A DNA stretch of 64,000 nucleotides. Source: Bacteroidota bacterium (GTDB lineage: Bacteria > Bacteroidota > Ignavibacteria > UBA10030). Shown here piece by piece: positions 1-64,000 of the stretch; position 1 is the stretch's first letter; each line of letters starts with the position of its first letter. The position numbers and the translations under genes were made by a program. Below the pieces are notes generated by a model. It was not told the DNA's origin and searched no databases. It saw only the letters and a program-made list of their open reading frames with translations. The stretch lies in contig JBEKAY010000012.1 in assembly GCA_050015675.1 (NCBI GenBank), positions 6,952-70,951 of the forward strand. Direction: 5' to 3'.

Positions 1-244
1 TGTTACCTTTACGCATTTACCGCAAAAGGCAACAATCCGAATTTATAATCTCGCAGGTATTCTTGTTCGTACCATTGTGAAAAATGATAAAGGCCAATTT
101 ACAACGTGGAATTTGCAGAACGAATCAGGATTCCCTGTTGCGTCGGGTATGTATGTTGCATATATCGACCTGCCTGATGTTGGTACAACGAAAACTCTAA
201 AACTTGGCGTTATTCAAGAACAAGAATTCTTGCATCACTTTTAA
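1..244 (+). CDS. 3' end of a secreted protein with a T9SS type A C-terminal sorting domain (partial)
   Basis: Frame from nt 2 reads VTFTHLPQKATIRIYNLAGILVRTI...TWNLQNESGFPVASGMYVAYI...KLGVIQ, with stop TAA at 242-244. IYxxxG and SGxY are typical of the FlgD/T9SS CTD, and a PorV-like gene follows. Confidence 0.8.
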   Translation, partial: VTFTHLPQKATIRIYNLAGILVRTIVKNDKGQFTTWNLQNESGFPVASGMYVAYIDLPDVGTTKTLKLGVIQEQEFLHHF

Positions 245-299
245 TGAGTGCTCACTTGAATAAGATGATTATAAAAATGAAATTAAAAGGAGATTCTAA

Positions 300-1346
300 A
301 TGAAAAGCCCTATAAAGCAAGCTATTGCTTTCGGAGTGCTCTTTGGGTTGATTCTGCTGTCATCTGCATATGCAGGCGATAATAATCGAACCGGTACTGC
401 AGGTGCACAAGAATTACTGATCCCTGTAGGTGCTCGCGATCTCGCCCTTGGCGGTAGTAGTGTTGCATCAACGAATGGAGTTGATGCAATTTATTGGAAC
501 CCAGCAGGTCTGGCTAAAGAAAATTCTGTTGAAGCTATGTTCTCTCACCTCAATTATTTCGCCAATATTGGGGTAGAATATGGTGTAATCGGTGTCAATG
601 CAGGTGATTTTGGGAACATAGGATTTTCTATGACGTCAGTAAATTTTGGGAACATACCTGTTACGACGGAAGATTTGCCTGATGGTACTGGGCAGACATA
701 TTCACCAACTTATTTAACACTGGGCATGACATATGCTCGGATGTTAAGTGACCGTATTTCCGTTGGCGCTACGGTGAATATTATAAATGAATCCATCATG
801 AATACTTCCGCAAATGCCGTAGGATTCAATATTGGCGTTCGGTATGATGGGATCGGAATACCGGGTCTGAACCTCGGCATCGTTTTGAAGAATGTGGGAA
901 CGAATATTTCCTATGGTGGATCTGGTCTATATCGAACAGGAACCACTTCATCCGATCTTCGTGGTCAACAAACCTACTCATTGGTCGCTGCTACTGCAGA
1001 ACTTCCCTCACAGATGGAACTTGCGTTAGCGTATGACTATAAATTGGGTGAAACAAATCAGATATCACTATTTGGCGATTTTGAAAACAATAATTATTCA
1101 ACCGATGTATGGAGATTTGGCGCAGAGCTCACCTTAATAAATCTCCTTTCCTTGCGAGGTGGATATACTCTTGCACCAAATGATCCAGTGGATGCAACAG
1201 GTGCATCATCGTATCTGTATGATTATACAATGGGTGCTGGTATAAAATGCGACCTCGGTGGGGCAACTATTGCGGTTGATTATGCGTACCGTCATTTGGT
1301 TCGAATGAATTCAAATAATGTAATATCTGTAAAGATTGGATTCTAA
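300..1346 (+). CDS. PorV/PorQ family (UPF0164-like) outer-membrane beta-barrel
   Basis: Signal peptide; GTAGAQELLIPVGARDLALGG and AIYWNPAGLA motifs; C-terminal Phe. Confidence 0.85.
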   Translation: MKSPIKQAIAFGVLFGLILLSSAYAGDNNRTGTAGAQELLIPVGARDLALGGSSVASTNGVDAIYWNPAGLAKENSVEAMFSHLNYFANIGVEYGVIGVNAGDFGNIGFSMTSVNFGNIPVTTEDLPDGTGQTYSPTYLTLGMTYARMLSDRISVGATVNIINESIMNTSANAVGFNIGVRYDGIGIPGLNLGIVLKNVGTNISYGGSGLYRTGTTSSDLRGQQTYSLVAATAELPSQMELALAYDYKLGETNQISLFGDFENNNYSTDVWRFGAELTLINLLSLRGGYTLAPNDPVDATGASSYLYDYTMGAGIKCDLGGATIAVDYAYRHLVRMNSNNVISVKIGF

Positions 1347-1369
1347 TTTTCAAAATCGGTTCATTTACC

Positions 1370-1401
1370 AAAAGGGTTGGAGTTTATCCAACCCTTTTTT
1401 T
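1370..1401 (+). terminator. Intrinsic terminator
   Basis: AAAAGGGTTGGA-gttta-TCCAACCCTTTT followed by a T run. Confidence 0.85.
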
Positions 1402-1423
1402 ATTCTTCATTCCTAAGATTAAT

Positions 1424-3712
1424 ATGCCTAACAAACGAATCACACTCTTCTTATCTTTTCTTGTTTCTTTGGTTTCAATAATGTATTCGCAAAGTTTATC
1501 TCCACTCTTTCCAGATACGGGACATTTGGCGGTTATCCAAAAGAAGATTGATCTTCATGGTGGTTTAGTTGTTCTCTCAATTGCCATTGCCCCTGGTTTT
1601 GAAGATGTACCTACTCTCGCATATTTTCGCCTGAAAAAGGGAGCCGAAATAGGATGTGTATACATTACTAATGGAGAAGATCTTCCCAACTATGAGTGTG
1701 GGAAAAGTGCGCATGAAACAGCAAAACAACGAAAAGAGGAGGCCTATAAAGTTATATCTTTGCTGAACGGCGAGGCATTCTTTTTAAATGTTCCTGCTCT
1801 TTCTTATTTATCGCAAGGAAATAACTCAATCGAAATTGATAAATATTACTGTGGACTTGATCAAATAATCTCTGAAATGAAGCCTGATGTAATATTATTG
1901 AATTCAGATTATATTTTTTCAAATGGAAAATCGAGGCGATTGCTGGCGGTAGAGAAAAATGTTGAAGAGACTATTCGTCGACTAAAAATAAAGAATCAGT
2001 GGAATGACTTAAAAATATTTGTACAATCAGACGAAAATAACAAGGGAGATCTAATTCAAGTTGATGAAAATAATGCACCGAGAAAGAAATCATACCGGGC
2101 TATCGCAGAAGATATCACGATGAAATATAGAAGTATGAAGGCTCTGTTTCCCGTTTGGAGGAGTTCCTACCAACCGCGCTATATCTCTGTGTATCCCAAA
2201 AGAAAAAATCAACTAAGACTGTCTGAGATTGATTCTCCGGTCATTCCTCCACGGCTTAAAGAAATAGCCTCGACTATAAAGGAAATAGCCGAATCAGAAG
2301 AAGCACAATCATCCGAACATCAACTTGATCGTTTGTACGAGACAATTTCAAAAATCGATTTCTTCATCAATCAGATTCAAAGAAATCTTAGCCCGAGAGA
2401 AAGGAGACTTCTCCTTTTTTGGAAGAACACAGTAGAAGAATACCGGTGCGTACTGCATAATATTTTTATTCCTTACACCCTGCGGGATGAAATGGTAACA
2501 GCTTCACAAATATTCTTTATAAAAATAGGTTCATTGGATTCGTGGATAAAAAACGGAAAAACGCAACTACTATTTCCGGGAGTCATAGAACGAAATTGGA
2601 TTGTAGACACTCGGCAAGACTATTCATATCCATTGTTGGCAGATACCTCATGGCTTGTTGTATCGCCCAATGTTTTTCCTTTAACTTCTCCAACTAACGA
2701 AGAAGGGTATCATGCTTTGAAAATGAGGGATAAGTTCACATTTATGGTAGTTCATGAAGAAACACTGAAAAAGAATAATTTTATCTATCAGAAAGATATC
2801 CCAATCATTTCTGTGCCACATCAATCTCTCGAAATAACAACTCCATACGTATTCGCAAACCGAGATAGTACTATCATTGTCAATATCACGAATAATCTTT
2901 TAAATGCAATGGAAGGAGAAATACAGGCAGAGGATTCGTTAGTTTCTATTGTACCACATCACATCTTCCTCTCTCCCAAATCAACAGTGATGGATAGTCT
3001 AGTGCTGAAGTGGAAAGGAAAATGTATAGATGGTGAACATGACGTGGTTCTAAAAAGCAAAAAAAATAATTCAATTGGAAAGTTTATCTATAAGGGAATA
3101 GATATAAGTGCGGGAGCGAAACAACCGATTGGTGTTTTTTCGACGGTCGATCAATCTCCACTATTATCAGCTTTGCATCGTCTCGGTTATCCCTATATTG
3201 ATCTTGATACTACGGGTCTACATTATTTTGAAAATATCTCTACTGTCATATTAGATGAACAATCCTCGGAGAAAGTCAACTCTAATCCAATTACAAAAAA
3301 ACAATTAAACGATTGGATTTGGAGAGGCGGTAAAATGATTGTATTGCCGCAGTTTGGTTCCAATGCAAATCAGGTACCTGATGATTCAGTGGTTTTTAGT
3401 TATAAGCACCCAATTATTTCGGCACAAAATATAAATGTAGATACCGCTCAATATTCATTCAAGTATCCTCATGTTGTGGAAGTTAAGAAATGGCAAACTG
3501 CAGGTTCGGTTATTTCTTATGGGGAAATTCATGTTAAGAAGAATTTGCGAGTGACAGTTCCTATTCAATCTCAAAGCACAAAAACGTCGCTTATGGCAGT
3601 TCGTCATTATGGTCATGGGATTATCATATACATTGCATTCAATTTGCATCCGCAGCTGCTTACCATTCAAGCAGAAGCATATAAATTCCTTGCGAATATT
3701 TTGAGTAATTGA
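1424..3712 (+). CDS. Secreted PIG-L/LmbE-like protein with degenerate active site, plus Ig-like and C-terminal GATase-like domains
   Basis: Signal peptide. VLSIAIAPGFED...CVYITNGE...RKEEA...PDVIL follows the PIG-L pattern but lacks HPDDE. C-terminus (GGKMIVLPQ, YGHGIIIY, AYKFLANILS) resembles LmbE-family tails. Confidence 0.65.
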   Translation: MPNKRITLFLSFLVSLVSIMYSQSLSPLFPDTGHLAVIQKKIDLHGGLVVLSIAIAPGFEDVPTLAYFRLKKGAEIGCVYITNGEDLPNYECGKSAHETAKQRKEEAYKVISLLNGEAFFLNVPALSYLSQGNNSIEIDKYYCGLDQIISEMKPDVILLNSDYIFSNGKSRRLLAVEKNVEETIRRLKIKNQWNDLKIFVQSDENNKGDLIQVDENNAPRKKSYRAIAEDITMKYRSMKALFPVWRSSYQPRYISVYPKRKNQLRLSEIDSPVIPPRLKEIASTIKEIAESEEAQSSEHQLDRLYETISKIDFFINQIQRNLSPRERRLLLFWKNTVEEYRCVLHNIFIPYTLRDEMVTASQIFFIKIGSLDSWIKNGKTQLLFPGVIERNWIVDTRQDYSYPLLADTSWLVVSPNVFPLTSPTNEEGYHALKMRDKFTFMVVHEETLKKNNFIYQKDIPIISVPHQSLEITTPYVFANRDSTIIVNITNNLLNAMEGEIQAEDSLVSIVPHHIFLSPKSTVMDSLVLKWKGKCIDGEHDVVLKSKKNNSIGKFIYKGIDISAGAKQPIGVFSTVDQSPLLSALHRLGYPYIDLDTTGLHYFENISTVILDEQSSEKVNSNPITKKQLNDWIWRGGKMIVLPQFGSNANQVPDDSVVFSYKHPIISAQNINVDTAQYSFKYPHVVEVKKWQTAGSVISYGEIHVKKNLRVTVPIQSQSTKTSLMAVRHYGHGIIIYIAFNLHPQLLTIQAEAYKFLANILSN

Positions 3713-3911
3713 TCGAAGAAAATATATTGCGTACAATCATTACATGATATGTTTATATGTTACAGACCATTGTTATGATAAATATAAAGGATTCTTTGTC
3801 TTTTTAAATAGCCCGCTGTCTCCAATAGAGTTTATTGATCTCATAAAATATTCCGCTTATAAAGGGGTTAATTGTTCAGTCCAAATTTTAACTTAATAAG
3901 AAAACTACACA

Positions 3912-5288
3912 ATGAAGAAATTTATTTGCCTTTATATCCTCCTTGCCTTACTCTATCACTCATATGATAGAACATCAATTCTCAACGCCCAAAAGAATAA
4001 CAGGTTTACGATCAATTCAGTTTTTAACAGATTTTGGCAGAGTGATTCTACATCATTTCTTGAAATAGCGACTGCATGCTATCCTCATCAAGTTCTCTTG
4101 AAAAGAGATTCATTGGGATATCACGGGAATGTTGAATTTCGAATTACAATTCAAAATACTGCCAATGGAAAAATTGTCCGAGCTGATCGATATCATGTCC
4201 CTGTTCACCTACAAGATTCTTCTACGTCTGCGTTATCAAAATCGCTATTAAGCACAGCTACATTTATTTTAGAACGTGGTTCATATTCGGTTGCAGTGTA
4301 CGGATTTGACAGCGGTGATATGGCGCGGCGGGATAGTGCACGTTTTATTGTTGATATTCTACCGAGGCCAAGTACTGTTGTTCTCAGCGATCTAGAATTA
4401 TGCGCCAATATCGCTGAATCAACAGATAAAAAGGATGACTTCTATAAGAATTCCTACCGTGTCATTCCCAATCCAAGTCTTGTTTTTGGTTCGAACGGGT
4501 TCCCTGTTGTATTCACATATTCAGAACTTTATAATCTTCAAAAGGATTTCCGCTATTCTATTAAAGTACTGATCACTGATTCAAAGGGAAGAATCTTCAA
4601 AGAACGAACGCGGCTTCGACAATATACACAAAACAATAGCGTTGATGTTACGACGCTTAATATAACGTCTCTTGTTTCCGGAAAATATACTTGTCAATAT
4701 ATACTATCAGATACCATGGGGTATGAGATAACGCGGTCAGAGAAAAAGATCTTCATATACAATCCGCATGTTCAACCTCCCGTTGTAACAACAATTTCTG
4801 CAAAAGGGGCAGAATTAGCAGGCCTTTCCAATGATGAATTAACGGATGAATTCCGGAAGATAAAATATCTTATAAATGATGACATGATCAGAACTTTTAA
4901 TAAAATCTCGTCGCCGGATGGAAGGCGAGAATTTTTAGCTAAGTTCTGGACAGATGTCGAGAGCGGGCAACACGAAAGAACCGATCTTACTCGTGCGATC
5001 TATCTGGACCGTGTTCTTACTGCTAATCAACGATATCGTGCGATGGGAAAAGAGGGCTGGTTGACTGACCGAGGCCGTGTGTATCTGATGTATGCCGAAC
5101 CGGATGAGATTGAACGATTCCCCAATTCAAATGTGAACAAGCCGTATGAAATCTGGCACTATAATCAGATTGAAAGTAGTGTTATTTTTGTTTTTATTGA
5201 TCGATCAGGATTTGGAGACTATACGCTTGTGCACTCTACGAAACGCGGCGAAATTCAGGATGAATCATGGCAGCAATATTTACAATAG
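3912..5288 (+). CDS. GWxTD domain-containing protein
   Basis: FLAKFW...RVLTANQRY...EGWLTDRGRVYLMYAEPDEIER...YEIWHY signature; signal peptide. Confidence 0.9.
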   Translation: MKKFICLYILLALLYHSYDRTSILNAQKNNRFTINSVFNRFWQSDSTSFLEIATACYPHQVLLKRDSLGYHGNVEFRITIQNTANGKIVRADRYHVPVHLQDSSTSALSKSLLSTATFILERGSYSVAVYGFDSGDMARRDSARFIVDILPRPSTVVLSDLELCANIAESTDKKDDFYKNSYRVIPNPSLVFGSNGFPVVFTYSELYNLQKDFRYSIKVLITDSKGRIFKERTRLRQYTQNNSVDVTTLNITSLVSGKYTCQYILSDTMGYEITRSEKKIFIYNPHVQPPVVTTISAKGAELAGLSNDELTDEFRKIKYLINDDMIRTFNKISSPDGRREFLAKFWTDVESGQHERTDLTRAIYLDRVLTANQRYRAMGKEGWLTDRGRVYLMYAEPDEIERFPNSNVNKPYEIWHYNQIESSVIFVFIDRSGFGDYTLVHSTKRGEIQDESWQQYLQ

Positions 5289-6139
5289 CAGTTAGTCTGC
5301 TTACCTGGTTGTCGCATACATCCGCACAGTCGGTCGATTCTGTTCTGGTAGAAGATTATTCCATCGGTTCATTCCAGCGAGCGACGCGCATTGTACTGGG
5401 GACACAAGGAACAATATATATTCTTGATGAGGACGAAAATAAAGTATCACTATTCTTTAATCTTCAAGATGCTCCAAAAACTATTGGAGGGTTTGGCTGG
5501 TCATCTTCTTCATTCGATAAACCCACAGGTGTTGCAACGGATGGAGTGAACATTTACGTCTCTGATTATGGCAATCATCGAATTCAGCGATTCGATCGGG
5601 ATCTTAATTATATATCATCACTTTCTACGAGAGATACTTCCGATGTTAACTCTCGATTTGGTTATCCTCTTGATGTTGCATTATCCGAGTTTGGAGATTT
5701 GTTCATCCTTGACGGTGAAAATATTCGCGTGATGAAATTCAATACTCAAAATTCCTTTGAGCGTGCATTCGGGGACATAAATGCAGGTGAGGGTAAGCTC
5801 CAGAATCCAATGAGACTCATTGCAATAAATTCTCGTATTTTTGTTGGCGATAAAAATAGAATACTTGTGTTTGACTATTTCGGTAATTATCTCGGAAGCA
5901 TTGGTAATGGTATTATAAACAACCTTAATGGATTCGCGATGTTGACAAATGAAATTCTTGCCGCATCAAATGACACAATCTGGTGGTTTACACGAGAAGG
6001 TGCTCTACAAAAGTATTCATCGCTCAAAAATATTATCTCTGGAGAACGAATCGACCAAATCCAAGATATCGCTTGTAATGGGAAACAGCTCTTTATCCTT
6101 TCACCACATAGGATTCACGTGTTCAAAATGAGTAATTAA
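5267..6139 (+). CDS. NHL-repeat beta-propeller protein, secreted
   Basis: FDKPTGVATDG..IYVSDYGNHRIQRFD, FGYPLDVA and LQNPMRL repeats. Confidence 0.85.
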   Translation: MAAIFTIAVSLLTWLSHTSAQSVDSVLVEDYSIGSFQRATRIVLGTQGTIYILDEDENKVSLFFNLQDAPKTIGGFGWSSSSFDKPTGVATDGVNIYVSDYGNHRIQRFDRDLNYISSLSTRDTSDVNSRFGYPLDVALSEFGDLFILDGENIRVMKFNTQNSFERAFGDINAGEGKLQNPMRLIAINSRIFVGDKNRILVFDYFGNYLGSIGNGIINNLNGFAMLTNEILAASNDTIWWFTREGALQKYSSLKNIISGERIDQIQDIACNGKQLFILSPHRIHVFKMSN

Positions 6140-6234
6140 TTTCCTCATGCCAAATCTTGACATTCGTTTTTAATTATCATAATTTTATACAGTGCTGTTG
6201 ATAAATCCACTACCCACTTTAAGGAGGAAACACC

Positions 6235-6666
6235 ATGGCATCTAAAAGCGTTAATAAAATCATTCTTATAGGAAATCTGGGTCAGGATCCCGAACTGCGG
6301 TACACGAGCAGCGGTGTCGCGGTAGCGTCATTTTCGATGGCAACGAGTGAGTCGTGGAAGGATCAAGATGGGAATGTTCAGGAAAAAACTCAATGGCATA
6401 AACTTGTCGCTTGGAGGAAACTCGCTGAAATTGTGGGTGAGTATTTGAAAAAAGGCAGCAAGGTATATATAGAAGGGCGTATTCAATATCGGAGTTATGA
6501 TGATAAGAATGGCGTCAAGCGTGATATCACAGAGATCGTGGTAGATCAAATGCTTATGTTGGATTCTAAAGGCGCGAGTCATGCAAATGGAGCGTCTGCT
6601 TCTGCACCATCGCAGCCTCAAACTGAAGAAGCTGCTCCCGATAAAGCTGATGATTTGCCGTTCTAA
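6235..6666 (+). CDS. ssb: Single-stranded DNA-binding protein
   Basis: [19 protein letters not shown] start, C-terminal DDLPF; AAGGAGG RBS. Confidence 0.98.
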
Positions 6667-6769
6667 GTTTTATCTACACTCCTTTTATAGTATGAGCTGG
6701 TCAAGAGAGTTGATTTTTCTTTTCAAATTTACTAAGTTGCATTTAATATAATTTGTTCTTTTTAATTTT

Positions 6770-6993
6770 CAGTTCTGGTGTCCCGATGCACAACGTGTAT
6801 CGTGATGAAAAGGGAATTCCGTGTTTTCTGATGAATCAAATTCATCAGAGAAAATCGGAAGCTGCCCCGCAACTGTAATTCCGATTCTGCACTGCGTAGA
6901 ATTGTGTCTTCGATGTAAAAAGTCACTGTGGCATCATAGGTGCCATGGGAAGACGAGTTGAAGATCGGAAGAGCCAGGAGACCTGCCAGAGCA
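6770..6993 (+). ncRNA. Cobalamin (AdoCbl-type) riboswitch
   Basis: Conserved blocks GGTG...AAAAGGGAA...GCTGCCCCGCAACTGT...GTCACTG...GGGAAG and B12 box AGAGCCAGGAGACCTGCCAG, upstream of a BtuB-like gene. Confidence 0.93.
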
Positions 6994-7052
6994 CTGTGCC
7001 TCATGAACCTTCGAGGGAAGGTGGTTCACGCACGTCTTCTTTGATGAGTGTG

Positions 7053-7090
7053 AAGCCCCAATCTTTGATGAAGGTTGGGGCTTTTTTATT
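7053..7090 (+). terminator. Riboswitch expression-platform terminator
   Basis: AAGCCCCAATCTT-tgatg-AAGGTTGGGGCTT plus TTTTATT, between the aptamer and the btuB start. Confidence 0.85.
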
Positions 7091-7119
7091 CACAAATCAA
7101 TTAAAGGAGACATGTACCG

Positions 7120-9009
7120 ATGAAATACCAATTCAAAACTTTGCTCTGCTTCGTGCCGATGGCTCTATCTTATGGAATACCATCTGGTGCAGGCGAAGAT
7201 TCTACGCGCACCTACAACACACAAGAAATGGTCGTGACAGCAACGCGTACTGCAATTTTACAAAATGATTCACCCTCACCAGTGCAAATCTTGACAACCC
7301 AAGAAATTCAGCGCACGAACGGCAGCTCTGTGGTCGATGTTCTTCATTCTTCTGAGGGAATTTTTTTGAAAGACTATGGCCCAACGGCATCTTTGAAAAC
7401 CGTATCATTTCGTGGAATGGCAGCTGAGCATATTCTCGTTCTTTATGATGGCACTCGCTTGAACAATTTCCAAAATGGACAGGTGGATTTCAGCTTGCTG
7501 CCTATGAATAATATCGATCGTATTGAAGTTGTACGGGGTGGAAATTCTGCATTGTACGGCGCGGATGCATTAGGTGGAATCATTAATATTATTAGCAGCC
7601 GTCCATCTGAAACATTGCAGATACATACAGATGCTTCATTAGGTTCGTTTGATTACAGACGGTATTCCTTAGATGCACGAGGACGAACACAGGGATTAGG
7701 TCTTGTTTTTGGAGTAATGCATGATCAAGCAACCGGCAACTATCCCTTTATTTATCACAGGCATGGATTGGTGGACACAATGCAAAAACGAGATGGAGCC
7801 GATTTTACTCGTACTCAGCTTTATCTCAACACAGATTATTCTTTTGATACCCGAGCGGCAATAACATTATCCATACAGAGAGTCAAATCGAATCAAGGTA
7901 CGCCCGGCTCGTTAACATTCGTTTCAAATTTAAGACAGGATGACGATGCCGTTACAACCGTAGCAACTTTGCGTGACGATCATCTTAATGGTCTATCAGT
8001 TAGTATGAACATGGGACTTACCTATGATCTCCAGAAATACTATTCTCAGACCAAAACAACGCTTGAAACATTCAATCCTCAAGTTCAATGGATTGCAACC
8101 TCGTGGGATCGTTTTATTGTCGGTGGAGAATTTGTTGAAGGCCATCTTGAAGGAATGCTTCCGGATGCAGTCATCAAACGCATCCAGCGCTCAGTCTATA
8201 TATCGAATGAAATGTTGTTCCAGCGGGAATCAGAAAATTTGGATCGCACCTCGCTGTATCAGTCTGTCCGGTATGATGCTTTATCAGAAGGGCAAGAAGC
8301 ATACTCTCCCAAAGTGGGTTTTAATTTTCGTATCATTCGTGCTTGGGATACAAGAATACGAGCCAGCTATGGTAAGAACTTCCGGATGCCTACATTCAAC
8401 GATCTGTACGATGTATGGCTTGGTAATCCGACATTGCAGCCGGAACATTCAGAATGTTATGATATTGGAGTTGAAACTTCGTTGGACCATTCAGGACAAC
8501 ATGCAGTTCAAATCACATATTTCGATATTACCACTCGAGATCGAATTCTTCCGAATGCATTTTATTATCCAATCAATATCCCTCGGGCTAAAAGTACCGG
8601 CATCGAATGTCGATACGATCTGAAGTTTCCCCATGATGAAGTGAATGCATTTGCGGATATGACATTCAATGCTGCTTCACGACAAAGTATGGATTCGACA
8701 AATGGGAAGCAGTTATTATATATTCCAAAAGCTGTTTGTTCTTTCGGAATTTCAGCCCGGGTTCTGGGTTTGTATTTTAATATCTCAGAAATGTATACAT
8801 CGAAACGTTTCATTACTGAGGATGAATCCGCCTCATTGCCGGAGTATTGGCTTACAGATTTTAATCTCTCAATGGTCATCCCATTAAATCTATTACGGTT
8901 GAATTTACGTACGGAGGTGAGCAATGTATTTGACACTGACTATCAAGTGCTGCCAGGTTACCCCATGCCGGGACGAACATTTCGAATTACTTTAGGCATT
9001 GATTATTGA
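7120..9009 (+). CDS. btuB: TonB-dependent receptor, BtuB-like (vitamin B12)
   Basis: TonB box EMVVTATR, plug motif IDRIEVVRGGNSALYGADALGGIINII, C-terminal PGRTFRITLGIDY; under a cobalamin riboswitch. Confidence 0.85.
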   Translation: MKYQFKTLLCFVPMALSYGIPSGAGEDSTRTYNTQEMVVTATRTAILQNDSPSPVQILTTQEIQRTNGSSVVDVLHSSEGIFLKDYGPTASLKTVSFRGMAAEHILVLYDGTRLNNFQNGQVDFSLLPMNNIDRIEVVRGGNSALYGADALGGIINIISSRPSETLQIHTDASLGSFDYRRYSLDARGRTQGLGLVFGVMHDQATGNYPFIYHRHGLVDTMQKRDGADFTRTQLYLNTDYSFDTRAAITLSIQRVKSNQGTPGSLTFVSNLRQDDDAVTTVATLRDDHLNGLSVSMNMGLTYDLQKYYSQTKTTLETFNPQVQWIATSWDRFIVGGEFVEGHLEGMLPDAVIKRIQRSVYISNEMLFQRESENLDRTSLYQSVRYDALSEGQEAYSPKVGFNFRIIRAWDTRIRASYGKNFRMPTFNDLYDVWLGNPTLQPEHSECYDIGVETSLDHSGQHAVQITYFDITTRDRILPNAFYYPINIPRAKSTGIECRYDLKFPHDEVNAFADMTFNAASRQSMDSTNGKQLLYIPKAVCSFGISARVLGLYFNISEMYTSKRFITEDESASLPEYWLTDFNLSMVIPLNLLRLNLRTEVSNVFDTDYQVLPGYPMPGRTFRITLGIDY

Positions 9010-9066
9010 TTTGGTTCAAAAGAGAAAATAATGTATTTTTCATTCATTCATTTTGATGGAGGATTT

Positions 9067-9588
9067 ATGCGTAATATTCTTATTAGTTCTGCTCTTATTC
9101 TCGCCGCTGCACTGTCTCGTATTCTTCCGCATCCTGATAACTTTACTCCGATTGCAGCGATGGCATTGGCTGGAGGCGTTTATTTCAATAAACGAATCGC
9201 TCTTGTCGTTCCGCTTGCCGCTCTTGTTATAAGCGACTTGTTCATTGGTTTCCACAATACCATTCTCTTTGTCTATGGAAGCTTTCTCTTGATTGGGCTC
9301 ATCGGCCTCTGGTTGAAATCACATAAGAAACCATTACCGATTTTTGGAGCGACATTGTTCAGCTCAATTCTGTTCTTTGTCGTTACGAACTTTGGTGTGT
9401 GGCTTACTGGCGGCGGTTGGTTCTATCCGAAAACATGGCAAGGTTTGATCGAGTGCTATACGCTTGCTATTCCATTCTTCCGAAATACGGTCGCCGGAGA
9501 TTTAGTGTACACAGTTGTCTTGTTTGGTTTGTTTGAGTTATCTGGATATACTTTACGTTCGGTAGAGAAGAAAGCGGTACGAATATAA
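9067..9588 (+). CDS. DUF6580 family membrane transport protein (candidate B12 S-component)
   Basis: SRILPHPDNFTPIAAMAL, FFVVTNFGVW and CYTLAIPFFRNT motifs; about 5-6 TM helices; ATG at 9067 follows GGAGG. Confidence 0.8.
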   Translation: MRNILISSALILAAALSRILPHPDNFTPIAAMALAGGVYFNKRIALVVPLAALVISDLFIGFHNTILFVYGSFLLIGLIGLWLKSHKKPLPIFGATLFSSILFFVVTNFGVWLTGGGWFYPKTWQGLIECYTLAIPFFRNTVAGDLVYTVVLFGLFELSGYTLRSVEKKAVRI

Positions 9589-9617
9589 CAAAAGAAAATT
9601 GATCGTCAAGATATACA

Positions 9618-9663
9618 AACGTCAGGTTGGCTCTGTAGATGCTGATCTGGCGTTCTTTTTTTT
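9618..9663 (+). terminator. Intrinsic terminator of the btuB operon
   Basis: 14-bp stem with G-U pairs, AACGTCAGGTTGGC/GCTGATCTGGCGTT, followed by a T run. Confidence 0.7.
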
Positions 9664-9918
9664 CATGGAGTAGCTCATGCGCGCCATTGTTCTGTTTTTT
9701 AATGGAATTGCTTTCCCTTTCTCTTATGTAGCTTTTTATAGAAAAAGGTTTATATTAAACACCACAAAACTATAACGCAATCACGTCTCCAAAAATAGAA
9801 TTTGTGTTGCGATTCTCTATTCATAGTTTCCCACAAAAACACAGCCGCAGAAGACTATTCCTTCGCACGCATTTTTATGGAGACAAACCACCACAATGAT
9901 TGAAGTAAAAAGGAAATT

Positions 9919-11259
9919 ATGTCTGACTATATAAACAAAATTATTGCCCATGTCAAAGCAAAGAACGCCAACGAGCCGGAGTTTCATCAAGCAGTAGAAG
10001 AAGTGTGTGAATCTTTAGAGCCGGTTTTCGCACGTCATCCGGAATATCAAGCGGCGCGGATTCTTGAACGTATGGTTGAGCCGGAACGCACCATTATCTT
10101 TCGTGTCCCCTGGATGGACGATCAAGGGGATATTCATGTCAACCGCGGATTTCGCGTGCAGATGAACAGCGCAATCGGTCCGTACAAAGGTGGACTGCGT
10201 TTCCACCCATCTGTGACGCTGAGCATTCTCAAGTTTCTTGCATTCGAGCAGGTGTTCAAGAATAGTCTCACAACATTGCCGATGGGCGGCGGCAAAGGAG
10301 GATCAGATTTCGATCCTAAAGGAAAAACCGATAACGAAGTGATGCGCTTTTGTCAAAGTTTCATGACGGAATTGTACCGTCACATCGGAGCGGATACAGA
10401 TGTGCCCGCCGGCGATATCGGTGTGGGTGGACGGGAAATCGGATTTTTATTTGGACAATTCAAACGACTCACGAAAGAATTCAACGGCGTGTTGACGGGC
10501 AAAGGATTGAACTGGGGCGGCTCGCTTATCCGGCCGGAAGCAACAGGATTTGGCGTCGTTTATTTTACGGAAGAGATGTTGAAGACGAAAGGGATGAGCA
10601 TTGCAGGAAAGATAGTTGCAGTTTCTGGTTTTGGCAATGTCGCATGGGGCGCAGTCACGAAAGTAAATCAATTGGGTGGTAAAGTGGTAACGCTTTCCGG
10701 CCCAGATGGATTTATCTATGATCCTGAAGGCATCAAAGATGAGAAGATAGATTATATGCTTGAATTGCGGTCGAGTGCAAAGGACGAAGTAAAATCTTAC
10801 GCAGATAAGTTTAAAGTGCAATTCTTCGCAGGCAAGCGGCCGTGGAGTTTGAAGGTTGACGTTGCAATCCCATGCGCAACTCAGAATGAATTAGATGAGA
10901 ATGATGCGAAAGAACTTGTAAAGAATGGCTGTGTCTGCGTATGCGAAGGGGCGAATATGCCCACGACAATGCAAGGCTTTAAAGTGTTTCATGCGGCAGG
11001 AATATTGTTCTCTCCGGGTAAAGCTTCCAATGCGGGCGGTGTTGCCACATCAGGATTGGAGATGAGCCAGAACAGCATGCGCTTGCCATGGCCGAAAGAA
11101 GAGGTTGACACCCGGTTGCATCAAATTATGAAAAGTATTCATGCCACATGTGTAGAAACAGCAGAACGCTTTGGTGAACCGGGAAACTATGTTATAGGCG
11201 CAAACATTGCCGGTTTTTTGAAAGTCGCCAACGCAATGCTTGAACAGGGCTTGGTGTAA
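9919..11259 (+). CDS. gdhA: NADP-specific glutamate dehydrogenase
   Basis: GPYKGGLRFHPSV, PMGGGKGGSDFDPK, DVPAGDIGVG, RPEATG and KASNAGGVATS motifs. Confidence 0.97.
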   Translation: MSDYINKIIAHVKAKNANEPEFHQAVEEVCESLEPVFARHPEYQAARILERMVEPERTIIFRVPWMDDQGDIHVNRGFRVQMNSAIGPYKGGLRFHPSVTLSILKFLAFEQVFKNSLTTLPMGGGKGGSDFDPKGKTDNEVMRFCQSFMTELYRHIGADTDVPAGDIGVGGREIGFLFGQFKRLTKEFNGVLTGKGLNWGGSLIRPEATGFGVVYFTEEMLKTKGMSIAGKIVAVSGFGNVAWGAVTKVNQLGGKVVTLSGPDGFIYDPEGIKDEKIDYMLELRSSAKDEVKSYADKFKVQFFAGKRPWSLKVDVAIPCATQNELDENDAKELVKNGCVCVCEGANMPTTMQGFKVFHAAGILFSPGKASNAGGVATSGLEMSQNSMRLPWPKEEVDTRLHQIMKSIHATCVETAERFGEPGNYVIGANIAGFLKVANAMLEQGLV

Positions 11260-11382
11260 CTGCAAGATAGTTAAAATTTTAGATGCTAAGACAGATGGCA
11301 CTCTTATCTTTGGTTGCATGAATAACAGTGCAGGGATAGCAGCGCTATTGTTATATTTATTATATTTTGAGTTTATACACAT

Positions 11383-14367
11383 ATGAACCGTATTGAGCAA
11401 TTATCAACAGAAGATATTTATGGAGGCCGCATCAAGTCGTTTCAAAAGTTGATGCGCTTTAAGGTACGGGATATTCTACTCGTCGCCAGTCTCTATGACC
11501 AATATCTTTTTGAAGAAGACGGCAGATTGTACGAATTGATCCGGCAGGAATTTCAGGTGCTCAATCTCAGCCATCCGCCGGAGATTACGCACGTGACGAG
11601 CGGTGAAGAAGCGATTGAGCTTCTCACTTCCGGTGAGAATTTTGATCTTGTTATTACAACATTGCACATCGAAGATATGCCTGTTATTCGGTTTGCGCAG
11701 AAAGTACGGCAAACAGGTCTCGATATCCCGATGATCCTGCTGGCGTATGATAATCGCGAGAAAAAGGAAATCATCACCAACTACGACACGTCTGTGTTCG
11801 GCCGCATCTTCATCTGGCATGGGGATTACCGCTTGCTTGTTGCGATGATCAAACATATTGAAGATAAACTCAACGTCCAAGGCGATACCGCAATGGTTGG
11901 CGTACAGGTCATCATTCTTGTGGAAGACGATATCAGTTTTTATTCTTCCTACCTGCCGCTTCTCTATACGCAAATTCTTAATCAATCGCAGCGGCTCATT
12001 TCAGAAGGCGTCAATCTTACGCACAAGTTTCTCCGTTTGCGTGCGCGTCCCAAGATATTACTGTGCTCGACGTATGAAGAAGCATGGTCGTGCTTCGAAA
12101 AGTATGAAGAGTATGTGCTTGGTGTTATTTCCGATATCGACTTTCTCCGCAACGGCGAAAAAGATCCGAATGCCGGATTTAAATTTGCTCAATCAGTGCG
12201 GGAGAGAAAAGAAGACATTCCCATACTTCTACAGTCCGGTAATGCACAAGCGGCAGCGAAGGCGTTTGAACTTGGCGCAGGATTTTTACAAAAAGGTTCG
12301 CCGACATTGTTGCGTGATCTGACAAATTTTGTTATGACACATTTTGGATTCGGGGATTTTATCTTCCGCACGCCGGATGGAATGGAAGTTGGAAGAGCCG
12401 CAAATTTAAAGCAGCTCGAAGAGCAGCTTCAAACAGTTCCTGATGAATGTATTCAATTTCATGCGAGACGGAATCATTTTTCGAATTGGCTCAAGGCGAG
12501 GACTGAATTTTGGCTGGCGCATAAGCTTCGTCCGCAGAAGGTGGAAGACTTCGCAACCATTAAGGAATTGCGGGATGATTTGATCGGTGCTCTACGGTTA
12601 TATCAGGAGACACGCCAGCGCGGCATCATCACGGAATTTTCCAAGGAATCATTCGATCCAAGAAACAGTTTTGCGCGCATCGGTACCGGTTCTGTCGGCG
12701 GTAAAGCACGTGGGTTAGGTTTTGTCAACACTCTTATCAATAACTATAATTTGCGCGATAGATTTGAAGGCGTGGAAATATCTGTTCCTTCGGCGGTTGT
12801 CGTTGCCACAGATGTCTTTGATAAATTCATTCGAGAGAATCAGCTGGATAAAATTATTCTTGAGGTAAAGAACGATGATGAACTTCTTCAGCGGTTTGTC
12901 GATGCACCATACTTTCCGCCTGATGTGATTTTCAAGCTGATAGATTTTCTTGATATGTCACATGAGCCGCTTGCAGTGCGATCGTCGAGCCTATTGGAAG
13001 ACTCCCAATACCAACCGTTTGCAGGTGTGTATCAAACATATATGATTCCGAATAGTAATTCCAATCCGGAAATCCGGCTGAAAGAATTATTAGAAAGCAT
13101 CAAACTTGTCTATGCGTCAACCTTCTCTAAGAATGCAAAAGATTACATGAAGGCGACGCCGTACCGGTTGGAAGAGGAAAAGATGGCGGTTATCATCCAG
13201 CGAATGGTCGGGACATCGCATCACAATCGATTTTACCCGGAGTTTGCAGGCGTGGCGAAGTCATACAATTTCTATCCTGTACCGCCTCAGAAATCTGAAG
13301 ATGGAATTGTGCAAGTAGCGTTAGGGTTAGGATTCACGGTAGTGGAGGGGCGCAACTCGGTGCGTTTTTGTCCCAAGTTTCCACGCCATCTATTGCAATT
13401 CTTTTCAACGAAAGAGACTATACGCAATGCACAGCAGGAATATCTTGCGCTTGATTTGTCGTCCACGTTTAGTCACGAAAATCATGAAACACCGGACGTG
13501 ATGATTAAGCATTATGATCTGAGTACAGCAGAAGAAGATAATACACTCTACTATGTCGCTTCCACGTACTCGCCGGAAGATGATGCGGTGTACGACGGCG
13601 TATCACGTGCAGGCAAACGTGTGGTGACGTTTGCACCGGTACTGAAGCATAAGATATTCCCTTTACCTGAAATATTAGATTTGATTCTCGATATGGGAAC
13701 ATGGGGCATGGGCACGCATGTCGAGATAGAGTTCGCCGTCAATATGAACACACCGCCTGGTATTCCAAAAGAATTTGCCATGCTCCAGATTCGCCCGTTA
13801 GTGATGAGTCTTGAATTCGAAGAGCTTGATGTCGATCAATTCAATCATGATAATCTCATTTGTCAGAGCGAGCAAGTACTTGGCAATGGCGCTATACAAG
13901 ATATTTATGATGTTGTCATTGTAGATGCTGAGCGATTTGAGCGATCGAAAAGTAAAGAGACCGCTCGAGAAGTCAGCGAAATTAATGCACGCCTGCTTGC
14001 AGAAAATAGACCTTACGTGTTGATTGGTATGGGAAGATGGGGAAGCATGGACCCATGGCTTGGCATTCCGGTTACTTGGGATCAAATTTCTGGCGCAGCG
14101 GTCATTGTTGAATCAGGATTCAAAGACATCGATGTGACGCCATCGCAAGGATCACATTTCTTTCAAAACATTACATCATTTCGTGTCGGTTACTTCACTG
14201 TCGATGCCGCACACCGTCTTGGATTCATTGATTGGGAATGGCTGAAGTCTCAGCCCGCATTGCAGGAGTTGAAACATGTTCGCCATCTTCGGTTTGAAAG
14301 ACCTATCATTGCAAAAATTAATGGGCGAAAGAACAAAGGCGTGATTGTAAAACCGGGTAAGAAGTAA
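11383..14367 (+). CDS. Receiver-domain plus PEP/pyruvate-binding (PPDK_N, ATP-grasp) protein
   Basis: N-terminal REC-like domains; GGKARGLGF, PLAVRSSSLLEDS, FAGVY, EKMAVIIQ, VEIEFAV, LQIRP; C-terminal PSQGSHFFQN. Confidence 0.88.
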   Translation: MNRIEQLSTEDIYGGRIKSFQKLMRFKVRDILLVASLYDQYLFEEDGRLYELIRQEFQVLNLSHPPEITHVTSGEEAIELLTSGENFDLVITTLHIEDMPVIRFAQKVRQTGLDIPMILLAYDNREKKEIITNYDTSVFGRIFIWHGDYRLLVAMIKHIEDKLNVQGDTAMVGVQVIILVEDDISFYSSYLPLLYTQILNQSQRLISEGVNLTHKFLRLRARPKILLCSTYEEAWSCFEKYEEYVLGVISDIDFLRNGEKDPNAGFKFAQSVRERKEDIPILLQSGNAQAAAKAFELGAGFLQKGSPTLLRDLTNFVMTHFGFGDFIFRTPDGMEVGRAANLKQLEEQLQTVPDECIQFHARRNHFSNWLKARTEFWLAHKLRPQKVEDFATIKELRDDLIGALRLYQETRQRGIITEFSKESFDPRNSFARIGTGSVGGKARGLGFVNTLINNYNLRDRFEGVEISVPSAVVVATDVFDKFIRENQLDKIILEVKNDDELLQRFVDAPYFPPDVIFKLIDFLDMSHEPLAVRSSSLLEDSQYQPFAGVYQTYMIPNSNSNPEIRLKELLESIKLVYASTFSKNAKDYMKATPYRLEEEKMAVIIQRMVGTSHHNRFYPEFAGVAKSYNFYPVPPQKSEDGIVQVALGLGFTVVEGRNSVRFCPKFPRHLLQFFSTKETIRNAQQEYLALDLSSTFSHENHETPDVMIKHYDLSTAEEDNTLYYVASTYSPEDDAVYDGVSRAGKRVVTFAPVLKHKIFPLPEILDLILDMGTWGMGTHVEIEFAVNMNTPPGIPKEFAMLQIRPLVMSLEFEELDVDQFNHDNLICQSEQVLGNGAIQDIYDVVIVDAERFERSKSKETAREVSEINARLLAENRPYVLIGMGRWGSMDPWLGIPVTWDQISGAAVIVESGFKDIDVTPSQGSHFFQNITSFRVGYFTVDAAHRLGFIDWEWLKSQPALQELKHVRHLRFERPIIAKINGRKNKGVIVKPGKK

Positions 14368-14381
14368 AAATTGGAGTCCAT

Positions 14382-16406
14382 ATGAAATTATTATTTACCT
14401 TCCTTGTTGCTTTTCTTTTCACATCTTTGACATATGCACAACCCAAACGAGCGATCACTTTTGATGATCTTATCAACTTCGGGCGAGTCTCCGATCCGCA
14501 AATATCTCCGGATGGAAAAACCGCCGCATTCGTAGTTACCTGGCAGTTGAAAGAAGAAAACAAGTCTACCAGCAGCATCTATTTAGTGAATGTCACTGGC
14601 GGCAATGTTCGTCAACTTACTAATGCTAAAGGTGATAACAGCTCTCCACGCTGGTTGCCGGATGGAGAATCTATTGCCTTCATTTCAACACGCGATGGTG
14701 AATCGCAAATATGGACAATTGCTGTCAGCGGTGGAGAAGCAAAGAAAGTATCACATAGTGCAACTGAAGCGTCTGGACTTATTGTTTCTCCCGATGGAAA
14801 ATGGTTTGCGTTTTCTTCGGACGTTTATCCTGATTGTTTGACTGAAGATTGCAATGCAAAGCGGCTCGAAGCTGTTGAGAAGAGTAAGGTGAAAGCGAAA
14901 ATATTTACGACACTACCGTATCGAGTATGGAAATCATGGAAAGATGGTAAACGCAGCCACTTATTTGTCATGCCGTCTAACGGCGGCAAAGCGATTGACG
15001 TGACACCGGGTGAGTACGATACACCGCCCATCGATCTCGGCGGCAACTGGGATTATGCTTTTTCACCAGACAGCAAAGAAATCGCATTCACAAGGAATCC
15101 AGACACACTTGTCGCTGTAAGTACGAACAACGAAATTTATATTGTACCGGTGACCGGCGGAACGCCAAAGAACATTTCCAACAATCCTGCCAACGACAGT
15201 CAACCGTTGTATTCTCCTGACGGAAAATATATTGCATATCGAATGATGAGACAGGCGGGATTTGAAGCGGATCGCCGCGAGCTTGTTCTTTATGAGCGCG
15301 CATCAGGAAAGCTCATCAATCTTACCGAACAGTTTGATTACAGCGTCAACGATGTGGTCTGGTCGCCGGACTCAAAATCGCTTTTCTTCAATGCTGACGA
15401 CAAAGGCAATGTCTCGATCTTTAAAGTGAAAGTGACTGATAAAAAAGTAACAACGATTCTCGATAAAGGTTTTAATACTTCACTGCGATTAACGTCCGAT
15501 GGTAAGACGTTGGTTATTACGCAAGAAACTGTCAAAACACCAACAGAACTTTTTAGAATGGATATAGACGGAAAGAACTTGAAGCAGATCACTTTTATCA
15601 ACTCAGAAAAGGCATCTCAATTGGAGATGAATTCATTAGAGAATTTCTGGTTTGAAGGAGCCGAAGGAATACGTGTGCAGGGATTTATATTGAAGCCGCC
15701 ATTCTTTTCCAGTGAAAATAAATATCCGCTCATCTTTCTCGTCCACGGCGGGCCGCAAGGGCAATGGGGTGATGATTTCCATTACCGATGGAATGCACAG
15801 ATGTTTGCATCACACGGGTATGTTGCGGTGATGATCAATCCGCGCGGCAGTACCGGTTACGGACAGAAATTCACAGACGAGATTAGCAAAGACTGGGGCG
15901 GTAAAGTGTACGTGGATTTGATGAATGGATTAGATTACGTACTGAAAACGTATGCGTTCATAGATGGCAACCGAACGGCAGCAGCCGGCGCTTCATACGG
16001 CGGTTATATGATGAATTGGATTCTTGGACATACAGATCGTTTTAGGTGTGTTGTTTCCCACGATGGTGTTTTCAATCCGGCGAGCGCTTACGGGACGACG
16101 GAAGAGCTATGGTTCAACGAATGGGAATTCGGGGGAACACCGTACAAGAATCCGGAGTTGTACAAGAAGTGGTCACCGATGGAGTTTGCACAGAACTTCA
16201 AAACACCAACGCTTGTTATTCATGGTCAACAGGATTATCGGCTTGATGTGAGCGAGGGATTCCAATTGTTTACAGCACTCCAGCGGCAAGGAGTAAAATC
16301 GAAGATGTTATATTTCCCGGATGAATATCACTGGGTTGCTAAACCGCAGAATGCAGAGTTGTGGTACAAAACAGTTCTGGATTGGATTGATGAAAATACG
16401 AAGTGA
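14382..16406 (+). CDS. S9 family (prolyl oligopeptidase/acylaminoacyl) peptidase
   Basis: PD40 repeats, VHGGPQ, GASYGGYM nucleophile, HGQQDYR, YFPDEYH. Confidence 0.95.
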   Translation: MKLLFTFLVAFLFTSLTYAQPKRAITFDDLINFGRVSDPQISPDGKTAAFVVTWQLKEENKSTSSIYLVNVTGGNVRQLTNAKGDNSSPRWLPDGESIAFISTRDGESQIWTIAVSGGEAKKVSHSATEASGLIVSPDGKWFAFSSDVYPDCLTEDCNAKRLEAVEKSKVKAKIFTTLPYRVWKSWKDGKRSHLFVMPSNGGKAIDVTPGEYDTPPIDLGGNWDYAFSPDSKEIAFTRNPDTLVAVSTNNEIYIVPVTGGTPKNISNNPANDSQPLYSPDGKYIAYRMMRQAGFEADRRELVLYERASGKLINLTEQFDYSVNDVVWSPDSKSLFFNADDKGNVSIFKVKVTDKKVTTILDKGFNTSLRLTSDGKTLVITQETVKTPTELFRMDIDGKNLKQITFINSEKASQLEMNSLENFWFEGAEGIRVQGFILKPPFFSSENKYPLIFLVHGGPQGQWGDDFHYRWNAQMFASHGYVAVMINPRGSTGYGQKFTDEISKDWGGKVYVDLMNGLDYVLKTYAFIDGNRTAAAGASYGGYMMNWILGHTDRFRCVVSHDGVFNPASAYGTTEELWFNEWEFGGTPYKNPELYKKWSPMEFAQNFKTPTLVIHGQQDYRLDVSEGFQLFTALQRQGVKSKMLYFPDEYHWVAKPQNAELWYKTVLDWIDENTK

Positions 16407-16532
16407 GAAAAAAACCGGCCGACGGAAGAAATTAGATAGAAGAAGGTAGATGGAAGAAGGTTAAATAATAAGAGTATTTTAAACGACTGACGACTGAAAA
16501 CTGATTTGACAACAACGATAGAGGAATTTACA

Positions 16533-18161
16533 ATGAAAAAATTCAAAGTATCGAAGAAAATTGGAAAGAAGACCGTTCCCAAGCGCAAACCTATCCCCAA
16601 AGTGAAACGAATAATTCGGAATAATAAATTTCAGTCAATGTCGCAATTCAAAGAAAGTATGTTATCTCTCATCAGTGAGACCTCAACAAATTTACCGCCA
16701 GACGTGCGGCGCGCGTTAAAATGGGCGATTGAACGCGAGGCACCGGGAAGTCAAGCGATGCTGGCATTGCAGGCAATGGCTATCAATACCGATATGGCGT
16801 GTGATAACGAAGCGCCCATTTGTCAGGATACAGGAATGCCAACCTTTGAAATAAAAACTCCGGCCGGTACAAACCAGATTCTCATGCAGAAGGAAATTAA
16901 GGAGGCGATTGTTGAGGCGACTAAAATTGGTAAACTTCGTCCCAACGCTGTCGATTCTCTCACAGGAAAGAACAGCGGAAACAATCTCGGAGATGGTTGT
17001 CCGGTGATGCACTTTGGGCAGTGGGAGGAAAAAGAAATTGAAGTGCGATTGATTTTGAAAGGGGGCGGATGCGAAAATAAAAACATTCAATACTCTGTGC
17101 CATGCGAGCTACCCAACCTCGGCAGAGCGGATCGCTCGATGGATGGCATCCGTAAATGTTTGCTTCATGCTGTCTGGCAGGCGCAGGGGCAAGGATGCAG
17201 CGTCGGTGCAATCGGTGTTGCTATTGGGGGAGACCGCGCTTCTGGTTACCAATACGCTAAACAGCAGCTCTTCCGCTTGCTTGACGACATCAACCCAAAT
17301 CCAGAACTTGCAAAACTCGAAGACTACGTTTTGCAGAACGCAAATAAGCTTGGCATCGGCACTATGGGATTTGGAGGATTGTCAACGCTCATCGGCTGCA
17401 AGATCGGTTCTTATCATCGCTTGCCTGCAAGTTTCTTTGTGACGGTGGCGTACAATTGTTGGGCGTATCGTCGGCTCGGAGTAATTTTAAATGCAAAGAC
17501 CGGAGCAATTAAGAGATGGCTCTACAAGGAAGATACGCCGGTGATGCGTATGGCAAAAGAAGAAAGTCTGCCGCTGACCGGGCGTGAGATTCCACTTACG
17601 ATACCGCTGTCTGAAGACCAAGTGCGCTCGTTAAAGGTTGGCGACGTTTTGCTGTTGAGTGGTATGATGCACATGGGGCGCGACGTTCTCCATCATCATC
17701 TAATGACAAACGACTCGCCGGTGAATCTTGATGGCGGCGTGATTTATCATTGTGGTCCAGTTGCATTGAAAAAAGGAGAGAAGTGGTTTATGAATGCAGC
17801 CGGTCCGACAACGAGTATTCGTGAAGAGCCATATCAAGGTGAAATTATTCGCAAGTTCAAAGTGCGGGCAGTGATTGGAAAAGGCGGGATGGGCGCGAAA
17901 ACACTCGTGGCTTTAAAGGAAGTTGGCGCTGTATATCTCAGCGCGATTGGCGGTGCAGCGCAATATTATGCTAAGTGTATTGAAGAAGTAGAAGGTGTCG
18001 ATTTGTTGGAATTTGGCGTGCCGGAAGCGATGTGGCATGTACGCGTCAAAGATTTTCCCGTGATCGTTACGATGGATGCAAACGGCAACAGTCTCCATGC
18101 AGATGTAGAGAAAGCTTCGGCAGAAGAACTCGCGAAATTTTCGGAACAGGTTGTATTATAG
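16533..18161 (+). CDS. Class I Fe-S fumarate hydratase (fused alpha/beta)
   Basis: PICQDTG, KGGGCEN, HCGPV, AGPTTSIRE, IGKGGM. Start uncertain (16533 has a GAGG RBS; 16638 is an alternative). Confidence 0.92.
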   Translation: MKKFKVSKKIGKKTVPKRKPIPKVKRIIRNNKFQSMSQFKESMLSLISETSTNLPPDVRRALKWAIEREAPGSQAMLALQAMAINTDMACDNEAPICQDTGMPTFEIKTPAGTNQILMQKEIKEAIVEATKIGKLRPNAVDSLTGKNSGNNLGDGCPVMHFGQWEEKEIEVRLILKGGGCENKNIQYSVPCELPNLGRADRSMDGIRKCLLHAVWQAQGQGCSVGAIGVAIGGDRASGYQYAKQQLFRLLDDINPNPELAKLEDYVLQNANKLGIGTMGFGGLSTLIGCKIGSYHRLPASFFVTVAYNCWAYRRLGVILNAKTGAIKRWLYKEDTPVMRMAKEESLPLTGREIPLTIPLSEDQVRSLKVGDVLLLSGMMHMGRDVLHHHLMTNDSPVNLDGGVIYHCGPVALKKGEKWFMNAAGPTTSIREEPYQGEIIRKFKVRAVIGKGGMGAKTLVALKEVGAVYLSAIGGAAQYYAKCIEEVEGVDLLEFGVPEAMWHVRVKDFPVIVTMDANGNSLHADVEKASAEELAKFSEQVVL

Positions 18162-18242
18162 AAAGGGAAGTTGATCGAATTCATTGTCCCTCAAACTTGG
18201 AATAGTGTGGGAAATGAAAAAGGTGAAGTAAAATAAATTTCT

Positions 18243-18737
18243 ATGCTGAAAGAAGATTATCCAATTACTCCTGCAATACGGTTCCTTCGTGAGAAAAAGA
18301 TTGCGTTCGTTCCGTTTCTCTATCGTTATGAAGAGCACGGAGGCACACGTCAGTTTGCATTAGAGTTTAACGTGCCCGATCATCAAGTTATCAAGACATT
18401 AGTCTTCGAGACGGAGCAGAAGAAGCCGCTGTTAGTGCTGATGCATGGCAATCGAGAAGTTTCCACCAAGCAGATGGCACGCATTATCGGAGCAAAACAA
18501 ATAACACCGTGCGATGCCAATACTGCGCAACGCCACACCGGTTATCAATTCGGTGGAACAAGTCCGTTTGGAACGCGGCGTCAATTGCCTGTCTATGCGG
18601 AAAAGACTATATTAAACCTACAAAAAATCTATATCAATGGTGGAAAACGCGGCTTCATTATCGAGATTACTCCGCAGGATCTTTGCGCGGCATTAGAGAT
18701 CACAGAAGTTGAAGCGGCAATTCTTCCCAACTCATAA
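18243..18737 (+). CDS. ybaK: YbaK/EbsC family aminoacyl-tRNA deacylase
   Basis: VIKTLV, TGYQFGGTSPFG, INGGKRG. Confidence 0.88.
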   Translation: MLKEDYPITPAIRFLREKKIAFVPFLYRYEEHGGTRQFALEFNVPDHQVIKTLVFETEQKKPLLVLMHGNREVSTKQMARIIGAKQITPCDANTAQRHTGYQFGGTSPFGTRRQLPVYAEKTILNLQKIYINGGKRGFIIEITPQDLCAALEITEVEAAILPNS

Positions 18738-18749
18738 GCAGGAGAAGAT

Positions 18750-19991
18750 ATGGAATTAGGAACAATTGAATGGACCGTACAGCTTCGGTTCATTGTAGCT
18801 CTTGCGCTCGGATTCCTTGTTGGACTCGAAAGAGAAAGTATCAAGGTTGACCAGAAGCTTGTTTTTGGTGGAGTGCGTACACATCCTATCATCAGCATGT
18901 TTGGTTTCGGATGCGCGTGGTTGTATCAGATTGGGGCAACTGCAATGTTGCCGGTGGGATTATTGGCGATTGCCCTACTCACCGGAATCGCTTACGTCGC
19001 AAAAATTCGTGTCGATCGTTTTGGCACCACAAGCGAAGTTTCTGCATTACTCACATTTATCACAGGTGCATTGGCAATGCTGGTGGATGTATGGATAGCG
19101 ATGGCGTTAGGTGTCATGAATACCATGTTGCTCTCAGAAAAAGCTATGCTCGAATCCTACGTGGAACGACTCAGCAAAGTGGAGTTTTTGGCAGCCATCA
19201 AATTTATTTTGGTGACTGTCATTATTTTACCTGTCTTACCAAACCATGAATTTACACAATTCCATCTCAACCCATTTAAAATCTGGCAAATTGTTATCGT
19301 CGTTTCCACGTTGGGATTTGTGGGATATTTATTAGAGAAAAAATTTGGATCCAAATTAGGTTTGTGGATGTCTGGCATATTTGGAGGCATTGTTTCCAGC
19401 ACCGCGGTAACGCTTTCTATGGGGCATATGGCAAAGAAAAATCCGTCGCACAGCAGCAGCGCCCTACAAGCTACACTGCTTGCCAGCAGTATTACGTATC
19501 TGCGAACGTTAGCACTAATCTGGTTTATTAACGCCTCATTTCTTCCGAATCTTTGGCCGCGTCTTGTTTTTCTCTCGATAACTGGAATTGTATTATCATT
19601 GAAGATGTTTCGTACGGAGCAGCCTGCATCAGAATCCGAAATGTCGGAGTTGCAAAACCCGTTCGAGATTCGGCCTGCCATTGGTTTTGCGATAATGTTT
19701 GTTATACTTTCTATTGTAACAGGATTTGTGAAATCCACTGTGGGTAATTCCGGATTGCTTGCCGTCTCGGCGATCGTTGGTGTTTCGGATATTACTCCTT
19801 TTATTCTTTCTGTAGTGCAAGGATCAGATGGATCGGTACATATTTTTACATCGGCTATTATTTTTGCATTAATGAGTAACACCATTGCAAAAGCAATATA
19901 TTTTGGTTATCTCTCTCCAACCACAAGGAAAGAGACTGCATTGAAGTACTCAATCTATGCGATACTGCACATCCCGTTCATAATATGGTAA
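18750..19991 (+). CDS. MgtC/SapB + DUF4010 membrane protein
   Basis: ALALGFLVGLERE, FGGVRT, GTTSE, GGIVSSTAVT, NPFEIRPA. Confidence 0.9.
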   Translation: MELGTIEWTVQLRFIVALALGFLVGLERESIKVDQKLVFGGVRTHPIISMFGFGCAWLYQIGATAMLPVGLLAIALLTGIAYVAKIRVDRFGTTSEVSALLTFITGALAMLVDVWIAMALGVMNTMLLSEKAMLESYVERLSKVEFLAAIKFILVTVIILPVLPNHEFTQFHLNPFKIWQIVIVVSTLGFVGYLLEKKFGSKLGLWMSGIFGGIVSSTAVTLSMGHMAKKNPSHSSSALQATLLASSITYLRTLALIWFINASFLPNLWPRLVFLSITGIVLSLKMFRTEQPASESEMSELQNPFEIRPAIGFAIMFVILSIVTGFVKSTVGNSGLLAVSAIVGVSDITPFILSVVQGSDGSVHIFTSAIIFALMSNTIAKAIYFGYLSPTTRKETALKYSIYAILHIPFIIW

Positions 19992-21127
19992 TGAAAGATG
20001 TGACCAATGAGGAGAATTGTATAAATACATTCGCTAGCGAGGCAGCCGTGACATTCTCTAAGATTTCAATGTATGGAGTTCTATTACTTGTTTGTTTGCT
20101 GGCGTTATCCTGTTCGACGACATCCTATCGAGAAGTGTATCCGATGCTTACAGATGGCAAATACGATTCCGAATTTCCTTATCGCGGATGTTCTGCACAA
20201 CTTGAACAGATTTCAGAATCTGTAAAAATGATCAGTTGTATTGCATATTATAAAAGCTGGGTGTTTCCGTTAGAGGCCAAGGTTCGCAGAGAAGATATTC
20301 GTGATCCATTCCTCAAAGAGAAAGCAGAAAAAGAAGTGTACTTGAATCAAGCTGCATCTGGAAGTGCAACAGTAATATATTGCCAGAATAAGAGAATTGC
20401 ATTATTGACGTGTGCGCACGTTGTCGATTTTAGCGATACGGTTTTTACGTTTTATCATGGAGAAGACAGAAAACAAACGGAATTTATCCAAAGTATCGCC
20501 GTGAAAGATCACCAGACAAATTACGTCGCAGCAATTCAAGGAGTGCAAAATTTAGAAATCTTATCGTTCGACAGGGAAAATGATTTAGCACTTATTGGAC
20601 AGAGAATTGAATCCCCTAGTGTTCCTGCTATTACGGTTTTTAATTATCCACTAGGAAAGGCGAAAGAACTTGAGTGGGGAGCGTTTGTGTACCTATTCGG
20701 GTACCCTGCTGGATATCGGATCGTGACAAAAGCAATTGTTAGCAGTCCGAACAGAGACAAATATGGTTCATTCCTTACTGATGCTGTCTTCAGTAGAGGA
20801 TTCAGCGGCGGCATTGTGCTTGCTATCCGCGATGGTGTTCCGAATTTTGAATTGGTCGGAATGATGAAATTAGTTCCGGGACATCAACAATATTATTTGA
20901 CTCCTGCCAAGGAAGGGGAACAGGTTGAGTTTGATCCCAATATTCCATTTAAAGGCGTTACGTATGCGGAAAGTCGGACGGATATTATTTATGGTATAGC
21001 TCCGGCAATTCCAGCAGAATTGATTGTTGATTTTCTCCAAATAAATCAGCAGAAGCTTATCGACGAAGGATATGATTTGCGGTCTTTTCTCGAACGTCCG
21101 TTATTCGTAAAACCAGAAAATAAATGA
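19985..21127 (+). CDS. Trypsin-like serine protease, probable lipoprotein
   Basis: Triad motifs LLTCAHVV / DLALI / GFSGG; lipobox LALSC. True start may be downstream (about 20069). Confidence 0.75.
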   Translation: MVMKDVTNEENCINTFASEAAVTFSKISMYGVLLLVCLLALSCSTTSYREVYPMLTDGKYDSEFPYRGCSAQLEQISESVKMISCIAYYKSWVFPLEAKVRREDIRDPFLKEKAEKEVYLNQAASGSATVIYCQNKRIALLTCAHVVDFSDTVFTFYHGEDRKQTEFIQSIAVKDHQTNYVAAIQGVQNLEILSFDRENDLALIGQRIESPSVPAITVFNYPLGKAKELEWGAFVYLFGYPAGYRIVTKAIVSSPNRDKYGSFLTDAVFSRGFSGGIVLAIRDGVPNFELVGMMKLVPGHQQYYLTPAKEGEQVEFDPNIPFKGVTYAESRTDIIYGIAPAIPAELIVDFLQINQQKLIDEGYDLRSFLERPLFVKPENK

Positions 21128-22437
21128 ATCTTGTAGAAAGTATACGCAAAGCCGGCGTTGTTGGATGCGGTGGTGCTGGATTCCCTTCGCAAGTGAAAGC
21201 CGCATCGAAAGTTGAAATTGTGGTTGCGAACGGGGCAGAATGCGAACCCCTTCTCCACAAAGATTTAGAATTAATGATTCGTGAACCGGAAGCAATAGTG
21301 AGCGGAATGAAACTATTGATGTCGGTGACCGGTGCGCAGCACGGAATTATTGGTGTGAAAAAGAAGCATGAAGATACGTTAAATGGAATAAGATCAGCTT
21401 TGCGCGGTACGAACATTACACCGCAGTTCCTTGGAGATTATTATCCAACAGGCGACGAATATGTGCTGGTGTACGAAACAACGAAACGTCTCATTCCTCC
21501 GCAAGGGATTCCTCTCGATGTTGGCGTTCTTGTGCAGAATGTAGAAACACTACGGAATCTTCACCTCGCGGCTCAAGATCATCCGTCCATAACAAAATAT
21601 ATTTCCATAGCCGGCGCGGTCGCGCATCCTTCCACATTTGAAGTACCTATTGGCATTTCGTTTGTCGATGTTATCAAAGCGGCGGGCGGCGCTACAGTTC
21701 CGGACTATGCAGTATTCGTAAGCGGAATAATGATGGGAAAACTCGAAACAGATTTGACGCTTCCAATTACCAAAACCTGTGCGGGACTGATCATTCTTCC
21801 AACGACGCATCGTCTTGTGCAAAGAAAAAGTTTGCCAACGGAAGCGATGCATCGTATTGGAAAATCGGCGTGCGACCAATGCAGTTTCTGCACGGAGTTC
21901 TGTCCGCGCTATTTATTAGGTTACGATGTTCAACCGCACAAAGTAATGCGGAGCTTGTCCTTCACAGCTACTGGTGAAGATATTTGGAATCAGTCGGCGC
22001 AATTATGTTGTGCGTGCGGTTTGTGCACACTGTATTCCTGCCCAGAAGATTTATATCCAAAGGAAGCCTGCGATAAAGCAAAAACTGATTTACATGCAAA
22101 AGAGATAAAATGGATCGGCGACCGCGATGTTCATATTCATCCGATCTATGATGGACGGCATGTCCCACTGAAAAAACTGGTAGCCAAATTGGGAATAGAA
22201 GAATATGATAAACGGGCACACTTTATTGAGAAAAATTTTTCCCCTGATCAAGTCCGATTGCCGCTTTTACAGCATCTTGGAACACCAGCAAAAGCAATTG
22301 TATCAATCGGGCAGAAAGTGAAAGCTGGCGAACCTGTCGCAGATATACCGGAAGGAAAACTTGGTGCACGTATTCATACAAGTATCGATGGCCTGGTGAA
22401 ATCCGTAGATGGTGAGATTATTATTAAACGAGCTTGA
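21124..22437 (+). CDS. PduS/RnfC-like Fe-S flavoprotein (microcompartment-associated)
   Basis: AGVVGCGGAGFP, NGAECEPLL, SLBB domain, CDQCSFCTEFCPR and CCACGLCTLYSCP, C-terminal LPLLQHLGTPA..VSIGQKV. Confidence 0.88.
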   Translation: MNLVESIRKAGVVGCGGAGFPSQVKAASKVEIVVANGAECEPLLHKDLELMIREPEAIVSGMKLLMSVTGAQHGIIGVKKKHEDTLNGIRSALRGTNITPQFLGDYYPTGDEYVLVYETTKRLIPPQGIPLDVGVLVQNVETLRNLHLAAQDHPSITKYISIAGAVAHPSTFEVPIGISFVDVIKAAGGATVPDYAVFVSGIMMGKLETDLTLPITKTCAGLIILPTTHRLVQRKSLPTEAMHRIGKSACDQCSFCTEFCPRYLLGYDVQPHKVMRSLSFTATGEDIWNQSAQLCCACGLCTLYSCPEDLYPKEACDKAKTDLHAKEIKWIGDRDVHIHPIYDGRHVPLKKLVAKLGIEEYDKRAHFIEKNFSPDQVRLPLLQHLGTPAKAIVSIGQKVKAGEPVADIPEGKLGARIHTSIDGLVKSVDGEIIIKRA

Positions 22438-22445
22438 AAGAGTGA

Positions 22446-23003
22446 ATGACCATGGAAATGAACGCGATAGGATTAATTGAATTAACAAGTATTGCGGCAG
22501 GTTTCAATACTGCTGATGCAATGCTGAAGGCATCTGCTGTGGAATTATTGCTGTCGCGCAGTATATGTTCCGGCAAATACATTGTGCTTATCGGCGGCGA
22601 TGTGGCAGCGGTGCGTGCGGGTGTTGATGCTGGAAAAGAAGCAAGTAGGGGAATGATCGTAGACACATTTGTTATTCCAAATGTTCATCGGGATGTATTT
22701 CCCGCTATTACCGGTATAACGCAAGTGCAAATGCTCGAGGCGTTGGGCATTGTGGAATCGTTCAGTGTTGCATCGCTCATTGAGGCTGCGGATGCTGCCG
22801 TCAAGACTGCACGCGTTCAATTGATAGAAATTCGTTTGGCGATGGCGCTTGGCGGCAAAGCGTTCGTCACCATGACCGGCGATGTTGCTTCCATTACTTC
22901 TGCGGTTGATGCGGCGGCGGCTGTGTGTTCGGAACGAGGATTGTTAGTGAACAAAGTTGTCATTCCAAATCCGCGCAAAGAATTGTTAAAAGAAATCGTC
23001 TAA
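22446..23003 (+). CDS. Tandem-domain BMC shell protein (PduT-like BMC-T)
   Basis: Two BMC domains (AIGLIELTSIAAG..ADAMLK; ALGIVESFS..AADAAVK); SICSGKY carries the PduT Fe-S Cys. Confidence 0.92.
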   Translation: MTMEMNAIGLIELTSIAAGFNTADAMLKASAVELLLSRSICSGKYIVLIGGDVAAVRAGVDAGKEASRGMIVDTFVIPNVHRDVFPAITGITQVQMLEALGIVESFSVASLIEAADAAVKTARVQLIEIRLAMALGGKAFVTMTGDVASITSAVDAAAAVCSERGLLVNKVVIPNPRKELLKEIV

Positions 23004-23054
23004 GTTTTTGTCCTCCAAAGTGAACTTTATTCTATTTCTGCCGTAATACTGTGC

Positions 23055-24206
23055 GTGAATAGAAAATCAAAAATAAACACTATGACTCCTCGAATACCTC
23101 GCTTTATTCAAGGCTTACATAACATTCTCACTCGCGATCTCACATGGGATGATCTGAACAAATCACTCAACGAAGATATGCGCGGAATGTACGAATTTTA
23201 TGCACGAAGCATGAAATCCGTTGAGGGGGAACGAAAAGGAATTAAACGATCGATTAAATTTATGTGGCATCTCTTCGTTGCCTTTCTTTTGAAACTGACA
23301 CCACCGCGACGATTGATGTATGCGATCGCATTTGTGTTTATCATCGTTGCAGTGTCCGAGGGAAAAGCTGCTTCCGCAATCTATTCTTTTATTGTCGTTA
23401 CATTTTTATTGGCGATGGAACTTGCCGACAAGCTGATCACAAAAGATGAGTTAAGTGTCGCACGGGACATTCAACTGAGTCTTCAACCGACCAGTGATGT
23501 GATGATTCCGGGATATGAACTCATCGCGTATAGTGAAGCAGCAAAGCAAGTTGGCGGTGACTATTATGATATTCTCAATCTTCCGGATAGCAGTACGTTG
23601 GCCGTTATTGGAGATGTTTCCGGGAAAGGTATTTCATCGGCGCTTTATGTTGTGAAGATGCAAACTGCCCTTCAGCTCTTTGCAACGGAAACAAATGATC
23701 CGCGAGAATTGCTCCTTCGGCTTAATTCGCATGTATATGGACAGCTCAAACGAAATTACTTCCTTTCACTCTTCTTAGTAAAGCTGTGTTCCGATGGAAA
23801 TGTGGAATTGTGTCGTGCAGGTCATCCGCCGGCACTGTTATGCCGCGCAGCTGATAATTCAATTACCTGGCTGAAGCCCAAAGGTATTGCTGTGGGGATG
23901 GTACCTTCATTTAATGGTGGTGTTGACTCTGAACAGAAGAGTACTTGCTTTGGTGATTCACTCGAAACGCAGTCTGTTACGTTGGAGCAAGGCGATGTGC
24001 TTTTCCTTTTTACAGACGGCGTGATCGAATCTGTTGATACAGATGGGAAAGAATATGGGCTGGATAGAATTGCTGTGTTGATAAAATATTGCGCGGGAAA
24101 AACTATCGAACAAATGCGTCAGCATATTATTACCGAACTTTCCCGATATCGAGCAGGTGCAGACCTAAGAGACGACACCACATTTGTGCTGTTGAAACGG
24201 AAATAG
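23055..24206 (+). CDS. Membrane-anchored PP2C/SpoIIE family phosphatase
   Basis: ARDIQ, VGGDYYD, IGDVSGKG, AGHPP, FTDGVIE, DDTT; N-terminal TM helices. Start may be 23082. Confidence 0.92.
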   Translation: MNRKSKINTMTPRIPRFIQGLHNILTRDLTWDDLNKSLNEDMRGMYEFYARSMKSVEGERKGIKRSIKFMWHLFVAFLLKLTPPRRLMYAIAFVFIIVAVSEGKAASAIYSFIVVTFLLAMELADKLITKDELSVARDIQLSLQPTSDVMIPGYELIAYSEAAKQVGGDYYDILNLPDSSTLAVIGDVSGKGISSALYVVKMQTALQLFATETNDPRELLLRLNSHVYGQLKRNYFLSLFLVKLCSDGNVELCRAGHPPALLCRAADNSITWLKPKGIAVGMVPSFNGGVDSEQKSTCFGDSLETQSVTLEQGDVLFLFTDGVIESVDTDGKEYGLDRIAVLIKYCAGKTIEQMRQHIITELSRYRAGADLRDDTTFVLLKRK

Positions 24207-24210
24207 CTCA

Positions 24211-24933
24211 TTACAAATTTGATTTTTTGATGGAAGACTTGCCAGAATCATTCTGCATCTTAAGCAATTCACTTACTTTTGAAAATATAAATCCTTTAGC
24301 GCGAAGCGCTTGAATAATCTCAGGTAATGCTTCGGATGTGTGCCAGCCGCGGCCATTCACGTGCATTACTATAATAGAGCCATTTCGCGTGCTTGCAACA
24401 ACGTACTGAATAAGACGTTCTCGCGAAATGGTAGAGTCTGGATCGCCTGAAGCGAGATCGTACATCACAGTGGTGAGACCAATATTCTTCGCGATATATT
24501 CGACTCGTTGATCCGTCTCAACAAACGGCGGCCGAAAAAGTTTTGACGAAGTTCCAGCAATACGTTTCAATAGGGATTGCGTCCGTTCAAGTTCATGCCT
24601 AAGACTATCATCCGGAATATTTGTACAGTGTGGATGCGAGTAACTGTGGTTGCCTAGCTCAAATCCCGGTACTAATGCAAGTTTCTTTACTTCGTTTTGA
24701 TGTCTTTTGATCCATTTACCGCTTAGAAAAAATGTTGCAGGCACGCCAGAATCAACAAGAGTCTGGACAATACGTGCATCAAATCCGCCATGTGAGGAAG
24801 AAGGACATGCATCGAATGTCAACGCAATTTTCTTTTCGTGTCTGGAACCATGGAACAGCGCTTGCGCATCGGCTTGCATAGATCGCATCAAAAAAAGACT
24901 AAGAAGAAAGATAAGTCGGGAAAGTAGTGTCAT
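24211..24933 (-). CDS. Polysaccharide deacetylase (NodB/CE4)
   Basis: IALTFDAC, ATFF, GNHSYSHP, FRPPF, IIVMH. Confidence 0.92.
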   Translation of the reverse strand: MTLLSRLIFLLSLFLMRSMQADAQALFHGSRHEKKIALTFDACPSSSHGGFDARIVQTLVDSGVPATFFLSGKWIKRHQNEVKKLALVPGFELGNHSYSHPHCTNIPDDSLRHELERTQSLLKRIAGTSSKLFRPPFVETDQRVEYIAKNIGLTTVMYDLASGDPDSTISRERLIQYVVASTRNGSIIVMHVNGRGWHTSEALPEIIQALRAKGFIFSKVSELLKMQNDSGKSSIKKSNL

Positions 24934-24957
24934 AAATTAACAAAGTAGGACGTATAT

Positions 24958-24985
24958 AAAAGTGCCTCCTGTAGATCAGGAGGCA
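24958..24985 (-). terminator. Intrinsic terminator for the small ORF
   Basis: Minus strand TGCCTCCTG-atcta-CAGGAGGCA then CTTTT. Confidence 0.75.
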
Positions 24986-25012
24986 AATATTGATTTCAAC
25001 ACGCTTTTATGT

Positions 25013-25186
25013 TTAGTGAAATGAATGTCCTCCTCGAACATGACCCGCCGTGACACTCAATCCAATGCGCTGTCGGTTCGTCTTTTGATCTCTGAGTCTT
25101 AACTTGAACTCAGTGCTTCCCAGTTTCCGCTGGAGCATCTTGTTGATTTTTAGTTCCTTCGGCAGTTGTATGTTAGCAGGTTTCAT
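25013..25186 (-). CDS. Small basic protein of unknown function (57 aa)
   Basis: ATG at 25186 preceded by AAGGAGGAG; own promoter and terminator. Sequence MKPANIQLPKELKINKMLQRKLGSTEFKLRLRDQKTNRQRIGLSVTAGHVRGGHSFH. Confidence 0.72.
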   Translation of the reverse strand: MKPANIQLPKELKINKMLQRKLGSTEFKLRLRDQKTNRQRIGLSVTAGHVRGGHSFH

Positions 25187-25244
25187 TAACTCCTCCTTAT
25201 ATTTATGTAAGAAGAATAAACTAATGAATTTCAGCATCTGCAAA

Positions 25245-25273
25245 ATAATACTGACTTGCTTCCCAATTGTCAA
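25245..25273 (-). promoter_or_regulatory. Sigma70-type promoter of the small ORF
   Basis: Minus strand TTGACA-N17-TATTAT. Confidence 0.75.
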
Positions 25274-25342
25274 GTGATTGTGAATAATTTCTAGTTGCTC
25301 GGCGGGCACTTTTTCTCTATATTTCAATATGTAATAACAAAT

Positions 25343-25414
25343 GCTGAAGTAGCTCAGTGGTAGAGCAGCGGTTTCGTAAACCGCAGGTCGTGGGTTCAAC
25401 TCCCACCTTCAGCT
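25343..25414 (+). tRNA. tRNA-Thr (CGT)
   Basis: Cloverleaf GCTGAAG..CTTCAGC; anticodon arm GCGGT-TTCGTAA-ACCGC; T-loop GGTTCAACT; CCA not encoded. Confidence 0.96.
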
Positions 25415-25432
25415 CACTATGAATTTATTAGC

Positions 25433-25457
25433 AATCCGCCATAGGCGGTTTTTTTTT
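25433..25457 (+). terminator. Terminator after tRNA-Thr
   Basis: CCGCC-ata-GGCGG followed by 9 T. Confidence 0.75.
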
Positions 25458-25485
25458 GTCTTTCATATACAAATGAACGCCAACA

Positions 25486-26049
25486 ATGTCGTTTTATGAA
25501 GTTATTCTTATAGCGCTCGGTTTAGCGGCGGATGCATTTGCGGTTTCGGTAGCCGCCGGATCAACAGGTGCAACGCGTGGGCATCGCTCTATGCTTCGAT
25601 TATCGTTTCATTTTGGACTTTTCCAATTTCTCATGCCCATCCTTGGTTGGCTTGCAGGCTTAAGTATTGAACGTTATGTCCAATCATTCGATCACTGGAT
25701 TGTGTTTGGATTGCTTACATGGGTTGCTGTCCATATGATTCGATCTGCACAAGCGGATGAGGAAAGCATTGTTCAGCAAGATCCAAGTCGAGGAATGATG
25801 TTGGTTGTTCTTTCGGTCGCAACGAGTTTGGATGCGTTAGCGATTGGACTAAGTTTGGCGCTTCTGCAAGTTTCTATCTGGTATCCCTCGGTTGTGATCG
25901 GTGTCGTCACTGGTGCGACATCATTCATTGGTATTCTGCTTGGTCAAAGATTTTCAAGAAAATTCGGTAGAAGAGCGGCAAAGACGGGAGGTGTGCTGCT
26001 CATTATTATTGGCATCCGAATCCTGTTAGCTCACATTTATTCTCTCTAA
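25486..26049 (+). CDS. mntP: Manganese efflux pump MntP
   Basis: ALGLAADAFAVS, FGLFQFLMP, DHWI, ATSLDALAIG. Confidence 0.92.
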   Translation: MSFYEVILIALGLAADAFAVSVAAGSTGATRGHRSMLRLSFHFGLFQFLMPILGWLAGLSIERYVQSFDHWIVFGLLTWVAVHMIRSAQADEESIVQQDPSRGMMLVVLSVATSLDALAIGLSLALLQVSIWYPSVVIGVVTGATSFIGILLGQRFSRKFGRRAAKTGGVLLIIIGIRILLAHIYSL

Positions 26050-26146
26050 TCTCCCATGTACTAAAAAAGGTACGCGAAAAAATGATTGATTGTGGTGGCA
26101 TCTTTTCATAATATAGTTCAGTTTTGTAATAAATTTTTCTTGTTGA

Positions 26147-27565
<1,419 letters not shown>

Positions 27566-27567
27566 TT

Positions 27568-27978
27568 ATGGCAGATAAGACTTTCCATTTGGAAATTGTG
27601 ACACCAAAACGCATCGTGTTCAAAGGTGAAGTCACGAGCTTTAGTGCGCCAGGCATTGATGGGGGATTTCAAGTGCTTCACAGCCATGCACCGTTGCTCG
27701 CGTCTGTTAAGATTGGCAAAGTAAAAATTATCGAGGCAAGCGGAACTGAGTCTCATTATGCAATTTCGGGCGGGTTTGTTGAAGTGAGAGAGAACAACGT
27801 AATTCTATTGGCAGAGACAGCTGAACGTACCGATGAAATTGATGTGGAGCGAGTGAAAGCGGCACGCAATCGTGCGTTGAAACGGTTAGCGGAGAAGTAT
27901 CCTGATACCGATATTGAACGTGCAAAACTTGCTCTCTATCGTGCGCTGAACCGTTTAAAGATTGCCGGCGTAAATTAA
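27568..27978 (+). CDS. atpC: F1F0 ATP synthase epsilon subunit
   Basis: LEIVTP, HAPL, SGGFVEV, EIDVER; directly after atpD. Confidence 0.97.
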   Translation: MADKTFHLEIVTPKRIVFKGEVTSFSAPGIDGGFQVLHSHAPLLASVKIGKVKIIEASGTESHYAISGGFVEVRENNVILLAETAERTDEIDVERVKAARNRALKRLAEKYPDTDIERAKLALYRALNRLKIAGVN

Positions 27979-27981
27979 TTT

Positions 27982-28012
27982 AAAACCCACTGAAATGATC
28001 AGTGGGTTTTTT
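27982..28012 (+). terminator. Intrinsic terminator after atpC
   Basis: AAAACCCACTGA-aatga-TCAGTGGGTTTT plus TT. Confidence 0.85.
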
Positions 28013-28029
28013 ACTCGTAGGGATCAGAA

Positions 28030-29181
28030 ATGATTGCTGGAATTGAAACCTATAAGAATAGACCTACCCGTGCAGAAATATCCTTTGAAAACCTGCGCAA
28101 TAATTTTTCTATTGTCAAATCATTAATAAACAACGATGTAAAAATAATGGCGATGGTCAAGGCAAATGCGTATGGCCATGGACTCTATGAAATATCCAAC
28201 GAGCTTTTAAAACAAGGAGTTGATTATTTAGGTGTTGCGGTTCTCGAAGAAGGAGTATATTTGCGAGAGCGTGGAATTACCGCTCCAATTCTTGTACTTG
28301 GCCCCATCAATGCAGATCAGATTGCTGCGTTTATTACTCATGACATTGAAATTACAAGCTCATCAATTGATAAATCGATTAGCATTGCCGCTATGGCAAA
28401 AGAGATGCGGAAAGTTGCATTGGTTCATTTAAAAATCGATACCGGTATGGAGCGAATCGGTGTACACTGGTACAATGCTGAACGATTCATCGAAAAATCG
28501 TACGAGTTGGAATCAATCAAGATAAAAGGTATATTCTCGCATCTGGCAAAAGCAGAATCGGATGCCGACTGTACGACCCAACAGTTGAGTCGTTTTGAAT
28601 CGGTATTGAAGAGCATGGAGAAAAAGAAACTTCTGCCCGAACTCGTTCACCTTGCCAACTCTGCAGGGATCATGAATTATAAGGATTCACATTATTCGAT
28701 GGTACGGCCCGGAATAATGTTGTACGGATATAATCCGAACGGATATCTGCCGGATGTTACATTTGATGGCAAGAAGTTGAAGCCAGTGATGACGCTGAAG
28801 ACAAAAGTTGCCTTTTTTAAGGTAGTTCCCGCTCATACCGGAATAAGTTATAACCACACTTACACTACCAAGGATGAAACGCGCATCGTTACACTTCCCA
28901 TGGGATATGGTGACGGATATTTCCGTCTGCTTTCGAATAAAGGTGAGGCCGTCATACGTGGAAAAAAATATCCGGTGGTAGGATCTATTTGCATGGATCA
29001 ATGCATGGTAGATATTGGTATGGATGGCACGGCATATAATGGAGATGACGTTTTACTGTTTGGTGAAATGGACGGCTTTACGATCCCGCTTGAATCCCTC
29101 TGCGATCAAATCGGGACAATCACGTATGAGTTCCTGTGCGGGATCAGCTCACGTGTTCCACGAATCTATAGGACAATATGA
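28030..29181 (+). CDS. alr: Alanine racemase
   Basis: MVKANAYGHG, KIDTGMERIG, VRPGIMLYG, GYGDG, CMDQ. Confidence 0.97.
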   Translation: MIAGIETYKNRPTRAEISFENLRNNFSIVKSLINNDVKIMAMVKANAYGHGLYEISNELLKQGVDYLGVAVLEEGVYLRERGITAPILVLGPINADQIAAFITHDIEITSSSIDKSISIAAMAKEMRKVALVHLKIDTGMERIGVHWYNAERFIEKSYELESIKIKGIFSHLAKAESDADCTTQQLSRFESVLKSMEKKKLLPELVHLANSAGIMNYKDSHYSMVRPGIMLYGYNPNGYLPDVTFDGKKLKPVMTLKTKVAFFKVVPAHTGISYNHTYTTKDETRIVTLPMGYGDGYFRLLSNKGEAVIRGKKYPVVGSICMDQCMVDIGMDGTAYNGDDVLLFGEMDGFTIPLESLCDQIGTITYEFLCGISSRVPRIYRTI

Positions 29182-30044
29182 ATCGCACTCAGAAATACAT
29201 CTCTCTTCTCCTCGAGCGTTTACCAAAATATGAACTTCGCTCGTACGAACATCAGACCTGTCTCGATCGAATTCGCGATCGAGTTTCGTCCACTTCGGAT
29301 ATTCATGCGGAACTTTTACACTTGTATAAAGTAAAGGGTTGTGCTGATTTTGCCCTTAGCTTGATGTGGATTGCGGACAAGGTAGAAAAGGATTTTACCA
29401 AGGAAGAATCAACGATCGATGAAGAGACGCTCGTATTTTCCAAATTCCGACAGGCAATAGGAGATGAATCTCCTTCAGGGCAAGAATCGGATACCGCTGG
29501 AACGATGATTGATTTTCCCGGTTCGCAAAAAATGAGGTCAACGCCAATGCCTGCGCCGAAATCAGAATTCGATCTTTCATCGCAACCGGAATTTCAATCA
29601 ATTCCGGCACCGGGGCCATCGATAGATTCGATATTTGGTACGGCGGCACAAGTTCCTGAACTGACACAGCCGACGGACAGCGGATCGACTACCGGGAGTG
29701 AACAAGAACATAATTTTGCCCTCCTGCTGGAAAAATTTTTAGAGGCCGTGCAAAGCGGTAATGACGCCCGAACAAATTTGTTGACTGATGTTATGAATGA
29801 ATGTAATACAATTCTTGCCGCTAGCTCTGCGGCAGAAGATTACAAAAAGTTTTGTACGTTGCTTAGAGGTTTTCTTAACTATATCTCAAATAATCAGTAC
29901 CTCGATGATATCCGTGTGATGAATATCCTTTCCAATATTCAAGATCCATATGCTCAATGGGCACGAACCGAACCAAACAATCGAGCTGGCCTTTTGGACG
30001 CGGTGAACGATACTCTCCATGATTTCAAAAATATGTTTGAATAA
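29178..30044 (+). CDS. Hypothetical protein (two helical domains with a Pro/Ser/acidic linker)
   Basis: 288-aa ORF coupled to alr by an ATGA overlap and closely followed by manC; no family recognised. Confidence 0.7.
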   Translation: MNRTQKYISLLLERLPKYELRSYEHQTCLDRIRDRVSSTSDIHAELLHLYKVKGCADFALSLMWIADKVEKDFTKEESTIDEETLVFSKFRQAIGDESPSGQESDTAGTMIDFPGSQKMRSTPMPAPKSEFDLSSQPEFQSIPAPGPSIDSIFGTAAQVPELTQPTDSGSTTGSEQEHNFALLLEKFLEAVQSGNDARTNLLTDVMNECNTILAASSAAEDYKKFCTLLRGFLNYISNNQYLDDIRVMNILSNIQDPYAQWARTEPNNRAGLLDAVNDTLHDFKNMFE

Positions 30045-30049
30045 GGGAA

Positions 30050-31141
30050 ATGAATCAGCCTAATATCTACGCAGTAATAATGGCAGGTGGTATCGGATCG
30101 CGTTTCTGGCCTCAAAGTCGTGAACGATCACCCAAGCAAGTTCTAGAAATTGTCGGCTCTGGCTCTATGATTTCCAATACTATCGCGCGCATTCAGCCGA
30201 TGGTTCAATCGGATAAAGTACTAGTGGTAACAAACAAGCTTCAAAAAGATATTATCCACAAGCAGGTGCCTTCACTGCCGTTGCAAAATGTGCTTACTGA
30301 ACCACTTGGGAGAAATACAGCGCCGTGCATCGGACTTGCCGCGAAATGGGTTAGTCGCTATGATCCGAACGCTATTATGATCATTCTTCCGGCAGATCAT
30401 ATCATTCGGGATACAGGAGAATTTTTACACGTACTCCAGCGAGCAGTTCACGTGGCTCAGGAAAGTGATGCGTTAGTGACTATAGGTATCAAACCAACGC
30501 ATCCCGAAACAGGATACGGTTATATCCAATTTGAAGATTCTTCAGAAAAGAATCCGTATGCAGCCGATAGCATTTACCGAGTAAAGACGTTTGCTGAGAA
30601 GCCCAATCTTGAAACAGCAGAAAAATTTTTAAGGAGCGGCGATTTCCTTTGGAACAGCGGGATGTTTATCTGGAAAGCGAGTGTAATTCTGCAGGAAATC
30701 GAAAAACATATTCCAGAACTTGGCGAACAGTTGACAAAGTTAGAACATGCAATTGACACAGAAACTTACCAGGCGACGCTTGAACGCGTTTATGGTGTCA
30801 TTCGCAGCATATCCATCGATTACGGTGTCATGGAAAAAGCATCGAAGGTTTTTGTGGCGAAAGGAGATTTCGGATGGAGCGATGTTGGCTCGTGGGATGA
30901 AGTGGTTCGTTTAACACCAATCGATGGAGAAGGCAATGCATTGCGCGGAACGGTCATCGCAAAAGATTCGCATCGTAACTATATTGACGCAGGCAACAAA
31001 GTGGTAGCGACGATTGGCATTGAAGATGTCATCGTGGTAGTAACAGATGACGCTGTGTTGATTTGCAAAAAAGGAAGATCACAAGATGTTAAGGAGGTTG
31101 TGGATTACCTCCGGCGCAAACAAATCAATGGACTGTTGTAG
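30050..31141 (+). CDS. manC: Mannose-1-phosphate guanylyltransferase
   Basis: [58 protein letters not shown]. Confidence 0.95.
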
Positions 31142-31148
31142 GCAGTGG

Positions 31149-31607
31149 ATGATTCGTGCTCTGTGCTGCGCGGTAACGTTTCTGCTTGTCAGTTGTGCTT
31201 CTACACCAAGATTTGCAGAACGAGGCGAGCAGCATTCCGGCGAGCACAGATCAACGACTCAAACTGAACGACCGATTCAGCAGAACTCTGGGAAAATTCT
31301 GCTGACAATCGAAGGAATCGCTTCTTACTATGCAAATGATTTTCATGGTAAGCAGACGTCGAACGGTGATATCTTTGATATGAATGCACTCACTGCTGCA
31401 CATCGAACATTTCCATTCGGAACAAAAGTACGTGTGACAAATTTAGAGAACAACAAAATCGTCGTTGTGCGCGTCAACGACCGCGGACCTTTTAAGGAAG
31501 GACGAATGATGGATTTGTCGATGGGCGCTGCAAAGGAAATAGATTTGATTCGTACTGGTACAGCGCGCGTGCGCTTGGAAGTGCTGGAATGGGGAAATGG
31601 ACAATAG
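31149..31607 (+). CDS. rlpA: Septal ring lytic transglycosylase RlpA family lipoprotein
   Basis: Lipobox LVSC; [27 protein letters not shown]. Confidence 0.92.
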
Positions 31608-31613
31608 AATACC

Positions 31614-32288
31614 GTGAAACGTCCTTTGATTACAGAACGAGATGTGGTTGATGCTGCGCAGCATGGAACAAACGTACTGATGATCCAATCAAATTCTATC
31701 ATCACTGCCGCCGCTAAAGACGAAGCACAGAAGCGAAACATCAAATTTTCTATTCAATCACAAAGTGCAAATATCTCACCGGCTTCTTATCAAAAAACAT
31801 TTTCCGAAACATCGTCTCAGATATCTCACGAAAATACAATGACGATTGCAATTGGTTCCGATCATGGTGGTTTCTCCATGAAGGAAGCTCTTAAAATTTA
31901 TCTCACGGAACAAGGAAATCGAATTATCGATGTAGGGACTGATTCCGAACAGCCGTGCGATTATCCTGATTTTGCCTATGCCGTGGCATCTCTGGTTTCT
32001 TCAAACAAAGCAGATCGCGGTATTATGATTGATAGTGTCGGTGTGGCATCGGCAATTGTAGCCAATAAAATACCCGGCATGCGTGCGGTTCCTTGTTACG
32101 ACGAGTTTGTGGCACGCAGCAGCCGCGAGCATAACAACGCCAATGTTCTTACACTTGGCAGCAAAGTTTTGGGAATTGAGATTGTGAAATCAATCGTCAA
32201 GCTTTGGCTCGATACTCCTTTTGCCGGTGGCAGGCACTTACGCAGAGTGAACAAAATCAGCGATGTTGAAAAGCGATTTCTGAAGTGA
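31614..32288 (+). CDS. rpiB: Ribose-5-phosphate isomerase B with an N-terminal extension
   Basis: IAIGSDHGG, DYPD, ANKIPG, SREHNNANVL, FAGGRH..R, plus about 75 extra N-terminal residues. Confidence 0.9.
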   Translation: MKRPLITERDVVDAAQHGTNVLMIQSNSIITAAAKDEAQKRNIKFSIQSQSANISPASYQKTFSETSSQISHENTMTIAIGSDHGGFSMKEALKIYLTEQGNRIIDVGTDSEQPCDYPDFAYAVASLVSSNKADRGIMIDSVGVASAIVANKIPGMRAVPCYDEFVARSSREHNNANVLTLGSKVLGIEIVKSIVKLWLDTPFAGGRHLRRVNKISDVEKRFLK

Positions 32289-32317
32289 TTCAGGTAAAAA
32301 ATGTTTCTTCAAACTCT

Positions 32318-32352
32318 AAAAGCCGCATAACTGTAAGTTAATGCGGTTTTTT
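32318..32352 (+). terminator. Intrinsic terminator after rpiB
   Basis: AAAAGCCGCATAAC...GTTAATGCGGTTTTTT. Confidence 0.7.
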
Positions 32353-32373
32353 CGTTTAATTAGGAGCAATGCA

Positions 32374-32592
32374 ATGAAGTTCAAAATCATAGTCAAGCCG
32401 AATGCAAGAAAGAACGAAGTTATACGAGCCGCCGATGGTACGCTCATCATTCGCGTTGCTGTGCCGCCAATTGAAGGGAAAGCGAACGAAAAAGTAATAG
32501 AAGTTTTATCCGAATATTTGAACAAACCTAAGCGATCCATTTCCATCGTTTCTGGTTTCAAAGGTAAGAACAAAATTATTGAAGTTGAATGA
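32374..32592 (+). CDS. DUF167 (YggU/UPF0235) protein
   Basis: VKPNARK, PPIEGKAN, IVSG..K.K; AGGAG RBS before 32374. Confidence 0.9.
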   Translation: MKFKIIVKPNARKNEVIRAADGTLIIRVAVPPIEGKANEKVIEVLSEYLNKPKRSISIVSGFKGKNKIIEVE

Positions 32593-32767
32593 TGAAGATC
32601 AAATTTGATATGGCGAAAAATGAGTAAAAAACGCATATCTATTTTTAAAGCTTCACACTTTCATTGATTCAAACAATAGAATTGGTTATATTTGATTTGC
32701 AATGGAACGCGAACGTGGATTTGAGCGTTTTATAAATAACTGATGTTAAACAACTTCGGAAGATTTA

Positions 32768-33529
32768 ATGACTATTGCTGAAAAGGGAAAAGGGCTGAAA
32801 TATTGCAGTCTTTTAGCAGTAATTTTTTTAATTTTAAGTTCGTTTATATTGTTCGGTTGTTCGCAGCAAGTGACGAGTGCGAAATTTGCTAAAAAGGCTG
32901 GAAGTTCCATTGAGGACATAACCGAAAGCACTATTCCTGAGCAGCCATCTCCGTTTGCATCAATGAATACGGCAGGTTTGAATCAATACATTCCGTTAGT
33001 AAAAAAATACTCAGAACAGTATAAAGTTGATTGGATATTGGTTCTCGCGGTTATGAAACAGGAATCAAGATTCGACGATGAAGCAGTGAGCTATAAAGGC
33101 GCATATGGTTTGATGCAACTTATGCCAATGACACAAATTGAAATTGCAGAAAAGATAGGCGTTGAAGAAGCATCCACACCGCGTAATAATATCAAAGCAG
33201 GTATCTATCATTTAAAATCGCTCTTTGCGATGTTTAAAAATATGCTGAGAGAAGATAGAATATGTCTAACTCTTGCCGCATATAATGCCGGACTTGGGCG
33301 GGTGCAGGATGCCCAGAAGATTGCCTCATATATGGGAAACGATCCCCAAAAATGGTCTTCCATCAGTGTGGCACTTCCATTTCTTTCGAAAAAGAACTAC
33401 ACTTTACATAGCCGTATTTGGAGTGCCGGTTGTCCGCCTAACGGATATTTACACAGTGCTCGGCAGACGGTTGAGTATGTTGAAAACATTATGAGTTGCT
33501 ATGATCGTTACAGCTTGGCATTGAAGTAA
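32768..33529 (+). CDS. Lytic transglycosylase (SLT domain, MltF-like) lipoprotein
   Basis: QESRFD, GAYGLMQLMP, LAAYNAGLG, YVENI; lipobox LFGC. Confidence 0.9.
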   Translation: MTIAEKGKGLKYCSLLAVIFLILSSFILFGCSQQVTSAKFAKKAGSSIEDITESTIPEQPSPFASMNTAGLNQYIPLVKKYSEQYKVDWILVLAVMKQESRFDDEAVSYKGAYGLMQLMPMTQIEIAEKIGVEEASTPRNNIKAGIYHLKSLFAMFKNMLREDRICLTLAAYNAGLGRVQDAQKIASYMGNDPQKWSSISVALPFLSKKNYTLHSRIWSAGCPPNGYLHSARQTVEYVENIMSCYDRYSLALK

Positions 33530-33605
33530 CATCACATATCAGCACAATTCTCCACTTTCCATTTGTGGTTCTTGTATAAACAAACATTTCTCTAAAACGT
33601 ACCGT

Positions 33606-34124
33606 TTGCTATGTATTTTCGTTTTTATCATTCTTTTCACAGTCCCGCTTCTTTCCCAACCGAAAAGAGGAATGTACGGTATTACAACGACCATCTCTCA
33701 AGGATTTGTGTCCTTATCAAATATCTCCACCAATAATGGTTCGCTGAATATTGGAATGGCGTATATGCCTTCCAACCGCATCGGTGTACGAAGTGATTTA
33801 GGATTTAGATCGCAGACAGATACAAGCGGAGTGAAGAACTCTGAATTCACTTTCACTGGAAACGTTTGATATTATCTCCATACTGCCGAAAATGTTTCTA
33901 CATTTCTTGGCGGAGCGTTGGGATTTGGCTCCGCAACGGATATCGCGGGCAAAGGGACCAGTCTTGTGAGTGTGAGCGGGTTCTTTGGAGCTGAGTACTG
34001 GTTTAGTCCTCATTTCTCATGGTTTGGTCATATTGGACTTGTTTCCGCTTCTTACAAAATTGCGGAGAAATCGGCTTCTGATGTCTTCACATCTGCCGCA
34101 ACAGGATTGACGTGGTATTTTTAA
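33606..34124 (+). pseudogene. Outer-membrane beta-barrel protein interrupted by an in-frame TGA (33867-33869)
   Basis: ORFs 33606..33869 and 33918..34124 share a frame. Read-through gives FTFTGNV*YYLHTAENVSTFLGGALGF...GAEYWF...GLTWYF. Confidence 0.75.
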
Positions 34125-34147
34125 TCTATTGCTTTTGAAGAAACTGC

Positions 34148-34176
34148 TTGACATTTAGGCGTTGTAGAGATATATT
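34148..34176 (+). promoter_or_regulatory. Sigma70-type promoter
   Basis: TTGACA-N17-TATATT upstream of 34257. Confidence 0.7.
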
Positions 34177-34256
34177 TTTCGTGGGTTTTGACTGACAATG
34201 TCACATGTGGGTGAACCACAAATCTCATTTCACTAATCTAAATAAGGAGCTATACA

Positions 34257-34802
34257 ATGAAACGCATTCTTCTCATTTCCATACTGTTGGTTATCGCAGT
34301 AAGCTTATCATTTAGCCAGATGGCATATAAAATGGGCGATCAGGTCGTAAATCTGGGAATTGGACTTGGCGGATTTGCCGGCGCATATGGTAGTAGTGGT
34401 GGTGTTGCAATTACCGGCGGATATGAATATGGAGTTACCGAAAACATCTCATTAGGTGGTGTGGTTGGTTATTCGTCGTCAACAGACACATACTGGGGTG
34501 ATTATGGTTGGAAATATACCTATATCTTAATCGGTGTACGCGGTGCATATCATGCCGATTTATTTCATAATCCCAAAATTGATACCTATGGTGGATTATT
34601 GCTTGGCTATAATATAGTTTCAAACTCTGTTACAGGTACAGTCCCTTATTATGGATACATCGGTTCATCTGCCTCAGCCAGCTATTTGGAGTATGGCCTA
34701 TTTGTCGGCGGGCGTTACTACTTTGATCCGCATTGGGCAGTTCAAGCGGAATTGGGATATGGTCTTGGCATCTTGAATATTGGTATTGCTTACAAATTAT
34801 AA
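34257..34802 (+). CDS. Small outer-membrane beta-barrel protein
   Basis: Signal peptide, alternating beta-strands, GGRYYF, C-terminal GIAYKL; AAGGAG RBS. Confidence 0.85.
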   Translation: MKRILLISILLVIAVSLSFSQMAYKMGDQVVNLGIGLGGFAGAYGSSGGVAITGGYEYGVTENISLGGVVGYSSSTDTYWGDYGWKYTYILIGVRGAYHADLFHNPKIDTYGGLLLGYNIVSNSVTGTVPYYGYIGSSASASYLEYGLFVGGRYYFDPHWAVQAELGYGLGILNIGIAYKL

Positions 34803-34832
34803 TTTTTGCTCACTGCTTAACATGCGAAAGTG

Positions 34833-34869
34833 AAGGGAGAAAATCCAAAAAGGGTTTTCTCCTTTTTTT
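34833..34869 (+). terminator. Intrinsic terminator
   Basis: AAGGGAGAAAATCC...GGGTTTTCTCCTT plus T run. Confidence 0.8.
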
Positions 34870-35019
34870 ATGTACCGTAATTACATCACTTTAATTAGGA
34901 AGTAATATCCGAGAGCTTCTTTAAGATGGATGTTGGTGAATACACATAGCGTATTTTAAAATGAAAATAGATCTCTTTCTAAGTTTCTTAAAATTCTCAG
35001 TGCTTAATTAAAAAATATC

Positions 35020-35048
35020 TTGACATTAGAGGTATGTAATTTTATATT
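35020..35048 (+). promoter_or_regulatory. Sigma70-type promoter
   Basis: TTGACA-N17-TATATT upstream of 35133. Confidence 0.7.
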
Positions 35049-35132
35049 TTTCTAAGTTTTTGGAAAATAACCAACCGTGGGATAACCACTTTTTTCTTCA
35101 CTAACAAAACACAATTATACAAGGAGCTATAT

Positions 35133-35819
35133 ATGAAAAAGCTTTTCACAGTTCTGGTTGCAATCGCTTTAATTGCCTCGTTAGCCTTTGCTGGTGATGA
35201 TATTACACCTTCAGCAAAATCTGGAGCAACATCATTAAACTTCACATTCGGCGGCCTTGGTGCATTTAATCTTGGTGAGGCTGGTCCATCAGTTCCTCAA
35301 CCTGTTGCCATCCCTGCAGGAATCAGTATTTCATATTTCCTGAACAATAATAACGCTGTTCGAGTTGGATTGCAAATCCAATATGGAAGCGAAACAGATC
35401 CATATCAAGGAACAGGCAGTGGAACGGATGGAAACAGATCGGAATTTGGACTTGGTATTAGTGGTGACTACCTGATGTATATTGCATCCTCCAGTCGTGT
35501 TCGTCCTTATTTAGGAGGTGGTTTCCTTCTCACATATTCATCTAATGATGTAAAATATGCGGCGGGTCCCGGCGCTACACAACAAGAAATTCAAAATTCA
35601 CAGCCAGCAGGGGTAGGCTTTCAATTACGGGGTCTCGCTGGAGCGGAGTTTTTCATTTACAATGAAATGAGCATATCCGCTGAATATCAAATGAATCTTT
35701 TTGGCATTGAATCATTTTCTGATACAAAGAACACCCCAGGATCAACAACAAAGAATGGTAGTCAAATGCAGATACTTGGTTTTCAAGCTTTAGCTGCGAC
35801 AGTACATATTTATTTCTAA
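35133..35819 (+). CDS. Outer-membrane beta-barrel protein
   Basis: Signal peptide, VRPYLGGG, GAEFF, SISAEY, C-terminal HIYF. Confidence 0.85.
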   Translation: MKKLFTVLVAIALIASLAFAGDDITPSAKSGATSLNFTFGGLGAFNLGEAGPSVPQPVAIPAGISISYFLNNNNAVRVGLQIQYGSETDPYQGTGSGTDGNRSEFGLGISGDYLMYIASSSRVRPYLGGGFLLTYSSNDVKYAAGPGATQQEIQNSQPAGVGFQLRGLAGAEFFIYNEMSISAEYQMNLFGIESFSDTKNTPGSTTKNGSQMQILGFQALAATVHIYF

Positions 35820-35838
35820 ACCAAGCAGATCATAGTCT

Positions 35839-35872
35839 AAAGGCGTTTCAAGAATATTGGAACGCCTTTTTT
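35839..35872 (+). terminator. Intrinsic terminator
   Basis: AAAGGCGTTTCAA...TTGGAACGCCTTT plus T run. Confidence 0.8.
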
Positions 35873-36023
35873 ATGTGGGTGGGACTATTATAAGTTCAAT
35901 TTTGCTGCTTAATAGTATAGACTACATCACAAGTGGTGTTACCTATAATCTATTCTTTAATAGATTTCGGGGATATATTTACATTTTGGAAGCCCGCCAA
36001 TTATTTTGTATCTTATATGCACT

Positions 36024-37520
36024 ATGAAGGAATTTGCTCTCGTAGAAGGAAAGCCGCGCTGTCATTGCGGTGTCTTTGGTGTCTTTGGTCATCCTGAAGC
36101 GTCTGTCTTTTGCTACTATGGTTTGCATGCTCTCCAGCATCGTGGACAGGAAGCAGCCGGTATCATTTCAAGTGAATGGCTTGTTGATAAGAAAAAGTGG
36201 CGCTTCAATATCCAAAAAGGCGTCGGGCTTGTTGCAGATGTTTTCAAAGATGAAGACATCCTTCGCAATGGCCTCAAAGGCAATGCTGCCATCGGACACA
36301 ACAGGTACTCCACAACAGGTTCTTCGGATAACAAATCTAACATTCAACCCTTTGTAGTGAACTACAAAACCGGCAATCTTGCGCTCGGTCATAATGGGAA
36401 CCTGACTAATTACCGAGCACTCCGCCATCAGCTTCAAGAAGATGGAACGATTTTCCAATCAACTTCCGACAGCGAAATCATTTTGCATCTCATCGCTCAC
36501 AGCAAGCAGAAAGAGCAAATTCTCCAAATTAAAGAAGCTCTGGATGCTGTGGAAGGCGCTTATTCACTTGTCATTCTGACGGACGATAGTTTGATTGCTG
36601 CACGCGACCCCCACGGATTTCGACCTCTGGCACTTGGCAAAGTGGATGGAGCATACGTTGTTGCCTCAGAGACTTGCGCTTTCGATATAAATGGTGCGGA
36701 ATACATCCGCGATATTGCACCTGGTGAAATTGTGGTGATCAACAAAGATGTAATTGCGACGGGAAATGTAAAGTCGTACTGGGTTTCTAAAAAATCTTTA
36801 CAACCGCATCATTGTATCTTTGAATATATCTATTTTGCGCGCCCGGATAGCAAAGTCTTCGGTGTCAATGTCGATAAAGTACGTCGCAAGTTGGGAAAAC
36901 TTCTTGCCGGCGAAAATCCGGTTGCACCAGAATCGCCCGATGATAAAGTAATTGTCATCAGCGTTCCTGATTCCAGCAACACCTGCACTCTTGGATATGT
37001 TACCGAAAGTAATAAACAAGGATTGAAGGTAAAACTCGAACTTGGTCTTATCCGCAACCACTACATTGGGCGGACATTTATACAGCCGCAACAGAATCAT
37101 CGCGAGTTGAAAGTGAAGGTGAAATTCAACACAGTGAAGGGAGTGTTGAAGGGCAAGAAAGTTGTCATTGTTGATGATTCAATTGTTCGAGGGACTACAT
37201 CAAAATTATTGGTGAAAATGATTCGAGAAGCGGAACCAAAAGAAGTGCATTTTCGCATTTCCAGTCCTCCCATCAAATTTCCATGTCATTACGGAATGGA
37301 TTTTCCAAGCCGCGAGGAATTGATCGCAAACAGATTAAACGGCGATATTGAGGCCATCCGTCAGGAATTAGGCGTTGACAGTCTTTCCTATCTGCCAATG
37401 GAAAAACTTCTTGCATCTGCCCCGACAGATGATGGTAAACATTATTGCACCGCCTGTTTCAGCGGCAACTATCCGGTACCCATCGACCCGGAAGCGGCAA
37501 AGAACGAAAACGATCAGTAA
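36024..37520 (+). CDS. purF: Amidophosphoribosyltransferase
   Basis: Propeptide then CGVFG, LQHRGQE, GHNRYST, CIFEYIYFARPDS, VDDSIVRGTT, CTACF. Confidence 0.97.
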   Translation: MKEFALVEGKPRCHCGVFGVFGHPEASVFCYYGLHALQHRGQEAAGIISSEWLVDKKKWRFNIQKGVGLVADVFKDEDILRNGLKGNAAIGHNRYSTTGSSDNKSNIQPFVVNYKTGNLALGHNGNLTNYRALRHQLQEDGTIFQSTSDSEIILHLIAHSKQKEQILQIKEALDAVEGAYSLVILTDDSLIAARDPHGFRPLALGKVDGAYVVASETCAFDINGAEYIRDIAPGEIVVINKDVIATGNVKSYWVSKKSLQPHHCIFEYIYFARPDSKVFGVNVDKVRRKLGKLLAGENPVAPESPDDKVIVISVPDSSNTCTLGYVTESNKQGLKVKLELGLIRNHYIGRTFIQPQQNHRELKVKVKFNTVKGVLKGKKVVIVDDSIVRGTTSKLLVKMIREAEPKEVHFRISSPPIKFPCHYGMDFPSREELIANRLNGDIEAIRQELGVDSLSYLPMEKLLASAPTDDGKHYCTACFSGNYPVPIDPEAAKNENDQ

Positions 37521-38071
37521 TGCATCGCTATCTCACAATTTCTAATCTTCTCAGTGTAAGCCGTATCTTTTTGGTGATTCCAATGGGATATTGCCTTGTC
37601 TTGGAATTTCCATATCATCGTTTGTGGACTGCAGGAATTATTGTAATCGCAGTTGTGACAGATTTACTTGACGGATTCCTTGCAAGAAAATTGCATCAAG
37701 TAACAGACCTCGGTAAAATTCTCGATCCGCTTGCAGATAAAATTGGAATCGGTATCTATGCGGTGTTGATTGCATGGGCAGGCGATGTACCTGTATGGTT
37801 TGTGATTTTTGTTCTTTTGCGAGACCTTCTTATATTTAGCGGTGGATTATACATACAACGGGCAAAAAAAATTATACCTCAATCCAATTGGCCTGGTAAA
37901 ATTGCCGTTACACTTGTTGCTTTGGTTCTTTTCTTGGGTACAATTCAAGTGGACGCACTACATCACCTTTTCATTTATACAATTTGGGTAAGCGTTGTTA
38001 TGATGTTGTGGTCGATGGTGAGCTATGCGCAGAGGTTGTTCATTGGCCGGAATATTGAAACGGTGAAGTAA
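37520..38071 (+). CDS. CDP-alcohol phosphatidyltransferase (PgsA-like)
   Basis: TDLLDGFLAR...TDLGKILDPLADK; ATG overlaps the purF stop. Confidence 0.92.
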   Translation: MHRYLTISNLLSVSRIFLVIPMGYCLVLEFPYHRLWTAGIIVIAVVTDLLDGFLARKLHQVTDLGKILDPLADKIGIGIYAVLIAWAGDVPVWFVIFVLLRDLLIFSGGLYIQRAKKIIPQSNWPGKIAVTLVALVLFLGTIQVDALHHLFIYTIWVSVVMMLWSMVSYAQRLFIGRNIETVK

Positions 38072-38073
38072 CA

Positions 38074-39033
38074 ATGGGAATTTTTGACACACTTTCAAAA
38101 TTTAAATCCGGACTCGCTAAAACGCGGGATTCGATCATCAGCAAGGTGCAGCAGCTTGCTGCAACGAAAAGCACGATCGATGACGAAATGCTAAATCAAT
38201 TAGAAGATATTTTGATTGCAGGTGATGTTGGTGTGCAGACAACGAATGTCATCTTATTTCACCTGAAACGTCGTGTAAAAGAAGATAAGTACGAATCCAC
38301 ATCCCAACTTATTTCTTTATTGAAAGAAGAAGTCGAAACGATTCTACACGTCGACGACGGAAAAGAATCATCCTTGAAAATTCTACCTGCATCGGCTAAG
38401 CCTTTCGTGGTGATGGTTGTTGGAGTGAATGGAGTAGGTAAAACGACGACGATCGGCAAGATGGCATATCAATACCGTCAAGCAGGTCAAAAGGTTGTCA
38501 TCGGAGCGGCGGATACTTTTCGTGCGGCGGCGAATGAGCAACTCGAAATTTGGGCACAACGCGCTGGTGTAGATATTATACAGCAATCGCATGGTGCAGA
38601 TCCGGCATCCGTGGCGTTTGATACAATCAATTCCGCTCTTTCGAAGCAAGCCGATGTGGTTATTATCGATACTGCTGGGCGTTTGCATACAAAAACAAAT
38701 TTAATGGAAGAGTTGAAAAAGATTAAGCGGGTGATGGCAAAACGTCTGCCCGGAGCTCCGCACGAAGTATTGCTTGTGCTCGATGCCACAACAGGACAAA
38801 ACGGCCTGCAACAAGTGAAACACTTTACCGAAGCTGTTGAAGTAACGGGACTTGTTTTAACAAAACTTGATGGCACGGCAAAAGGTGGAATTGTCCTTGC
38901 TATCAGCAATGAGATGAAGATGCCGGTAAAGTTTATTGGCGTTGGCGAAAAGATTGACGACCTTCAAATTTTTGATCGTCGTGCATTTGTCGATGCTTTG
39001 TTTGAAGGAAACAAGACCGATGATAAGAAGTAG
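38074..39033 (+). CDS. ftsY: SRP receptor FtsY
   Basis: GVNGVGKTTT, DTFRAAA, DTAGR, TKLDGTAKGG. Confidence 0.98.
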   Translation: MGIFDTLSKFKSGLAKTRDSIISKVQQLAATKSTIDDEMLNQLEDILIAGDVGVQTTNVILFHLKRRVKEDKYESTSQLISLLKEEVETILHVDDGKESSLKILPASAKPFVVMVVGVNGVGKTTTIGKMAYQYRQAGQKVVIGAADTFRAAANEQLEIWAQRAGVDIIQQSHGADPASVAFDTINSALSKQADVVIIDTAGRLHTKTNLMEELKKIKRVMAKRLPGAPHEVLLVLDATTGQNGLQQVKHFTEAVEVTGLVLTKLDGTAKGGIVLAISNEMKMPVKFIGVGEKIDDLQIFDRRAFVDALFEGNKTDDKK

Positions 39034-39096
39034 AAGGAATTAAGTAGTAAGCAGAAATTGTAGTTACATTTTTTGGTTTTTATTCATCATCTAAAA

Positions 39097-40965
39097 ATGT
39101 CTTTTAAAATTCACATATTATCACCTGAGTTATCCAACAAAATTGCTGCCGGTGAAGTAGTGCAGCGTCCTGCAGCTGTCGTTAAAGAGTTGATTGAGAA
39201 CTCACTTGATGCTAAAGCAACGCGCATCAGCATTATCGTCAAAGATGCAGGCAAAGCGTTTATTCAGGTAGTGGACGACGGCGAGGGAATGTCCGAACAA
39301 GATGCATCGCTCGCGTTCCGAAGACATGCCACGAGCAAGATTCATTCGGCAAGCGATCTGGAAGAAATCCGGACGCTTGGATTCCGTGGTGAAGCGCTTG
39401 CATCTATAGCGGCAGTTGCACAAGTGGAATTAAAAACTCGAACAGATTCTGATGACCTCGCAACGCACATCCGGATTGAAGGCAGCGAGACTAAAGAGAA
39501 ATCTAAGTCAGCGCTGGAGCGTGGGACAAATATTACGGTTCGTAATTTATTCTACAATACTCCGGCGCGGCGCAACTTTCTAAAAACCCGCCACACCGAA
39601 CTGAAGAACATAACCGACGTGATTGTGCGGATGGCGCTTGCATATCCTGAAGTTGAATGGTTTTATAGAAGTGACGATGAGATCATGCTCGATTTGAAAT
39701 CGCAAACTGTTGAAAGACGGGTTGCGGAAGTTTTTGGTAAGTCACAATTTGGTTCAATGTTCAAATTTGACGATGCCAACGATTTGATGACGGTAAATGG
39801 ATTTCTCGGCAAACCGAACTTTGCGCGCAAAAGCCGCGTGGAACAATTTGTCTTTCTGAACCGACGATTCATTTTTAGCAGAATGATTAACCATGCGGTT
39901 TTTCAGGCGTATGAACATTTGTTGGAAAAAGGATCATTTCCTTTCTTTATTCTAAATTGTACGATTGATCCGAAAAAAATTGATGTCAATGTCCATCCAT
40001 CCAAGATGGAAGTGAAATTTGAAAACGAATCGAATGTTTATCGCATTATCCTATCTATTGTACGGAAGGCGCTCGCGGCAAATGATTTGATTCCATCGAT
40101 GTCGTTCCGTGACGGAAATGCGGTCTCACCGCTTGATGCCAAGTTCCGATTTAGTGAACAAGCGTGGAAACAGGGAACTATTGATCAAACAGGTGCACCG
40201 GTGTTCCCACTCCGCCCCGACATTCGGTCTGGTGAGCAATCGATGCCGACAACACCTAATATTATCGGTCTTGATGATATTCGATCTTCTGAATCAAGTT
40301 CGGAATCTCCGCTGCCGTTTGATGCGTCTGCCTCTTCATCGTCGCTCAATCGCATCCTTGCGCAAAGATCGGCGCTGGATCAATCGCAAATGCCGGAGAG
40401 CAAACCGATTTGGCAGGCGCACAATAAATATATCATTTCACAAATTCACAACGGTTTGATGATTATTGATCAACACGCAGCGCACGAACGTATTCTCTAC
40501 GAACGCGTGATGGCGAATTTCGAGAACACTCTACCATCGTCGCAGCAGCTTCTATTTCCAGAAACCATTGATCTGGGGGCAAGTGATTATTCGTTAGTAA
40601 AAGAATTACTTCCGGATCTTGTGCGTCTTGGGTTCGACATGCGGCTGTTCGGTAAAAACACGGTCGTAATAGATGGCATTCCAGCAGATGTTCGCATTGG
40701 AAAGGAAAAAAAAATCCTGCAGGAAGTGCTGGATGAATTCAAAAACAACGAGCATGCCGGTGTGAAAGATGTACGCGACAATCTGGCGAAATCTTTTGCA
40801 TGCAAGGCGGCGATTAAAGCAGGGGATAGATTGAATGTGACAGAGATGGTTGTGCTGATCGAACAATTGTTCCTTGCAAAAATGCCGTACGTATGTCCGC
40901 ATGGCAGGCCGGTGATCGTGAAAATTCCGTTAGAAGAACTCGACAAACGGTTTGGAAGAACATAA
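39097..40965 (+). CDS. mutL: DNA mismatch repair endonuclease MutL
   Basis: IAAGEVVQRP, HATSKI, GFRGEAL, DQHAAHER, ACKAA, CPHGRP. Confidence 0.98.
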   Translation: MSFKIHILSPELSNKIAAGEVVQRPAAVVKELIENSLDAKATRISIIVKDAGKAFIQVVDDGEGMSEQDASLAFRRHATSKIHSASDLEEIRTLGFRGEALASIAAVAQVELKTRTDSDDLATHIRIEGSETKEKSKSALERGTNITVRNLFYNTPARRNFLKTRHTELKNITDVIVRMALAYPEVEWFYRSDDEIMLDLKSQTVERRVAEVFGKSQFGSMFKFDDANDLMTVNGFLGKPNFARKSRVEQFVFLNRRFIFSRMINHAVFQAYEHLLEKGSFPFFILNCTIDPKKIDVNVHPSKMEVKFENESNVYRIILSIVRKALAANDLIPSMSFRDGNAVSPLDAKFRFSEQAWKQGTIDQTGAPVFPLRPDIRSGEQSMPTTPNIIGLDDIRSSESSSESPLPFDASASSSSLNRILAQRSALDQSQMPESKPIWQAHNKYIISQIHNGLMIIDQHAAHERILYERVMANFENTLPSSQQLLFPETIDLGASDYSLVKELLPDLVRLGFDMRLFGKNTVVIDGIPADVRIGKEKKILQEVLDEFKNNEHAGVKDVRDNLAKSFACKAAIKAGDRLNVTEMVVLIEQLFLAKMPYVCPHGRPVIVKIPLEELDKRFGRT

Positions 40966-41025
40966 GAGATATATTCTTCGCGATGAACGTGAATCACCTT
41001 TCAATAGACTAAGGAGAGAGGTGCA

Positions 41026-41931
41026 GTGAACAAGAAAATTGTTGGCGCGTTTCTTTTATTGCGCCCTACCCAATGGGCGAAAAATGTTTTTCTCTTCGCT
41101 CCGCTTATTTTCTCGAAACATCTATTTGAAACGGCATATCTCTGGCGGGAAGTGCTTGCGTTCGCTGGCTTCTGTCTTGTCTCCAGTATTGTGTACGTCA
41201 TCAACGACATTGCAGATCGTGAAGCAGATAAGCTTCATCCCATAAAAAGAAATCGTCCGTTTGCATCTGGGCTTCTCCGTTTATCTGATGTCGTCGTCGT
41301 TGTTCTTATTTTGCTTGCGGTTGTCGTCAGTTTGACGCCATATCTCAGTTTGCGGTTCTGGTACACAATTGCGCTATACGGATTTCTCAATCTTACATAT
41401 TCGTTCTGGTTGAAGCAAGTTGTTATAGTGGATGTGTTTATCATCGCGGCGGGATTTATGCTGCGCGTTCTTGCCGGTGTCTTCGCTATTGAAGTTGTGA
41501 TTTCTTCGTGGCTAATACTGTGTACACTCTTCGTCTCTGTATTCCTCGCGGTCTCCAAACGGCGCGGCGAATTGATGCTTAGTACCGCGACCGATTCCTA
41601 TGCTTCGCGTCCGGTGTTGAAACAGTACGATGTAGCGTTCTTGGATCAAATCATGACAGTAGCAGCGTCTGGAATGGCAATTTCGTACGCGCTCTATACA
41701 GTTGCCGAGCGTACAGTTATTATTTTTGGAACAGAGAATCTCATCTTCACTACAGTGTTTGTATTGTTTGGCATTTTTCGGTACATCTTTCTTATGCGAG
41801 GACGAAAAACAGACGACAACCCGATGCACTTGTTGCTGAGTGATGTGCCATTGGTTGTGAACATTCTGCTCTGGTTCCTTGCTTGTGTATTTGTCATTTA
41901 TTTTCATGACACAACCAGATGGATATTCTAA
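41026..41931 (+). CDS. Decaprenyl-phosphate phosphoribosyltransferase-like (UbiA family)
   Basis: RPTQWAKN, YVINDIADREADKLHPIKRNRPFASG, LRVLAG, KRRGE, GIFRY. Confidence 0.88.
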   Translation: MNKKIVGAFLLLRPTQWAKNVFLFAPLIFSKHLFETAYLWREVLAFAGFCLVSSIVYVINDIADREADKLHPIKRNRPFASGLLRLSDVVVVVLILLAVVVSLTPYLSLRFWYTIALYGFLNLTYSFWLKQVVIVDVFIIAAGFMLRVLAGVFAIEVVISSWLILCTLFVSVFLAVSKRRGELMLSTATDSYASRPVLKQYDVAFLDQIMTVAASGMAISYALYTVAERTVIIFGTENLIFTTVFVLFGIFRYIFLMRGRKTDDNPMHLLLSDVPLVVNILLWFLACVFVIYFHDTTRWIF

Positions 41932-41932
41932 G

Positions 41933-43075
41933 ATGAAATTACCTGAACCCAAGCTTCCAAATAAAATCACTGGTCTTCCAACTTGTACGCCGAAAGTAGC
42001 CGTCGTGAAGACAACGCCGCACACAGTGCTAGAAGATATACAGCGCGCAATGGAACTTGCCGGAATGAAGGATGCGTTGAAACTCGGTGCAACGACAATT
42101 CTGAAAGATAACATCTCATGGCATTTCCCTTTCCCAGGTGCAAATACAACACCTTGGCAACTTGAGGCTACAATTCTTGGTCTGCACAGGAATGGTTTTA
42201 ACGATGTTGTGTGTGTGCAAAATAAAACGGTAGTAACGGATGCCTTCAAAGGTGAGGACCTGAACAAGTATATACCGTTGTTTAAAAAATATCAGATTCC
42301 AGTTCTCTTCAATTTTAAGGATAATGATATGAAGTGGGTTGAGTATAAACCAAAATCACGAATGCTTGTTCTCGATCAAATCTTCCTGGATGGCATCTGG
42401 ATTCCAGATTACTTTTTTGGAAAGAACATCCTTCATCTACCGACTGTGAAATGTCATATCTATACAACGACAACCGGAGCAATGAAAAATGCATTCGGTG
42501 GTTTGCTGGCTACGCATAGGCACTATACACATACGTGGATTCATGAAACACTTGTAGATTTACTTGCCATTCAGAAAGAAATTCATTCGGGCGTTTTCGC
42601 AGTCATGGATGGAACCACCGCGGGGAACGGCCCAGGACCGCGAACCATGATTCCTGTAGAAAAGAATCTTATTCTTGCCAGTGCCGATCAGGTAGCGATT
42701 GATGCAGTTGCGGCGAAAATGATGGGATTCGATCCGCTCTCTATTCACTATATTAATCTGGCGCATCAAAGCGGTCTCGGATGCGGCGACCCCCGCGGAA
42801 TTACTCTGGTGGGAGAAGACATTTCAAACGAAAACTGGAAATTTACAGTTGGTGATAATTTAGCAAGCAGGGCGGGTGACCTGCTATGGTTTGGATTCTT
42901 AAAAAAGCTCCAAAGTATTTTCTTCCGCACACCCCTTGTCAACTTGTTTATTTTTGGCTCGGAGTTTTATCACGACTATTACCGGTGGCCGATTCGAGAT
43001 AAACGCGTGTTCAAACGCTGGCGTACGAAAACGCAGTGGGGAAAACTTTTTGCATCATACCCGCCAATCGGATAA
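41933..43075 (+). CDS. DUF362 domain-containing protein
   Basis: LKDNISW, TTPWQLE, HLPTVKCH..TTTTGAMKNAFG, DQVAIDAVAAKMMG. Confidence 0.88.
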   Translation: MKLPEPKLPNKITGLPTCTPKVAVVKTTPHTVLEDIQRAMELAGMKDALKLGATTILKDNISWHFPFPGANTTPWQLEATILGLHRNGFNDVVCVQNKTVVTDAFKGEDLNKYIPLFKKYQIPVLFNFKDNDMKWVEYKPKSRMLVLDQIFLDGIWIPDYFFGKNILHLPTVKCHIYTTTTGAMKNAFGGLLATHRHYTHTWIHETLVDLLAIQKEIHSGVFAVMDGTTAGNGPGPRTMIPVEKNLILASADQVAIDAVAAKMMGFDPLSIHYINLAHQSGLGCGDPRGITLVGEDISNENWKFTVGDNLASRAGDLLWFGFLKKLQSIFFRTPLVNLFIFGSEFYHDYYRWPIRDKRVFKRWRTKTQWGKLFASYPPIG

Positions 43076-43081
43076 TAATCT

Positions 43082-43978
43082 GTGAATGCAATGCAGTCGG
43101 CATCAAGAACACGCGCAGAATCGTATCTGCTTTCCTTAACGATCATCTGGGGCAGCACGTTTGTTCTGACTAAATTTATCCTCGAGAACGCATCTCCTTT
43201 TGTCTATGTCGCCGCCCGTTTTTTTATTGCATCGATTCTGTTTGCAGCGTTCTTCTTCAGACGACTACGCACAATCTCGAAGGATGCAGTCGTTAAAGGT
43301 CTGGTTCTTGGTGTGCTACTATTTTTAGGCTTTATGCTGCAAACAATAGGGATGAAATTCACGACTGCTTCAAAATCTGCATTCATCACCGGACTCATGG
43401 TTGTCTTCACGCCAATATTTCAACTCGTCATTGAGCGTAAAGCGCCAAAGATTGGAAATATTATCGGAGTTGTGCTCGTTGCCATTGGGTTGTATCTCTT
43501 AACATCTCCCAAAGGATCAGAATTTAATATTGGTGATGCACTGACTCTCGTGTGCGCTGTTTTGTTCAGCATATACACCGTGTATCTCGGCGTTTATGGC
43601 AAAGACCATGACCCCGCCCATTTGACTTTTATACAGTTTGCTTCAACGGCAATTCTTGCTGCAATAGCAATTCCTTTTTTAGAAACAGCATACATGAATC
43701 TGACTGACAATTTCCTTTTGAATCTTGCATATTTAGCGGTAATGCCAACTGTAGTTGCATTATATGTGATGGCAAAATATCAGAAGTACACTACGCCGAC
43801 ACGGAGTGCAATTATTTATTCGATGGAACCGCCCATTGCCGCAATCTTTGCTTTTTTTATTGTTGGCGAACAAATTGGAATGGTTGGAATCGTTGGAGGA
43901 ATCTTAATTCTATCCGGTCTGATAGTATCGGAGTTATCGGATGTAATTTTCATACGCAAGAAAAATGAATTGCATTAA
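43082..43978 (+). CDS. DMT/EamA family transporter
   Basis: IWGSTF, TTASKSAFITGL, EP..A; about 10 TM helices. Confidence 0.92.
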   Translation: MNAMQSASRTRAESYLLSLTIIWGSTFVLTKFILENASPFVYVAARFFIASILFAAFFFRRLRTISKDAVVKGLVLGVLLFLGFMLQTIGMKFTTASKSAFITGLMVVFTPIFQLVIERKAPKIGNIIGVVLVAIGLYLLTSPKGSEFNIGDALTLVCAVLFSIYTVYLGVYGKDHDPAHLTFIQFASTAILAAIAIPFLETAYMNLTDNFLLNLAYLAVMPTVVALYVMAKYQKYTTPTRSAIIYSMEPPIAAIFAFFIVGEQIGMVGIVGGILILSGLIVSELSDVIFIRKKNELH

Positions 43979-44069
43979 AATTCATCAATTACGTCGATCT
44001 ATAGAAGAATTTAGTGAACTGTGTCAAGTGAAAAAGTGGGTTTAATGATAAAAATTATTTATTCAGTAC

Positions 44070-44098
44070 TTGCGTAATTCAAAATCAAAAAGTATATT
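44070..44098 (+). promoter_or_regulatory. Sigma70-type promoter (probably a leaderless transcript)
   Basis: TTGCGT-N17-TATATT, with the ATG only 8 nt downstream. Confidence 0.55.
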
Positions 44099-44106
44099 AT
44101 CAACAT

Positions 44107-44517
44107 ATGGGAACAAGGCAGAAATATTCTCTTCTAATAATTCTTTTAGTAATTTTTGGCAGCTCTGTATCTGCTCAGATATCCACTCCACAGATTACTG
44201 GGGTTTCTGCACAAAGCGATGGTACTATCTTGATTAGTTGGACGATCGGATCAGAAAATGGTGTTGGTTATTATGAAATATATAGAAGTACCGACCTTAA
44301 TGGACCCTTCAGCCATATCGGTGATACACCAAAGGGAACTTTATATTTCATCGATAAAAGTGATTTATTTAAAACAACGAGTAAATATTTTTGTTATAAA
44401 GTAACAGTAGTTGGTTCTGGTGATTCACGAACAAGCAACATTATGGGTGTTTTATATAACAGTACAAGTTCGGCGGCAAAACGCACGTGGGGCAGCATCA
44501 AGGCGATGTTCCGCTGA
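44107..44517 (+). CDS. Secreted Fn3/Ig-like protein with a C-terminal TWGSIKAMFR motif
   Basis: Signal peptide; ISW, YEIYRS, FID, YKV beta-sandwich pattern; tail SSAAKRTWGSIKAMFR. Confidence 0.8.
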   Translation: MGTRQKYSLLIILLVIFGSSVSAQISTPQITGVSAQSDGTILISWTIGSENGVGYYEIYRSTDLNGPFSHIGDTPKGTLYFIDKSDLFKTTSKYFCYKVTVVGSGDSRTSNIMGVLYNSTSSAAKRTWGSIKAMFR

Positions 44518-44549
44518 AGTTTGATGTAACAACAAAGAGATTTTTTATC

Positions 44550-44576
44550 AAGCGATCGTTCTGCATCGCTTTTTTT
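44550..44576 (+). terminator. Intrinsic terminator
   Basis: AAGCGAT-cgttctgc-ATCGCTT plus T run. Confidence 0.7.
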
Positions 44577-44592
44577 GTTTTTAGGCGGTTTG

Positions 44593-45204
44593 ATGAAGCC
44601 TTTGATTCTTGCATCTCAATCACCACGAAGAAAGAATCTGCTAAAACAGATTGGAATGAAGTTTCGTGTTATTCCAAGCCGAGCTGCGGAAGTTTTCTCT
44701 TCTCGTCAGAGTCCGGGTGAGAACGCTCAACGCATTGCATTAGAAAAGGCAATAGATGTTGCTGCTCGTCTGCGAAAAGGAATTGTAATTGGTGCGGACA
44801 CGATTGTTGTTCTCGATAATCATGTTCTCGGCAAACCGAAATCCAAAGATGATGCCAAACGAATGCTGAGATTATTAAGCGGGCGCGAGCATTCGGTCTT
44901 TACCGGTTTTGCATTAAGAGATGTGGAATCTGGAAAGCATACAGCAGGGGTGGAAGAAACAAAAGTTCGCTTTCGGAAATTGACAGAGAAAGAGATTGCT
45001 GATTACGTTGATAGTGGTTCGCCGATGGACAAGGCAGGTTCCTATGGAATTCAGGATGACTTTGGAGCTGTCTTCGTCGAGCGAGTGAACGGATGTTTCT
45101 ATAATGTTGTAGGATTCCCGCTTGCGCGCTTTTATTCAACCTTACAGCGATTTGCATCTGATTTGGAAACTTTCCAGAAAGAGAACAATAAAATCGATAA
45201 ATAG
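44593..45204 (+). CDS. maf: Maf family nucleotide pyrophosphatase
   Basis: LILASQSPRR, IGADT, LGKP, DKAGSYGIQ, NVVGFP. Confidence 0.95.
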   Translation: MKPLILASQSPRRKNLLKQIGMKFRVIPSRAAEVFSSRQSPGENAQRIALEKAIDVAARLRKGIVIGADTIVVLDNHVLGKPKSKDDAKRMLRLLSGREHSVFTGFALRDVESGKHTAGVEETKVRFRKLTEKEIADYVDSGSPMDKAGSYGIQDDFGAVFVERVNGCFYNVVGFPLARFYSTLQRFASDLETFQKENNKIDK

Positions 45205-45230
45205 GTAGTGAAAGAATTGACTAGTACAAT

Positions 45231-45263
45231 AAAAAACCCGTCGAGAAATCCTCGACGGGTTTT
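45231..45263. terminator. Bidirectional terminator between maf and csp
   Basis: AAAAAACCCGTCGAG-aaatc-CTCGACGGGTTTT. Confidence 0.88.
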
Positions 45264-45280
45264 GCCTTGTTGAAGCTTTT

Positions 45281-45484
45281 TTAAGCAGGCTTTGCAACTT
45301 TTACCGCCTGTAATCCTTTCGGACCCTGTTCAACTTCGAATTCTACTTTATCGCCTTCGTTGAGCGTTTTGTAGCCGTCTCCGTTGATGGACTTGTAATG
45401 CACGAATATGTCTTCACCGCTTTCTCGTTTGATGAAGCCATATCCTTTTGTATTATTGAACCACTTTACTGTACCCTGTTCCAT
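45281..45484 (-). CDS. Cold-shock protein (CspA family)
   Basis: GTVKWFN..KGYGFI, DIFVH, GPKGLQA. Confidence 0.97.
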
Positions 45485-45678
45485 ACAGGTTCATCCCCTT
45501 GATGCATTGAACATCACACCGCAACTTTGTCTCTCAACGAAAAAGGTGTAACGAATGCTTTACACCTGTCTTGCTCAGCCTACAAGCATCGGAGCCACAT
45601 ATTCGAATTAATAACGGGCGACGCGACAGCTAAAACAAATAAAGATGAAACAAAATCGGTGCAGTGAACTACGGTCAA

Positions 45679-45707
45679 ATATTACAATTTCGTGTATTAA
45701 AATGCAA
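45679..45707 (-). promoter_or_regulatory. Probable csp promoter
   Basis: Minus strand TTGCAT-N17-TAATAT, implying a 5' UTR of about 190 nt. Confidence 0.55.
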
Positions 45708-45738
45708 GTGGCGGCCCACAGTCTTTCGCTTTATCTAA

Positions 45739-48090
45739 TTACTCTTCATCTGCCAGCCAGATGTTATAGTCCTCGGATTCAGATTTGGTTTCTGCTGTTT
45801 CCGGTGCAATTTTTCGAGAAAGGATATGGATGCCGTCGTCGGAAAAACCGAACATTTCATCCAAAGTGAAAATTCGTTCAAATGCCGCGGGTTCAAAAAA
45901 CTCCCGAAATTTGCCGGCAGTTTCGTGCAAACGAGCAAGATAATAGGCGGTGTTTTCGTCCGGTTGATATGGGTTCCATTCTTCGACTAAACGAGATGAA
46001 CGAGTAAGCGTGATACCCGCATCGCTTCCTGTAAAGTAATAAGAAATTTTTGAATTAGCTTTGACGAAGAGGCTTGAACGTACTATGGCTTCCATTGCTG
46101 GCGAAGTTGTGATTTGACCAGAAAGCACTTCTTTTTGGTAAGTTTCTGTGTCCATGCGGACAATATCAGTACGGCAGAAGTCTCTCGGGGTCCATTTGTG
46201 CTGCATTACCTGCGTATATGCTGTGGCATACGCATGGTGCATTCTCTTTAAGTCGTTTGTCAGAAGGCATTCGATCATCCGCTGAATAAATATTCTAAGG
46301 AAACGTTCCATCCCGCGAGAGATAAGGTTATTTCCTTTGATAAGAACATTGTTGTTCTGATCCAGCAAGGCGTAATTATTTTTCCGATAGCTGAACATTT
46401 GCTTGTAGCGATGCGATAAGACAAGCGTTGTTCCTTCTAGCAATGTATTTGAAAGTCGTTCAATAAAATTCTTCTGATTTGATTCACCGATAATATTGTT
46501 GGGGGACAAAAGAAAAAAACCATCACCATCAGATTGGATGATAGCAGCGTTGAAGAGTTCAATCTGGCGCAGAATTTCTTTCAGAATCTCACGACTCGCG
46601 GCCAGGACAACTTCGGCTTGTTCAGGATCGTTATACAATCCGCGCGCAGAACCGAGGTAGAGATGAAATGAATCAATAAGACGCTTAACCGCTTTCAATT
46701 GGTGGACCGAATCTTGGGATTGTAGTGTTTCGGTGTTCGTCGGATCGGATGTATCTTGTTGCAAAGCAGAGAGGCGTGTAAGAAGTGGAAGAAAAACATT
46801 TAGTTCATCTGTCTTTGGCTTGATATTCTGACGGAGTAAAATGGAAGAGTGAATTCCCGCTAATTCAACATACATAACATCGGAGAAAACGCCGGTGTGG
46901 AATACCTCCGATGGAATTGTCATTGAGCGGGAATTATCGTTCGCTCTGGGGACTGAATGCCGTTGACGGACGTATTCTCTTAACATTAGAGATTCGATTC
47001 GTGAAGCTGCACTGAGCTGGGTTAGCATTCGATAGTTGAATGGACACATCTGTGCAAGATAGAACAGCGGCGGCGCGAGATGGTTATAAAGATCGCGTGC
47101 AATGCGTACATTGCGTAGAGATTGATCTAAAATACTCTCCGGTCGATGATTCCATTCCTCAGATATATCTTGTGTGGGAATAGATTTCTCCGTTCCAATT
47201 GAAATTTCAAAATGTTTTGCCAATGAAGTGAGCGTAAATGATTGTTCAATTCTTTTAGTGTCGATTTCCGTTTCTGCCAATGTTGACAAGTCAACGAGAT
47301 GTCTGCCGAAAACATCAAAAGAAAACCATTCACTTTCTCCGGTACTGGCAGCGCTATATCCGGGCGGTGTTCGCATGTCGCTGCCATCTCGACCTATCGC
47401 CAGCGGGATTTGTGAACGTTCGCAGGCACGGCTGAGCGCTGGCAAAATCGTTCCAAACAAGTCGTATCCTTCTATGACATCGGGATCTATTTTGTTGATG
47501 CGCTGGATACAACGCTCCAATAATGTTCGCTCATTATGCTTTTGAGTGTTGAAGGTATATTCGCTTTCATCACTGGCGGCGAGTGTGACAACGAGAATTT
47601 TTTCTTCTGAACTTTTTCTCTTCTGTTTTTTCCCTACTGCCGGTGCGAATTGGACATCCATATGAAGCCGCACGAGTTCTTCGAATTTCATTCCTTTGAA
47701 TAATGTAATACCGGATTGCAGAAGAAACTGGCGCACTGCGTCCGCGCGGACAAGAATTTCTTTAAATTCCTGATATGATGAAACGCGCGGTGAATGATTT
47801 TTGTTATATTGATGTAGAATAAAATGTACTGCTTCCCACATCTCACTCCAGCGTGTGAAGGCAGCGATGTAACGATAAAAATTCCCGCCGGCAAGCTCCT
47901 TCAGCCAGATTTTTTTGGGGAAGTCTTTGATCAGCGATTCATCGGACAGAAAAAAGAAAGGGAAGAATTCTACATCTTGATGTAGAATCTTCCCCTCAAC
48001 TCGTTTGTATAGTCTGATTGTCTGATCGTTCAGCTGTTGGACAGCGACGATGCGCTCTTCGGTATTATATCCATAGAGCAGCTTGTCCAT
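45739..48090 (-). CDS. Family B DNA polymerase homolog with degenerate catalytic motifs
   Basis: PolB architecture (DPDVIEGY, IGRDGS, GRHLVD, MLREY, KNNYALL, IKG..SRG) but motifs read MDVQ, ELAGIHSSI, KRLIDSFHLYLG, QSDGDG. Confidence 0.85.
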   Translation of the reverse strand: MDKLLYGYNTEERIVAVQQLNDQTIRLYKRVEGKILHQDVEFFPFFFLSDESLIKDFPKKIWLKELAGGNFYRYIAAFTRWSEMWEAVHFILHQYNKNHSPRVSSYQEFKEILVRADAVRQFLLQSGITLFKGMKFEELVRLHMDVQFAPAVGKKQKRKSSEEKILVVTLAASDESEYTFNTQKHNERTLLERCIQRINKIDPDVIEGYDLFGTILPALSRACERSQIPLAIGRDGSDMRTPPGYSAASTGESEWFSFDVFGRHLVDLSTLAETEIDTKRIEQSFTLTSLAKHFEISIGTEKSIPTQDISEEWNHRPESILDQSLRNVRIARDLYNHLAPPLFYLAQMCPFNYRMLTQLSAASRIESLMLREYVRQRHSVPRANDNSRSMTIPSEVFHTGVFSDVMYVELAGIHSSILLRQNIKPKTDELNVFLPLLTRLSALQQDTSDPTNTETLQSQDSVHQLKAVKRLIDSFHLYLGSARGLYNDPEQAEVVLAASREILKEILRQIELFNAAIIQSDGDGFFLLSPNNIIGESNQKNFIERLSNTLLEGTTLVLSHRYKQMFSYRKNNYALLDQNNNVLIKGNNLISRGMERFLRIFIQRMIECLLTNDLKRMHHAYATAYTQVMQHKWTPRDFCRTDIVRMDTETYQKEVLSGQITTSPAMEAIVRSSLFVKANSKISYYFTGSDAGITLTRSSRLVEEWNPYQPDENTAYYLARLHETAGKFREFFEPAAFERIFTLDEMFGFSDDGIHILSRKIAPETAETKSESEDYNIWLADEE

Positions 48091-48093
48091 TCA

Positions 48094-48870
48094 TCATTTC
48101 TTAGGCTTATCTAGATTCATATTCATAAACGGCCTCAATAAATCGATAGGCACGGGGAAGATTGTCGTGGAATTATTTTCCGTTGCGATTTCACGAAGGG
48201 TTTGCAGGTAACGCAATGTAAGTGCGCTTGGTTGTTCACTGAGGACTTTTGCTGCATCGGACAAGCGTTGTGATGCCTGGAATTCTCCTTCTGCTGCGAT
48301 AACTTTCGAGCGGCGTTCGCGTTCTGCTTCCGCCTGTTTTGCCATTGCTCGCTGCATCTCTTGCGGTAAATCGATCTGCTTCACTTCGACATTGGAAACC
48401 TTGACACCCCAGGGCTCGGTATGGCTGTCGATAATTTGCTGGAGTTTCTGGTTGATCTTGTCGCGTTGCGAAAGAAGATCATCTAATTCAGACTGTCCCA
48501 ACACGCTTCGCAAAGTTGTTTGTGAAAGCTGGGAGGTTGCGAATAAATAATTTTCAACCGAGACAACGGCTTTTTCGGGCTGCATCACGCGGAAGTACAC
48601 AACTGCGTTTACTTTCAATGAGACGTTATCCTGTGTGATGATATCCTGCGGAGGAACATCCATCACAACTGTTCGCAGACTCACTCTTACCATTCTATCA
48701 ATACCGGGCCATAACCAGACAATCCCGGGTCCCTTTACTCCTAACAACCGTCCTAAGCGGAATATGACACCGCGATCATATTCACGTAAAATTTTAATTG
48801 AATTGACTGCGAGAAGAAAAAAGGCAAATGCTAAAAGAAAAATATATATAAATCCTGGTTCCATAATCAC
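48094..48870 (-). CDS. Slipin/stomatin (SPFH) family protein
   Basis: [46 protein letters not shown]. Confidence 0.96.
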
Positions 48871-50159
48871 TCCTTAGATGTTGTGGATGGTTCGACTAAC
48901 AATTTTAATCCGTTGATTTTAACAACTCGTACGCGTTTACCTTTTTGAATTGTCCCTGACAATGATTCTGCATTCCAAATCTCACCATGTATACGAACGA
49001 CACCTTCCGGCTTCAGTGTCTCGAGAACATCCCCCGTCTCTCCATTCAATCCTTCAATGCCTGTTGTTGGTTTTCGGCGTTGAGCTTTAATTCCTAATCC
49101 GAGGATAACAACAAAAAAGAATGTGGTTATAATGACCGATGCAATGATAACCGACCAGGATAATTCCACAAATTCAAGAACACTTGATGTGCGAATAAGC
49201 ATTATTGATCCTATAAAAGTTGAAACAGCCCCGCCGATTGCCAGCATACCGTGGCTAATTATTTTTATCTCTAAGAGGAAGAGAATGATTCCAAAGATGA
49301 TAAGGGCGAGTCCGGCATAGTTGATTGGGAGAGTATGCATGGAATAAAACGCAAGCACGAGACTGATGACACCCACGATACCGGGAAAGATAGAACCCGG
49401 ATTATACAACTCGAGTATTAAACCGATAGTGCCGAGTTGAAAAAGGATGAGGGCAATATTCGGATTGCTTAAGAGATCCAATATTTTTTCTGCCCATCCC
49501 ATCTCCATCTGTTCGATCCGCGCGCCTTTTGTATGGAGCGTTGTTGTGCCGGTGATTGTCTCAACTTGTTTGCCATCGATTTGCGTAAGCAACTCATCGA
49601 CATTCTTCGCAATAAGATCGATAACATTTGTGTCAAGCGCTTCAGTTTCTGTAATGGCTTGGCTTTTACGGACAGCATCTTCTGCCCACTTCAGGTTACG
49701 GTTTCGTTTTTTGGCGATTGTGCGAATAAATGCCGCGGCATCATTGGTGACTTTTTCTCCCATCACCGAATCCATTTTCCCTTCCATTTCAACAGGATGC
49801 GCCGCTCCGATATTTGTCCCGGGCGCCATTGCAGCAATGTGTGCTGCCATTGTAATAAAAACACCTGCTGAACCCGCATGCGCTCCGCCTGGTGCAACAT
49901 AGACCACGACAGGAATTTTGGATTCAAGAATTGCACTCACAATGATACGTGTAGATGTAAGCAATCCGCCGGGTGTGTTAAGTTGGATGATGAGACACTC
50001 CGCGTTTTTTTCAGCAGATCTTTCGATGCCGCGTTCGATTAAAGCCGATGATGCTGGATTAATAGCGCCATCAATTTTCAGCAGAACAACGTGTTGCGAA
50101 AAGATGACAGTGGGAAGGATAATAATGAAAATTGAAAGTATGAATAAACGGTGGAGCAC
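48867..50159 (-). CDS. nfeD: NfeD family membrane-bound serine protease
   Basis: [22 protein letters not shown]-terminal OB domain GEIWNA. GTG at 50159 follows GGAGGA; classic nfeD-slipin pair. Confidence 0.93.
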
Positions 50160-50348
50160 TTTAATATTCCTCCATCCGGTGCAGGTGTTTGTCAAACTTG
50201 CGTTTTTCGAAGAAGATATATACCGCTGCCGGAACATACTATAAGGGAAGACTTTTTTCAATCTCCTATTCGTTAGAAAGATAAGCAAAGAGCGGTCAAA
50301 TAGCAAAAGGCTTTCATTTACTATGGTAATTGTTTAAATTCGTTACAC

Positions 50349-50657
50349 ATGGATAAAAAACAATCGAAGCAGAAAATAGAATCCTTAGTTCAGACTTTTC
50401 ACACGGAGAAACATGAAAAGATGAATGAAGCGGAAACGAGACTCCGTTTTATTGATCCATTCTTTGAAGCATTAGGTTGGAATATTAGAAATCCAAGAGA
50501 AGTTCGTATTGAAACACCTGCCTCTCGTTCAGATTCCACCAGACCCGATTATCGTTTTCAGATCTAATCAACAGTTGTCGAGATTGATGAATTGGTTTAT
50601 AAGTTGTATGTGCTGACGGAAGAAGAGATAAAGATTGTGGAAGGGAAATCCTCGTAG
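50349..50657 (+). pseudogene. Internally deleted Type IIG (Eco57I-like) restriction-modification gene remnant
   Basis: N-terminus NEAETRLRFIDPFFEALGW..REV..E..RPDYRF joined in frame to the C-terminus QI*STVVEIDELVYKLYVLTEEEIKIVEGKSS. Confidence 0.8.
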
Positions 50658-50693
50658 GGACGTATAATTATACGTCCCTACAAAAGCAAAAAC
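50615..50693 (+). repeat. Direct repeat copy 1 (R-M 3' end plus GTAG palindrome)
   Basis: GACGGAAGAAGAGATAAAGATTGTGGAAGGGAAATCCTC-GTAGGGACGTATAATTATACGTCCCTAC-AAAAGCAAAAAC; perfect 28-bp palindrome at 50654-50681. Confidence 0.9.
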
Positions 50694-50706
50694 TATTGCA
50701 CACAAA

Positions 50707-50887
50707 GTCATTCCCTCGAAAGAGGGAATCTTATTATGGGTAAAGTAAGATACTTGCTTACCCTTCGACAGGACTTCGGCAAGCTCAGTCGAACGCTCAT
50801 GGCAAGCGCGGGCATGACAATATAAAAGCAAAAAAAGAGATAAAGATAGTGGAGCCCGCCTACGTTGAAAAGCAAACTACAGCGGGT
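50707..50887. repeat. Cluster of REP-like palindromic elements
   Basis: GTCATTCCCTCGAAAGAGGGAATC, CCCTTCGACAG..GCTCA, GACTTCGGCAAGCTCAGTC, GCGCGGGCATGAC and CCCGCCTACG..GCGGG. Confidence 0.6.
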
Positions 50888-50957
50888 AAATGAATAGAAA
50901 AAGTTGTAATCTTCATTGAACCAGTTATCAATACTTACACAACAAGGAGGAATTACA

Positions 50958-51365
50958 ATGAAACCAATGCCATGGAAAGAACAATATTCTGTCGGTGTGA
51001 AAGAGATTGATCGCCAACACCGCGGTTTACTTGACATCATTAATCAAATCATCAACTCCATCGAAAAGAAAGATAAGTGGCAATCAACATCTGCCATTAT
51101 TGATTCTCTTATTAATTATGCTTACAACCATTTTGCCACCGAGGAGCGATATATGATAGAAGCTGAATATCCGGAATTATCTTGGCACGTTGGATTGCAT
51201 CTTGCTTTTATAAGAAAAGTATTTTTAATGTCTGAAGAATATAAACAAAAGGGGCTGGCAATGCAGAAGGAAATACTTACGTATCTTGCAAGCTGGTATT
51301 CTTCTCATGTTCTTGAAGTTGATAGAAAATATATGTCGTATATGGATAAAAAAGGGATAAAGTGA
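50958..51365 (+). CDS. Bacteriohemerythrin
   Basis: W..YSVGVKEIDRQH, HFATEE, H..LH, W..SHVLEVD; AAGGAGG RBS. Confidence 0.93.
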   Translation: MKPMPWKEQYSVGVKEIDRQHRGLLDIINQIINSIEKKDKWQSTSAIIDSLINYAYNHFATEERYMIEAEYPELSWHVGLHLAFIRKVFLMSEEYKQKGLAMQKEILTYLASWYSSHVLEVDRKYMSYMDKKGIK

Positions 51366-51446
51366 GACGGAAGAAGAGATAAATATTGTGGAGGGGAAAT
51401 CCTCATAGGGACGTATAGAGCTATGCGTCCTTACAAAAGCAAAAAC
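51366..51446 (+). repeat. Direct repeat copy 2
   Basis: GACGGAAGAAGAGATAAATATTGTGGAGGGGAAATCCTC-ATAGGGACGTATAGAGCTATGCGTCCTTAC-AAAAGCAAAAAC, starting immediately after the hemerythrin stop. Confidence 0.9.
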
Positions 51447-51451
51447 CTAAT

Positions 51452-51481
51452 AAAAAAGCCGATTCAGAAGAATCGGCTTTT
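51452..51481. terminator. Bidirectional terminator downstream of the tRNA-Ser genes
   Basis: AAAAAAGCCGATTC-agaa-GAATCGGCTTTT. Confidence 0.85.
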
Positions 51482-51491
51482 GTGTCTTTTG

Positions 51492-51578
51492 CGGAGAGAG
51501 TGGGATTCGAACCCACGGTACCCTTACGGATACACTACCTTTCCAGGGTAGCCAATTCAACCACTCTTGCATCTCTCC
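51492..51578 (-). tRNA. tRNA-Ser (GGA)
   Basis: Minus strand GGAGAGA...CTACC-CTGGAAA-GGTAG, long variable arm, GGTTCGAATCC...TCTCTCCG. Confidence 0.96.
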
Positions 51579-51633
51579 GGTTCATTAAATATCCTAATCT
51601 ATTATCTCATTTCCAAATAATAGCTTGAACAAG

Positions 51634-51720
51634 CGGAGAGGGAGGGATTCGAACCCTCGATAACCTTGCGGCTATTCCGGTTTTCGAGACCGGTCGATTC
51701 AACCACTCTCGCACCTCTCC
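51634..51720 (-). tRNA. tRNA-Ser (CGA)
   Basis: Minus strand GGAGAGG...CCGGT-CTCGAAA-ACCGG, long variable arm, GGTTCGAATCC...CCTCTCCG. Confidence 0.96.
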
Positions 51721-51854
51721 GAGTTTGGTCTCTGCAACTCAAATATATAGAAAAAGCGTACGAATTCAAAAGATGTGCTAAGGACGAAACCTTTTACGCC
51801 GATAGTATGTTCTTATCTCTGAATTCACAATAAAAGAAATAGGAGGATATCAAA

Positions 51855-52319
51855 ATGTCTGTCAACGTTGGAAGTAAAGCGCCAGAATTCACTTTATTCG
51901 ACGCAGATAAGAAATCTCGTTCACTCTCTGAGTTTCTCGGAAAGAAAGTTGTTCTTGCTTTTTTCCCCGGTGCGTTTACAGGAGTATGCACGAAAGAACT
52001 TTGTACGTTCCGCGATGCGATGTCTAATTTCAACAATCTTAATGCACAGGTAGTTGGAATCAGTGTTGATGCGCCGTTTGCAAACAAAGCATTTGCGATG
52101 CAAAACAACCTACAATTTCCGTTGCTGAGTGATTACACGCGCGAAGTGAGCAAACAGTACGGCGGTGTGCATGAAGATTTTGCCGGGATGAAAGGATATA
52201 GCGCTTCGAAACGAGCAGTATTCATCATTGACACGAACGGCAGCGTGAAATATACATGGGTTTCAGAAAATCCCGGTGTGGAACCGGATTACAATGCAGT
52301 CACGCAAGCGCTCAAGTAA
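51855..52319 (+). CDS. Peroxiredoxin (BCP/PrxQ/AhpE-like)
   Basis: FFPGAFTGVCTKELC, FPLLSD, RAVFIID. Confidence 0.92.
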   Translation: MSVNVGSKAPEFTLFDADKKSRSLSEFLGKKVVLAFFPGAFTGVCTKELCTFRDAMSNFNNLNAQVVGISVDAPFANKAFAMQNNLQFPLLSDYTREVSKQYGGVHEDFAGMKGYSASKRAVFIIDTNGSVKYTWVSENPGVEPDYNAVTQALK

Positions 52320-52382
52320 AAAATTTAAAAATCCCTTTTGAATTTCAATTAGATTATCGCTATTCTGTACGTAGGAAAAGTT

Positions 52383-52835
52383 ATGCTCAAGATTGGTCAA
52401 AAGGCACCTGATTTCAAACTTGCATCCAGCGATGGTAAAATTCTGAATTTGAAAGACTTTGCCGGCAAGAAGATCGTTCTCTATTTCTATCCAAAAGATA
52501 ACACTTCCGGTTGTACGAAGGAGGCATGTTCGTTCGAGAGCAATCGTACAGCAATTAAGAAAAAAGGTACTGTGATCATTGGCGTCAGCGCGGATAGTGT
52601 CGGCTCGCATATGAAGTTTGCTGAGAAGTACGGATTAAGCTTTCCATTGCTCAGTGATGAGAAAAAAGAAGTTCTCAAATCGTACGGTGTGTGGAAAGAA
52701 AAATCGATGTACGGCAAAAAATATTTTGGCATCGAACGTACAACCGTAGTCATTGATGAAATGGGAATTGTTCGGCAGATCTTCAATAAGGTGAAGGTCG
52801 GCGGCCATACCGATGAAGTGCTAGCAGTACTATGA
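52383..52835 (+). CDS. bcp: Thioredoxin-dependent thiol peroxidase BCP
   Basis: YFYPKDNTSGCTKEAC, KSMYGKKY, RTTVVID. Confidence 0.95.
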   Translation: MLKIGQKAPDFKLASSDGKILNLKDFAGKKIVLYFYPKDNTSGCTKEACSFESNRTAIKKKGTVIIGVSADSVGSHMKFAEKYGLSFPLLSDEKKEVLKSYGVWKEKSMYGKKYFGIERTTVVIDEMGIVRQIFNKVKVGGHTDEVLAVL

Positions 52836-52852
52836 GCGGAGGATGATGACGT

Positions 52853-53269
52853 ATGGCAAAAGTGTACCTCACGCGAAGAGAAGTCTTTAGCGCATCGCAT
52901 CGACTTTGGAATCAGGAATTGTCTGATGACCAGAATATCGCATTGTATGACAAGTGCGCAAATTCGAATGGCCATGGGCATAATTTTATTCTCGAAGTAA
53001 CGGTTGCTGGAGAAGTAAAAGGAGAGAGCGGATTTGCTGTTGATTTTAAAAAGCTTAAACATCTTTTACGAACAGAGATCATTGAAAAGGTTGATCATAA
53101 ACATTTAAACTGCGATGTCGATTTTTTAAACGGTATAATCCCAACTGCGGAGAACATCGTTCGTGCTTTTTGGCGCGTATTGGAATCGAAGATCGGTCAG
53201 GCAAAACTGTATTCCATCCGCCTGCACGAAACAGAAAATAATATGGTAGAATATCGAGGTGAAGAATGA
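52853..53269 (+). CDS. 6-pyruvoyl-tetrahydropterin synthase family protein (PTPS-II motif)
   Basis: [17 protein letters not shown] (Cx5HGH), DHKHLN, PTAEN, ETENN. Confidence 0.9.
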
Positions 53270-53838
53270 CGATAGGACAGAGCGGTCGAAAAGAAACGCT
53301 CATCAAAGATTTTCTTGTTGAACTCGGTGAGGATCCTGAGCGCGAAGGCTTAATGAAAACTCCGGAACGAGTCGCAAGGATGTACGAATTTTTAATGAAA
53401 GGATATCGGCAAAACATTGACGAAGTCATGAACGGCGCTGTGTTTGAAGAAAAATACAGCGAGATGGTCATCGTAAAGGACATTGATTTCTTCTCGATGT
53501 GCGAACATCACCTCATTCCTTTTTTTGGAAAGTGTCATATCGCATACATTCCCAATGGCAGCATTGTTGGCCTGAGCAAAATGCCACGGATTGTTGAAGT
53601 GTTTGCGCGGCGTCTCCAAGTTCAAGAGAGGATGACGCAACAAATTGCCGATACACTGTATCAGTATCTTAAACCTATGGGTGTTGCTGTAGTGATGGAG
53701 GCGCAGCATTTATGTATGATTATGCGTGGTGTCGAGAAGCTCAATTCTATTGCGACTACAAGCGCAATGGTTGGTGCATTCCGCAATGATGTAAAGACAC
53801 GAAGTGAATTTCTCACACTCATCAACAGGAACTCATAA
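53266..53838 (+). CDS. folE: GTP cyclohydrolase I
   Basis: TPERVA, SMCEHH, GLSK, RLQVQER, HLCM..RGV. Confidence 0.98.
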
Positions 53839-54001
53839 AATCAATGGAGGCAAAATAATTCTTTGCTGCTACGTTGCAGTTTCGACCTGCTGTAATGTGT
53901 AACAGGGTTTTTGAACAATTCCTCAGCAGGAATCTATTGATTCCTGCATGCCCCGTCACTGCATCTTGATACACAGGTCACCATTTAATATATTGATAGC
54001 A

Positions 54002-56548
54002 ATGAAGAATTTTATAATCCGCATCCGATTGTCCCTGACCGTTTTTTTCTTCGTAACGGCATTTTTCCTCAATGGCTGTTCTGTTTTTTCTTCTATAGGC
54101 AACACTATTTCACTGGGGTACGAAAATATGGTTTCGTACTTCAATGGATATTATAATGCAAGAAATTTGTTCAACGATGCAGAAGATGAAATCAAAACAG
54201 CGGCACTCTTAGCACGGGGAAAAGCAGACTCATCCGGACAAGCTAACCAGATTCCAGGAACAGCAAAACAAAAGCTTGGACAGGTAATTGATAAGTGTTC
54301 CAATATTCTCGCGTTCCATCCTTCCAGCAGCTTAGTGGATAATTCTCTTCTCCTTATTGGAAAATCTTTTTTCTATCAGATGGAATATCTTAAGGCAGAA
54401 CGAAAGTTTGCTGAATTGTTATCACAATTTCCAAACAGTTCGTTGGCATTAGAGGCGCAGCTTTGGTACGCGCGAACGGAAGAGAAATTGGGGAAATTGG
54501 ATGATGGTATTCGTTTGAGTGATGCTACTGTGCTGGCGGCACAAACAAGCCATGAAAATGAAATCGAAACTCAAGCCCACCAATTACTTGCTGTAATCTA
54601 TCACCGGATGAACCAAACGGATAAATCAATTGCTGAGTATGAAAGAGCAATCTCCATCTCAACTGATGATGTTGCAAAGGGTAATGCGCAGATGAATCTT
54701 GGAGATATTTACTTTGCAGATGGTCAGTATAAAAAGGCGGCAGAGGTCTATCTCAAGACGGAGGATTATACTTCTGATATTTATTCAAACTATTACAGCA
54801 AGTTGCAGGCGTCAATCGCATATCGTAAAATTGGAGAGCAGAAAAAAGGATTGGCTCTGGTTAATGCAATGATTGACGATTTCCGTAATAAGGAATATTT
54901 GGCAGCAATACTCTTTGAACGAGCCAATAACTATGCCGCAAGCGGAAGGAGAGATGAAGCGATTGACGAGTATATTTTTGTGGATACTTCTTATGCTCAT
55001 ACCGAGTTCGCCGTACGTTCTGCCTATCAACTTGGAGTGATCTTCGAGAAGGAGCTTGGCCTCTACGGGCGAGCATTGAAATATTATACGGAAGTGAATA
55101 CGGCTACAGTACCTAGCATTGTAGCAGATGGCCGCCGAAAATTCACAGCACTCACCCGCTATTTTGATGCCCGGCGTCGATTGTATAATGCAGATAGTTT
55201 GCTATTTGTTCTTAGTGATACAACACACAAAATAATTCCGGACACGCTTAATACAATAGCTGCTGATTCAGCTCATCAAAAACCTGCACAGGTTAATACG
55301 CCCTTTGTAAATTCCAATATTGATTCCCTTAAGGCAAAGAATCTTGTTTTAGATACTGCACATCAAAAACCTGCACAGGTTAATACGCCCTTTGTAAATT
55401 CCAATATTGATTCCCTTAAAGCAAAGAATCTTGTTTTAGATACTACACATCAAAAACCTGCACAGGTTAATACGCCCTTTGTAAATTCCAATATTGATTC
55501 CCTTAAAGCGAAGAATCTTGTTTTAGATACTACACATCAAAAACCTGTTCAAGTTGCTGTAAAGCCCGCGCTCCCGAGTGCCGACTCGCTTCGTATACTC
55601 AAGTCTATTGCCGCACAGGAGCTGGGTGATATTTTTTATTCGGAAGTCGTGGAACCGGATTCGGCATTCTTTTGGTATAATCAATCTCTCTTATGGAATT
55701 ATAATCATTCCCAGAGTCCGCGTATTCTTTACATACTCTCAGAGCTTTCTAGAACTAATCCAGAAAAGAAATTTCCTGCTCCAGAAGAATACCATTCGCG
55801 ACTTGATCATGATTTTCCTGAGTCGATTTATGCAGAGGAAGCACGTCGGTTCCTTCGAAAAGCAAGCCCTGTAATGAAAACAGATTCTGCATCGGAATAC
55901 TATGCACAATCCGAGAAACAGGTTGATGCTAAACAATATGAAAAAGCAATTGGAACACTCCGTTTTATTATTCAGTCATTTCCAACATCACCATTTGCAG
56001 CTAAGAGTGAATATGCGATTGGATGGATCATGGAAAATAGTCTTGCACAACCGGATAGTGCGATAATACAATACAAACGGGTTATAAAGAATCACAAAGG
56101 CACAACGTATGCGCTTGCTGCGTCCAATAGAGCGTTAGAAATTCCTCGAACTGATACAATAAAAACAGATACTGTAAACAGGAAAAATAAAGCGCAGCTC
56201 CCAAAATCATCTAAACCTGATACTGTTCAAGTGAAAACAACGGGATTGATAAAGGATACTGTGAAACAGCGACCGATTCTTTCGCCAGATGAATTAAAGG
56301 GAAAACAGAGATTAAACCCTGCGGTGAACCGATCGTTAGAAGTGCAACAATCCGATACTTTAAAAACAGATACTGCGAACGCGAATATTAGACAGCAAAT
56401 CCAAAAATCGTTTAGTCCAGACAGTGTTCAAAGAAGTGCAACTGGATTGGAGAAGGATTCGGTGAAACAGCTGCCGATTTCTCCGCGAAGCGATATAGAG
56501 AATGGACAAGAGAAAAGAACTCCATCGAGACCGAAAATTCTCGACTAA
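54002..56548 (+). CDS. TPR lipoprotein (PorW/SprE-like T9SS-associated candidate)
   Basis: Lipobox LNGC; N-terminal YENMVSYFNGYYNA; multiple TPRs; repeat-rich low-complexity inserts. Confidence 0.8.
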   Translation: MKNFIIRIRLSLTVFFFVTAFFLNGCSVFSSIGNTISLGYENMVSYFNGYYNARNLFNDAEDEIKTAALLARGKADSSGQANQIPGTAKQKLGQVIDKCSNILAFHPSSSLVDNSLLLIGKSFFYQMEYLKAERKFAELLSQFPNSSLALEAQLWYARTEEKLGKLDDGIRLSDATVLAAQTSHENEIETQAHQLLAVIYHRMNQTDKSIAEYERAISISTDDVAKGNAQMNLGDIYFADGQYKKAAEVYLKTEDYTSDIYSNYYSKLQASIAYRKIGEQKKGLALVNAMIDDFRNKEYLAAILFERANNYAASGRRDEAIDEYIFVDTSYAHTEFAVRSAYQLGVIFEKELGLYGRALKYYTEVNTATVPSIVADGRRKFTALTRYFDARRRLYNADSLLFVLSDTTHKIIPDTLNTIAADSAHQKPAQVNTPFVNSNIDSLKAKNLVLDTAHQKPAQVNTPFVNSNIDSLKAKNLVLDTTHQKPAQVNTPFVNSNIDSLKAKNLVLDTTHQKPVQVAVKPALPSADSLRILKSIAAQELGDIFYSEVVEPDSAFFWYNQSLLWNYNHSQSPRILYILSELSRTNPEKKFPAPEEYHSRLDHDFPESIYAEEARRFLRKASPVMKTDSASEYYAQSEKQVDAKQYEKAIGTLRFIIQSFPTSPFAAKSEYAIGWIMENSLAQPDSAIIQYKRVIKNHKGTTYALAASNRALEIPRTDTIKTDTVNRKNKAQLPKSSKPDTVQVKTTGLIKDTVKQRPILSPDELKGKQRLNPAVNRSLEVQQSDTLKTDTANANIRQQIQKSFSPDSVQRSATGLEKDSVKQLPISPRSDIENGQEKRTPSRPKILD
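55274..55547 (+). repeat. Intragenic 87-bp tandem repeat (about 3.2 copies)
   Basis: Units start at 55274, 55361, 55448 and 55535 and encode HQKPAQVNTPFVNSNIDSLKAKNLVLDT(A/T). Confidence 0.97.
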
Positions 56549-56562
56549 AGAATAAAACTCCC

Positions 56563-57339
56563 ATGAGCCATATGATTCAACAATTATGCTCAGTACAATC
56601 TTGTCAAGAAGTTGCCAAGAACACTTTTCTTCTTCGGATTAAGTCGCCGGAAATTACCGCTTCAGCTCAACCGGGACAATTTGTCAACATACTTGCATCT
56701 GAAAATGGAGAAGGCCCGCTATTGCGAAGGCCATTTAGCATTTCTCGTATTGAGGATGATATCATCGAATTAATCTTCCACGCCATTGGGATTGGTACGA
56801 AACTTCTTTCTCGTAAACAACTTGGAGATTGGATCGATGTTATTGGTCCGCTTGGCCAGCCCTTTCATGTAAATGCCGAGCACGACAATGCACTGCTTGT
56901 CGCCGGCGGAATCGGCGTGGCTCCATTTCCTTTTCTCACAAACGATTTATTGAAACGAGGCAAACGTATTGAGACATTTGTAGGATACAGAAATGCAGCA
57001 CAGGTTTTTACGGAACATCTGCAAAATGTCCGGGTAGCGACGGATGATGGCAGCAATGGATTTCATGGAAATGTTGTTCAACTTCTTGAGTCATCTCTTG
57101 TTCAAAATAAGTATGGCAAAGTGAAAATATTTGCGTGTGGCCCTACGGTAATGTTGAAGGTGCTCACCGACCTTGCTCAACGCAAGAACATCTGCTGCGA
57201 AATGTCATTGGAAGGACAAATGGCTTGCGGCTACGGTATTTGTCAGGGCTGTGCAGTAGAACGCACCGAAGGGACAGCAATATACGCACTCGTATGCAAA
57301 GATGGACCGGCATTTCTTTCGACGGAAGTGAATTTATGA
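56563..57339 (+). CDS. pyrK: Dihydroorotate dehydrogenase electron-transfer subunit
   Basis: PGQFV, LRRPFSI, GGIGVAP, ACGP, MACGYGICQGC...VCKDGP. Confidence 0.95.
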   Translation: MSHMIQQLCSVQSCQEVAKNTFLLRIKSPEITASAQPGQFVNILASENGEGPLLRRPFSISRIEDDIIELIFHAIGIGTKLLSRKQLGDWIDVIGPLGQPFHVNAEHDNALLVAGGIGVAPFPFLTNDLLKRGKRIETFVGYRNAAQVFTEHLQNVRVATDDGSNGFHGNVVQLLESSLVQNKYGKVKIFACGPTVMLKVLTDLAQRKNICCEMSLEGQMACGYGICQGCAVERTEGTAIYALVCKDGPAFLSTEVNL

Positions 57340-58304
57340 CAGCTTCATCAACAGCAAGCGGAATAAAAACATCGTTCACTCTTCGCGGTGTGGAGTTCAA
57401 GAACCGCGTGTTTGTCGCCTCCGGCACATTTGGATATGGTGATGAAGTTTGCGATTTGGTGGATGTGAATCGGTTGGGCGGAATTTTTACGAAATCGCTT
57501 TCATGGAAACCGCGTCCAGGCAACCCTCCGCAGCGTATTGTTGAGACAGCAAGCGGCATGCTCAACTCAATCGGACTTGCTAACATCGGGGTTCAAACGT
57601 TTATCGAACAAAAACTTCCTTTTTTGCGCACACTCAATACTCGTATTATGGTGAACATTGCTGCAAGTTCGCTCAAAGAATTCTGCGATGTTCTGAGTTT
57701 GTTGGAAGGGCAAGATGGAATTGCCGGTTACGAAATTAATGTTTCATGCCCGAATGTGAAAGAAGGCGGAATGAGCTTCGGAACCGACTGTAAAATGACA
57801 GCAGAAATTACTTCGAATCTTCGCAAATTGACAAACAAACCGCTCGTCATCAAGTTGACGCCTAATGTAACACATATTTCAGAATTTGCACGTGCTGCAG
57901 AGTCAGCGGGCGCTGATGCTGTTTCTGTTATCAATACACTCATCGGAATGGCAGTAAATATTAAAACACGTAAACCAAAACTCTCCACCGTCACCGGTGG
58001 TCTCTCCGGACCAGCTATTAAACCGGTTGCACTGGCGAAAGTTTATGAAGTTGCTCAAGCAGTGAAAATTCCTATCTTTGGCATTGGGGGAATTGCCAGT
58101 ACCGAAGATGCAATCGAGTTTTTGCTCGTGGGCTCAACTGCAGTGCAAATCGGTACAATGAACTTTATCGATCCGGCAATTTCCGTAAAGATCGTAGACG
58201 GTTTGGACAAATATGCCCGTGAAAATAAAATCTCAGATATCAGCACGCTTATTGGTGCGCTCGATGCCGATGTAAAGTTTTCGGTTCTCCAGTCTTGGTT
58301 GTGA
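57336..58304 (+). CDS. pyrD: Dihydroorotate dehydrogenase (family 1B) catalytic subunit
   Basis: ASGTFG, MLNSIGL, INVSCPNV, KLTPNV, GGLSGPAIKP; ATGA overlap with pyrK. Confidence 0.96.
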   Translation: MTASSTASGIKTSFTLRGVEFKNRVFVASGTFGYGDEVCDLVDVNRLGGIFTKSLSWKPRPGNPPQRIVETASGMLNSIGLANIGVQTFIEQKLPFLRTLNTRIMVNIAASSLKEFCDVLSLLEGQDGIAGYEINVSCPNVKEGGMSFGTDCKMTAEITSNLRKLTNKPLVIKLTPNVTHISEFARAAESAGADAVSVINTLIGMAVNIKTRKPKLSTVTGGLSGPAIKPVALAKVYEVAQAVKIPIFGIGGIASTEDAIEFLLVGSTAVQIGTMNFIDPAISVKIVDGLDKYARENKISDISTLIGALDADVKFSVLQSWL

Positions 58305-58347
58305 TACATCAAAAATTCTCTTTGCTTGTTTTCCTCTTAAAAATACA

Positions 58348-59649
58348 TTGACGTACACGGAATCTATCAAATTTCTCTACGGCCTCCAGAAGTTCGGAAT
58401 GAAGTTCGGATTGCAAGGAATCCGTACGCTGCTTAAATTTCTTGATCATCCGGAAAACCAATTTCCTTCGATTCACGTCGCCGGTACGAATGGCAAAGGT
58501 TCTACCGCTTCAATGATAGCCGCAATATTTACGGCAGCCGGTTATAAAACGGGACTTTACACTTCACCGCATCTTGTCAGGTTTAATGAACGAATCCGCA
58601 TCAACGGTAACATGATTTCTTCGCGAGCTGTAGCTCGGCTCGCAACAGCAATATATCCAGAGGTAGAAAAAAATAACTTTACTTTTTTTGAAGCGGTGAC
58701 TGCGATGGCATTTAAATACTTTGCCGAATCAAAAGTAGATATCGCTATTGTGGAAACCGGTTTGGGCGGTAGATTAGATGCGACAAATATTCTTCAGCCG
58801 CTCGTCTCTGTTATTACAACGATCGGATTGGAACATACACAGATACTTGGTACAAGCATAGAAAAAATTGCTTTCGAAAAAGGCGGCATTATCAAGAAAA
58901 GAGTTCCCTGCGTCATAGGAGTGAAATCGCAGAAGGCGGTTCGAGTTTTAAGTACTATCTGCGCCAAAAAGAAATCGCGATTGGTTCGAGTTCATCCAAA
59001 TAAAATTCTTGTTCGTCAATCTTTGCTCGATGGATTGTTGATGGACTTCTGTACTGCTGAGAAAAAAATCACGAACGTGCGGGTATCGCTGGCAGGTAAG
59101 CATCAAGCAATGAACGCGCTTCTTGCCATTCATGCAGTTGAAATTGCTACCCAACGAAGTAATTTCATAGTACATGAAAAGGCAATTCGTGAAGGATTAG
59201 CGCATATCCAGCGGTTTTCGGGAATACAAGCACGCTTGTCGATTGTTCAGAGAAATCCTCTTGTCCTTGCCGATGTTGCGCATAACCCAGAAGCTGTGCG
59301 TGTTCTTTGTGCGTCGCTTAAGCGATTACGTCTTGGAAGAATTCATATTGTGTTTGGCCTGATGCAGGATAAGAATTATCTGACTATGATCTCAGCGCTT
59401 CGGCAGATTGCAAAAAGTGTTTTCGTAGTAGAAGCGCAAACAGAACGATCTCGATGCACCGCTGAATTGGCACAGGAAATTCGCCGCTTCGGATTGTCTG
59501 TGAAAGAATTTCAAAATGTTGCCGACGGCGTTTCAGCGGCTCTTAGGCAGCGCGATGGCGCAACAATACTTATAACGGGCTCTCACTTTGTGGTTGGCGA
59601 GGCGATTGCTTTCCTCAATAAGGAAAAATACTTGACAATAAACCAATAA
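58348..59649 (+). CDS. folC: Folylpolyglutamate synthase/dihydrofolate synthase
   Basis: HVAGTNGKGS, YTSPHL..FNERI, ETGLGGRLDATN, DVAHN. Confidence 0.96.
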   Translation: MTYTESIKFLYGLQKFGMKFGLQGIRTLLKFLDHPENQFPSIHVAGTNGKGSTASMIAAIFTAAGYKTGLYTSPHLVRFNERIRINGNMISSRAVARLATAIYPEVEKNNFTFFEAVTAMAFKYFAESKVDIAIVETGLGGRLDATNILQPLVSVITTIGLEHTQILGTSIEKIAFEKGGIIKKRVPCVIGVKSQKAVRVLSTICAKKKSRLVRVHPNKILVRQSLLDGLLMDFCTAEKKITNVRVSLAGKHQAMNALLAIHAVEIATQRSNFIVHEKAIREGLAHIQRFSGIQARLSIVQRNPLVLADVAHNPEAVRVLCASLKRLRLGRIHIVFGLMQDKNYLTMISALRQIAKSVFVVEAQTERSRCTAELAQEIRRFGLSVKEFQNVADGVSAALRQRDGATILITGSHFVVGEAIAFLNKEKYLTINQ

Positions 59650-59660
59650 TCGAGTACTAT
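59632..59660 (+). promoter_or_regulatory. rho promoter
   Basis: TTGACA-N17-TACTAT. Confidence 0.72.
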
Positions 59661-59837
59661 GTAAATGTAAGTTGGTAAAGAAATTTTCATTTCCTATTTA
59701 CCCAATCAAGGTTACTTCAAATTTTTTTTATCCAATCTAATTATTTATAAAAATATATTGTACTCGTATTTATAATGTTCTCATCGCATAAAATTTTTCT
59801 TCCCATACTATCTAACTAATATCGAGGTATATTTTCC

Positions 59838-61091
59838 ATGCCAATGGACATCACTGAATTAAAAACAAAAAAGATTGCCGAGCTGAACGCAATTGCCAAA
59901 GAACTCAATATCACAGGATATAGCGATCTTCGTAAACAAGATCTCATTTTTAAAATCCTTGAAGCACAAACCCAGAAAGATGGGTTAGGATTTAGTAAAG
60001 GCGTACTCGAGGTGCTGCCAGATGGATACGGGTTTCTCCGTTCTGTCGATTATAATTATCTGCCATCGCCCGATGATATTTATGTGTCGCCATCGCAGAT
60101 TAAGAAATTCGGATTGCGTACGGGCGACACAGTGAGCGGTCAAGTCCGTCCGCCGAAGGAAGGCGAACGGTTTTTTGCACTGCTTCGTGTTGAAGCGGTA
60201 AATGATGACCATCCGGATTTAATTCGCGAACGCGTCTTGTTTGAAAATCTAACGCCGATGTATCCGTCACAGAGAATAAAGTTGGAAACCATTCCCGGTG
60301 AATATGCGATGCGCATTCTCGATTTGCTCGCTCCAGTGGGAAAAGGCCAGCGCGGTATGATTGTATCTCCTCCAAAAGCAGGTAAGACGATCCTTCTCCA
60401 AAAGATGGCAAACAGCATTACACGCAATCATCCGGAAGTGAAATTGATTGTTTTGCTGATCGATGAACGTCCGGAGGAAGTGACGGACATGGAACGCTCG
60501 GTCAGTGCAGAAGTTGTGAGTTCCACATTTGATGAACCGCCCGAACGGCACGTGCAAGTTGCCGACATGGTATTGGATAAAGCCAAGCGGTTGGTTGAAG
60601 CAAAAAAGGATGTTGTTATTCTTCTCGACAGCATCACACGCCTGGCACGCGCACACAATACGGTTGTTCCGCATAGCGGCAAGATTCTTTCCGGTGGTGT
60701 CGATGCAAATGCATTGCATCGTCCGAAACGATTCTTCGGCGCTGCACGAAATATTGAAGAAGGCGGAAGTCTTACCATTATTGCCACTGCGTTGGTGGAA
60801 ACCGGCAGTCGTATGGACGAAGTGATCTTTGAAGAATTCAAAGGTACTGGCAACATGGAAATTGTGCTGGATCGCGGCTTAAGTGATAAGCGTATTTTCC
60901 CTGCGATCAATGTGAATCGGTCTGGCACGCGCAAAGAAGAAATACTTTTCGAACCCGATGATTTGAACCGCGTCTGGATTCTTCGCAAGTTCTTGAGCGA
61001 TTTAGAACCAAACGAAGCAATGGAACTCTTGCTTGATAAAATGCGAGGCACCAAGACGAACAAAGAATTCCTCAAGGTGATGAATAGTTAA
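59838..61091 (+). CDS. rho: Transcription termination factor Rho
   Basis: [51 protein letters not shown]. Confidence 0.99.
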
Positions 61092-61098
61092 GTGAATC

Positions 61099-61140
61099 GA
61101 GCCACGATAATCGAAAGAAATTCGTGGCTCTGTTATTTTT
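61099..61140 (+). terminator. Probable terminator after rho
   Basis: GAGCCACGA...TCGTGGCTC followed by TGTTATTTTT. Confidence 0.6.
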
Positions 61141-61227
61141 GTAGAGATAGTTATTCTTAACGAATTGAAGGAAAGAAATTTATTGAGTTCTTCATTCATC
61201 ACTACTTATTGAATACTGCACATTGAT

Positions 61228-61605
61228 TTAACATCCATCTGCATCCCGCATCTCGGATTTTTCTTTGAGATATTTTACAAATCGATTTTTTCTGTCGACG
61301 AGAATGTTGACCGGTTTCTTAGGTCGATCAGAAATCTGAAACGACATAATAATCACTTCATCGCCTTTGTGCACAAGATGAGCGGCTGCGCCATTTATTC
61401 CGATGGCACCGGAATCCTTCTTTCCCTTAATGACGTAGGTTTCGAGCCGTTGGCCATTGGTGTTATCGACGACGAGCACTTTTTCATATTCATCTAAACC
61501 GGCAAGCTCCATTAATCGTTCATCGATTGTAATAGAACCAACGTACCGAAGATTTGCGTTTGTTATTGTGGCTTTATGGATTTTTGAACGAAGATAAATC
61601 CGCAT
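61228..61605 (-). CDS. panD: Aspartate 1-decarboxylase
   Basis: [17 protein letters not shown] cleavage site, [14 protein letters not shown]. Confidence 0.96.
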
Positions 61606-61756
61606 AGATATATTCCTGTCCTTTCGTTAACTCCAAAGTACTCACAAGTCAGCGAATTTGCAAAGGGCACGGTTCATCGTTTGCATTTGTTGTTTTTGGC
61701 ACGAAGATTTGGTACAATAATATAAGATTTAACCGAAAAAAAATTGAGGAGAAAAT

Positions 61757-62362
61757 ATGAGTAAAGGACTGATTATTGGTTTGTCAATTGTAGGCGGACT
61801 GCTGCTGGTTGTTGCTCTCATCATTGGATGGGTCGTTGGTGACTATAATAAAATTGTTGCAAAAAATGAAGGCGTAAAGAGTGCATGGAGTCAAGTGGAG
61901 AACCAATATCAGCGCCGCTATGATCTGATACCAAATCTTATGGAAACAGTGAAGGGTTTTGCGAAACAGGAAAAAGAAGTGCTCATTGGCGTTACCGAAG
62001 CACGCGCCAGTGTTGGCCAAATGAAAGTGACTCCCGAAGTACTGAATAATCCACAGGCATTTCAAAATTTTCAAAAAGCACAGGATGGATTAAGTTCGGC
62101 ATTGTCGCGCTTGATGGTCATTGTGGAAAAGTACCCTGAATTGAAATCCAACCAAAATTTTCTTGAGCTTCAATCACAATTAGAGGGTACCGAGAATCGC
62201 ATTGCTGTCGAGCGTCGTAGATTCAATGAAACAGTACAAGATTTCAACAGTATGATCAAAAGTTTCCCGATAAATATTATTGCGAACTTCGGCGGATTCC
62301 ATGAAGCACAATATTTTCAATCAATTGCAGGGTCTGAAAAGGCGCCGCAAGTAAAATTCTGA
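61757..62362 (+). CDS. lemA: LemA family protein
   Basis: WSQVENQYQRRYDLIPNL, EKYPELK, LEGTENRIAVERRRFN. Confidence 0.96.
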   Translation: MSKGLIIGLSIVGGLLLVVALIIGWVVGDYNKIVAKNEGVKSAWSQVENQYQRRYDLIPNLMETVKGFAKQEKEVLIGVTEARASVGQMKVTPEVLNNPQAFQNFQKAQDGLSSALSRLMVIVEKYPELKSNQNFLELQSQLEGTENRIAVERRRFNETVQDFNSMIKSFPINIIANFGGFHEAQYFQSIAGSEKAPQVKF

Positions 62363-62370
62363 GTATCCTT

Positions 62371-63126
62371 ATGAAAAAAAATCGTTGGGTTATTCTCATG
62401 TTTGTAGTCCTCTTGTGCAGTGCATTCGCTGCAGCGGAAACGAAAATCCCGAAGCTTGAGCAACGTGTTTCGGATTTCACAAACACATTGAGCTTTCAGG
62501 AATGGCAGCAGTTGGATCGTTTGCTGAAAAGCTTTGAGGACTCAACCTCTACGCAGGTTGTTGTTCTCATGGTTAATTCACTCGAAGGAGAAAGTGTTGA
62601 AGAATATGCCAATAAAACTTTTAAGGAAAATAAAATTGGTCAAGCGAAGAAGGATAATGGCGTACTGCTCGTGATTGCCAAGCAAGATCATGCAATGAGA
62701 ATAGAAGTCGGCTACGGATTAGAAGGCGTGCTCACCGATGCTATTACATCGCAGATCATCCGCCAGGAAATTGCTCCGCACTTTAAAGCTGATAATTATT
62801 TCGGTGGTATCGTAACCGGCGTTGACGCAATTATGCGCGCGGCCGCCGGCGAGTACCATGCAGACAACAAAGGGAAGAGAGCGCCTGCAGCTTCAGCTGG
62901 ACTTTTGACAATAATAATCATCTTTTTAATTTTCGTTCTTATGCCTATGCTGACTTCACGACGACGATCGATTATCGGTTCAAGCGGTCATAGATATTAT
63001 TCCGGATGGGGCTATGGCGGTGGTTTTGGCGGCGGCGGATTTGGCGGAGGCGGATTTGGCGGTGGAGGCGGATTTAGCGGGGGCGGTGGTATGTCCGGCG
63101 GCGGTGGTGCCTCCGGCAGCTGGTGA
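62371..63126 (+). CDS. TPM domain (YgcG-like) protein with Gly-rich tail
   Basis: DNGVLL, RIEVGYGLEGVLTD, C-terminal GGGG..SGGGGASGSW. Confidence 0.93.
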   Translation: MKKNRWVILMFVVLLCSAFAAAETKIPKLEQRVSDFTNTLSFQEWQQLDRLLKSFEDSTSTQVVVLMVNSLEGESVEEYANKTFKENKIGQAKKDNGVLLVIAKQDHAMRIEVGYGLEGVLTDAITSQIIRQEIAPHFKADNYFGGIVTGVDAIMRAAAGEYHADNKGKRAPAASAGLLTIIIIFLIFVLMPMLTSRRRSIIGSSGHRYYSGWGYGGGFGGGGFGGGGFGGGGGFSGGGGMSGGGGASGSW

Positions 63127-63155
63127 TGAAGATCTGGAAGTAAAGTGAGAGACAT

Positions 63156-63830
63156 ATGAGTAACGAAACAATACGAGTGCTCTATGTGAACGGGACTGAA
63201 CGAGATGTTCAATCTATTAGTGAACGTCTTTCAAAATTTGAGGGTACACAATTTGAATTCATATGGCAGCAAAGCGCTGAGAAGGCAATAACATTTCTTG
63301 AACAACACAACTATGTCGATGTGATCGTGACAGAAGACATTTTGCATGGAATGAGCGGCGTTGAATTCACTCACAAATTGAAGGACTTGAAATACGACAT
63401 TCCTATTGTGTTTCTCACAACAAGCAAAGATGTGAATCTTGCAGTTGAAGTTATGCAGACGGGTGTGCAAGACTATTTGCTTAAGGAAGATGTTGCCGCC
63501 CATGTTTTTCCGCAAACTCTTCTCAGGGTTGTAGAGAAGGGACATCTGAAACAAGAACAGAATAAATTGGAAATTAAGCGGAAACGCTTGGAAGTGATGC
63601 AGGAAATTGTTGTAGGTATTTCCGATAAGATCAGTGAACCGCTTGAAGATATGAATAAAATTATCGGTGAACTTGAACAGAATTCGCTTCCTGAAAAAGC
63701 TGTGAAGTACCTGAAACTGATGAAAGAAAATGTAGAACGGATGCAGTTGAAACTGGAAAAACTTCGGAATTTGAAAGAAGACAAGACAGTAAAGTACATC
63801 AGAGATATTAAGATGATAGACTTATCGTAG
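63156..63830 (+). CDS. Atypical receiver-domain protein with a HisKA-like C-terminal helix pair
   Basis: REC fold (GMSG, PIVFLT, DYLLK) with non-canonical acidic residues; C-terminal SDKISEPL. Confidence 0.8.
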   Translation: MSNETIRVLYVNGTERDVQSISERLSKFEGTQFEFIWQQSAEKAITFLEQHNYVDVIVTEDILHGMSGVEFTHKLKDLKYDIPIVFLTTSKDVNLAVEVMQTGVQDYLLKEDVAAHVFPQTLLRVVEKGHLKQEQNKLEIKRKRLEVMQEIVVGISDKISEPLEDMNKIIGELEQNSLPEKAVKYLKLMKENVERMQLKLEKLRNLKEDKTVKYIRDIKMIDLS

Positions 63831-63844
63831 CGGAGTGTTACCGC

Positions 63845-64000
63845 ATGAAAAACCTAGTAAAACAAATGTTCACTAAAGAAGACCTTGCCGCAATTGCATC
63901 AGCAATTGGTGAGGCGGAAAAAACAACGGCAGGAGAAATCCGTGTCAGTATCCGCCAGAAGCGGAAATGGCGGGAGAAAAAACGTACCATCGAAGAGATA
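63845..64000 (+). CDS. Second TPM-domain protein of the LemA operon (partial, runs off the window)
   Basis: MKNLVKQMFTKEDLAAIASAIGEAEKTTAGEIRVSI matches the I..AI..AE..TSGEIRV pattern. Confidence 0.85.
   Translation, partial: MKNLVKQMFTKEDLAAIASAIGEAEKTTAGEIRVSIRQKRKWREKKRTIEEI

Follow-up and report, generated by a model that had tools for sequence, protein, structure and literature searches.

What does a DNA polymerase do once its catalytic motifs have been substituted? This question is raised by polB*, the gene for a family-B DNA polymerase (PolB) homolog that lies in the window, by which we mean the whole 64,000-nucleotide stretch of Ignavibacteria DNA that was analysed. The initial annotation, made from that sequence, read the gene as a retained pseudo-polymerase that might serve as a scaffold, decoy or sensor. 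Its product could instead be a component of the membrane module encoded beside it, a polymerase with a rearranged active site, or the remnant of a decaying gene.

Fold and catalytic motifs of polB*

As had been claimed, polB* is an intact reading frame with the layout of a PolB: it starts with ATG, encodes 783 aa with zero stops, and is predicted to adopt the whole PolB fold. A phmmer search against the PDB matched archaeal PolBs to residues 163-733 (E 5e-19). The structural overlay that the initial annotation had proposed as a check was run; the AF2 model (mean pLDDT 87.1, pTM 0.82) was aligned by Foldseek over its full length with Thermococcus and Pyrococcus PolB, at TM up to 0.73/0.77 (2xhb_A), and phmmer, AF2 and Foldseek recovered the domain order of PolB, that is, N-terminal, exonuclease, palm, fingers and thumb. 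Pfam models PF00136 and PF03104 gave no match to polB* at E<=1; relatives at <=45% identity do give matches. The NCBIfam Pol II models scored far under their cut-off. A Pfam Csm1_B match in the palm region (17 bits vs a cut-off of 26.4) was set aside as generic palm likeness and not a relation to Cas10. The label that annotation pipelines give to proteins of this kind, "DNA polymerase I / archaea type", is probably wrong in functional terms for the pol-dead clade described below.

Motifs were called from a HMMER alignment to KOD polymerase and from the family alignment, and in both the erosion first noticed by eye was seen again: substitutions affect ExoI, ExoII, ExoIII, motif A and motif B, at positions that agree with the original ones to within a few bases (Table 1). 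The DEDDy exonuclease residues of active PolB are not matched in ExoI, ExoII or ExoIII, nor does polB* have the motif A Asp and the motif B KxxxNSxYG of active forms. The Glu that precedes motif C in the family is a Gln in polB* (IQSDGDG).

Table 1. Features at and around polB*, with positions in the window
Feature	Position	Strand	Residues	Description
polB* (P0001)	45739..48090	-	783 aa	G3-type family-B polymerase homolog; exonuclease and polymerase motifs dead
ExoI	47650..47661	-	aa 144-147	FDIE replaced by MDVQ; Asp kept, Glu to Gln
ExoII	47443..47466	-	aa 209-216	NGDNFDF replaced by YDLFGTIL; FD Asp to Ile
ExoIII	47107..47124	-	aa 323-327 (YxxxD to QxxxN)	QSLRNV
Motif A	46843..46866	-	aa 409-416	DFRSLYPS replaced by ELAGIHSS; catalytic Asp to Glu, steric-gate Tyr to His
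Motif B	46660..46686	-	aa 469-477	KILANSYYG replaced by KRLIDSFHL; KxxxNSxYG degraded
Motif C	46519..46533	-	aa 520-524	SDTDG replaced by SDGDG; both Asps present in polB*
KxY-type motif	46372..46386	-		RKNNY; kept in the dead clade; S567 and N572 almost invariant
C-terminal tail	45742..45774	-		EDYNIWLADEE; behind a low-confidence acidic linker; candidate partner/clamp-binding motif
slipin / SPFH (Band 7)	48094..48870	-		Stop 3 nt before polB* start
nfeD	48867..50306	-		NfeD1b_N, NfeD membrane and C-terminal domains; 4-nt overlap with slipin start
csp (cold-shock domain protein)	45281..45484	-		254 nt downstream of polB*; syntenic in 20/20 family loci
Terminator-like hairpin	45233..45263	-		14-bp stem and T run, after csp; strong
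Two tRNA-Ser genes	51491-51720			

Orthologs and gene neighbourhood

A polB* match was present in all 15 of the same-genus genomes searched, and motif reading in 13 genus orthologs gave exo-/pol- in every case. In eleven of these 13 the frame is open and clean (780-784 aa, 61-88% identity); the exceptions are G007, which carries an in-frame TGA in a genome that is 86% complete, and G001, which is broken by Ns. An apparent slipin-polB fusion in G001 (a 1021-aa open frame) is an artefact of those Ns, which were read as XX. In an order-level relative, G025, the gene is split in two ORFs. Sister genera carry an exo-dead, pol-intact ortholog and other families of the order a fully intact enzyme, and thus strict orthologs at one syntenic position form a graded series: exo+pol+, exo-pol+, exo-pol-. 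In the tree, polB* is nested among intact forms and long branches lead to the dead ones. The pol-dead state needs at least two changes on this tree, and because the tree is a quick IQ-TREE result, two independent losses are a lower bound only.

Tree and synteny both identify polB* as an ortholog of intact G3 members. As judged from sequence, it is a vertically inherited, single-copy ortholog of G3 (Pol-epsilon-N-like) PolB, the G3 assignment being made from motif descriptions; the public relatives of the lineage are MAGs titled Ignavibacteriota or Bacteroidota. The ancestral gene in the order would have encoded a complete enzyme, with DIE / NFD / YxxDD exonuclease motifs, DVESLY, KILINSFYGYLG, EVDTDG and a C-terminal xIWL tail. 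The window's family has lost the exonuclease site; the polymerase site went as well at the base of the window's genus and, independently, in one or more further lineages.

The only protein found with PF00136 in the same genome is P0122 (contig C10), a distant PolB2/G2-like paralog with 25% local identity to polB* and the sequence HGIIDCIW. The initial annotation had envisaged polB* as the partner of an active paralog; a paralog is indeed present, but the partnership is not supported, as P0122-type proteins co-occur equally with active G3 forms. With regard to compensation by DnaQ, PF00929 is present in 25/25 genomes of the family, where G3 is exo-dead, and a search for it gave no match in six genomes from other families (G026, G027, G032, G034, G035 and G040); five of these six carry exo+ G3 and G040, which is exo-/pol-, is a counter-example, in a comparison of few, non-independent genomes.

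The slipin/polB* junction reads AAG AAA TGA TGA ATG on the minus strand, that is, the slipin stop, a second TGA and the polB start, which agrees with the 3-nt gap first reported. The hairpin after csp, on the same strand, is the only strong candidate terminator found for the nfeD-slipin-polB*-csp unit. This four-gene arrangement occurs in 20/20 family loci, five pol-intact genera included, and the order nfeD-slipin-polB, with slipin directly upstream, in 20/20 family, 9/12 order and 51/75 wider loci regardless of catalytic state. The adjacency extends to records titled Chlorobiaceae and to 20 exo+pol+ loci; linkage to slipin goes back to the ancestor of the whole subfamily. The gene order that the initial annotation wished to see checked is therefore conserved, but unspecific to the dead form: being equal in fully intact enzymes, it is uninformative about the dead form specifically.

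A sigma-70 promoter scan gave 10 sites vs 11.6 expected in shuffles; promoters of other types are probable in this lineage. Among RNA runs, only two, both peat metatranscriptomes, contain 6-7% of the words, and their contigs (90-95% identity) span parts of polB* and run across the junction between slipin and polB. As these contigs come from relatives, and DNA carry-over is possible, they hint at most weakly at transcription, and bins without coverage count as evidence of nothing. A decayed defence/tRNA hotspot, as first proposed for the neighbouring DNA, is weakly backed: the two tRNA-Ser genes are there, but a 72-aa ORF matches HSDR_N below threshold (23 bits vs a cut-off of 25.1).

Its place in this unit suggests that polB* might have been exapted for a function that has nothing to do with DNA synthesis and is linked to the NfeD-stomatin membrane module, with a membrane-associated partner in place of the clamp. 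It might anchor DNA or a complex at SPFH microdomains, or contribute to a membrane or cold-stress response. The conserved upstream slipin, the 3-nt gap and the shared terminator all fit such a role, and repeated catalytic loss makes sense if the function of the subfamily was never mainly catalytic. There is also a precedent in chordopoxvirus F12, which passages of PMC4304020 describe as an inactivated PolB exapted to a non-replicative role, although F12 is viral, highly diverged, active in morphogenesis and related to polB* only by family. Nevertheless, we regard a membrane role as rather improbable. The adjacency is the same for fully intact enzymes, gene order is by itself no proof of interaction, no paper in our search of titles and abstracts connected NfeD/stomatin operons with a DNA polymerase, and the DNA-contact motifs are kept, as is a tail in the position of the clamp motif.

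Motif states and selection in the pol-dead clade

By motif reading of the alignment, 59 of 113 full-length homologs are pol-dead, as are 24 of 104 representative relatives, and more than 50 full-length metagenomic cluster representatives fall in the same dead clade. At the motif A Asp position the 59 pol-dead sequences have E (49), K (6), T (2) or S (2). The first Asp of motif C is retained in 53/59. The second, the metal ligand in PolB, is D in 23, N in 8, Q in 8, R in 8, E in 6, H in 3, G in 2 and V in 1, and is thus replaced in 36/59, the closest species included (DGN, DGE, DGQ, DDR); the caveat, raised at the outset, that polB* retains its motif C Asps is in this way answered at the level of the clade. 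Inside the genus clade there is variation at the Lys and Asn of motif B and at the steric-gate Tyr, and conservation in 30-residue windows over motif B is 0.57 in the dead clade vs 0.68 in active forms. The lowest window of the dead clade is that of ExoIII (0.55), with motif B next among the least conserved.

Pairwise dN/dS (NG86) for polB* has a median of 0.133 and a range of 0.099-0.183, summarised over the 17 of 55 non-independent species pairs with 0.05<dS<1; some of the other pairs gave undefined or saturated values, owing to imperfect choice of start codon or to dS above 1. The neighbouring genes gave 0.136 (nfeD), 0.114 (maf), 0.104 (csp) and 0.042 (slipin). By domain, the values were 0.061 for the NTD, 0.144 for the exonuclease, 0.149 for palm and fingers and 0.117 for the thumb; every domain of polB* is thus under purifying selection, and the NTD most strongly. 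Divergence relative to the neighbours is higher for the dead form than for exo+pol+ forms (ratios of 1.96 vs 1.25), and constraint on the dead form therefore appears relaxed, though far from lost. The retained pseudo-polymerase of the initial annotation stands up well to these data, its eroded motifs being shared across the genus at low dN/dS. Simple decay, which it had expected to appear as intact motifs in close relatives with dN/dS near 1, was looked for and did not emerge; polB* shows neither the broken frame nor the neutral evolution of a pseudogene.

Could polB* still act as a DNA polymerase, such as one specialised for translesion synthesis, with a rearranged site formed by Glu409 with Asp521/Asp523 or by other acidic residues? 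Because polB* itself keeps the motif A Glu and both motif C Asps (DGD), residual chemistry is possible for polB* alone, and most of the pol-dead set shares that Glu and the first of those Asps; further, the purifying selection on every domain includes palm and fingers. Archaeal PolB2 is a cautionary precedent: it was labelled "inactivated" (Rogozin 2008, PMC2527604), wrongly and on similar grounds according to portions of PMC7544198 and PMC11791011, and the bacterial G2/PolB2 homologs, formerly called inactivated as well, are now thought active (PMC7544198, in part). The initial annotation knew of no characterised bacterial case of an inactivated PolB; our literature search found no report of an inactivated G3 PolB, but the earlier label of these G2/PolB2 homologs qualifies the claim.

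The likeness to PolB2/G2, as far as the cited passages describe that group, is one of full length, a dead exonuclease, a non-canonical motif C, conservation and presence alongside other polymerases. The details, however, run the other way. In motif C of PolB2/G2 the first Asp is missing and exactly the second is retained, along with a conserved His, and the group also shows a D(K/R) motif (PMC7544198, in part), whereas polB* keeps the first Asp, the second is lost in its clade, and there is no His. PolB2 is described as an active TLS enzyme from an iRadA-PPB2-PolB2 operon; the neighbours of polB* are nfeD, slipin and csp. Given also the replacement of the second motif C Asp in the closest species, the varying motif B and steric-gate residues and the poorly conserved motif B window, we consider an active polymerase unlikely indeed.

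That polB* is instead a decaying gene, a young pseudogene whose frame is open by chance, is scarcely credible: many catalytic residues are gone, there is no Pfam match, divergence is faster than in the neighbours, and the gene is interrupted in G007 and G025, but the clean frames across the genus and dN/dS of 0.10-0.18, with all domains constrained, a confident AF2 model and the many full-length metagenomic representatives, refute this reading, barring a severe bias in the genus sample.

Proposed role and relation to other polymerases

Since the active sites are lost and the gene is nevertheless kept by selection in every species of the genus examined, the function of polB* is most likely something other than DNA synthesis, and it is very probably a selected non-catalytic protein. 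Our overall reading, to which we assign a probability of roughly 0.6, is that selection maintains polB* as a pseudo-polymerase with a remaining capacity to bind DNA and a partner, which may be the beta clamp. The protein would be produced from the nfeD-slipin-polB(-csp) unit and would neither synthesise nor edit DNA. It would still bind primer-template DNA through the thumb and the KxY-type motif, which contacts the primer terminus in PolB, and would bind a partner through its C-terminal IWL peptide. In replication or repair it would then occupy DNA ends loaded with the clamp, or act as an adaptor there, with no catalysis of its own. This DNA/clamp-adaptor mechanism is offered tentatively, at somewhat less than even odds.

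The candidate partner-binding peptide lies within residues 764-783, over which pLDDT falls below 50. The [FY]xIWL tail is retained, with IW[LI] inside the last 18 residues, in 74/83 pol-dead sequences. Where the polB* clade has this peptide, other relatives carry QxxLF-like ends that resemble a clamp motif, and for this reason the beta sliding clamp is the most plausible partner; G3 PolBs are said to carry a beta-clamp binding motif in passages of PMC12926913. A co-fold prediction of DnaN (L050:1501-2613) with polB* residues 730-783 scored 0.03 and is neutral on clamp binding.

Among bacterial PolB groups G3 ranks second in abundance and is experimentally unstudied, according to portions of Timinskas et al. 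2026 (PMC12926913), and the published accounts, as excerpted from that paper and from PMC7544198, give it conserved exonuclease and polymerase active sites. A Glu just before the motif C DTD is described as a G3 synapomorphy in part of Kazlauskas et al. 2020 (PMC7544198); relatives at 35-45% identity and syntenic orthologs of polB* have EVDTDG, polB* has Gln, and its placement in G3, made by such descriptions, is provisional. In its architecture and length polB* equals the G3 enzymes so described, it carries its IWL peptide as a candidate clamp motif where theirs is reported, and it comes from the Ignavibacteria/Chlorobi neighbourhood in which G3 is common. It departs from those descriptions in the loss of both active sites, genus-wide and in several other lineages.

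An inactivated PolB module at the C-terminus of eukaryotic Pol epsilon was reportedly described by Tahirov in 2009. In bacteria, ImuB, which is encoded with ImuA and DnaE2, serves as an adaptor and has kept its clamp-binding motif. The Pol epsilon module resembles polB* by analogy, as a PolB fold without catalysis in a structural, partner-binding role, but passages of PMC7544198 describe it as fused to an active module and bound to CMG, whereas polB* is standalone and bacterial. ImuB and the inactive Y-family polymerases (iPolY) appear in portions of PMC12926913 as bacterial dead polymerases of mutasomes; the fold of ImuB is that of the Y family, however, polB* belongs to the B family, and no ImuA/DnaE2-like partners adjoin it.

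Published surveys, in the passages cited here, portray G3 as a canonical high-fidelity, clamp-binding enzyme, and the dead G3 clade departs from that picture, with a dead end-state under purifying selection across a whole genus that recurs in other lineages. It may be a bacterial analogue of the Pol epsilon C, ImuB and PolB2-type stories, and the series of exonuclease and polymerase loss is a clean setting in which to ask what use a polymerase fold has without catalysis. The adjacency of polB to the NfeD-stomatin membrane pair is very widely conserved, at phylum-scale distances. One broader idea, which we hold to be doubtful but worth stating, is that the selected function of the IWL-tail G3 branch (Ignavibacteria/Chlorobi-type) is structural or that of an adaptor, linked to a tail-bound partner and possibly also to the NfeD-stomatin module. 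If true, such a structural role would explain the repeated loss of proofreading and then of polymerisation under strong constraint on a 780-aa protein, and the IWL-tail branch would show, at several points along the transition, a bacterial equivalent of the C-terminal module of Pol epsilon.

The polB* locus and the family of its product

A Pfam profile search of P0001, the product of polB*, gave no PolB match, and its scores against the NCBIfam Pol II models were far under the cut-off; archaeal PolBs were matched over residues 163 to 733 in a phmmer search of PDB sequences (E 5e-19). In the AF2 model (mean pLDDT 87.1, pTM 0.82), for which a 110-sequence alignment was used, confidence is low only over the last 20 residues and in a few loops. 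The full chain superposes on Thermococcus/Pyrococcus PolB with TM up to 0.73/0.77 (Foldseek). P0001 has a complete PolB fold from which the catalytic motifs are gone. Using a HMMER alignment to KOD polymerase and the family alignment, we found each motif named in the initial annotation to be substituted as it had said: ExoI reads DVQ (canonical DxE), ExoII YDLFGTIL (N..FD), ExoIII QSLRN (YxxxD), motif A ELAGIHSS (DxxSLYPS), motif B KRLIDSFHL (KxxxNSxYG), and motif C DGD (DTD).

Features of the polB* locus (window coordinates) and of the second PolB locus (contig C10 of the same genome, fetched as loci L046 and L002)
Feature	Coordinates	Strand	Basis
polB* (P0001), 783 aa, uninterrupted ORF	45739-48090	-	ORF reading
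slipin, SPFH/Band-7 gene, 5' of polB*	48094-48870	-	ORF + family match
nfeD, 5' of slipin	48867-50306	-	ORF + family match
csp, cold-shock-domain gene, 3' of polB*	45281-45484	-	ORF + family match
Strong terminator-like hairpin, 3' of csp	45263-45233	-	Hairpin scan
72-aa ORF	50349-50567	+	Sub-threshold HSDR_N match, 23 bits vs cut-off 25.1
Two tandem tRNA-Ser genes (GGA, CGA)	51491-51720	-	
P0122 gene	L046:1501-3834 = L002:502-2835	+	PF00136
DUF559 gene	L046:42-491	+	DUF559, 121 bits

Two in-frame TGA codons in tandem close slipin directly before the polB* ATG (minus strand TGA TGA ATG, window 48088-48096), bearing out the reported 3-nt gap between slipin stop and polB* start; no obvious Shine-Dalgarno sequence was seen 5' of the ATG in this region of the minus strand. 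The 72-aa ORF resembling HSDR_N (type I restriction R subunit N terminus) is followed by a hemerythrin gene and the tRNA-Ser pair; this is what the initial annotation called a “decayed defence/tRNA hotspot”.

A homolog search with P0001 returned 163 proteins. Among the best 120, those at 54-89% identity are without a precomputed Pfam domain (except one, P0043), and those at 35-45% identity carry PF00136 and, in some, PF03104. In the family alignment (113 sequences of at least 740 aa), the motifs of distant members are canonical (LDIETY, NFDLPY, YALDDV, DVESLY, KILINSFYGYLGY, and EVDTDG). Bacterial PolB groups G1-G3 have been defined, with a Glu immediately preceding DTD as the synapomorphy of G3, which is related to the Pol epsilon N-terminal half (Kazlauskas et al. 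2020, PMC7544198). Because its distant members carry this Glu, the family is assigned to G3, by the published motif description and not by reference sequences. On this assignment polB* would represent an inactivated lineage of G3. The sections of PMC7544198 on these groups make no mention of inactivated G3, and one survey of bacterial polymerases is described as having sampled ~3000 complete genomes. Supplementary subgroup data apart, full-text searches gave no description of an inactivated or pseudo bacterial PolB of this kind.

Graded motif loss and the stomatin neighborhood

P0001 had matches in 37 of the 41 genomes searched (its own and 40 relatives), including 15/15 same-genus genomes (61-88% identity) and 9/9 other genomes of the family (34-44% identity). 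The order nfeD-slipin-polB-csp, of which the initial annotation had proposed the first three genes for comparison, is kept in 20/20 family loci fetched, whatever the polymerase motif state; maf lies opposite in 19, and the remaining locus stops at a contig edge. These polB genes are positional orthologs.

All 13 genus members read, window included, are dead for both exonuclease and polymerase motifs (exo-/pol-). In five other family genera (G017, G020, G022, G023, and G024) the exonuclease is dead and the polymerase motifs are intact, and G016, G018, and G019 have other degenerate polymerase motifs. At the order level, nine orthologs are exo+pol+, that of G033 is exo-/pol+, that of G040 is exo-/pol-, and that of G025 is split between neighboring ORFs, one covering residues 3-490 and the other 495-782 (G025:C1:50859-53209, L044). 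The ortholog of G007, an 86% complete genome, has one in-frame TGA (G007:C8:276871-279223, L025); this stop and the G025 split may each be a genuine disruption or an assembly artifact. On a quick IQ-TREE of 30 orthologs, omitting G025 (split), G007 (stop), and G001 (Ns), the pol-dead state takes at least two changes: G040 nests next to an intact sister, apart from the family clade, and the branches to dead forms are long (genus stem 0.49, G016 1.68, G018 1.58, G040 1.82).

A library of 1.84 billion representative proteins held 1218 relatives at E<=0.001; the 104 listed representatives of 680-900 aa outside the first alignment comprise 50 exo+pol+, 30 exo-/pol+, 21 exo-/pol-, and 3 exo+/pol- forms. 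In a genome collection, a relative was encoded in 394 stretches, and the 80 loci kept bear record titles of Ignavibacteriota/Ignavibacteriae, Bacteroidota, Chlorobiaceae, Kryptonia, and similar MAGs. Scored on window 45281-50306 and loci L014-L045 and L052-L131, the nfeD-slipin-(G3 polB) adjacency reaches far past the genus, from all 20 family loci to 9 of the 12 order-level loci (slipin not found in 2, no room in 1) and 51 of the 75 scorable wider loci (absent in 20, no room in 4), Chlorobiaceae-titled records included. The 51 are pol-dead (17), exo-/pol+ (14), and exo+pol+ (20) alike; thus the polymerase-stomatin adjacency is ancient and independent of catalytic state. Full-text searches gave no published link between an NfeD/stomatin operon and a DNA polymerase. 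We consider a stomatin-linked exaptation of polB* unlikely.

PF00929 (DnaQ-like) is present in all 25 window-family genomes, where G3 is exo-dead, and was not found in six relatives' genomes (G026, G027, G032, G034, G035, and G040). Five of these have an exo+ G3 PolB; the exo-/pol- G040 is the counter-example. A missing Pol III proofreader has been noted for Chlorobi (PMC12926913), to which this distribution of PF00929 is possibly linked.

The genome encodes one other PolB, P0122 (777 aa, PF00136 123 bits), at a local identity to P0001 of just 25%. Its motif A is intact (ELDFASMYPS), and its motif C (HGIIDCIW) fits the single Asp plus His described for PolB2/G2 (PMC7544198). Present in 35 of the 41 genomes searched, with 83-90% identity within the genus, P0122 is far better conserved than polB*. 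Directly upstream, on the same strand, are two ORFs (267 and 91 aa) without family matches, which may be iRadA and PPB2, an order compatible with the bacterial iRadA-PPB2-PolB2 arrangement (PMC11791011). An endonuclease-like DUF559 gene lies shortly upstream of this locus.

Polymerase chemistry and selection

On its own, the window protein might be argued to be active, since both Asps of motif C persist and motif A has Glu in place of its Asp. Among the pol-dead members of the 113-sequence alignment (59 sequences), this motif A residue is E in 49, K in 6, T in 2, and S in 2, and the first motif C Asp is kept in 53, but the second position, which we take to be a metal ligand, varies (D 23, N 8, Q 8, R 8, E 6, H 3, G 2, V 1); motif C reads DGN, DGE, DGQ, or DDR in the closest species. 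PolB2 is described as retaining this second Asp (PMC7544198). Variation also extends to the steric-gate Tyr and to Lys and Asn of motif B, a segment whose conservation in the dead clade (0.57 vs 0.68 in active forms) is among the lowest of any window, only ExoIII being lower (0.55). Variability at these residues argues that selection in the dead clade is not acting on polymerase chemistry, and we infer a loss of activity; residual activity of polB* is improbable.

Pairwise NG86 dN/dS was calculated for 11 genus orthologs (G001, with Ns, and G007, with its in-frame TGA, were dropped) and summarized over those pairs with 0.05<dS<1 (17 of 55). The median for polB* is 0.133 (range 0.099-0.183), compared with 0.136 for nfeD, 0.114 for maf, 0.104 for csp, and 0.042 for slipin; by domain, the medians are 0.061 (N-terminal), 0.144 (exonuclease), 0.149 (palm + fingers), and 0.117 (thumb + tail). 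Decay of polB* is extremely improbable, given a median so near that of nfeD and every domain at 0.061-0.149. The ratio of polB amino-acid divergence to the neighboring genes' mean, a rough measure from p-distances over differing depths, rises from 1.25 among exo+pol+ genomes to 1.74 among exo-/pol+ family members and 1.96 inside the dead genus; constraint on polB has been relaxed stepwise yet is still strong. The retained pseudo-polymerase of the initial annotation, in a clade with dN/dS<1 and substituted catalytic sites, is thus supported by orthology, recurrence, and selection.

Retained parts and a putative role

Conservation within the dead clade is highest in the N-terminal domain (majority-residue frequency 0.85-0.88), whose consensus is mostly that of active forms; the thumb is also retained, as is a KxY-type segment (SYRKNNYA). 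Every genus member ends, after a variable acidic linker, in the tail E[DE]Y[GNS]IWL[AS]xxE, and IW[LI] occurs inside the last 18 residues of 74/83 pol-dead sequences among 217 relatives classified. At this position more distant relatives terminate in, for example, QLSLL, QLGLF, QLRLF, or QPSLF, peptides that resemble the QxxLF clamp motif, and G3 is stated to carry a beta-clamp binding motif (PMC12926913). The IWL tail may be a partner-binding peptide, with the clamp the likeliest partner. We tentatively propose, at a probability of about 0.4, that polB* would have a non-catalytic DNA- and partner-binding role, the partner probably being the clamp.

Members of the dead clade bear the public names “DNA polymerase I”, “DNA polymerase, archaea type”, and “DNA polymerase elongation subunit (family B)”. 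For this clade, such polymerase names are probably misleading on function.
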